The translations under genes and the position numbers were made by a program. A DNA stretch of 49,905 nucleotides from contig LXFE01004239.1 in NCBI GenBank assembly GCA_001929475.1, forward strand, positions 1 through 49,905, in the 5' to 3' direction. Below the pieces are notes generated by a model. The model was not told where the DNA came from and did not search any database. It was given only the letters and a program-made list of their open reading frames with translations. Positions 1 to 49,905 of the stretch are shown piece after piece; the first letter of the stretch is position 1; each line of letters begins with the position of its first letter. This stretch comes from Neolecta irregularis DAH-3. Lineage: Eukaryota.

Positions 1-195
1 TTCAAGCTTGAGTTTCTTTCCTTGTCCGACGAGAGACGATTTGGTCAATGCTGTTTCCAGTCGCAAGAGTGTCTTTGCATCGAGTGGCTCAAGGTGAGAC
101 TTGAGAGCGGGAGAGCGAGTACCTGAGCGCTAGTGACTGTAGCTTCCATTTCTCCGCGGTGGGCTCTCATCAATGCGGCAAAAGCAGCAGCGACG
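1..195 (-). other. Partial second copy of ATP5 (OSCP) next to an assembly gap (N at 196-205)
   Basis: 1-195 matches 48011-48205 except at 67 (g vs c) and 129 (g vs a). Both changes are synonymous in the ATP5 frame. Confidence 0.9.
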
Positions 196-616
196 NNNNN
201 NNNNNAGGGCATAGCTTGGCTCGTGCCACTGAACCGCTCATGCATCTCTGAAACATTCTACTTCCACCAATCCAGAGCCCTCTGAATCATGTTCCACTGG
301 TTTCATATCATGCCCACCTCGCATCCATCAAGAATCTCCTTTCAAAACTACGTCAAGCGCCATTGGGCCCAGAGCTGTGTTGAATCAACGCTCGCAATCA
401 AGACAAGTAATCCCCAATGTTTGCAATCGTTCTTTTTCTAAACTGCGTCCCAGCAACCGGCGACCCAACATTGCTGAACAGGATCAGTGGCTGATGTCTC
501 AGAGGAGCGTTAGATCAGACAATGGACTTAAGTTTCGCCGGATCTGTGTTACGTCCGAAAAATGCGTTTATAAAAGCGGCCATCTTTCCTCTTCTCGCTA
601 ATCACCTTCATCTTTC

Positions 617-1753
617 ATGTTGTCAGCACCTTTTATCGTTCTCCTCGGTCTCGTTGCAGCTCTGCCAGTCTTGGACCCTGAAAACATCCAAAGCCCAGAT
701 GCACTAAAGGATACCCAGAATACACCCACGACTACTGAGATGCCCCCCCAAATGACTGGCGCAATGACGTCAACCCAGATATTAGAGGACTCTTTCCCTA
801 ACCAGAAATCTCCGTCAGCGTGGAAAACCCCAGATTCACAGTCGACAATCAAGGAACCAAACACGCGAGTGATTCTCCCCAAGTTTGTGTATGCCCCGAA
901 TTATAAGACTCCAAACACTCGAGCGATTGGCCTCCAGGTTGTATCTGCCACGAATCCAAAGGCATTCTATTATCCTAGTGATCCTTATGGGTATCATAAT
1001 AGTGGTCGGCAGATTACAGAGGAATACGTTCCGAAACCCCATCCCGACTATAAAGCCCCCGACTATGAACAGTACCATGCCGAAGAAAACATGGGAAAAG
1101 ACTTTGATAATGGCAATTGTGTTGACAATCCGCCATTGTCAGACAATGATATTAAGCCCTTTGATGATGACAATTGTGCAAAAATTACGCTATTGTCAGA
1201 AGCCGAACAGGTAGAGATGGCAAACAAGGTCCTAGCAGATCGGCAAGCGCGGAAGAAGGAGTTTGACGAGGCCAAGAATGATAAAGAGAAGCGGCTAATT
1301 GTCGCCAAGGCCCTAGACGCATGCGCGGAACTCAAGGGCTGGGTTGTCAAGGCTTGTGCTGCGACAGTATACGATTATGCTAGTGATTACATACCCAACC
1401 TGGATGTGGTAACGACTTACGTTTCACCGTTTGCGGCTGTTGCTGGTGCAGTGATTTCCAATGAAGTCGACGATCGCCTCCAGAATTATGCTCGAACGGC
1501 CGTTGATCTAGAAGGTTCGGACGCGACTATAACCGATATTCTTACCGCCAAACTTTCCCGCCCAAACAAGGCATCCTCAGGAGAGTCTAGTGAAAAGACA
1601 GAAAAAGAGCAGGGTTCCGACAAGAAACCATCATCCTCAGGAGAGTCTAGTAAAAAGACAGAAAAAGAGCAGGATTCAGTCAAGAAACCATCGTCCTCAG
1701 GAGAGTCTAGTAAAAAGACAGAAAAAGAGCAGGATCCAGGCAAGAAACAATGA
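617..1753 (+). CDS. Lineage-specific secreted protein with C-terminal 20-aa tandem repeats (candidate effector)
   Basis: Intronless 378-aa ORF with signal-peptide-like MLSAPFIVLLGLVAALP. TATAAAA lies about 45 nt upstream. No recognisable domain. Confidence 0.7.
   Translation: MLSAPFIVLLGLVAALPVLDPENIQSPDALKDTQNTPTTTEMPPQMTGAMTSTQILEDSFPNQKSPSAWKTPDSQSTIKEPNTRVILPKFVYAPNYKTPNTRAIGLQVVSATNPKAFYYPSDPYGYHNSGRQITEEYVPKPHPDYKAPDYEQYHAEENMGKDFDNGNCVDNPPLSDNDIKPFDDDNCAKITLLSEAEQVEMANKVLADRQARKKEFDEAKNDKEKRLIVAKALDACAELKGWVVKACAATVYDYASDYIPNLDVVTTYVSPFAAVAGAVISNEVDDRLQNYARTAVDLEGSDATITDILTAKLSRPNKASSGESSEKTEKEQGSDKKPSSSGESSKKTEKEQDSVKKPSSSGESSKKTEKEQDPGKKQ
1561..1750 (+). repeat. 60-bp coding tandem repeat, about 3 copies (KKPSSSGESSKKTEKEQxxx)
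   Basis: Lines 1561, 1621 and 1681 align at period 60 (TCCTCAGGAGAGTCTAGT.AAAAGACAGAAAAAGAGCAGG). Confidence 0.95.
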
Positions 1754-2295
1754 TGAAATCTAGACGAAATTTCGATCGGATCAGGAGTGGTAAATTTGAA
1801 ACTTTTATGTAAATGTACAATGAAATGGTCTTAAACGCGTTTTGCCCTTCATAACGAATCCTTCCTTAGGCCCCTCTCAGTCTCCCGCCCTCCTCGTCGC
1901 TATTCTCAGCTTCTCCAGAAAGGTGATCTTCAATGCGACTTTGCGGAATACTCAAGTAGCGCTATATTCAATTATATGTGGTTGAAATAAAGTGTGTAGC
2001 CTGAGTAGCGAAAAAGTCTGTGTGCTATGTGGCTATCCACTTCACTGACACAGTGCCCAACAATCATCCATGCGCTCCCGCGTTGTGGTATGACAAGGCC
2101 AGCCTGCCCTCTTCCCTCGCTTGCACTCCGCACTCCCGCCGGCGCCTCCACCACCGTCACCGACCGCCGCCGCCCATAACCCGCCAGAGCCGCCTACAAC
2201 GCCAACATCCTCGTCTCAGACACCCCCTCCCAGTACTCGACCAGTTCCCCCTGCATCTCCTCCGCATTGCTGCTCTGGTCACCCACCCGCGAGTA

Positions 2296-2432
2296 AGTAA
2301 AAGTCCCACCGGCGGTGACCGCAGGGAACTTTCAGTGAAAACTCCACCTTTTTCGGAACTTGCAGTGAAAATCCCACCGTTTTGGAATTTACAGTAAAAG
2401 TTCCGGAACTTACAGTAAAAGTTCTGTCACCG
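2296..2432. repeat. Array of 4-5 short units GGAA(C/T)TT.CAGT(G/A)AAA.(C/T).CC, resembling DNA-transposon subterminal repeats
   Basis: Units start at about 2325, 2355, 2384 and 2405. They are bracketed by CGGTGAC (2313) and GTCACCG (ending 2432). Confidence 0.65.
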
Positions 2433-4695
2433 TTCACTACTCTCTCTCCACAATTCCACCTTCCGCTCCCCCTCCCCTGCCACCTACCGCATCACCCTCT
2501 CGCCGCCTTGCCCGCTCGCTCCCTTGCTCCCTTTCACCGCGTCGCCCATGCTCTCCCTCACTCCCTCTCGCCACCTTGACCACATGCTCCCTCGCTCCTT
2601 CTCTCTCAATCCCGCTGCTGGTCCTCACCGCAGACTCTGCCGCCGAGCCTAGCAAGTCGCCATTACCACCGCTGCCCTGTTCCGCTGGCTGTACTCGCAC
2701 TGGCCGCTCAGCCCTCAGGCATCCGCGTCGGCACTCAGCCCGCCTGTCGCCGCTGTACTGGCAGGCAAGCTTTGCACCGTGGCGGCCAATCTGGCACTGT
2801 TGATCCGCCGTTCTTACATCTACGATCTCAGATGGGGCACTCGGAGTGTTTTGCATTGGCACAGCTGCTGCGACAAAGCAAGTCCCGCGAGCATCTCCAA
2901 CCCACCGCCAGGCCTTGCCGCAGACTTCGCCACCGAGCTCGGCAAGTCCGCGCGCCTGCCGCTGTAGTCGCCGCCGTGCTGGAAGGCCAGCTTTGCATCA
3001 TGTCTGCCGATCTGGTGTGGTCGATCCACCGCGAGATGAAGAGCATTACGATAGCCTTGTGTTTGATGTCGTTGGTGTCAAATTCAAGACTACTAGTACT
3101 TTATCTGTACGATTATTACAAAAGGAACTCGAAACGCAATTCATTTCTTCGCAAGATTCTGAATCAGAGGAGGAAGAGCATGTCGTTTGTCACATTGATG
3201 ATGAACAAAACTTACAAGGACAAAGCGATGCAATCAGATAACTCAGAGTACTCTTTTTCCCAGGTTTATACTTACTCTCAGGAACGACGAGAATTGAGAG
3301 CTATCCTGGGACAAAAGGACGAGAGTAGTATTACAAAGATCATAGCCGTTGGAAAGAAAGGTCACAGGAGATCGGAATATGAGAATCATTGCCTTCGCTG
3401 CAGCCCGCTGTCAGTCAGCTATTGCCCGCTGTCAATCAACCGCATCCCGCAGTCAGTCAAACCCCGCCAGCAGTCAATCACCACCATCCATCAAGGCTGT
3501 TGTCGCCCCGCTCGACTCTCTGCGGCTGCTGTGGATGGTGCGCTACCTGCGCAAAGTCTTATGGCTGGGCAGTCTGTCGCCCCTACTTCGCACCAAACTC
3601 ATCGATGACCTCTACCAACCCGCGCTCTACAACCTCTTATTCTACTTGCACTGTCCCTCCCCGCGTCTGGGCACCCTCAAACATATTCGCGTCTCCACAG
3701 AGCTAGATTCCTTCATCGCATAGGGCGAGGAATTAATTTTCTGTGTTAATGATCCAGTGAAGATAAAATACTACCCGAGAACTGAGCATAAATGGTTAGT
3801 CTGATTAATAGAAAACTATAATCTTCCCTCGCCTGCCTCACCGACTTGTTTCATCTGACTCCCCTGTCTGTAGGCTCGCTGCTCCCAGACCCGCCTCCTC
3901 TGGCCCCTCTGCAGAAACACCTGGGGCACCTGCACCAGCACCAGCATGATTTGTGTCTCAAAAGAGGCGCTTCTTTCGGCAGACCTTGACCTGAAGTGTC
4001 CCCCTTTTTATCTCCCTTCTCACCGCTAGATACCTCTTTCGCTCACGAATCCCCACCTTATATCCCTTCCTTTGACACACAATCACTAGTGTTCGCTCTG
4101 CCGTCTTATGAGCTCTCCCATTCTCTGTCGTCGTACAGAAATTTTAATTTTTATGCAACGCAGATTCATGATGTCGCAATAACAGTATCTGACCTTTACG
4201 TAATTGGAAGAGAAAGAAGTGGACACTAGGTCAAATGAAAATATCCAGAGAAAAAAAGAAGAAATCATTTGAGTGTTTTGCGAAACATGGGTAATAAAAA
4301 ACCTGATATTTGAAGTTCTTCTTAGTAGGTCGATAAAAAGGTGATAATGTGAATACAGGCTTGAATATTTAAGAATTCCCACTTGCAAAGAAGCACTGCA
4401 CGCAGCTAATGCATTAGTGTGGAAGTTCTTTACTTTGACTGTTGGCAGTCTGCATGGAGACTAGCTTAAGAGATGACCCTGGCTAATATTACTAAACATT
4501 CGTGCTAGATCATTCGGTTGAAGTGTAAACAAGATCACGAATAACTGCGAGAACCGTTCTGATTCCTGTTAGATCACGCTATCAAAAGTGGGGTCGCATG
4601 ACAAAGGGCTTGACTTAGGCTATTCCCAGTTGCCTTTAAAGAGAGGATAGCCCGAATCTTCAGAAGATCGTACAATACAAAGCAATCAAATTCCA

Positions 4696-5118
4696 ATGCC
4701 CACTTATATGGAAGCCATCGAAACGAAAATCGACCTCTTCTATTCGTGTATCATGTCTGGTCGTGCAGAAGAGGCGAAGGATTATGTCACTTCCAACTTC
4801 GTACTTGAAGAGGCCCTAGAACTCCCTTATTCCCAATCGAAGTACAACGGACTGACAGAAGTATCAAACTTTTTCAAAGAACTGAATACATTAATCGAGA
4901 TCATGGGGACACCTGAAATCAAAATCAGTGTTCCTTCAGCAAGTTTGGCATTTGCAGTCATATCCTTTCCAGTGAAAGTCCGAAAGACGGGTGTAGAATT
5001 TAAATTTGAAGCGATTGAGATGTTGAGCATAGTTGATGGAAGAATTGCTTATGTTAAACCTCACTACTTCAGACAAAAGCCATTTTTAGATGTTATTCAA
5101 AACAGTGTCTCAACATGA
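4696..5118 (+). CDS. SnoaL-like / NTF2-fold (ketosteroid isomerase-like) protein
   Basis: Intronless 140-aa ORF. The motifs EALELPYS..YNG, VRKTG..F....IEML.IVDGRI...KPHYF are typical of SnoaL-like NTF2 proteins. Confidence 0.75.
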   Translation: MPTYMEAIETKIDLFYSCIMSGRAEEAKDYVTSNFVLEEALELPYSQSKYNGLTEVSNFFKELNTLIEIMGTPEIKISVPSASLAFAVISFPVKVRKTGVEFKFEAIEMLSIVDGRIAYVKPHYFRQKPFLDVIQNSVST

Positions 5119-5679
5119 GGTATTTCAAGCTAGAATTATGAACATATACTCTTTATGAACCTAAGAAGAGGAGTGCTTTAAACAAATAGCCGTATCTAAT
5201 TCGAGATCTTCTTGATTGACGACTTATTGACAAGTCAGCGAACGCAAGATGAAGCGCCTGCTCTATCCGGTGCAGGTTGCTTCCATAATATGTTGAGCTC
5301 TGAACAGCCTCGAAATTGAAGGCCGTAATTGTGGTGTCAAGAGCTGTATAAGGTCGGTGGGGTGCCAGTCATTAATGGTTCAAAATCATAATAAGTCCAC
5401 GGAATAGATTTTTTTTCATATCAAATGTTATTGATTGTAAGGCAACAGCGCTTAAGGGCACTTGAAAAATAGAGAATAGTTTAAGGGAAATGGTGTAGCC
5501 ACTTTTGAAAAAGAGAGCGACACAGAAGTGTCCGCAAGCGAAAGAAGTCTATCAAAGGAATTGAGAGAATATAGTTATTAGAGAACATTTTGTATTATTA
5601 AAAAAAGAAGTGTTTTTATTCTAAGTTTTCAAATCTATCTACTACAGCAGACGAGAATATCGTTGAGACAAAGAAGAAT

Positions 5680-6597
5680 TTACATCCAGTAAGCACCAAT
5701 CGCGAAAATGGTAGCCAAAAGAATCTTAGAGGACCCCGAAGTCTTCGCAGCAGCGCCGGTAAAAGTTGGAAGGATATTAGATCCGCTTTGGGGACTAGCC
5801 GCAGCTGAGCCAGACTTGACAGTAGAACCTGAAGCAGAACCTGAAGCAGAACCTGAAGTAGAACCTGAAGCAGAACCTGAAGCAGAACCTGAAGTAGAAC
5901 CTGAAGCAGAACCTGGAGCAGAACCTGAAGTAGAACCTGAAGCAGAACCTGGAGTAGAACCTCGAGTAGAACCTGAAGTGGAACCTGAGTTGGGGCCTGA
6001 AATGAAGCTTGACTCGGGACCTGAAGCGGAGCCTGAAGTGGAACCGGATCGAGAAGTTGGTTTAGGAAAACAGATCGCGCTATCTGAACACTTACTGGAA
6101 GACGATCCAGAATTCTGGTCTTCTGGTCTTCTGGCTCCATTGAAAGGTAGACTGGGATGATAGAAAGTTCCGTTGCCAGAAGGTGCGGCAGGCATGGTAG
6201 CATTGTAAGCAGCACCCATCTTGAATGGTTTGTGGGTGACTGGAACCACTCCTGATGGGATTGTAACATTCGAGACGTTGTTGATGATGATCGATTGTTT
6301 GGCTCCTGGAGAGTTGACAATGGGAGCGTTGACAATGTTGCCATTGACGACAACGTTGATGGTTTGGTTGACTCGAGTATTGGAGACGATGGAGCTGTTG
6401 GAAATGCTAATAGTCCCATAGTTGGCAACCTCGAAATTTCCAGACGTGAGACCTTGGTCGAAATTCAACTTGATGCCATTGTCACCACTGGGGGATGCAA
6501 CAACCGTGCCAGTATCTTTCTCTGGGGCAGGTGTCTGGATGAAGGCGCCGGCGATGGAAGCTGGGGCGATAACGGCGAGGATTGCAATAAATTTCAT
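5680..6597 (-). CDS. Ser/Gly/Thr-rich secreted, probably GPI-anchored cell-wall protein
   Basis: ATG at 6597 starts signal peptide [18 protein letters not shown]. There are GSAS/GSTS repeats and a GPI-like tail (TFTGAAA...[14 protein letters not shown]). TATAAAA lies on the minus strand near 6670. Confidence 0.85.
5821..6048 (-). repeat. 12-bp coding minisatellite (GGTTCTGCTTCA / GGTTCTACTTCA)
   Basis: Directly visible tandem AGAACCTGAAGC/AGAACCTGAAGT units on the + strand. Confidence 0.95.
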
Positions 6598-6901
6598 GAC
6601 GGATAGAGTATTCAGAACGATTGTCGGATGAACAAGTTGTTTGATTGATTTGCGGTAAAGAGCCTGCCATTTTATAGGCCTCAAAAGAGAGTGACCCAGG
6701 GGAAAGAATGAAGGAAGTTGAACGACCAGTAGTCATTGCTGGTGTATGGTTAAAGGTGTCATAGGATCCAAGAACGGAGGTGTAGGCTGTCATAGGCAGT
6801 TGGGATTTAGACTCCAAAGAATTTTCCGCATGTGCCGAGGTATGTGATGTAATTGCATTCTCCCCGCTTCCTCCTCACACACAACATCTACCATACCCAC
6901 C

Positions 6902-7437
6902 ATGAGTTCTGGTGTAATCGTTCTCACTAAGGACCACGGCTATGTCATCATGAATGCGGCTCTAGTCTCCATAGGTTCGTAACTGGTATCATTGTAAATC
7001 TCTGACATCAATAAGTTGCTATGTGGCATTCCATAAATGTTGGCCGTTGCAGAAAAGCAGCCGGAATTCATTATCCAGAGACTTACGCTCCTAAGGAGCT
7101 GGCTGAGAAGAATGTTGAAGCGATGCGGTTCAATTGCGCCCAGAGGGCTCACTGTGTATGTATATCGGTCCTCATCAGATACTAAAGGCACTAGAACTTC
7201 CTCGAAGCACTTCCCTGTTTCATTATTCCCTACTTTACTTCATCTCTGATGTTCCCTAAATCTGCAGCGGTACTCGGAGTTGCTTGGAATATCGGGCGAA
7301 TCGTCTATGCCAAAGGATATTCTACTGGAAACCCCAAGAAGCGTCTGCGTGGATCATTCTCATTCCTCTCTATCGTCAGTTTGATGGGACTGAGCTTTTA
7401 TTCTGGATATCAAATACTCACAGGCAATATTGCTTAA
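6902..7437 (+). CDS. MAPEG family microsomal glutathione S-transferase 3-like (3 exons)
   Basis: The spliced translation contains RKAAGIHYP, FNCAQRAHCNFLE and GRIVYAKGYSTGNPKKRLRG. Confidence 0.9.
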
Positions 7438-8294
7438 ATTTTGATTCACGGTCCTTAGAGACTGGTTTTTGTTATTGCTCAATGATATCTGTTTTTGTGC
7501 ATGAGCCCAGAGACTTGAATTTCCCTCTAGATTTTCAGGTGAACCTTTCGCGAACGTGGAACTCTCTTCATTTGATTGCAGTAGCACAATATTTATGACA
7601 GCCAAGGTATTGGGTAAACAAGGCTCTGTTTACCGAACTTCGTTTACCCGTTCACTGCTTTGATTGCCTTACTTGCCTTCTTTCTCAATGGATCTATACT
7701 TAGTAGCTATAACCTCTGAGGCCGCTGGATGAGAATTTGGCATGCGTTATTCCATCATCACTAACAGCGACAGAAACGATCCATTCTATTGCCCAAGACG
7801 TGGTCTCTAGCCCACACTTTACGTAACAGCCCGTTTATAATTTGTGGCAGTATGGCTTATGGATAGCTTCTCGCCTTCACGCCCAGCTAATAATATTCTC
7901 GATGGCACAGCTGGGATTAAATCTACTGATTTTATTACAAATCGTTTAAACTTTAGCTGAAAGTAGGGCAGCTTTTTTAGGCATATCCAATATCATGACT
8001 TGAAAGAATAGATTTTCGTTCTGTTTACCTCTTCGAGGGGTCAGTAAAGGAATTATAATATATCAATCATTTACGAGACTGCACATTGTCATGGTTGCGA
8101 TACAATTTTGTAGGAAACAAGTTTAGCAACGCGCTTGAAATTCGATTTTGCGCAGAAAGAAAAGCGTAGCAGAAACCCGACTTTACAAGATATTGACGTT
8201 GGGAAGAAAACACAATTCTTAAACGGCGCTATGGTGTTTGGCAGCAGTTTGTGAAACGTCGAAATATCTTGAAGTCAACCTCAATTCGGATGAG

Positions 8295-8701
8295 ATGTCA
8301 TCTCTCCAGACATTCGTCAACAGTAATCTGCCCATAGGGAGAATATATATAACAGCGTAGAGTTAGTAACGATTGTCACTGCCGATGGTCGAATATTGAC
8401 GGTGAGCAAATTATCTTGTTGCCATATGACTTACGGGGCAGGGAGATCTTATCGGTTACGACCAGACCACTAACCTGATTCTGAAGAACACTGAAGAACG
8501 GATTTTTCGGATCGACGAGGGTGTTGAGATTGCCAAGCTGGGGTTATATGTATTGAGAGGGGATTCAATGTGGGCACTGGCTAGAATAATACGCTAACAT
8601 TCAGTGTTCTTGTGGGAGAGACGGATACTGAACTTGAAGATAAAATAGACTGGCTCAAAATCAAGGCTGATCAGATCCAAGAGGTGCGGCATGGAATGTA
8701 A
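8295..8701 (+). CDS. LSM8: U6 snRNA-associated Sm-like protein LSm8 (4 exons; absent from the ORF track)
   Basis: Spliced: MSSLQTFVNKLVTIVTADGRILTGDLIGYDQTTNLIL...LGLYVLRGDSIVLVGETDTELEDKIDW. Confidence 0.92.
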
Positions 8702-8783
8702 TGTTAAGTTTAAAAAGAAATTTTGAGTAATGTTACACTCAGTAATGCTAGCCGTACCCCTCAAATTGATTTACTTATCTTCT

Positions 8784-9639
8784 TTATGCAATATTCCCCT
8801 GAGCTTCCATTGCTTCAACCAGTTCCTTCAGTGGCGCAATATCCTTGGGATCCAACAACTCGTAGGTCTAGAAGTCAGTATTTTCCGTGCCTTTCATTCC
8901 ATGCCTTTCCAAAACTGATAAAATGAGCAAAGAAGGAATTCCAGTGAGCTTCCAAGCTTAAATGCAAGATCTTGTCAAAGTGATTATGATAGATATGCGC
9001 AAAGACTCGAAACATCTGCTTATAGATCGCTTTAACATTATTTGTGAAAACCCCAGGGAATTCCTGCGAAGCTTTGGTGGGAAATATAGACTCGTCATTA
9101 AGACGCTCATTCGTCCAACTAAGTAGATATTCAATATAATGAGGCGCAGGCAGACGTATCTGCCTGCGGTTGGCATCTGGCCAGGTATAGTCACAGCTAA
9201 GGGAGTGAGCCAGGGCCATAAAAACAGATGTACCCAGGGCCGGCCGACATCGTTGGGCATGTCTGAAGACTACAAAACTCCTGGAGAACACCGTAAAACT
9301 GGTTGAGAGAGTTGAAGAACTCAAACACTTTTGCCAATAAATATAACGCTAAGGAATTTCAGGGATATTAATACCATTCAAGGCAAGCCATTCTTTGACA
9401 TCAACGTACTTTGGAGGATCCACGATAGTTTTGAAGCTCCCCTTCAGCAATGCAGTCCGTACAAACGGTTGACAGAGGAAAAGAGGTTTTGATACCGAGG
9501 AGTTCCCGATTGCAGAGGTAGTACTAGACGTAGACTTGTTCTTTTGGCGATTAGAATTTCGGCCAATTCGACTAGAATGAGAGAAATTCAGGACTCAAGA
9601 CAATAGAATGGCTTACCCCAGCGAATTAAAGAAGGACAT
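8784..9639 (-). CDS. MOB2: Cbk1 kinase activator Mob2 (multi-exon)
   Basis: KPLFLCQPFVRTALLKGSFKTIVDPPKYVDVKEWLA and IYKQMFRVFAHIYHNHFDKILHLSLEAHWNSFFAHF. The last intron (8868-8904) is GC-AG. Confidence 0.92.
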
Positions 9640-9791
9640 GATCCGAAATGACGAAATGGTGAAGGTGAATGTAATGACGAGACAAATTTATAGGAGAGGG
9701 TAAGCGGAGGTCAAAACTGATTAGCGCTAGACTTTGCCGGTGAACACGCTACTTTGAGGCCACCAGAATCAGTATTTACAGTGGCTATTAA

Positions 9792-11060
9792 ATGGAAAGT
9801 GATTTATTTGGCGACGAGCCCGAAATTCATCAAGAACATGGGGCTGCTCCACAAGTGAAGGAGCAGAATGAGCACCTGTTCAGTGATGACAATGGAAACG
9901 ACAGAGACCATACTCTGTACGTTCCTAAACATACTCCAACATAACATTATAGATCACAGTCGCCTCAGAATAAAGCCGAGGCTCAAACCGAGAATGAAGA
10001 CGAAGACGAAGGATATAGGATGGAAGCACGGATACCAAATTTTCCATTCCGTCAACCAGAAAACGAGAAAGTATTTACAACAATTTCCTGATATTTGTGA
10101 CATGATAGATTTACCTAGCTCGATTACCACAGTTCCTCGCGAGAGATCATCGACCTTTTAATCCGGAAGAGTACCTGTTGGTTGCTGAGGAGGATGCCCA
10201 AACATTCCTTGATCCATATGAAAAGGACGAACAGATCAAGAGACGCGTTGAAAATACACTGAGATGGCGGAACATGAAAGATGCTTCTGGTGACTATGTA
10301 TGACATATGCCTGGCTTTAATCGTTGATGTCCAGGTTCGGCAAACTAATACTCGATTCATAAGATGGTCAGACGGAAGTTTATCACTCAAAGTCGGTTCC
10401 GAATTATTCGATGTACAGCTCAAAGAATCAGAGTATGCCTATTTAGCCCAAATTCACGAGGCACAGGAGCTAATCCACTCAAAAGCTCTTGTTAACTATG
10501 AAATGACTTTTGTTCCTGCGGATGTCAACAGCGAGACACATAAACGATTTGCAGAGAGTCTGGCACTGAAACAAGTCAGAGGACGGGCTATCCAAGAGAT
10601 CTTCACAAATGAGGATCCAGAGAAAGTCAAGCGGGAAGCTGAAAAGGTTTTTTACAACATAAAATGGACCACTGACTTCAAGGCTGAAGAAGAACGTATA
10701 AGGTCACGTAAACGTCTCGAAAATAAACAAGAACGAACAAGAGTTTCTCGACATGAAGGAAATGTAACTCTGACAGCTGAAGGACTGGAAGGAGAGGACC
10801 GCATTGATACTGGAACTCGAGCCATTGATCGATATGCTGAAGATGAAGATGACTTTGTTGTTGATGATGAAATTGACGATCTGGAAGACAGCAGAAGGGC
10901 TGAAAGGTTGCGAAGTCTGAAGGAAGAAGGCGCTAGAAGATACAAAGATCACACAAATCATGGAGATGAAGAATTCCCAGTAGGTAGCGGCGATGAGAAC
11001 GACGATTCTGTTCCAAAGGTCAAGAAGCGGCGAATTATTACTAGTGATGACGAGGAGTAA
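9792..11060 (+). CDS. LEO1: Paf1 complex subunit Leo1 (multi-exon)
   Basis: Acidic N-terminus (MESDLFGDE), ENTLRWR, the Leo1 signature NTRFIRWSDGSLSLKVGSELFDV, and an acidic C-terminus. Confidence 0.88.
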
Positions 11061-12131
11061 TATATTCTAACTTGTACTTTTAGAAAAAGTCTAAGACCTA
11101 ATCACCATTGAAATAAATTTAAGAAATATCCCGATTGATAGCGTGATGAAAATATATACGCGCAGGCTCCCCTGAAAGATTCTCGTAACGAGAAAACAAT
11201 CTGGGAAGTCCACCGCTTTTAATCTAAAGAGCTGGAACGAGCCGACTCATTTCTAGGAATGCTTCTGTCAGCTAACTAGACACCCGAAGGTGATGCTCTT
11301 AGGACTATTTAATATTGTTGGTATTAGTAGTCCTACTGATGATGTAAGAGAAAACGGATGCGCTTGACAACGCTTTTTATACGGTCGTTTCATGGTTAAT
11401 TAGCGGCTTTTGAAAAATTTCTGAAGATTATCATGATTTACCATATTACTTGTTGAAGTTTGTTTGTATTGGCGTCAGTCGACTCTCGAATAGTGAATGT
11501 AGCTCGTGAAGCCGAATACTGTAGCGGTCTGCCCACAGAGCCTTCTATATCTACAAGCTTGATAAGCTCAGTGTCTCATGGCGGTCATCATGTTATACTA
11601 TGGCTACTATGGTCGTTTTATATCAAGCCGCTCTTCTCAGTTTGCTGCCCGGAAGCAAGTAGTTTCATAAAATAGGAACATTTAAAGAAAATAGAGCTTC
11701 GTAAGTTATCTGCAAACATCGCTCTTTCCGGGGAATTCTTTATCCGAGAGTTTGAGTTCACATTCGTGACATCATCGATATTAAAGGATTGATCAAAGAC
11801 ACAAGAGACTGATATGACCAACAGAGAATCTAACAAAGACAATCTCATATCATGACAGTACGTGTGGCTTTTTTCAATAATACCTCCTGCTGTAAAAAGA
11901 AACGTTTTCGTGCTGTAATTTTGTCAAGACGTGTCATTGAAAATCTCTCACTCCACCAAAACTCCTCACCGTCCATCCCTTCAGTCGTCCATTTCTTTCA
12001 GTCCTTGCTGAACTGCATTTGCATTTAACAGTCAAGCAACAGTCTCTGACCCCGTTCATTATCGCACAGCCAGAAAGCAGAGTGTGGAGACGGTAATATC
12101 TAGACGAACAACTTCGTCATCAACCCCAAAA

Positions 12132-15100
12132 ATGCAACCACAAGCACCTCAGTCAGATCAACCGGGACCGCGGAACTGTCGCCCTCCTTTGCATATCTCC
12201 CATCGCAGAACTCCATCAGAGTTGACACCGTTTATGAGTATGCGCCCTATCAAGGCACGATTATGCAGACCGGACTAATTATCGTAGTGGAGCAATATAA
12301 CCTGCAAGCTCAAATCCAAGCTCTCCAGACTCAACAGCAGATACTAGAACAGCAACAGCAATATGGCGCGATGCCTCCACCACCCTTTTATGCAAACCAA
12401 CAAGGAATGCAGTATATGCAGCAGCAGCAACAGCAAGGCGATATCAATCGATCTACATCCGGGCCCCACCGTCGAAACTTTAGCGTCCAAGATGCGCCGG
12501 CACAAGGTTTGCCTTCCTACGACCAGTCTATGCACGGCCGGCGTGCAGGCGGGGGTTTTAATCATGCCCGTCGTCACAGTCTTGCATTGACTGAAGCAAA
12601 GCGTGCGGCAGCTCAGCGTCAAGGCCAGCAAACTAGTCAACCTTCAGTCCAACAGTCTCCTTTACTCAGCGGGCAAGCTCAACCGCAAAACCAGCCATTT
12701 CAGTTCCCAACTACCAATCAGCCTGCCGACAGCATATCTCATGGGCCTCCTTCTGCTTCCATGAACCGTCGATACGGAGTTCATGGCCGAAGTCAGAGCC
12801 TTGCTACTTCCAATGAAACTCGATCTTCGAATTTCAGCCAGCAACAGCGAGGAAGCCAAATTTCATTTTTACCTGTACCTCAGTCAAATGGGACAAATGA
12901 GGGTGTCGGTGGGATGAATAGGCAACCAAGCGCTGGCCATTCTCGTCAAAGCTCTCGCAACTTCGATGGAAATTGGAGACAGGCTGCCGCCATGCAACCG
13001 GCTTACGATCAAATTCAGCCTTCGTTTTTTGCACCCGGTCATAGATCACGGGCATCAATGGGCTCGATGGGTCAATTCTCGTTTCCTCCTCAACTAAATA
13101 TGGCACCAGGTGGCATGATTCCAAATTCCATGCTTTCACCTCAGCTCATGCAGCAACAGCAGTTACAGAATATGAACAATCAAAATGGGCAACAACGGAA
13201 GTCTCTATTCGCCCCTTACTTACCTCAAAATACCTTGCCTCAGTTGATCAACGAAGGCAAACTAGTCGCCGGGTTTCTCCGAGTCAATAAAAAGAATCGA
13301 TCGGATGCTTATGTATCGACCGATGTATTGGAAAGTGATATATTCATATGTGGTTCGAAAGATCGAAATCGTGCTCTAGAAGGTGATCTCGTTGCTGTTG
13401 AGCTTCTTGATGTTGATGAAGTATGGAATTCGAAGCGCGAGAAAGAAGAAAAGAAAAAACGCAAGGACGGTAGTGACACTAACGGTGCCGGTCTAAGGCG
13501 GCAAGGGTCCATCCGAAATCGGCCCGAGCCAAAGCGAAAAGATGATGTCGAAGTTGAAGGTCAGTCACTTTTTCTTTCTGAAGAAGATGAAGTCAACGAC
13601 GAGCAAAAGCCTATGTATGCCGGTCATATCGTTGCCGTTATGGAACGAGCCGGTGGTCAGCTTTTTTCGGGTAATCTAGGGTTGCTTAGACCCAGCAGCG
13701 CAGCTACCAAGGAAAAACAAGAAGCTGAGCGGCGAGAACGTGAAGGAGAGCGATCGCTTCGACCCCTAGAAAGGACTAACGACAAACCAAAAATTGTCTG
13801 GTTTAAACCTGTATGCGAGTGTTGCCAAGCGTCTGCTGATCACAACAGACTGACAAACGAGTTCCTCTCATAGCCATTCCAACTGAACAAGCTCCAAAGG
13901 ATTTCGTTGAAAATCATCAAGCATACGCTAATAAAATTTTCGTGGCTTGTATCAAACGATGGCCAATCACGTCTCTTCATCCATTCGGAACTTTAACCGA
14001 AGAACTTGGCGACATGGGCGACCTTGAAGTAGAGACAGAAGCTTTGTTGAGAGATAATAATTTCTCAAATGAACCCTTCTCAGAGACATTAACTCGTCTA
14101 GTCGATCAGGAAGTCAAGATTGAGGAAAGTGAAGATCGAAGAGACTTCACCGCAGAGAAGGTGTTCTCCATCGACCCACTTTCCACCAAAGATCTTGATA
14201 ATGCAGTACACCTCACTGCCCGAGAAGACGGGGTCATCGAAGTTGGAGTTCATATTGCTGACGTCGCTCATTATGTCAAGTATAACTCTCCTGTGGATAG
14301 AGAAGCCAAGAAGCGAGGCGCTGGTGTTTACCTCGTCCAGAGATCGGTACCAATGCTACCGTCTCACCTTTCGGAAAAGGTCGCCAGTTTAGTTCCCGGA
14401 GAAGAGCGACGTTCAGTTTCTCTTCTTTTTGAATCAAAAGATGACGACCTCATCTGTACTTGGATAGGGAAGGCGAAAATTAAGTCTATTGCTGCTTTGA
14501 CATATGACGATGTCCAAGCATTTTTCGATGGGAAATCAGTTGATGTTCGAGGCCTCGAGAAGCAGCTAAGTCTTCTAAATGTGCAACTTTGTCTTTGGAA
14601 AATGTTTAATGTGATAGATCGTTACCGAGAAACTCCGCAACCGACGTTTTAATGCTAGTTCCTTGTCTTTGGGCTCTCTTAGACTGATGTTCGCTCTTGA
14701 TGACGACAGGCCAGTTGAAACGAACGTGTTTGAATCGAAACCGGCCTATCGACTGATTGAAGAGCTCATGCTAAAAGCCAATATGACGGTCGCTCGACGC
14801 ATTTATGAAGCCTTCCCTGACCGTGCTCTTCTTCGAAGGCATCCTGCTCCTATCCAACGAAGATTAGCTGCCTTCGCTGAAAAGGCGAAACGCCTAGGCT
14901 TCAACATCTCTGTTCAGGATGGCGGTTCCCTCCAACGCGGTCTTCTCTCAATCGAGGACCCAGATGTTCGAAAGGTACAAATTTCCTTCTACTGTCGATC
15001 TCATTGTAGGCTATGGAAACCTTTGTTATCAAGGCAATGCATCGAGCCAAGTATTGCCTTTCTACGGTTCACAATGATGATTCCTATTTTCATCACTATG

Positions 15101-16037
15101 CTCTAAATGTTTCTATCTATACTCACTTTACAAGTCCTATTCGAAGATATGCAGACATTGCTGTTCATCGGCAATTGGAAGCTGCATTGAATGGGACTGG
15201 TGGTGAAATTCACCATGAAGAAGCTGATGGTCTTGCCAAGACCATCGAACAACTCAATAACCGAACTGATTGCGCCCACAATGCTCAGGAACAGAGCATC
15301 CATCTTTTCCTTTGTACCATGATCAATAATCTCACCATTCAACATGGTCCCGTCCTCCGAAATTCAATTGTCATTAGCGTTGACCCATCCTCATTTGATG
15401 TTCTAATTCCGGAATTTGGGGTTGAGAAACGTGTTCACTTGGATCAACTTCCACTTGTACGAGCGGAATGGGACGATAGCAGAAAGATCCTTGAATTGCA
15501 CTGGCAAAAGGGTGTTGATACTGCGACCTACGTTCCTGAGGATGAGAAACAAGCAGTCTCGCGTGTTCGAAGTAGCAGCTTGATCAATGTTGAAGATGAA
15601 ATTCAGCGAAAGATGATGGATATTGGTTCATTGACAATAGAAGATGAAACTGCTTTGTTTGATGGCGATGAGGACAGCGCCATTCCTGAAGAAAGTCAAT
15701 CGGAAGCTAGCACCATCCATCCAGATCCTTCCTCGAAATCACCTCTCGTCAAACTCTCAACACGTGCAACTAATCTCACTGATATCTTTTTTAAAGATAC
15801 TCAGCGACGGACTCGTGGAAACTCGATCCCGCCAAAACCAACTGATTTCATGTTCAACGATACTGAAGAACGATCTGATGGGACATGTGTTCAATATATA
15901 AGAGAGCTCTCCCGAGTTCCTGTCGTTGTTCAAGCTGATATCACCAATAAAAGCCCACCTTGCCTGGTATGTTCTCTTGTTAATTCTCTCTCATTATCTA
16001 GCTTATCAAGGCTGTCAACCCATGGCACCCCAGATGA
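12132..16037 (+). CDS. SSD1: Ssd1/Sts5 RNase II-family mRNA-binding protein (multi-exon)
   Basis: N-terminal LHISHRRTPSELTP, several HxRxxS Cbk1-type sites, RKSLFAPYLPQ, DIFICGSKDRNRALEGD, IKRWPITSLHPFGTL and RNB-domain HFTSPIRRYAD. Confidence 0.93.
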
Positions 16038-16591
16038 ATCATATTCGAGGATGCACAGGATCATTATTTGCGCCTTTCATTTAATTTTTTGTCATCATTT
16101 TTTGATATTTGGATTCAATGTCTGCTTTATCACCTTTGTCCTCCTTTTCTGGTCGATGATGGTAAATGGGACGAGTCGGTCTTTATATAACGCATCCAGC
16201 GTTGTGCAGTAGATGAGATCAACTTATTTGTATCCTACCTTGACATATAACAAATTATGTTTCTTATTCATGATGACTTTAACCACATTGAACCATTTAG
16301 GTAGACTTCTAGAGACAACAAAAACACTGGTCAATAGTTCAGGAGTTGCTCACTCTGTGGAAGAATCAGTGTGGCCAACCACTCCACCGACCCCACCCAC
16401 CCACTTACAAAAGCAGTCTACCAGCTTTCCCGGAGGTAGAGATAAAATCTATAACTGAAATAAGAAAAGGTAATACCCGCCATCATCATCCTGGATCCGG
16501 TCAAGGAGGAAAAGGGACAGGTGAGCGGATTGATGGACTTTGTGTTGAAATTTGGTGTGGCAGTCAATATCTTGTCAGCGGTGCCACAAAA

Positions 16592-18987
16592 TCAACTGGA
16601 TTTCATGTTCTTCTTCTCATATACACTAGAGACCACGAATGCAACGAGATCGCGAACGAATGGTGTAGTCTGCATCGGTTGAGAAAAACCATAGAGATCA
16701 AAACCCGTAGGCGAGATAAGTATGCCTGCCACAGCAAGAACAAGTTTTGCTGTCAACATTTCCACATTTGCATGTCTGAAACGATCCTGAGGATCATAAC
16801 GATCATAAGGATCATCAGGGTCATAAGGATCATGAGGATCTTCAGGATCTCGATGACAGGCGCCACCGAGGGGAATCATCAAATTTGAATAGATTTTGGA
16901 ATATTTGAGGCTGGCAGAATTCATATCATATGGCGTAACATTCATCGGAGAGATTTCGTATACGAGTGGTCCATCTCTACTGTCCTGTATCATAATGTAT
17001 GCTCCAGTGAGAGGGAAACCAATGAGTAGGCGCAGATCCTTTCCTTCAAAAAATAAATACTGATCCTCAGCATTAAAATGAGTGCTAACATCGTCACGAA
17101 TATTCCCGCCAAGTATTTGGAGAAAGGTCAAAGCCTGAGTCTCAAAGAACTTTGGAGAAGAGTATTTTTTCGAAGGCACTATCCTTGAATCTGGGCTCGT
17201 GCTAATCATTTGAATAAGCGGCGTTTCTCGAGCTTCCGTAGTTATTCTGCGATGTTTGGGCTTTGGCTCACCATTGGTATTTCGCTCTTTTTGATCTTTG
17301 ACAGTTAACAGAATGTTATTCTCCGTGGTCAATCTCTCAGCATGCCAGTTCTCAAAAGGTAATGAATTTGGGGGTCCCGCATGCATCACAATGTTCTTGC
17401 ATACGAGTAAAAGAGGTAGGTAGAATTTCGGGATGAAATCTGAACCTCGTGGTTCGAATACTCGTGATCCCCCATATTTTTCTAAAATATCCCTGGACCA
17501 CTCTTCTCCCGATTTAATTCTTATATTGTAAGAAAAATCTATCGAATCAAATTTTTGTGATGGCAATGGCGATGCCAGTGATAGCCCAGGCTGAACAACG
17601 TCGCGAATACCATCTTTAATTGTATTGAGCAAGAAAAGACCTTTCTTATAGCGATCTTCGTCGCTATCACCTTGTGATTCCTTTGTTGTAATAATAGATC
17701 CAGGCAGGGTGATTTTCATGGCATCTTCAACTGCAACTGTGCCAACACCTTTCAGTCCTTCGATTCCGTATCCCATGGCACCAAGTATCGCCCTGGTCTT
17801 TGGCCCTATGGAGCCGATAACTGATCGCTTCATTGCGTCCTCTGGGTTCATGGAAGGATTCATCAAATAGTCAGCGTTTTTGTCTTCGATATGTGAGCTA
17901 TCCAAACTCAGACTGATATCTTGACCATTATAAAAATTTGATTTGAAAACCACGTCTCCTTTCTTCGTCCTTGCAAGTTTGAAAGCAGTTGCGGTCTTCC
18001 TGGGAAAAGTTTCATAAGCGTCGCACCAATGTTCGGCTTCACTTCCCCAACGATTGCTTAGCATCCTTGTTAATTCAGTTGTTGTTATCCAATTATCTTC
18101 GAACTTAAACTTGATGAATTTTCCGTACGCAGTGTCATAATGGTCACTGGATATTGTCTTATCATTTTTCTCATCTTTCATATAGTGGGAAATAGGAGGC
18201 CATAACATTTCCTCTCCATCACACCATGAAAGGTGGAAGCCAAGTGTGTGTATCATTTCGTGCATCAGTACTTCAATGTGAAATTTATATAAGCCGCGCT
18301 GCATTAATATTAGCATACTTTGACAAGTTGAACATACCTCGTTCCAACGGCACCGAGGATTGAGAACTATTGTACTATCATATTCCATAAAAGGTGCCTG
18401 CAATGATTTGTATTCCCACTCGAAAAACATATTCTTGACAAGCGGCTGAGGATAGTACCTGAATCGTAAGAAATGTGGGATTTTGCAATGCGCTATAACC
18501 GTATTTCGTTGTCTATATCCAAAACAGGAATAAATGTACCGTGTGTAGACACTCCCATTGCTGAAATGTAAGGCACGGTAGATTATGAAAGAGTACCTTT
18601 TTTACTTTGTAAAAGTTCATCAAAAACGAAAAGCAATTTAATATTTTCATGAATCGAGACGACTTCTGCTATTCGCCTTCCAGCATCGTGGCATACTTCC
18701 AAGAAGTGGGTATTCTCTTGTTCATCATGAGGATGTAGTTCACAAATAATCTTCCCAGTGCTTGGCACAAAGTCACCGAGGGGATCATTTGGTTTTCATT
18801 CGGTAACCTTGAGTAACTTCATTTTATCTTCATCGTTGAATGGTCGACTAGGAAAATGTCTGATATGATTCACAGGGTCATAAACGATCCAAGTTGCATG
18901 CTTGATAGGATCGTAATTGGAACTCCAACTACAGTCTACCAGTCGGAAGAGTAAACCGGCAGATATGCAAAGAATATTGAGTTGCAT
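16592..18987 (-). CDS. Secreted zinc metalloprotease-like protein (HEXXH) with a long unknown C-terminal region; possibly disabled
   Basis: Signal peptide from ATG 18987. Introns 18561-18596 and 18459-18499 restore FIPVLDIDNEIRYYPQPLVK. Also HEMIHTLGF, SSHI...YLM and IGPKTRAILGAMGY. The in-frame TGA at 18796-18798 needs an extra intron or is a nonsense change. Confidence 0.7.
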
Positions 18988-19278
18988 TGTGAGTACTTGA
19001 CCGGTTTGGTCCGTACTCCGCTGAGTCTTAAGGTCGTATAATAGGCGAGGGTTGCTAATTAGTAGTAACCGTTCGTATTAATATACAGTGTTAATCTTAG
19101 CGCGCTAATCGCGCTGGGCGCTACGTATATACCCGTCCTTACGCGCCACCGTCCGGTCATCTGACTGGTCCATGATCCAAAGTCTCGGACTGGGAGGGCG
19201 CCCACAGCTTGTGGCGTCCCTTTGTCTCATCTAGGGTTTGCCGTTGTGTGGGGGCGGTGGGACTTGATAGTCCCCACA
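18988..19278. mobile_element. Solo LTR (291 bp) with 5-bp target-site duplication
   Basis: Ends are TGTGAGTAC...GTCCCCACA (TG...CA, imperfect inverted termini). TGCAT flanks it at 18983-18987 and 19279-19283. Related copies start at 19337 and 28496. Confidence 0.82.
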
Positions 19279-19336
19279 TGCATAAACATATTCAGCTTGG
19301 CATATGGTTTGTATTCTCTAATGGAATACAGGCCTG

Positions 19337-19566
19337 TGTGAGTATCAAACCTCTGTGGTCTGTATTCCGCTGAGTCTTAAGATCGTATAGCAGCCGAGGG
19401 TCGTTAATAGTAATAACCGGTCGTATCAATAAATAGCCGCGTTAGGCGCTAAATAAGTACCCGTCCTCGCGCGCCACTGACAGGTCATCTGACTTGTCCG
19501 CATCCCTCCCTATCTGTTTCTGTCGCCGCTTAGGGTAACCCTAACCCGGATCCGGGTTGTCCCCTA
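19337..19566. mobile_element. Second, diverged copy of the same LTR family (right end uncertain)
   Basis: Starts TGTGAGTAT and shares CCGCTGAGTCTTAAG.TCGTATA, TACCCGTCCT.CGCGCCAC and GGTCATCTGACT.GTCC with 18988-19278. Confidence 0.7.
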
Positions 19567-19699
19567 ATACGGCTTCTCGATTGGGCTCTTCACCACTAAT
19601 TAACTGCATTTGTGAATCATTGGGTGCAGTGTGTCACACGCAGGTTGTAGCTTTAGGTCTATAGCGGTTTGGTAGTTGTTGTAGTTGCTGTAATAGACT

Positions 19700-20290
19700 G
19701 GGATTATATTGGTGAGCCCACCTTCCTGGCTGCCTTGCCTGCCCGCCTCACCAGCCAGTGTCACTGGCCTCTCCCATCGCTCGCGCCTCTTGCGAGTCCT
19801 CTCGTTCCTCCTGTCCTCCCGTTCCGCCCGCCTCTCCTGTCCTGCATATGCCTCCCCTTCCACCCCGCGCATCACATCCCCGGCTCGCCCGTCTCCTGCG
19901 TCCTGTCCCGCCTCGCCTATCCTGCCTCTTCCCTCCCGCGCATCTCTCCCATCTCGCCGATCCCGTCCCGCAAGTCCCTCCCGAATCGCCCGTCTTGTGA
20001 GTCCCTCCCGCCTTGCCAGTCCCGCACATCCCTCCCGCCTCGCCCGTCCCACCCGTGCTTCCTCTCCATTCCCTCCCGCGCATCCTGCGTGTCCCTCCTG
20101 CGCATCCTGCCCGTCCCCCCGGGTCCCGCCCGCCTGTCTCTCCCGTCTCTCCACCCGCCTCACATGCCTCGCCCACCCATCTCTCTCCCCTCTCCCATCT
20201 TTCTGGCCCAACTCACCCATCATTCCTGTCTCCCACACCTGTTTGGCCTATTTGGCCCACCCACCTTGCCAGCCCACTTGTCAGTTCCTT
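19700..20290. repeat. Pyrimidine/C-rich low-complexity degenerate repeat (CCCGTC/CCTCCCG), probably a transposon relic
   Basis: Strong C/T skew with recurring CCCGCGCATC and CCCGTC motifs. The stop-free frames on both strands are explained by composition. Confidence 0.6.
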
Positions 20291-20411
20291 CTTTCCAATA
20301 TTTAAATTAATATGAAGAATTATATACATAATATAGTATTTTGAACCGCTTTTTAACAAATTCCTGCTCTGCTCACCTCTGCCCTGCACTCCATCACCCA
20401 AAATGGTTGTC

Positions 20412-20491
20412 AAGTGTTAGGCCCGGCCTGGCCGGACACTCAGAAAAGCCCATGGGCCGGGCTTATGGGCTTCGGCCCGTCCCCAACACTG
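20412..20491 (-). mobile_element. DNA-transposon terminus-like relic (CAGTGTTG end with GGCCC/GGGCC subterminal motifs)
   Basis: Ends ATGGGCTTCGGCCCGTCCCCAACACTG, nearly identical to the end of 23690-23789. No TSD found. Confidence 0.55.
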
Positions 20492-20615
20492 TTCGCAGAT
20501 ACCTTTTGGCACTTCAGTTGTCTCCATAAGACTTAGACTAGCTTTCTGTCCAACATTGCTACAATAAACGAGCCAATCGCTCTGCTCGAAAAGTACTCAA
20601 CATTTGCACATATCA

Positions 20616-21589
20616 CTACCCGCGCCTTTCCTTCCAAAGATTCCGTAGCACAGTATATAAAGCCTCATACTGATCTAATGATTGAACCATCTGCAATCGT
20701 TGGGAACGTAGTTCATTAACAGTGTCGAAAATCGGATCCCCATCTTCTTCAGATGTAATCGCAGAAAATCTATCCAACAAGGTATTCATAGCGATAAACG
20801 TTCCCGATCGTCCGACCCCAGCAGAGCAATGAATGATAGGTCTTGAATTTTCCAGTTCTTCGTCTGTAACTTTGTTGACTAACTCAATCAAAGCAATCAA
20901 TGAGCCATCATCAGGGGCAGCGTAATCCGCCCATCTGTCAAATAAGATGTGATAGACTTTCTTCGCTTTCTCTCCCCTAGAGAGTTTGATCATTGTGACA
21001 GTGGCTTCGGCCTTTGAATCTCTTCGTTGCTGAAAAGCCATGACACGATATTCAGCAAATTCCATTTTCTCGTCTACCCTTGTGGGCCAATATTGAGCAC
21101 ATTTGTCCCGTCCTCCTTCGTGCGTCTTCGTGAGCATACAGACGAGTCCAACGTGTCGACATTGTTCCCAGACCATCTGCCAAAATCCAGATATCGTTTC
21201 CTCGAGGGGTCCCTGCGGGAATTAGCTCACGTCACCCAAAATAGAAACATAACCTGGGCAGCTATAAACCGGCGTCTCCCAGAATCGATGTAAGAAGCAT
21301 TGATATAGTCATTGTCTCTCCTTGACAATTTGATTCTGTTGCCGTCAAAGCATTTAATATCGCAGTACCGATTCAAACTCTCATTGGCTTCGGCTGTCGC
21401 CGTCCTGGTCGACCAAGGACTTGTTTCGTCATGAGCAGCGGCAAAAATCCGATCTTGTTCTAATTCCCGTATTTCTGTAAATTTGGCTTTAGGTGAGTCA
21501 AGGTTTGGTGATGGAGACTGCTTGAGGAATGCAGGAAGGGGTGTTGAATAGCCCATGATATGTTTGAGCCGAACTGGGAAAGCGGGCAT
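20616..21589 (-). CDS. Classical protein tyrosine phosphatase (Ptp1/Pyp-like), 2 exons
   Basis: NRYCDI, DYINASYI, FIAAQ|GPL, FWQMVWE, KCAQYWP, HCSAGVGRSG and RSQRLQMVQSLDQY. Confidence 0.92.
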
Positions 21590-22058
21590 ATTTCCCTTGT
21601 GGGTGAGACGGTCGTGCTGGTGGAGAAACCACCAACAAGCCAGCTAAATAAACACCAGCAATCTATAAAGCAAAACCATCCAAGCAAGTCCAAGTATGCA
21701 AGTAAAATACCAAGTATGTCCAAGCAAGCAAGTCCAAAGGGCCGAAATATGCAAGCAAGCAAGTCCAAAGTCCAGACTTGGACTTGCTTAATCCAAGTTA
21801 CGAGTTGGTAGGCTTGCACAGTGGGCTTAAGAAAGTGAGGATACAGAGAAATTGCTCTGGCTGCTCCTGAATACTTTGCCGTCTCTCTCAACGGCGATTT
21901 TTGCTTGATGAGTTGATGGGAGCACAAAGGCATAGCAAGCTCGGCCTTGTACAGCAGGCGAACGCCAAAATAGTCAGGCACAAAGATCGTGCTCACTGCG
22001 CCACTGCCGTTATTCCGCTTTCCAGATCAGAATATTTATGTACACAGTGGACTCTACT

Positions 22059-23296
22059 CTAGTCATCAAACACAATCGCAGCCTTGATAGCAACTTTGCT
22101 CTTGATCGCATCGAGGCACTCTTGCCACTGCTCGAGCTTGTACGTCTTGTTGACAATCCCTTCCACTCTGACCTTTCCACTGTCCAGGTAGTTCAGAGCA
22201 GTGGGGAACATGAATGTTTCAGAAAACGACCCGATAATAGTCAGTTCGTCGCCAAATATTTTGCTTGGGGGCCAGGAAACTCGAACATCGTTACCGTACA
22301 CTGCGTAGACCACGAGCTTCCCTCCTCGACGTACATAATTGATACTGTCTTGCAGAATTTTTGCAGATCCAGTAGCTTCAACAACAATATCAAAGCCCTA
22401 CTCGGTCAGAGCGCTCAGGAAAACTGCATGCATGAGGATGGTCTTCGTTCAATTTCTTCCACTGAGCTTCCGGGTGTTTTCGGTCAAGATCAATGTAAAC
22501 ATCGGCTGCATCGAGCTTCCTTGCCAAATCCATCTTTGAACCAGCATTTGCAGCAATGACAACAGTGCAACCGCCATTTTGTTTTAAAAGTTGCGAGAGC
22601 ACGAGACCAGTGGGACCAGCTCCGATCATGAGAACAGATGAACCAAGCTAATCGTCAGTCATTGATAGTAAAAGTTGAAATGAACTTTTGGTGCAATTTT
22701 TTCAAGACCATGAGCAGCACAAGATGCTGGCTCCAAGAGGGTGGCATCAATATCACTCATATTCTGGATTTTGAAGATGTTTTTTGAGGGATAAGCACAG
22801 TATTCAGCGAAGCCGCCGCTCACTGAGTCGTTAAATCAAATTGAAAGGCTAGGGCCTACAAGTAGTTCCATGTCCTGACCAATTTTCGCAGAGCAGAGGT
22901 TGGCCCCGTCGACAGTAGAAGCACTCATCGCACAATTCGGCGTTGTCAGCACATACTCGGTCTCCAATTTTGAATTCCTTGACGTCTGATCCGATGGCAG
23001 CCACAACCCCAACGGTTTCTAAGAGGTCAAATCGGAATAACGGCGAAAGAGAGCGGACCATGGCCAGGAATCAAAGGGAAGGTTGCAATAAATTCACCTT
23101 CATGGATGTGTAAATCGGTCCCGCAGACACCGCATGCCTTCACTTCCCGATTTCAACGGAGATCCAAATAGGCATACCATGTACCTTTGACCAGAACATC
23201 CTTTGGCCTAAGTGTAGGTAGAGGTACTTGGACTAAGGAGTGCTTTCTAGGAGCACTGTATTGGATGGCCTTCATAGTTTTCGGTAACGACAACAT
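22059..23296 (-). CDS. Zinc-dependent MDR dehydrogenase, D-arabinitol dehydrogenase (Ard1)-like, multi-exon
   Basis: [49 protein letters not shown] and GAGPTGLVL. One GC-AG intron at 22398-22431. Confidence 0.88.
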
Positions 23297-23327
23297 GATA
23301 GAGTTACACAGCAAGTAGACGAGGTCA

Positions 23328-23355
23328 TTTATATGAGTCTTAGATAATGACGTCA
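23328..23355 (-). promoter_or_regulatory. TATA box plus perfect CRE (TGACGTCA) upstream of the polyol dehydrogenase
   Basis: ATATAAA on the minus strand at about 23328-23334 and TGACGTCA at 23348-23355 (ATF/CREB-type site). Confidence 0.45.
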
Positions 23356-23689
23356 GTTGCTGAGTACGGCCTGTTACGTAATTGTTTGCCTGATATCACC
23401 CCCGCAGCCCTCTCCGCCCCAACCTCCCCTGCAGCCAGCGGCTAGTGGATGAGGAGATGGGCAGGTGTGTGAGCAAGGTGATGGTGCTTTTCAAGAACAG
23501 GAAAATGTGGACTGCTCAAATGTTTGTGGGGTATATTATGGAGATGGGGTATGTGCTGGGGGGTTAAGTTGCAATCCCTCACAGGTTTAGGAGCATATCG
23601 AATGATTTTCCTAGTGATATCATGGGTCAATGCACCTGCATATCACTGACCTTGGCAAATCAGAATGTGCGAGGTTGAGACAAACCCCG

Positions 23690-23789
23690 CTTCACATGGG
23701 CCCAGGGGTCAGCCTGGCCCGGCCCACGGGCTAGTCTATGGGCCGGGCTTCACAAAAGGCCCATGGGCTTTGGCTCATCCGCAACACTG
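23690..23789 (-). mobile_element. Second copy of the CAGTGTTG-type transposon terminus relic
   Basis: Ends GCCCATGGGCTTTGGCTCATCCGCAACACTG and carries multiple GGCCC/GGGCC motifs. Confidence 0.55.
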
Positions 23790-25460
23790 TACAGGGACTG
23801 AAATATTGAACAGATTCAAGAATAGCGAGCACAACGCAATTAGGTAAACTTACAAAAGTATAATTTTACTTTAGTTCTGCATCTCAGTGAACTAAGACGT
23901 CAAGTATGGTAAGAAAACCAGACAACTAGGTACACATGCTGTTCCCTACATTCTTGGAGTCATAATCAAGATGGAGAACAAAGAAGAGGTATTAGCATAA
24001 CATAGCAAATTCGAGAATCCAAGAGATGCTTGGATTTTATTTATCACATGCATGCAAGCTCTAATAACTTCAAGACATACCATGCCTTCTATTTGCATTG
24101 ACGCGTATTCATAGTTCTCTTGTTCAAACTACTGGTCAGTCAATGCCTTGTAAATTAATATTCTAACAGTAGGAGTTAGCTTCATACCGATCTCGACCAC
24201 TGTTCAACTTGTTCAAAGCGCTTCTAGTGACATAAATCGAGCTCAAATTGATGAGAGAAGATCATCGTGGTACATGTTTGCCAGCAACTGCCTGTTAACT
24301 TATTGGTATGGCCTGCTCGAATAAGGTGATGTGAGTCAATTACCGTCAAAGATTAGCTCCCCGAACCAGTAAATACCTCGCTCCCTTATATCGAAGTCAT
24401 GATTATAATAGCAAAATTTACTAAAGCCTGAATTTCACGGTTCGTAGATCATGCAATTAACAACTCAAGCAGACAGTCAGAGATATATTCTCAAAAAGCC
24501 CGTATTATCCTTGAAGCTATGATCCCGTGCCATGCTGGCATAACAATTCAATATAAATATTCGGTCCAAGTATACCAATCACGTATTCAGAACAAAAACA
24601 AGTTACGGAGGTGCCCGCATTAATGGCTCTTTCAGCTTGACATTATCTACCATTAACTATGATATTTCCATGTTCTTCGAAATCAAATAAGAATTCTAGC
24701 GTCCTATTAAGTTTTGAGCTAAGGGACGCTAAAGTGTCTTGCCCCATAAGAAATCCTTTAAAAGTCGCTTTGTGGGAACGCGCAAGTTCGAGCAGGGCTT
24801 ATGTAGAAAGAAAATTTGGTAGGATATACGAGCGATGAGGATGGTGCGAGCATGAAGGGAAACCGGGGAGGTTTCTGTGAGATCTAAGAGAGTGGTGGGG
24901 TTGAATGGTTGGTCTGACCTTTCGATAAATAATCAGAATGAAGACTTGAAAGCAAACCCGACTCTTTATAGTATGACTATCTAGAAGGTATGAATTGCAG
25001 CTCTTATATCCTATTCACAGAAGACATGCAGTAAACAAGGAGAGAAACGACTGAGAAAGGAGATATGTCTAAACTGACCCCACGAGTCAACAGATCTCGG
25101 TTCAAGAGTACTGCAGATCGTCGAATACCATCCTATGTGATAGTTCTGACGAGGCCATGATTGGGAGCGTGTAGCGGTGTCGAATCGGAATGAGCGCGTG
25201 TGGCCCATGTCTGCACAAACGTAATACAGAAAAGTGCCCATGTATATAGAGACAGGACTAATGAAAAAGATAGCGAGAAGAGAAAGAGCTCGGAAGATAA
25301 AGTTATTAAAAGAAGGAGCGTGAAGTCGACTTGACAAAAGTGATGACGAGAAAAAGGAACACTGCGGCGCTTAGCCCAGAGCATTTTTTCCATCTAGGTC
25401 CGGCCACGCAACCCCTATGCAGTTGCCTTAAAACAGCGCGCCATTCATTGCTTCAGCACA

Positions 25461-27187
25461 ATGCATCGTATTTTGTCAGAGGCGCATCTTCGATCAAGAA
25501 ATCCAGCAATATCTAGGGGGATCTTGTCTGGGCTTCCTTCTCAACTGGGAGGTATAGGATTCGATCAAGAAACTGGATCAGCTCCCTCTGATGTCCCCCT
25601 TCCAGAGATACCTCAAGGAGCTTCACGGCAGGGAACTGATACTTCGGGGCATTCGATATCTAGACCGCGTACTTCAAAAAAGATCACACCTCCGAACCGA
25701 ACTGTCGTTAATGGGCCAATTCAGATGCTCAGATTTATCCTATTGAGCAACTATGCGAATCCCCTTCTTATTTTTGTGCCAATTGGAATTGCACTTCACT
25801 TTACCAATGTGAGCGCATCAGTTATCTTTGTGATGAACTTTTTGGCCATCATACCGCTTGCGGCGCTATTGTCTCTTGCTACTGGTAAGATTATTGCTTT
25901 TTATCAAATTAACGTATCAGAGGGGAAGCTCTATATTGCTAGTACGTACTAATCATGCAGAGGGTGTGTTAATCTCTCTTTGATTAGAATGCTAATAGCG
26001 CAGTCAGCATCAAGGTTGTAGACAAAAAAACAGCAGTAATCCATTGCAATCTAATATGTTAGGTCGGGCAAACTCTCGGCGGATTAATGAATGCAACTTT
26101 CGGAAATGCGTATTCAATTTCATAGGTCAGAACTGAAAAATTAGCGTCGAATTGATTGTCTCGATTATCGCACTGGTGAAGGGTGAAATCGGTATTGTTC
26201 AAGCGTCTCTTCTTGGATCAATGTTGTCCAATTTGTTGCTCGTTCTCGGTATGGCTTTCTTCTTTGGAGGACTCAAGTAAGCTTTCTAAACCTTGTCAAC
26301 TCTAACTGATAGAAAACCGGAACAAAAGTTCAACATGACGGTAGCTCAGACTAGTTCTTCACTTTTAACGATCTCCATCATCTCGCTCCTCATCCCGGCT
26401 GCCTTCCATTTTTCAGTTCCAGATTCCGATCACGGTGTCTCACAAATATCAAGAGCAGTCAGTATACTTTTGCTGATCACGTATAGCATTTACCTGTGGT
26501 TTCAGGTTTGTTCCACGTCGGTTGCTGGCGCTTACTGCAAGCTAAAATCCCATGCTTATCTTTACGATGTTAGCGAAGAATATGAAATAGAAGAGCACGC
26601 TACTTTGCCTGTTTCTATCGCGGTACTCGTATTGATTGTCGTCACGGTTTTGGTTGCTGTTTGTGCCGAATTTCTCGTTGCTTCTATAGATTCATTAGTT
26701 TCGAACTCCAGCATCAATAGAAAGTTTGTTGGGCTGATATTACTACCTATTGTAGGGAATGCGGCAGAACATGTTACTGCAGTTACTCTCGCTATAAAAG
26801 ATAAGGTTTTCCATATCTGCAACGATACTTTCGCTCATTAATAGGTTGACTTGTCAATCGCTGTTGCGGTTGGAAGTTCTGCGCAGGTTTCATTGTTAGT
26901 AACGCCTTTAATGGTCATTCTTGGTTGGATCATTGGGAAAGACATGGTAGCTCGACCTTTTATTCAAGGGGCTCAATTGCAGACTCTTTTCTTCGACCCA
27001 TTTCAAACCGTTGTCCTTTTCGCTTCCATTTTACTGGTTAATTATATCATTCAGGATGGCAAAAGTAATTATTTGGAAGGCTCTATGTTGGTCACGGCTT
27101 ATATTATCATCGCGTATGTAAGATTGAGTGGCCAGTTTGCTGACTTTTAGCATCGCTGTTTGGTACTACCCCAAGGATTCGTCATAG
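25461..27187 (+). CDS. VCX1: Vacuolar Ca2+/H+ exchanger (CAX family), multi-exon with micro-exons
   Basis: [54 protein letters not shown] and DGKSNYLEG. Start codon is tentative. Confidence 0.9.
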
Positions 27188-27383
27188 CCTGTTTGGGCAT
27201 TAATCTTCTGTTCCAGTATTGGCAGATGTTTTGGGGGTTTGAAAGAACTGTTTACGCCTATTTCCCTATCTTCAAACCTTGGTACTACGAAACGTAGCCA
27301 GGCTCTCATCAACAATATGATAAAGATTTTCAAAAGTTATCTATTCTCTGTTACTAGATGTATACCAGCGTATGGACTTCAAC

Positions 27384-28362
27384 TCATTCTTCCATGAACT
27401 GGTTCTTCATACGCCAATATTCAGACCATCGCATTTCTGTGTATTTCCCATAGCCAAATTCGATTTCGCTAATTGTTTCTTGTACCCTTGCCCAGAGAGC
27501 CCAATACATATGACTAGCCAGACAGAACCATCTGACCTTTTCGTAAAGTTCATTCACCTTTCCCTCTGTAGCATCTTCTCCATAATACGCTGTGATGAAA
27601 GATTTCTGTGTGGTTTCGCTTGGAAACATTTCGTAGTTGCATTCAAATCCGGCGTATTCACAGAAATGATTTGCGATATCGAAGGGCAGTTCTGCAGGTG
27701 AAGCGTACTCATAATCGATGAAATGAATTTCCTGGTCAGGGTCAAGGATAACGTTGCTAGGTTGTTAGAAAATATCTGACATGAGCTGGACGAACGCATG
27801 TAATAGATCATTATGAGAGAAGACAACAGGGCAGTCGAACGACTGGCATTTTTCCTTGAGCCATTCAAGTTCCTTCGCCACAGATTCATCAGGAACTTGT
27901 TTAAGCCATATGGTTATCGTATCCCATAATAAACTCGATTTCGAAGTTTCCAGTTCATGCCATTTGTGCAGATGGCAGGCGATTTCACTAGCATACCGTG
28001 GAAGTTCCTCTGTAGATAGAATGCGACCTGGAATAAACCGATATACCAGACCGTTCTCAAACTGGACGATCAACTCGGGAGCCAAGCCCGCCGCATTGAG
28101 CTTCAAGAGGTTCTCTACTTCCCTCGACCTGTCAATCAGTATATCTGTGTTTTTTCCGTAAATGCGAATGAGAAATGATTCATCTCTGACGGTACAATGG
28201 AAAAGCTCGACGATCAGCGCGGTTAAGGTGGTTATATACAGTATTTGTGATCCCATCTTTGCATTTCCGATAGACTGGATTTGAGTCTGGATAAAGGATT
28301 TGAACTAATTCATCCAAATTATCGCAGGATACTGTGAGTGGAATGCGTCTGATTGGCCCCAT
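27384..28362 (-). CDS. Ethanolamine/choline kinase (3 exons)
   Basis: DGITNT, LIRIYGKNTDILIDRSRE, FENGLVY, Brenner motif FSHNDLLHANVI, FIDYEYA and DIANHFCE. Confidence 0.9.
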
Positions 28363-28495
28363 GGATTTCTCGTGAGGCTCTGGTTTGCAGCTGAACAGTC
28401 GGGTGTCAGTTGAAATAAAGTAAGTAATACTATTGAGTAGTGAGGTAAAGCCTGTCCGGCTAATCCGGGCAGGTCTAGTTTATATAGTTGATAAC

Positions 28496-28760
28496 TGTGG
28501 GGACTACCAAGTCCCACTGCCCCATACGGCAGTACATGCCGGATTCGGCCTGGAGGAAGGAGAGGACGGGTAACTGGAAGCGGACCTTGGTGAGGAGGAC
28601 AAGAGTCCTAATTCAGGAGAGGAGACGGAGCGCATGCGACGGGGATGAGCGTTTAGGTAGAGCCTGGCACGACTAGCGCACCAGGCTTAATCATACGAGT
28701 TGCTACTATCACATACGTCTACAGGCTCACCCGGGTATTAAGCACCGCTAGCTTGATACT
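28496..28760. mobile_element. Diverged third LTR-family copy in the opposite orientation (right end uncertain)
   Basis: Begins TGTGGGGACTACCAAGTCCCACTGCCCCA, matching the reverse complement of the end of 18988-19278. Further patchy similarity: GGACGGGTA, GA.TAGCGC and TT.CTACTA. Confidence 0.6.
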
Positions 28761-29074
28761 GATAGTAATATAAAACCTCTTTCCATAGCCAGTCTCCTCC
28801 TAACTCACCCTATCGGGTCTTCCTCTGCGACTTCCAGCCCGATGCAGTCAGCCGCTTTGGTATTTTTGCAAGGTTGGGCTTGAGTCTATGAGTAGGAATT
28901 GGGTTCACAACTGGCAATTCCGAAAGCATTATTCTACGTAGTGAAGCTTCCAAGAATACACCTTATATCTTTGATATTTCCCTTAGAGTAGATTTTAATG
29001 GCCACATATCATCAGAATTCAAATCTCGCGGTAGAGTGGGATTCCCCCGCATAGCGCCTGAAACAACCACCAGC

Positions 29075-31052
29075 ATGGACCTGAACCAGCCTTTGTTGTC
29101 GCTCAGACGGCTACCATCTACTGTTGATAAGTCAAGCGAGGTTTATCTGAACAATCGCGAAAAGTGGAACGGCCTGATTAAGACATTTCAAGAGAGATTG
29201 GATGAATGTACAAATCAAGGAAAAGGGAAATATATCGAACGGCATATCCGGAGAGGAATGCTGCTGGGCAAGAGCTCCATTTGGTCAATAGCGTCTGATC
29301 ATATACAGCCAGAGACAGGATCTCACTTTTGCTCGACGAAGAATCCCCGTTCCTTGAACTGAATCTCTTCGCCGGTTATGGCCTTCCAGATGGTTCTTAC
29401 TGCGCCTCTCAAGTTGCAGGAATCGGACTTGTGAACGGGATTAAATGTATGGTCACCGCCCATATCCCAACACTTGATGGAGGGGCATGGAAACCGATTT
29501 CAACAATCAAGACTAAGCGGATTTGCAAAATCGCAGCCGAGAATGATTTGCCGATGATCTCCATGGTTCAATCTGTATGGAATAGATATAATCGGTCAAT
29601 GCTAATTAAAAGGCTGGAGTAAGTCTACCACATCAATTTCGAGTCTTTCATAGTGGAGGCGAGCTTTTCAAGGATCTTGCTCAACGCTCTGGTCAAGGGA
29701 CTCCAACTTGCTCGGTGGTCATGGGCAGTTCGACTGCCGGAGGAGCATATCAACCAGGGATGTCGGTATTACTAGTATTATTGGCGATTCTTAATGTAGG
29801 ATTATACAATACTGGTGAAAAACCAAGCACAGGTCTTTCTTGGAGGCCCTCCCCTGGTTAAGATGGCTACCGGCGAAATCACTGACGCTGAAAGCCTTGG
29901 AGGCGCCGATATGCACAGCAGGGAATCGGGTATGTCTTGAGAGCAACTCAGCTCATCGTTAGGCTTGTCTGATCAGTTGGCCATGGACGAGTATTTGTTA
30001 ATTACTGATATAGAATCACTAACCCATTGTCCAGATTCGAAGCTATTTTGAAGGCTCGTCAGTGGATTTTAACAATCAATCGCGAGAATCATGGGTCACA
30101 CCGGGTCCCCAAACTTCGACATGTTTTACCACCCATTTATGACTCAGGTACCTTTTCAAACAATTTATAGACCTTAATGGCCGTCAGACGAACTCCTTGG
30201 CATAGTCTCTGCCGATATTAAACATCCGTTCGATATGCAAGAAGTGATTTCAAGAATAGTTGATGATTCTCGCGTTGAATTATTCAAACCGCTTTACGGG
30301 AAGAATCTAGTTACATGCTGGGGCTACATCCATGGCATATTTCTACAATCCTTGTAACTGACTTGAAAGGGTTTCCTATCGGCATCATCGGAAACCAGAA
30401 CCCTGTTATTTTGTCGCACGAGGCACATAAAGGAACTCAATTCATTCGACTCTGCAACAATAGCAATACTCCAATTATTTTCTTACATAATGTTTCCGGC
30501 TTCATGGTTGGGAAAAAAACCGAGAAAGAAGGGCTTATCAAAGCCGGAAGCTTGTTTGTCAATGCCGTTAGTAACAGCAAAGTCCCACATCTAAGTATTG
30601 TCTGCGGCGCCAGTTATGTCAGTTGTCAATCTGAGAGAGCTATTAATATTTAGGGTGCTGGAAATTATGCAATGTGTGGGCGACCTTATGATCCCAGATT
30701 TCTATTCTCGTGGCCTAATAGTAGATGTAGTGTAATGGGTCCTGAACAACTGACCGGCGTAATGGAGCATATTGCACGCGAAGGAGCCGCGAAGTGATTT
30801 GATCATTCTATTTCCCTGCTGAGGAATAGAGCTGGACACGAAATCGACGAGAAGGCATTGCGGGTACGTAGTGAAGGATTTCGAAAACGTGTTGAAGCAG
30901 ATGGTGATGTTTATTACACATCTGCTCATATGCTTGATGATGGTATTGTTGATCCCCGAGACACAAGAAATGTCTTGGGTATGTGCTTAGACATCGTCTA
31001 CAACGTGGACGTGAAAGGGAATCCCGGGTTTCGAGGAATCTCCCGCATGTAA
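29075..31052 (+). CDS. Acyl-CoA carboxylase carboxyltransferase subunit (MCC-beta / geranyl-CoA carboxylase beta family), multi-exon
   Basis: [59 protein letters not shown] and [11 protein letters not shown]. Ends SRM. Confidence 0.9.
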
Positions 31053-31266
31053 TCACAAAAAGAAAGAAAAATATCGTCAAGATATCCGATTATATACAGT
31101 TTATTAATACGTTCTTGCCTTAGCTTTTTTTAAAACCAATTGCTTGAACCATAACAGCAGGAGTATTACTGTCTCAAGTAACTTTTAGTCGGGGGTATAT
31201 ATCCAAAATCCGAACGACCCCTAAGACATCCTCTCACTCTCATTCATAAGCTTATCCTTTATCGAG

Positions 31267-31671
31267 ATGTCGCATCAAAATGGCCCTATTAATCAACACT
31301 GGAATGATCCAAATACTTGTCTTTTTTCTTCAACATCTTCTGTTCCGTCCACCTCGAAGCAACGCGAATTGGCTTCACGCCTTTCCTCATTCCTAACAAC
31401 AAGAAATGCATGACTCTTGTCTTTTGGCAGGCTGACCTACTAGATAATTGATATACCGCAGAAACGCCTTAGTCAATATCTCTTTCCTCTGCTACACAAT
31501 GAAGAGTTAAACCTGCGGCAGCATGAAGTTTTAGAGAGAGTTATAGGGCTTATTGAGAACGGGGAAAGGGCAGAGGCCCGTCAGGAAATTGTCATTTTGA
31601 TGCAGGGCGATACCACCTGTGCTAAATGGGCTAGTAGTTTGAGAGCAGTCATTGATGGGATGGATATTTGA
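31267..31671 (+). CDS. Small SRA1/Sec31-C-terminal-like helical protein (2 exons; absent from the ORF track)
   Basis: N-terminal WNDP motif. A 36-nt GC-AG intron (31408-31443) removes an in-frame TGA. The C-terminal region reads QKRL..L...L....AEARQEIV.L......KWASSLR.VI. Confidence 0.6.
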
Positions 31672-31852
31672 ACAGGAGTACTATTGTGGGACTAGGCGTT
31701 GGAAAAGTTCACCATTATCATTTGTCTTCATTGGACTAGCATTACGGTTGTAGAAAAAGCTATATTTTTCCTTTTCTTATTTTCAAATAAGCTACGGTTT
31801 GTGAGACTATGACTACGATGAAGGGAGGATGAAGCAAAGTTTGGCCAGGTAT

Positions 31853-32879
31853 TTAATCTCTGAGGAGCGGAGCCCGCTCTCCGGATCCATGTTCATCAGA
31901 AGATTGTCGCGCTCTCGGAATCATCACCTAAGAGGTCAATGGAAGCCCGCATATAAATAAATAACATACTGCGAGGGCAAGAACAGAAAGAATACCAGCG
32001 ATTGCGAATCCAAATATCCACTGCAGGGCTACTACCTTGGTAAAAATCTGACCAATTGCAAGGCTCAGCCCTAAACGAATCTTAGAATAGTAGCGGAGCA
32101 TAATGCATACATTGATAAGCAAGGAGCAAACCAATGGCCCAGTCCTTGAATACTACGACTAGTCCAGCCTGAAAGGCGAAAGCAACCCATATCCAAACAT
32201 TCGCGAAGATTCTACAACCAAGGGTATGGCAGTGCATTGCGATAGCGCCATTATGTAGGAGGTCGATGGCGATGGCTGCGAGGGGAAACTTGCAAACTGG
32301 AAGATGAACCCAGATAAGAGTTCTGAAACTGGGCGTATGTAGCCTAACATATAGCGCGAGAAGGTTGATGAAATTCAATGCAAGGAAGAGCTCTGAAAGC
32401 GTAAAGTGGTGTCTAACCTTGGGATGTCAGCATTTAGAAACCATGCATAGAGTCCATACAAAGAGAAGAACCCAAGCGAAGTGGAAGAGATTGAATAAGA
32501 TGAAATGAGCATGAACTCCAGTCAAGGCAACCGTCTAAATGGTTTAGGCGGGTCAGATAAGTCCTCAAAACCTGAGTGTGTTCATCTCCCCATAGAGAAG
32601 CAATGAACCCAACTTGCCAGAAAAACATCACGAGCCTACGAAGTCAGAGATGCGGGGAACATAGAGGTCATACCAATAGACAGTTGTCATAACAGAGTTG
32701 GTAGTAAATGGAGTGGGATGGGCACTGGAGACATGAAGTATTGTTGGGGCGTATATGGAACAATAAAGAGTAACAATAACGGATAGAAGGAAGGAGATGA
32801 GATTGCCAGTTCTCAGAAGATCTGCAGCGGTCTTCGAAGGCTGAACATTTTCATGGTGGTACTTCGTAAAGATAGCCAT
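31853..32879 (-). CDS. Fungal multi-pass membrane protein, DUF1774-like (multi-exon)
   Basis: PTPFT, HFILFNLFHFAWVLLF, VHLPV..FPL, NGAI, RIFANVWIW, KDWAIG, QIFTKVVALQWIFGFAI and C-terminal ERAPLL. Confidence 0.75.
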
Positions 32880-33576
32880 GAAAGCAAGAGGAGGAGATGG
32901 AGGTTAAGTTGTGAATCAAGGGAGGGTGATGCAGCAAATTTATTCGCCCGCATGACCTGTAGTTATATGGAGAAAGTTTATGCTAGTCAGCTTAAGTGAG
33001 TTCAAATCCTTATGGCACAGAGGCCCTTGCATAAAATTTGTCCTCGAAATCTCACATCCTTGCTGTGAAATATTATGTATATCTTCCATGAGATCTTTCT
33101 TGTGACGTCACAATCACGGTTTGACCTTGGCGCTGGAATTCAATTCTGGGAAGTCTATAATTAGTTTTATAATGCCTAACCTAAAGAAGTCAAGTCCGGG
33201 TACACTAAACCAGAATGCCCATCACGGTGTTCATTTGAAAGCAAGTGTCGAAAACCTTCCGCTAAAATAGTGTAGTTCTCTGAACTATCTCATTGCCTTG
33301 TACTCCATTCTTGAAATACATTCTCTACAAAAGCAGATAACCTTTTGAAAGGTCCCTGGAGTAATAAATAATAATAATTATTATTATTATTATTAGCAAC
33401 TGTAGGAGGTTTATGTCCTGAGACGAACGATAGTTGTATAGGACATTAGAGGTATTCCATCACTCACGCGCATAATTATTCCAAGCCGCAAATTAGGTCG
33501 ACTGCTTTCCCTTAAGCACACCAAGTTCTCAGCAGCACCAAATCCACTTGTCATCGACCGCCAATAATAAACCGCA

Positions 33577-34430
33577 ATGGGTGCTTATAAGTATCTTGAA
33601 GTGAGCCTCTTTTTGAAGAGTAGTTTCTCATTTTCCTAGGAGCTCTATAAGAGGAAACAATCCGATGTTCTTTGCTTCCTTCTCCGGTGGCTTCTCCTTC
33701 ATTTCTAAAACACAAATCTCATCTCTGTTAGTGTTCGGTGCTGGGAATACAGACAGCTGAAGGTCGTTCATCGTGTTCCTCAACCCTCTCGATTAGACAA
33801 GGCTCGACGATTAGGATACAAAGCCAAACAAGGTAGACATTGCATGTCCTTGAAAATGAAGCTCAAGTTCAAGGCTACGTCATATACAGAATCCGAGTTC
33901 GACGAGGTGGAAGGAAGCGTCCAGTTCCGAAGGGCGCTACCTACGGAAAGCCCACCAACCAGGGTGTTAATGCTTTGAAATTCCAGCGATCCTTAAAATC
34001 GACCGCAGAAGAGCGAGTCGGACGCCGATGTTCTAACTTGAGAGTATTAAACAGCTACTGGATTAACCAGGATTCTACCTATAAATACTACGAAGTTATT
34101 CTAGTTGATCCTAACCACAGTATGTTGAAGAAACCCTTTCCTTTTTTGTTAATATTCTCAGAGGTTATTCGACGTGATCCTCGAATGAACTGGATCTGTA
34201 ATCCCGTCCACAAACACCGAGAAGTTCGTGGGTTAACTTCAATGTATGGTATAAGTAAAAAGTCCCGCTGACAATTCAGTGGAAAGAAGTCCAGAGGTAT
34301 CAACAAGGGCCACAGATACAACAAAACGAAAGCTGGACGCTCAAAAACCTGGGTACTGTTTCGTTGCTCAGACTATGCACTAATATCTTAGAAAAAACAC
34401 AACACCCTCCAACTCCGGCGATACAGATAG
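33577..34430 (+). CDS. RPL15: 60S ribosomal protein L15 (eL15), multi-exon
   Basis: [46 protein letters not shown] and [20 protein letters not shown]. Confidence 0.97.
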
Positions 34431-34610
34431 TTGGCATGCTGGTCGGTGTTCCTCAAGAATATATATACAAGACAAGAATATATTTCCTCTTTGTTCAAAG
34501 TTTTCGCACTTTGTTAAACCATGTTCTGAAATCTTCTCTGCAGATGATTAGTCATCCGGACGTAGCGGGAATTAAATGATAGATCTGGCAATTTTGTATT
34601 TCCAGACAAC

Positions 34611-35498
34611 ATGCCATCGAGCTTTGCTGAGCCAGGAATTGTTCGCTTCGATGTGAAATTTGTCCACCAAGTGTTTACCATATTGCTGCCGTCAAATGGC
34701 ACCGTGGATGACTTGAAGGTCGAAATCCAACGTCAGACGTCAATCCCTGTGGCACTCCAGAAACTCACGAGCAAGGGCGTCCTCTTGAAAGATGATTCAG
34801 CTACGCTGCATTCACTTAACCGGAGGCTATTTCTCGTTGGATCCACTCGCGAAGAAGCCGCTGCTGTTGCTTCTGCAAAGCCTTTGCCGGAGAAACGTCA
34901 TACTTTCAATCCCCCAAAACTTCCCAACACCCCAGCTAAAGCCTCTATCTACAAGTTCTCTTTTCTGTCTGTCATTGAGAGTCATCCACAGTCTGACAAA
35001 GCGATGGAAATCTTGAAGCGTTTACAGAACGATCGAGGCATTCAAGAGATCATGGATCGTCATCACTGGACTGTTGGACACCTTACAGAATTAGATCCCG
35101 CTCAATACACAATGCACAATTCTAAGATTCTCGGACTGAATCAGAATAATGGGCAAACCATACTATTACGTTTGCGGACCGATAATTACCAGGGATTTCG
35201 GCACTTCAAAGGTATTAGAGCAACACTGCTTCATGAACTAGTACATAATGAAATTAACGAACACAATGAGCGCTTCTATGCACTATTGAAGGTTTTGGAG
35301 AAAGAAGTTATCGATTTAGATCCCTGGGGAGGAAAAGGTCATGATCTCGGCGGCGAATTCTACAATCCTGACGAAGGAGGACTGATTGGAGGATCATACA
35401 CACTAGGGGGAATGGTATCTACTACAGGTGACGAGCGCTCAGCAAGACTTAATGCTGCTCTGATGCGGCAGAATCAAGATAAAAAGCAAGATAAATAA
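34611..35498 (+). CDS. Ubiquitin-like plus WLM (Wss1-like) metalloprotease fusion
   Basis: N-terminal UBL (IPVALQKL..KG.LLKDD), LGLNQNNGQ.ILLRLRTD and TLLHELVHN (HEXXH). Confidence 0.88.
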   Translation: MPSSFAEPGIVRFDVKFVHQVFTILLPSNGTVDDLKVEIQRQTSIPVALQKLTSKGVLLKDDSATLHSLNRRLFLVGSTREEAAAVASAKPLPEKRHTFNPPKLPNTPAKASIYKFSFLSVIESHPQSDKAMEILKRLQNDRGIQEIMDRHHWTVGHLTELDPAQYTMHNSKILGLNQNNGQTILLRLRTDNYQGFRHFKGIRATLLHELVHNEINEHNERFYALLKVLEKEVIDLDPWGGKGHDLGGEFYNPDEGGLIGGSYTLGGMVSTTGDERSARLNAALMRQNQDKKQDK

Positions 35499-36544
35499 AG
35501 GTTTCAGGACGAAGGGCTTTCATCTGTAATATGCCATTCAATAGTAGGTTGTACTAGTCAACTCGTATGCCTACCATACTTTGCTTTTCTTAAATCCCAA
35601 AATTCTCTAGAGCGATGAAACATCCACTAAAAATCCTTAGGTCACCATATCTTTTACTTTTCTGAAAAATGTACGCCAGTACTGATAATCTAAGGTGACG
35701 TTAACAATTATGACGCTGGTAAGTAGTGTACATATCTACTGTGGTCGCTCATGGACTGGATATTATCTATTGTCGACGTTATTTTCAAGTACATGCTGTT
35801 ATGAAACATTGCTTCCATTGACTAAGACTAATGCAATCAACTTGAAGTTCACTCTTCAAAATCCCTCTCGAAGTACAGTTTTACTGACCCACTCTGTAAG
35901 GACATACCCAAAGGGTATATCTTACCAATACGGCAAGGTGACTTGACTGGAAGTATATAAAGACGGAAGTCAGATAACTAAAAATCTTATCATACTTCTA
36001 AGCGCAGAGCTTACACGCTCTGTTGAGAAGTATTTTAAGATAATTTCAGGAGCACTCGATGCTTGAATTATGAAATGAAATGAACTCTTGGAAAGTCTGT
36101 TAGGATTAAGCTTTATTATCAACTTTAATTATCAGTTAAGCTTATTTATAGATATGCACATATTTTCTGAACTGCTTCCCATTGATGATGCCATTCTGCA
36201 TTTGCGGGACTAAAGGTAAGCCAAATGGTGAATTCATCGGAACCAGAATGGAGGCAAAGCGTAGAAGAAAGAGTTTAGAACAGGCTAGAAAGAGACCCCT
36301 GCTTAATTTTCCAATGAACGTTGGGCGAGAATCAATGGGCTGAAGCCAGTGCCAGAATGCACCCAATCTTTTTTACTGCTTTCAAACCAACTCATGTAAT
36401 GACACACTCTCTCAGGAAAGCGAGGGCATGCTAAATGTATGAAAGTCGATAAGAAGTTTTAAGGATGTCGCCAATAAGGATCTTGGTATACACAAACGAG
36501 CACATCTATTAGAATTACTGATTAATGAACAATCCTACAATTTT

Positions 36545-37220
36545 CTAGGCACCAAGTATGTAAGTGAAATAACCAGCGATGGCGCTCCCTATAACGACCT
36601 TGAACATGAACACACCATTAAGTCCAGCTCCAGAACATCCACCAAGAATTGCGTTGCAAGCGTGTGGATTACCATCGGGAAAGAGGTTTGGTGTTCCGGC
36701 GCCCGTGCTTGAGCTACCACCTGAACCACTAGATGCAACACTCGAGTTACTAGATCCTGTAGTCGCCGCACCGGCAACAGCAACACAGGCAGCCGGGGCG
36801 GGTGTAGGAGTGGCACATAGAGATTTCTTGGCGGCAATTGCTAACGGAATGTCGCCAGGCGCCTGTTGAAGGATACAATTTTGAACTGAGCTTTGGTACG
36901 CGGAGGAGGCACAAAGACACTGGGTGTCAAATTTGCTTGTACAGCCAGAACCGGTAACCCCGTTATCGAAACATGCATGTCCCGCAGCTATATTTCAGAA
37001 AAATCGGTTGGAGATCGATTGATGTACCTGAGAGACCCGCGTTTTGAAGTCGGTCGACACATTCATCGCTTCCACTTCCAGATGAAGAGGTGTTCGAAGA
37101 CGAGGATTGCGAGGAGGCCGCTGCACTTGGTGCTACTGCCACAGAAGCGACTTCCGAAGATGATGCTTGAGCCGCGATAACGGAAGCAATCTGGGCCAAG
37201 ATGATAATGTGGGTTCGCAT
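36545..37220 (-). CDS. Secreted, probably GPI-anchored CFEM-domain protein (2 exons)
   Basis: Signal peptide MRTHIIILAQIASVIAA and intron 36988-37027. The CFEM-like region reads ACFDNGVTGSGCTSKFDTQCLCASSAYQSSVQNCILQQA...SLC, followed by a hydrophobic C-terminus. Confidence 0.8.
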
Positions 37221-37474
37221 ATTGATCCTGGTTTTTACGAGTGAGGGCAAAAGTGGGCGCAGGACCGATTTAAGGTCGATATACCCCGCTCCGAGGAAAT
37301 TGTTAGTTTCCGGCGTTCCGGCAGTGAGTAATCACATGACTTTGTGCGCCATTCCAGACGCATCACATTCTTCTAAAGACTCCAGCATTCCCGGATGTAT
37401 TTGTGCTGTCAGCCCACTGAAGGATGTCTTTTCAACTGCGATGAGAATTCTTGTCTGCTGTGAGTACACTCGAG

Positions 37475-37562
37475 GTTGTGCATATAGTCTTGTTTCTGGT
37501 CTTATTATATGTTGCACTGGTGTGCATAAAGTCCTGTTTCTGGTCTTATTATATGTTGCACT
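37475..37562. repeat. 44-bp tandem duplication in a divergent promoter
   Basis: G.TGTGCATA.AGTC.TGTTTCTGGTCTTATTATATGTTGCACT occurs twice (37475-37518 and 37519-37562). Confidence 0.9.
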
Positions 37563-37740
37563 CCCCAAAGCTCGATTACACTAGTCGGCTGCTTGTGTGA
37601 TTGTAGCTGGCTATTGTGGTAGGATGCACCAGCGCTTTGTGTCAGAAACAGCGAGGCGAAACCTGCTTCGCCTCCTTGCGTCTATCCCAGCCTGTCCAAA
37701 AAAACCGGATTTCATTGAACATGACACTTACCCACGCGTC

Positions 37741-38662
37741 ATGGAACTGCTCAGTTATGTTTGGAATTATTTAACCTCCCGATTCTCGGCTCCAGGGATC
37801 AATCTCATTGGTCTTGGAATCATTGGCTATTGTTCTTTCTGGATCCCCTCCCTTTTCTTTCTGTACGTGGATACCCACCAACGTCCTTTGTGGTTGTATT
37901 CTCGCAAGATCCAAAAGACACCAAGGATCACGGCTTCTGAGGTAAAGAAATGCGTCAAAGTCGTCTTGCGAAATCAAATCATGATCACAACAATATCCGT
38001 CATCTTTTATCTTCGTGTGATGGCTGGACAACGTAAATTTCCCTACAAATGGAAAGGATTACCGAGCTTTCAAGAAGTTGCTCTTCACTTGACAATCTCT
38101 GTAATTATACGTGATATTCTGTTTTACTATGGTCATGTGGCCCTACATTCGCGATATCTTTATAAATTCATCCACAAGGTATGATTCTAAAAGGAATCTT
38201 GCTGATAATTCAAGCAGCATCATGCTTTTACTGCTCCGATGGGCATGTCCGCCATGTACTGTCATCCTGTTGAGCATCTTGTATCCAACTTCATTCCAGT
38301 CATTGTTGGACCTGGGTTGTTGGGGTCACATATATTAGTGGTATGGCTGTTTGTCATCATGGAGAGCGTTGCTGCTGTTTCCACCCATTCAGGATATCAT
38401 TTGCCAGGAATATTGCGGGAGGCGTCTCGATTTCATGATTACCACCATGAATTCTTCACCGGGTACATGTTGAAAATATCTGGTTCAACTGACTTGAAGG
38501 AATTATGGCAGCAGAGAATGGCTTGATTATCTCCATGGCACGGACAGTGCATACAAGAAATATATGCTAACAAAGAATGCCGTGAGAGATGACATTGTGA
38601 CCGAATGGAGTATGCTAGGAGCTCTTTGGGCCATCGCCTTGGGCAACAAATTTGTAGGGTAG
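37741..38662 (+). CDS. Fatty acid hydroxylase / sterol desaturase family protein (FAXDC2-like), 3 exons
   Basis: His boxes FYYGHVALH, YKFIHKQHH, YCHPVEH, HSGYH and FHDYHH, plus NYG..WLDYLHGTD. Confidence 0.88.
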
Positions 38663-38897
38663 TTTTATAGAATTTTGGTCCTTTGTCTCTCTATGTCTTG
38701 TCGTGATCGACTGCTGTTATCAGCTGACGTATGCAAAGGCATTGACGAACCACCTGTATCCTCATTTTCCAACTTCGTCCAATCTTCGCGCGGCCTTAAC
38801 CTTTTCGTAGTTTCAAGGGAATTTCTTCGGTTCCGTTTAATCCTTGCAACTACTCTAATTCTAACGTGGAAGAGGTCAATTGATTTAATAAAATACC

Positions 38898-39763
38898 ATG
38901 GCTGATCGATATTCATTTTCTCTTACAACTTTCAATCCGAGGTTCTTCACGCTATCTTCAAACGAGTTGCTAATTATGTTAGCGGTAAACTCGTGCAAAT
39001 TGAATATGCTGTCGCTGCCGTGAATCAGGGTGTTACCTCACTTGCTATCAAAGGTGACTTAAAATTCGTCACTTGAGACTTGACGCCTAGCAACTAATGG
39101 GATTGTTCTCGCAACGGAAAAGAAATCCCAGTCACCTTTGATTCTCACGAACACATTAAACAAGATCAGTTGCATCACTCCTGATATCGGAATGGTGTAT
39201 AGCGGAATGGGACCAGACTTTCGAGTGTTGGTTGATAAGGCACGTAAAGCCGCACACCAATACAAGCGGATATATAACGAATACCCTTCAACAAGAATAC
39301 TTGTCCAAAAAGTTGCGAAAGTAATGCAAGAGGCTACGCAGTCCGGGTAACTCTGAAATGTCGCCGATTGTGTTGATTAGCCAGCGGAGTGCGTCCCTTT
39401 GGCGTGTCTATTCTCATATCTGGGAATGACCCATATCACGGTTTCCAACTATATCAGGTTGATCCAAGTGGTAGCTACTTTCCATGGAAAGCAACAGCAA
39501 TTGGGAAGAACTCATTGAGCGCGAAGACCTTTCTAGAGAAGCGATATACCGAAAACATGGAATTGGAAGATGCGATTCATACAGCGTTGTTGACGTTAAA
39601 AGAAGGATTTGAGGGAGAAATGACAAGCGAAACTGTTGAAATTGGTATTGTTGGAGATACCTCCCAACATTTGCTTGGGTACGAAGGGGTCGAAGGTCAC
39701 GAGGGCCCCAGATTTAGAAAGTTGACTGCAAGTGAAATTCAAGATTATCTTGATCAGCTATGA
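38898..39763 (+). CDS. PRE8: 20S proteasome subunit alpha 2
   Basis: [52 protein letters not shown] and [19 protein letters not shown]. Confidence 0.95.
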
Positions 39764-40120
39764 TAGGAACGTATATACTGCTCATATGGATGTCTATCTG
39801 TTCGAGGAGAAACCTTTGGTGTCTGGATGCAAATACAGTGGGGCATAATATTGCAGCAATGCTTGACTGAGTGCAATGATTGTGCCATATATTTCGACGA
39901 AACAGAACACATTTGAGCGACTGAACATAGATTACCAAATTACAGAAATTCTCGATAGTATCGATAGCGCCGGATGTCAGTAGTCTTCGAGATGCTCTGT
40001 ATCGGCCGCAATTACTTGAAGGGGAAGCGACGATCGTCCAAATAGACAAACCCCCCTGTCTGTTATGTTGGGCAACCGACCGTGCTTGCTTTGACTCTCC
40101 TCGATCCCCATTCTACTTTT

Positions 40121-43039
40121 ATGCTGCCTACGGTTAAGGAGCAGATCACCAAGGCCTCAATGCCCGCGGCAGCATCATCTCCCACAGATTCGCATCTGCT
40201 CAGACCATTACACCAAGTAACTTCTCAAGATTCCCTACGAATTTCTCTAGACACCTTGAGCTCAACCCTCGAGGAAATGGATACAACTCTAATTAGCGAC
40301 CAAAAATCCCTCGAAGAGGAGGGATCGATGATTGTACCTGTTGTCTGAGACAAATCTGACCGCTTTCAGAATCCCGCACGCTCCAGATACACTTGCGGCT
40401 TCGCGCCTGTTCTCGATATCTGTATTCCAGTAATCGGTGTTCGTGGTGTGGGAAAGACCAATTTCATCAAATCGGTGTGTCAATTGCGCGACGACGAAGA
40501 AATACCCAAGTCTACTAGTAAAATATATGATATTCGAATGGAAATGCTGATACTCCAGCCATTGTTTCACATGGAAGAGTGTTCGACGTGAGATTCACAG
40601 AAATCGACCCGTCTTTACTTGATCTTAATGCTGAGTCGTTCAGATGGCCTCCGGTTTGCTCACTATCGTTGAAATGCCCTCTGAAATCTACTAGCATTTT
40701 TCCTCAGTTGATGGCGTTCTTGTTTGCTTTGATGCTGCAAATAAGGATAGCCTCCGTATTGTACCGGATATACTGAGTATACCCCTATTTTAGTGATGTA
40801 TTTACTGTCAAGATGCTCTCATCTGTACCGATGTCCCTTCGCTTCTCGTTGCATGCAAGAGCAATATCGCGAGTCGCAAGGTCGATCTCACATTAGGCAC
40901 GCGCGTTGGCGCAATATTCGGTGTTAGTGCGATGGATGCCGGTGAAGATCATTCATCATGCAAACCCTGTGTTAAAACTCTCCTATCTGCAATCCTTGAA
41001 AAACGCAACGGTTTGTTCCCGGTCCATCCTTCTAAGTTTTAAGCGTCTCTAGTACAATCTTCTCGACGACGCGGCAGTTCAATCCCGCCCGGTTTTGCCG
41101 ACCTTTCTCATCCGCCACGACAATCTTCTGATCGCTCCAATCAGGCTCTTTCCAACTCTTCTTCAAGAGATACTCTAGTCCCGAATCCACAGGGCAGGCC
41201 CTCGAGATCGCATACCCTCAAACAGACGCCTCCACTCGTCATTCTTCCCAGCCTATTATCAATGGATCCAGGTAATCTACCGTACGCCGCCTCCGCGTCC
41301 ACGCAACTGTCAATTAACTCTGCAAATTTGGATTCGCGGAGAGGCAGTGGGGCCGTGGGATCCGAATTTGAAGAAGAAGGCTTCAATTCCGAAGTAATCA
41401 GTGTCAGTGCGACAGATGCTTGGGAATTGCAACGAGACGACCCTCTGAGCGCTCTCGACCCAAATAGGGAAGACGGACAGGGTTCAACCTGGGATGAGTT
41501 GGTGGATAAACTCCTTGCACAGCCGAAATCTCGCACGGGTAGGTTTTATCTTGCCTATCATATAACTGATAATTTTGCAGATGTGTATTTTACAACGGTT
41601 TTCTTGGTCTTCTACCGAAAATACGCGCCTCCGCGTCAGCTGTTGGATTCTATCATGTTGCGATTCGATACAGCAACGGAAACTTCTCCTGATTTCCTGG
41701 TTGCTATGATGACCCGATCAAGGTTCTCAGTAGTCCATTATTTCCTAACTGGTAGGTTTTGTTACATTCTTAGTCAGTGGGTCCAAGAACACCCAAATGA
41801 CTTCTATTACCCCCATACGAAACAAAGCTTGGTTTCATTTGTTAGAAGCCTTGCCGATGTATCGTCGCTGAATCATTATTATCTAGAGCTGCTTCCAGTT
41901 GTCGAAGACATCCCAGTAAATGTTGAAGATCCTGACGCATTCTGGGGGCTATGCGATGCAGATTTTGACGACACTCAGATTGATGAGATGGTATCGGGCA
42001 AAGCAGGCGTCGTTAACTCGCGTCACCAGCCCTTTGTTGCTGATCTACGCCGAAATAAGCCAGAACCAGACATTGGCCATCCATCTTCTCCTGCGAAAGG
42101 ATCACGCAAGTCTAAAGATACTGATACTGAGTCAGTTGCTGGTTCCACAAAGCCTGCCAGCAGTGATACCGCTTATGACGACAAGAAACTATTAAACTTC
42201 ATAGATGTACCGGATGAAACCATGGCACGAGAATTGACACGGATTGAATGGGGATTCTTTGCATGCCTCAAGCCTCGGGATCTCCTAAGGCATCTTTGGA
42301 TGTCATCCTCCACAAAGTCAAATTTTTCTCTAGTTACACAAATGATCAACCACTTCAATCACATTTCCAACTGGGTTAGTTCAGTAATCTTATCGCGCGG
42401 AAAGGCCAAATATCGAGCTCGCACTCTCGAGAAGTTCATGAATATCGCTTGGCTGTTACGAAATCTCAACAATTACAATACACTCATGGCAATTTTGGCA
42501 GGAATCAACAATGCATCTATTCTCCGTTTGCACTCAACCAAAGAACTTGTCAAACAGCGACCTGCTTATAGATATTTTATGAGTCTCGAAAGATTGATGT
42601 CGTCTGATAGATCTTTTTCTGCGTATAGGTTGGCTATGAAGATGACTACTGGTGAGAAAATTCCTTACCTGTAAGATTGATATTTGCAAGCGCTCATCGC
42701 TTAGGGGGATTCATTTACAAGATTTACTTTCAATCGGGGAAGGAAACAAATCTTTTCTTTGCGAATCAGAGAAACGCATCCACTGGCAAAAGTTTTCGTT
42801 AATGGGTGAAGTTGTTTTGGGACTCTTGAAATGTCAAGATTTTCCATATCGACTTCACAGGGATCCGATAATCGAAAGATTAATTGTCGAATCTCCAACA
42901 TTAACTGATGAAGTGATCCTCATTTATTAAGCAACTTCTGACCTGTCAGGAGATGTATAAGCGAAGCCTAGAAGTAGAGCCCCGAAAAGCTGGTCAATCG
43001 GTCTCGAGCAAATTCATGGCTTGGGTGGAGCATTTGTGA
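40121..43039 (+). CDS. RasGEF (REM plus CDC25 domains) with an N-terminal small-GTPase-like domain, multi-exon
   Basis: P-loop GVRGVGKT, DGVLVCFD, LLVACK, WDELVDKLL, FLVFYRKYAPP, ARELTRIEW, FNHISNWV, LRNLNNYNTLMAI and IPYLG. Start codon is tentative. Confidence 0.85.
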
Positions 43040-43786
43040 CAGAATATCAAGATCAGCTTGGTGGTCTTTACTCTAACTCACTTGCAAAAAATCATTCTGC
43101 CAGAGTATCCTCTTGTTTGATGTCTTTTTCAACATGCAAAGGGGCTAGATTTAAGGTCTGAGTATGGAGATGGAGTCTTTGATTTGAAGCAACCATAGAC
43201 TATTTATTTTGTTTTGCTTTGTATCTCGTGTTTTGGGTTACTACATATCATACCTGTCTGAACTGGGTCGATTTAAGTCACGTCGTTCAAAGAGACCTAG
43301 AATACAGGGCCAGACTCCGACTGCCCGTATTTGACCTAACCATGCGACCCACTCTATTCAGGCTTACCGGCTATGTACATCATCCGCCAGAGGTGGCTTG
43401 GCTGATTGAATTATTGCTAATCGTATAGCATAAAAAAAAATTAGATACTGCACGAACAATAAGCCACAGGCTAGCACAACTGAGAAAAGTTCCTGCTGAA
43501 CTCATTCCGCTCGGTATGATGCCTCATCTCTAAATGAGTAATAAACTTTTTAGCCGTCGTTTTGGGGCTTGGAATCGGGGGTGGGGATACTGTTGGCTTG
43601 GGGTTTGCTAATGCCACTAGCTGCTATATTCGCCTTGGGTCACAAATTGCTTTATGATGATGTAATGCTCAATGGAACGACATTCTGGTCTGACAAGTTA
43701 GCTCCGGTTGACTCCTTCAAAAAAGAAGAAGGAGCATTGATTTGGAAATGTACAAAGAAACAACAAAGAATAACTATTATGAACTT

Positions 43787-44374
43787 TCAAGATTCAGGAT
43801 TCGGTCCTGCCAAATCCAGTCCTGCCATCGCCTCTCTTGGATCTCTATATACTGGTTCCGTGGAAACAGCATCAGGTTGTTCTCCCTTATCTTCTTCGTG
43901 AATCGCATGTTTTCGTAACCAATCTTCTTGTTGCCATACTATAAAATCAATACGTTGCAATTTCGCAATTATGCATACCTGGCAAATCTGAATCAAGTCC
44001 GTTGAAATTCTCTCGGTCCTTTTTAGCTGGTTGAGCTCTTATCACTCTACCGAACAGTTCTGCTTGGTCCATATTGTCGATTGCTGCCCTTGCATCCATA
44101 GGTGATTCAAATTCTACATAAGCGAATCCACGGTGACGCTTTCCTGAAGACGTTAGGCATTTGAGCTGTCCAGGTATAAGAATACCGGAATCTCTATCTT
44201 CTTGAAGTTCGATTTCGACGACATCTCCAAAAGGAATAAATGCAGCATGAAGTATATCTTTGGTAACTTCTTCGCTCAAGCCCGCTTCCAGATCAGCACA
44301 GGGGCATCATAGTTGAATTGATAGAGCGTACCTACATAAACTGTCGATTTGTGTTTCTGGTTGGTGGATGCCAT
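43787..44374 (-). CDS. RRM protein of the cyclophilin E (PPIE/Cyp33) N-terminal type, with no PPIase domain
   Basis: STVYVAGL...LHAAFIPFGDV, HRGFAYVEFE, AAIDNM...ELFGRVIR and VWQQEDWLRKHA. Confidence 0.85.
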
Positions 44375-44453
44375 TTGGGGATAAAGGTGAGTGAAGTTTA
44401 CCAAACAAAATATACCACGTCGGATTTCATCTTTCTATTCGTTATATGCCAAT

Positions 44454-47400
44454 ATGTCTCTTCGTTCCGGAAAACATATCAGAGAAGCCTCTGAGAAGTC
44501 TGAGCGCAAACGCTTTATGACAGATTTAGATATTTTGAACGATACCTCTCGACTGGTTCCTTTGGGCGTTATCGATACCCATCTCCGACTTCCTGGACCA
44601 ATGCCCTTAGCTCCAGATCACTGGATGTGGCTACCACAATGGAGCCTGGATCGCCGGAAAACCATCCTCAAAGTGAAAACTACAGAGGATCACCTTGAAT
44701 ATCTATTTTTTCACAATTATGTTCGTCTGACTTGTAAGCCAATTAGGAAGAAGCTCCGCCTCAGGATTTATGCCATACCGCAAGATACCATTGGTTTAAG
44801 CAGAGAAGCACGGCGCAAGGCAACTAGGGAATCTAAAGCAAGCTTCAATCATGTCCTTGAATCTATCGACAACTCCCTGGAAGGATGGCATAACCAATCC
44901 GCTCACCAACGAAATGTCTGTTTGACCCTTTAGACAGTGATTCAATGCTAGTAGTTCCTGGGTGAAAATATACCGAAAAATCTGTACGACCTCTGGAATA
45001 ACCTCGAATCGCCCAGAATATACGATTTGCCGAATATAGATCCTGAAACTAGATACATTCTCAACGGTGTGCTGTCCAATGATGTATATGGACTAGAGAC
45101 AAATTTATACGAATACCAAATCCGTTCGAGCTGGAAGATGCTGCAACGAGAATTATCGCCCAAAAGGACCATCGATCCGAGATTGCGTCTACTTCATACT
45201 CCAACAAAGACTCTATCTTTCAAGAATGAAGATAACGAAATATATCTCTTTCCCCCTTTATTCGACGATACAGTCGGTGGTATCCTTTCTGAGAAGATGG
45301 GATTTGGAAAGACACTCATATGCATTGCGGTTATACTTGCTACATTATATCAAGATAGCAAGATTCCCGGCCATGTCATTCACAAGGAGAAGCCACGGTC
45401 AATGCAAAGCCTCGTTCAGAATTGCATTCAAGTGGTCCAAACCAATTCTGTGACTTGGAGACATATGAGTGATCTTCCGATCACTGGAATAGACTACCTA
45501 AAGACGCACCCTGCATACTACCATGTCCCTGCTCCCGAAGAACGGAGACGATCACGCGGTTCTGAGGCTAGGATGACGGGGGATGAAGAGAGAGTCTTCC
45601 TCTCGCATGCAACAATTGTGATCAGTCCTGATAATCTTGTCTCGCATTGGCTGAGTGAGATACATAAAGTATGAAGATTCCCAGATTTTTGCTTACTGGA
45701 AGCACACGTATGCTGGAGCCTTGGTGTATACTGTCATTGAAGATAAATCGCCCTCAGTTTATGAGCTGTTAGAAATGGATCTTGTCATTATTTCGCATTC
45801 AAGATTTGCCAAAGAAGAACGACAACATGGTCAATGGACCGGAAAGGTACCTTGTCATTCAGCTCCACTGATAACTAGCCCAGAGTAATATGTGCATGTG
45901 ACAGACCACCTTGTGAATGTAGCGCACACCTGATTCAATACAAATCCCCACTGCTGGAGATTCACTGGAAACGCATTATGATTGACGAAGGACATTCAAT
46001 GAGCTCCAAAATTTCAGACGCCTCCCGGCTCTCTCAAAAACTTCGAGTCGACAGAAGATGGTTGATTAGCGGAACAATTACACCTGGTCTCGGTGTCGAC
46101 CATCCAGATCATAAATCAGAGAAAGACGATCTTCAAAAATTGGGATTTCTAATTGGTGAATTCCTCCAGCTTTCTCCGTATCATTCGACTTCACTATGGT
46201 CAACTCTATGTCAGGAATATACGCGTGGAATTCTTATCGTTAAAGATATCCTGCAACGAATCGTCATTAGAAACCAGGAAAAAGATCTCGGCGTTCAACT
46301 TCCTCCAATGACACATAAAACCGTTGTTCTCCGCCCAACTAGTCATAACATTACATCTTATAATATCTTTATAGCGCTAATTGCTTCCAACGCAGTTACA
46401 TCGCAAAGAACTGATCAGGACTATCTTTTCCATCAGTCGCAGCGCGAGCATTTCAGAAGACTAATTAGTAATCTTTATTCAGCTTCATTTTGGTGGACAG
46501 GAACTCAAATCACGGATCTTGAACAGACGATTAAAATTACCGAGAAGGCTATGGATAATATTCATACGTATAATCCGACAGATCAACTCCTTTTGTTGAA
46601 AACACTTGATGTGTTGCGTACACCTCTTCAAGATATCGTTTGGAAAGAGTTTTCTAGTAAACACCACCTGGGTATGTAGTACGTCATTAAAATTAATTTA
46701 TAGGATATTACCTTGATAGTATTCCAAAAGAGATTGAATCGCGATGGAAGATTGATCTAGAGCAACAAATTGTATCTGGTGGAAAGGTTCTAGAGCTTCG
46801 TAATACCGTGTCGAAATTCGCATGGATGGAATCTGAACAACTTTTAGCCAAACTGATTGAAAATGAACAAAATTTTACGAATGCCGAGGAAACATTAAAG
46901 TTACAAAGAGCGTTACGAGTGGAATCGGAACATGTTGAAATCAAGCTAGACGATGACAGTCCTCTCTTGAAAATCTCCGTCAGCAAGACATGTTCCGCAA
47001 AACTGAACTACCTTGTCGAGCAGGTGTTGGAATATAGTACACAAGAGAAGATTATTATTTTTTCCGAGTTTGATGATGTGCTTTATTACACTGCAGGTAT
47101 GAACCAGCCAGACGCCAAGATAACGCCGATTAGAAGCATTGGAGATTATTGGTATCAAACATCTCATTTACGCCCGAATGAAGGTCTAGTTGTGTTGTTG
47201 ATTGAATCTTACTGTGAGGGTGACAAGCAAGCACGCCGACTGTCGCGATATCTTTCAACGTTTAATACGAACAATCAAGTGAGGGTGCTGGTAATGGATT
47301 TACGCCTCGCATCACACGGAATTGACATCACCTCTGCGTCGCGCATATATTTCACACATCCCATCTGGAGAAAGGATATCGAAGCACAAGCAATCAGACG

Positions 47401-47813
47401 AGCATTAAGAATTGGCCAAACTCGGGCGGTAGTAGTGGAAACTTTAGTAATGAGCGGGACTTTTGAAGAACAAATTTTGAAAAGAAGAGGCGAGTTGGAA
47501 GGAAATGGCAAGAAACATTAACGATCTCGTTAACAAGTCAGTACAGGAGAAGAATTTGGCGAACGATCAATGGATCCGGAATATAATTGAATCTGCGCAA
47601 TTTATCGATTCTGGCATCGCCGAGACGAAAAGTTTCAAGGAGTCTATATTCCTGTTTCGAGGGGGTTTTTATGACCAAGATCTAGATTTGACCATGGACG
47701 AAGGATTTGACTTTCAACTGGGCAAGAGAATTCAACTGGGCAAGAGAAAGGATAGATTTGAAAAAGACAGAGATTCACCGAAAAAGCAAAAGAATGTTGC
47801 ATTTGTAGAATAA
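44454..47813 (+). CDS. SNF2-family ATPase (Rad5/Rad16/Irc20-like group), multi-exon
   Basis: [53 protein letters not shown] and [13 protein letters not shown]. Confidence 0.85.
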
Positions 47814-47824
47814 TCTGGAAATCT

Positions 47825-48555
47825 CTAGATAGTGTCTGGACGTCAAAAGGGGTTGCAAACTAGTGTTACCGGTCAACAATTTGTTGAGCTTGTTGATATG
47901 ACTGGCGATACTCAAATCGATGGTTCTGTCGCCAATCTCGACGACAAGACCTCCAAGGATATTTTCATTGACCTGGAAATGAGACGATGCAAAGGGTAGC
48001 GTACCTTGTTTTCAAGCTTGAGTTTCTTTCCTTGTCCGACGAGAGACGATTTGGTCAATGCTGTTTCCAGTCGCAACAGTGTCTTTGCATCGAGTGGCTC
48101 AAGGTGAGACTTGAGAGCGGGAGAGCGAGTACCTGAGCACTAGTGACTGTAGCTTCCATTTCTCCGCGGTGGGCTCTCATCAATGCGGCAAAAGCAGCAG
48201 CGACGTCCTTGATGAGGCCGAGTCTGTTGTTTTCCGCCATGACAGTGAGGAGGTTCTTGATGGAGCTGTGTGCGCCTGCGGACTTTGCAAGGACCTCTAC
48301 GACTGTAGCCCTGTCCTTTGAGGAGAGTGCTGGGTTTGCGAGGATGGGGTGGAGCTTGTTGTCATTGTGGACGAGGGAGGCGAGGGATGCGAGGGACGAA
48401 GCGACGGGGTCGAGGCAAGAGGACTTTACAGCGGCGGAGTAGAGTGCGGAGGCATAGGAGCCGTGCGGGCCTGTGAGCGCAAGGGGCGGCGCGGAAGAGG
48501 CAGCCGCGTAGCCTCGCACAGCGGAGCGCAGTGCAAAACGCACCGGGGCGAGCAT
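47825..48555 (-). CDS. ATP5: Mitochondrial ATP synthase subunit 5 (OSCP), 4 exons
   Basis: Presequence [47 protein letters not shown] and [17 protein letters not shown]. Introns are 35, 32 and 34 nt. Confidence 0.95.
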
Positions 48556-48737
48556 AGTCGTGGCGGATAGACAACCCGCCAAAAATCCATTTCTACTTGA
48601 CCACGTCCAGGCTACCCATACAGTCTCAACCATCTACAGTAACTCTAGCCGGCCCCATGCCGGGAATTCCTCTAAATTAACTCCGTTCTTGAATTGTATC
48701 CATGCATTGTAGGCAGCAATCATTGTTCGTAAAGGTG

Positions 48738-49905
48738 TCACCAGCCTCCCGCTGCGGGCTGTGGCCACGAGTAGTTGGCATAGGACGTCCCGTACATGCG
48801 GTGCAGCGGCGCGCCAGCAGGGAGTCCCCATGTCGCAGGGTGATACGCGGGCGGAGCAGACGTCTGTTCCGGGGCTGTCGCTAGGCGCTGTCCAATGGCC
48901 CCAGGGGGTCCTATGGACTGGTTTAGGTTTGACGTGATCCCTGGATTGACTGCGCACATCCAGATTCGGATCTTGAACACTTTGTACAGGTCGCGGACCA
49001 GCTCTCGAAAATCGATTCTTTGCGATGCGTAGTAGAAGAATGTCAATTTTCGGCGATCCCTGGGTGTGAGTATATTGGCGGGTATCAACAAACCATTGGT
49101 ATTCGGCATCCAAGACTTCCATTGGCATCAGCCGTTGCAGGACCTTTCCCTGGCAGACGCTCATGGCATGGTTCTCGTCCTGGCTTTTGGAGATGAGCAT
49201 GTTTACCTCGTTAGGCTGGGCCATTCTGTGGATGACTTTAGGGTTGACGAGCGGGTCCGAAGGCGCTGCCGTGAATTCTTGATTCATGGCAGCCAATTGA
49301 TCGCGTTGCTGCTGAGCTTTCAGGGCCCTTACTTGGACCATTGTGACGTTGTCACGGACTATTTTTCCGAGATCGCGGCCCCGATCTGCTTCGACGATGA
49401 CGAGATCGCCGGTGCGGAGAACAAGCTGTGATTCTTCGGGGACAAAGAAGACGTCTGTGCGACAGGCCTTGAACTCTACGATGTGGAGCGACTTGTAGGC
49501 CGCGCCGGGAGCAGTCGGGGTAGTTCTGCCGGGGACTGAGCCTGGGGGGCACAATGCGACGATTTCGCGGGCACGGGTGCGGTGGTCGTCTGACGAAAAG
49601 TAGCGATCGACCTGGGCGGCGGCGATTTTCAGGTCTGAGCGGACATGGTCTGCGGGGTCTGCGGTGCTGGGGGAGGCCGGCTGGGAGGCGGGGGAGGGGC
49701 CTCTGTAGGGGACTTTGTGTTTGATTTCGGGGGTGTGTGAGGGGGTGAAGGCGACGGAGTGGCGGCGCGGGGCGGGGTCGAGGCTGAGGCTGATGGACCG
49801 CTCTGTGAGGGGCGAGGCGGAGGATCTGCGGGGCGCGTAGGGGAAGCGGAAGGCGCGCGAGACGGAGAGCGGGGCTGCTGCGGCTGCGGCGGCGGCGGGG
49901 TCGTC
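48738..49905 (-). CDS. PSP1 C-terminal domain protein (5' end lies outside the window)
   Basis: LHIVEFKACRTDVF, GDLVIVEADRGRDLG and DAEYQW|DRRKLTFFYY...IDFRELVRDLYKVFKIRIWM. Confidence 0.88.

Follow-up and report, generated by a model that had tools for sequence, protein, structure and literature searches.

How the coding sequence crosses a stretch of 178 nt (25885-26062) is the question raised by the CAX/VCX1 calcium/proton exchanger gene that lies on the plus strand of contig LXFE01004239.1 of Neolecta irregularis DAH-3 (assembly GCA_001929475.1), its identity being assigned by sequence similarity. The analysis covered a stretch of 49,905 nt of this contig, hereafter the window. On comparative and splice-signal grounds, the best-supported reading is that two 3-nt exons and an 11-nt exon are embedded in the 178 nt, a model that we regard as well supported but unproven. 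The stretch is thus probably made up of four ultra-short introns (36, 37, 40 and 48 nt) separated by AGG, AGG and the 11-nt exon, and their removal would yield an exchanger of 448 aa. The actual splicing, its order and the use of a GG dinucleotide as the 5' splice site of the second intron are what we infer from this model.

Over its first 141 codons, the gene matches with 100% identity a deposited protein recovered by protein search (P0001, 'Vacuolar calcium ion transporter [Neolecta irregularis DAH-3]'). P0001 scores 369.4 bits against the CAX equivalog model TIGR00378, above its cutoff of 211.15, and 338.5 bits against TIGR00846 (cutoff 317.45), while PF01699 (Na_Ca_ex) matches it in two stretches with 148 bits, i.e., the protein carries both repeats. 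The stretches GNAVE and GNAAEH, which we take to be the signatures of the two Na_Ca_ex repeats, both occur in the 448-aa model, and the homologs show no variation in them. The best solved relative of P0001 is yeast VCX1 (PDB identifier 4K1C; E-value 1.5e-104). Judged by sequence, the gene product is a CAX-type exchanger, for which Ca2+/H+ antiport and a vacuolar location are predicted from the similarity to yeast VCX1. Searches for transcript-derived proteins of the species gave P0001 as the sole 100% match among proteins of 248-2000 aa, while the best match among those of 77-247 aa covered 36% of the query at 67% identity. Rfam gave no family match within the window.

Joining the exons by their coordinates (Table 1) gives the peptide A-T-E-E-V-S-I-K-V-G-Q-T-L-G-G, and the resulting 448-aa model aligns with homologs without gaps through the conserved core. 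An initial annotation had proposed the four intron-like segments, the two AGG units and the 11-nt exon, and our reconstruction agrees with it base for base. The branch-like motif and 3' AG that it described are found in all four segments, and the second intron does start with GGAAGC, the assembly having a G at 25925.

Table 1. Exons and introns of the CAX/VCX1 gene of N. irregularis in the two-micro-exon model (positions are those of the window)
Feature	Position	Strand	Observations
Exon 1	25461..25884	+	ATG at 25461; ends ...GCT ACT G, phase 1; open frame, matches P0001 residues 1-141
Intron 1, 36 nt	25885..25920	+	GTAAGA...TTAACGTATCAG; TTAAC with A at -9; CAG end; in top-ranked splice path
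Micro-exon 1, AGG	25921..25923	+	Completes first Glu codon and starts second; needed for second Glu
Intron 2, 37 nt	25924..25960	+	GGAAGC...CTAATCATGCAG; CTAAT with A at -9; CAG end; assembly G at +2 (25925)
Micro-exon 2, AGG	25961..25963	+	Between CAG and GTGTGT
Intron 3, 40 nt	25964..26003	+	GTGTGT...CTAATAGCGCAG; CTAAT with A at -9; CAG end
11-nt exon, TCAGCATCAAG	26004..26014	+	14-nt form to 26017 (deposited model) scores lower
Intron 4, 48 nt	26015..26062	+	GTTGTA...CTAATATGTTAG; CTAAT with A at -9; TAG end
Exon	26063..26109	+	Starts GTCGGGCAA; frame resumes at GTCGGG
Intron 5, 35 nt	26110..26144	+	Homolog alignment gapless over junction
Exon (...GGLK)	26145..26276	+	Splice-model rebuild
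Intron 6, 36 nt	26277..26312	+	GTAAGC...CTAAC...TAG
Exon	26313..26505	+	Splice-model rebuild
Intron 7, 36 nt	26506..26541	+	In frame, stop-free; kept as 12 extra residues in deposited protein
Exon with GNAAEH of second repeat	26542..26805	+	Splice-model rebuild
Intron 8, 39 nt	26806..26844	+	Splice-model rebuild; long-ORF junctions
Exon	26845..26946	+	Splice-model rebuild
Intron 9, 36 nt	26947..26982	+	Splice-model rebuild
Exon	26983..27113	+	Splice-model rebuild
Intron 10, 37 nt	27114..27150	+	GTATGT...CTGAC...TAG
Last exon	27151..27187	+	Stop TAG at 27185-27187; whole CDS = 448 aa

The homolog set comprised 42 of the 48 other proteins recovered by the search, six with lengths beyond the limits of 380-620 aa having been excluded. 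All 42 are free of gaps throughout the stretch NFLAIIPLA...ATEE[IL][AS]xxxGxTLGG, in which the Thr, the first Glu and the Gly are invariant (42/42 each) and the second Glu is present in 41/42 (Gln in the remaining one). The peptide ATEEVSIKVGQ, which is obtained when both micro-exons are used, is compatible with all 42 gapless homologs. In the AlphaFold model of one of the homologs (P0002), ATEE lies within one continuous helix (residues 153-182) that ends at the invariant Gly, with pLDDT values of 87-95 over this block, and an insertion or deletion at ATEE would, on this model, shift the register of the helix. A metagenome scan for related loci returned five, none of which is close; in the metagenomic loci L001 and L002 (51-58% identical) the motif is contained within one exon.

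We enumerated all in-frame and stop-free splice paths with donors and acceptors within 25860-26075 and with up to five introns of 25-250 nt, and scored the encoded peptides by a HMM of the homologs. With GG donors allowed, this gave 13,516 peptides, among which the path with both micro-exons ranks first with 105.7 bits; with GT and GC donors only, 5,363 distinct peptides were obtained, the top one scoring 101.5 bits with the same enumeration HMM. The latter path is implausible: it uses exons of 5 nt and 1 nt, relies on a GC donor of poor quality and disrupts the invariant T-E. When whole proteins were rebuilt and scored with a local HMM, the two-micro-exon model obtained 122.5 bits, the best canonical model 118.4 bits and the models with one Glu 112.9 bits, the gaps between models depending on one or two residues.

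The splice signals point to the same arrangement. All ten introns of the gene, including the four in the 178 nt, end in AG and carry a [CT]TNA motif with its A at -8 or -9, and nine of the ten start with GT. The 5' GT or GC of U2-type introns is found at 25885, 25964 and 26015, whereas 25924 has GG in the assembly. In length, the four also behave as U2-type introns of this gene, the other six being of 35, 36, 36, 39, 36 and 37 nt (35-48 nt over all ten). Elsewhere in the window, the shortest motif-bearing GT-AG candidates at the junctions of long same-strand ORFs are mostly of 32-41 nt (38, 37, 36, 34, 39, 32, 40, 39 and 41 nt), with a few longer or ambiguous ones (55-56 and 70 nt); this window-wide set derives from ORF junctions and is predicted rather than transcript-defined, and filters on the ORF flanks were discarded as too noisy at the GC content of the window. 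A histogram of the distances from GT to the 3' signal, which is independent of ORFs, has an excess at 32-37 nt only (185 pairs, compared with about 141 predicted from the background at 100-200 nt), and no excess at 32-37 nt is seen with the control starts GG, GC, GA, TG and CT. Introns 3 and 4 exceed this peak in length. N. irregularis is reported to be intron-rich, with 4,202 introns in 1,211 ortholog alignments; the passages on Neolecta that were consulted contain nothing on intron size.

The introns of the window are thus ultra-short, with little spread in size. An undivided intron of 76 nt (25885-25960) would be about twice as long as the norm. Such an intron would be required if the GG site were dead and 25884 were joined directly to the second AGG, giving ATEVSIKVGQ... 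and a protein of 447 aa; the first 3' signal, the first AGG and GGAAGC would then be what is left of a recently lost micro-exon. This would leave the gene with GT-AG introns throughout and with its frame kept, the remainder of the gene being intact, and would agree with the great rarity of G at +2 among working donors in a Ganoderma lingzhi annotation. We nevertheless consider it unlikely, given not only the unusual length of the intron but also that the one-Glu model falls 9.6 bits short of the two-Glu model, that none of the 42 homologs has an indel here and that the residue that would be lost lies in the middle of the confidently modelled helix of P0002. Moreover, the signals of the supposed relic are all intact, so that the micro-exon could only have been lost very recently. 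That they arose by chance is improbable: in 200,000 shuffles of the interior of the 76 nt, with composition kept, an internal 3' signal together with a Glu-compatible 3-nt exon and G-N-A-A-G was found in 3 (9 with a looser donor rule), compared to 29,924 with the 3' signal alone.

A second control addressed the 178 nt as a whole, which were shuffled with the GT and AG ends kept and then tested for a splice path that restores the pattern E-E-[ILV]-[AS]-x-[KRYEHNQ] in a peptide of correct length. Restoration was seen in 2/3000 shuffles under loose rules and in 0/3000 with GT and GC donors only, as well as in 0/3000 under strict rules (introns of 30-60 nt with a branch motif). In the real 178 nt, the path with both AGG exons is the only one that restores the pattern, and no path confined to GT and GC donors does so. 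Thus, the shuffle controls suggest that the arrangement is a genuine series of introns and micro-exons, in use now or very recently. As for its origin, a tandem duplication of two units of intron plus AGG was considered and rejected, the intron interiors being unlike (z of 0.99 for the two units, within a range of -1.3 to 1.4 over all pairs).

It is on this pattern that an arrangement made up of GT-AG introns only and encoding a protein of the same length also falls short. Here, the 76-nt intron would be followed by one AGG and by a 14-nt exon (26004-26017) with a GTAGAC donor at 26018, and the product (ATEVSIKVVGQ, 448 aa) would match the homologs in length; the donor at 26018 is, moreover, used by the deposited model too. 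Its local HMM score of 108.6 bits is, however, 13.9 bits under that of the two-Glu model, the Glu of 41/42 homologs is replaced and all later residues are off the conserved register, while the internal signals of the 76-nt stretch are left unexplained. We hold this arrangement to be highly improbable.

The deposited protein itself reads ATE-GKLYIA-ISIKVV-GQTLGG in this region, a reading produced by an exon of 21 nt (25921-25941), an intron of 62 nt (25942-26003), the same 14-nt exon and an intron of 45 nt, and amounting to 454 aa when rebuilt from this splice arrangement. Its introns are canonical GT-AG introns and it comes from a pipeline that had RNA-seq: the depositors reported RNA support for 99.4% of genes, and Nguyen et al. 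(2017) place the methods for sequencing, RNA-seq and annotation in supplements. That the model of the depositors differs from ours in spite of their RNA-seq is a counterpoint to the two-micro-exon model. Yet the deposited arrangement scores the lowest of eight models (105.1 bits, 17.4 under the two-Glu model), and its six inserted residues are present neither in any of the 42 homologs nor in yeast VCX1, against which they are left unaligned. Nor is the deposited protein accurate at junctions elsewhere. Another insert of 12 residues, which brings it to 466 aa, is present in no homolog, P0002, P0003 and P0006 included, and aligns poorly with yeast VCX1, and the 36 nt that encode it (26506-26541) start with GT, contain a branch-like CTTAC and end in AG, in frame and without a stop. 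This insert is apparently a retained intron. That the deposited splicing of the 178 nt is right appears barely credible to us; the public protein is wrong in two places, with six spurious residues in one and twelve from the retained intron in the other. Common aligners are not known to place 3-nt exons or GG donors. Similar annotation errors probably affect further genes of this intron-rich genome, on which many comparative studies of fungal multicellularity and of intron evolution draw.

The two-micro-exon model leaves the nature of the donor at 25924 as a separate matter. Leaving +2 aside, GGAAGC is one of the gene's best donors: its AAG at +3 to +5 is identical to that of GTAAGA and GTAAGC, and none of the ten introns has a better donor match there. 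In GC-AG donors, a strong match elsewhere in the donor is a known compensation, and the strong +3 to +5 match of intron 2 resembles it. Intron 2 may be a true GG-AG intron that is used with the help of this AAG, an interpretation that we offer tentatively and with some doubt. Somewhat less probable, in our estimate, is that 25925 is a T in the organism or in most of its nuclei and that the G represents an assembly error or a minor allele, in which case intron 2 would be an ordinary GTAAGC intron, identical at its donor to intron 6 of the same gene. The base comes after a run of G, and the DNA was derived from field-collected fruiting bodies and yielded a fragmented assembly (N50 of 16 kb); on the other hand, the 199-fold coverage makes a substitution error in the consensus unlikely. 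The micro-exons would be real with a T as well, so that this possibility is a sub-case of the best explanation and is not exclusive of it: a working GG-AG intron and a T in the organism lead to the same mRNA.

The initial annotation had gone further and proposed that skipping of an AGG might tune the transporter by one residue. Dropping one AGG does keep the frame in the rebuilt protein models, but the Glu that is affected does not lie just before the GNxxE stretch, as had been stated; it is placed about 19-20 residues upstream of GNAVE, inside the preceding helix. A regulated use of the AGG exons, producing one-Glu and two-Glu isoforms that tune transport, could build on such frame-neutral skipping and on partial inclusion caused by a weak GG donor. 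It is very unlikely in view of the invariant length of this segment in 42/42 homologs and of its predicted position within a helix. Since this helix is predicted to be continuous and none of the 42 homologs has an indel in it, the one-Glu form looks more like a defective or impaired product than like a regulated, tuned isoform. Of the original proposal, the tandem micro-exons are thus retained as the best-supported model, backed by homologs, splice signals and shuffles, and the GG donor as a doubtful possibility, whereas the functional tuning finds no support.

With both micro-exons included, splicing of the 178 nt could proceed as follows. If introns are of about 32-41 nt throughout the genome, each may be recognised as a unit (intron definition) by its 5' site and by a branch A located 8-9 nt from the 3' AG. 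A 3-nt exon would offer no room for spliceosomes on both of its sides simultaneously, and the four introns would hence be removed one after another. The order would most simply be 5' to 3', during transcription, the upstream exon being enlarged by each ligation ahead of the use of the next 5' site. The stronger proposition, namely that a GG-AG intron is spliced efficiently between consecutive one-codon exons and near-minimum-length introns, in an obligatory order of all four, which lie 3, 3 and 11 nt apart, is a possibility that we put forward with reservation. If it is true, the spliceosome of Neolecta tolerates a G at +2 provided that +3 to +5 match the consensus, and the locus would offer a small natural substrate on which ordered splicing by intron definition, and how short an exon can be, could be studied.

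Among known systems, the encoded protein is closest to yeast VCX1 and the CAX family (PDB identifier 4K1C; TIGR00378), with which it shares a full-length match over the curated cutoffs, two Na_Ca_ex repeats and, with yeast VCX1, an identical spacing of ATEE...G...GNAVE. It differs in that the Neolecta gene has ten introns in about 1.7 kb and in that its N-terminal 100 residues are unconserved, and the VCX1 label is used here at the level of the family.

With respect to the donor, GG-AG introns are very rare, accounting for 20 of about 92,100 introns (0.022%) in the long-read annotation of Ganoderma lingzhi. The string 'GG-AG' is absent from the main text of Frey and Pucker (2020). Another non-GT donor in fungi, GAAAGA, is described for bioDA of Batrachochytrium. 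Intron 2 of the Neolecta gene resembles the GG-AG introns in having a G at +2 and a normal AG acceptor. It differs from them in being a candidate predicted from the assembly and in that its donor directly follows a 3-nt exon, so that the micro-exon itself makes up the entire exonic side of the 5' splice site. A real GG donor here would be a well-defined case of a very rare splice-site class, anchored by a conserved protein.

The arrangement also recalls [D1,2] stwintrons, which are likewise unconventional arrangements of nested or adjacent fungal introns that need ordered splicing. In a [D1,2] stwintron, however, the internal intron splits the G and T of the outer donor, whereas the G at 25924 is followed by G and A. 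We rejected a stwintron at this position: with GA at 25925-25926, there is neither a start for an internal GT intron nor a GT donor that its removal would restore.

The closest counterparts are the fungal micro-exons of 3 nt and less. In the long-read annotation of Coprinopsis cinerea, 26 genes together contain 27 exons of 3 nt, and the lipS genes of Dactylellina haptotyla contain two 3-nt exons each. Like those, the Neolecta exons are single-codon internal exons with ordinary short flanking introns, are overlooked by gene predictors and, when omitted, break or distort the gene model. They differ from those in that two 3-nt exons occur directly in series, with an 11-nt exon after them, within 178 nt, in that the flanking introns are of only 36-48 nt and in that omission gives no stop and alters a conserved helix by one residue. 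The C. cinerea micro-exons are, in addition, transcript-supported, whereas those of Neolecta are predicted from the genome sequence. A search of a limited literature collection found nothing on micro-exons or GG donors in Neolecta, nor on two 3-nt exons in series. The locus is no new kind of system, since fungal examples of both 3-nt exons and GG-AG introns have been described before; it provides an annotation correction, further fungal micro-exons and a possible GG-AG intron. A series of two exons of one codon each, set between introns of about 37 nt, would represent an extreme miniaturisation of exons and introns alike, and would imply strictly sequential splicing.

The introns of the window appear to be ultra-short and confined to a narrow size range. 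Distances from GT to a 3' signal, taken over the whole window on both strands, form a sole peak at 32-37 nt, and most of the junction introns in the window measure 32-41 nt, with a branch-like A lying 8-11 nt before the 3' AG. At two long-ORF junctions, 579-626 (+) and 28325-28275 (-), the sole short motif-bearing candidates begin with GC and not GT, and in each case the flanking ORFs may or may not be parts of one gene. We also note that positions 2001-4000 have a GC content of 0.549, markedly above the 0.41-0.49 seen elsewhere in the window, a GC skew of -0.23, strongly negative relative to the remaining window, and numerous overlapping long ORFs on both strands.

The deposited Neolecta irregularis DAH-3 vacuolar calcium ion transporter (P0001) carries 12 additional residues, absent from its homologs, that are encoded by the seventh of the ten introns of the rebuilt gene. 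This retention is a second annotation error within the same VCX1 gene. The annotation of this genome may often keep introns that stay in frame, and may often overlook micro-exons.

Features of the Neolecta CAX gene and its relatives
Feature	Location	Strand	Description
Intron kept in P0001	window 26506-26541	+	36 nt, in-frame, stop-free, GTTTGT...CTTAC...AAG
Fungal CAX gene	L001 3001-4220		metagenome-assembly contig; same gene as L002
Fungal CAX gene	L002 3001-4220		metagenome-assembly contig; same gene as L001

Outside Neolecta irregularis, the protein most closely related to that of Neolecta is the Logan-derived P0002, which over a 34-residue stretch is nearly identical to the two-Glu model of the initial annotation, the one that includes two AGG micro-exons. 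Because its 486 aa are encoded on a contig of 1627 nt, an intron-free transcript is suggested as its source. The two metagenomic CAX genes are mutually identical and share 51-58% identity with the Neolecta protein. In them the ATEELSVKLGQTLGG motif lies undivided within one exon, and their intron, which follows ...GNAVELIV, matches in position no Neolecta intron of this gene.
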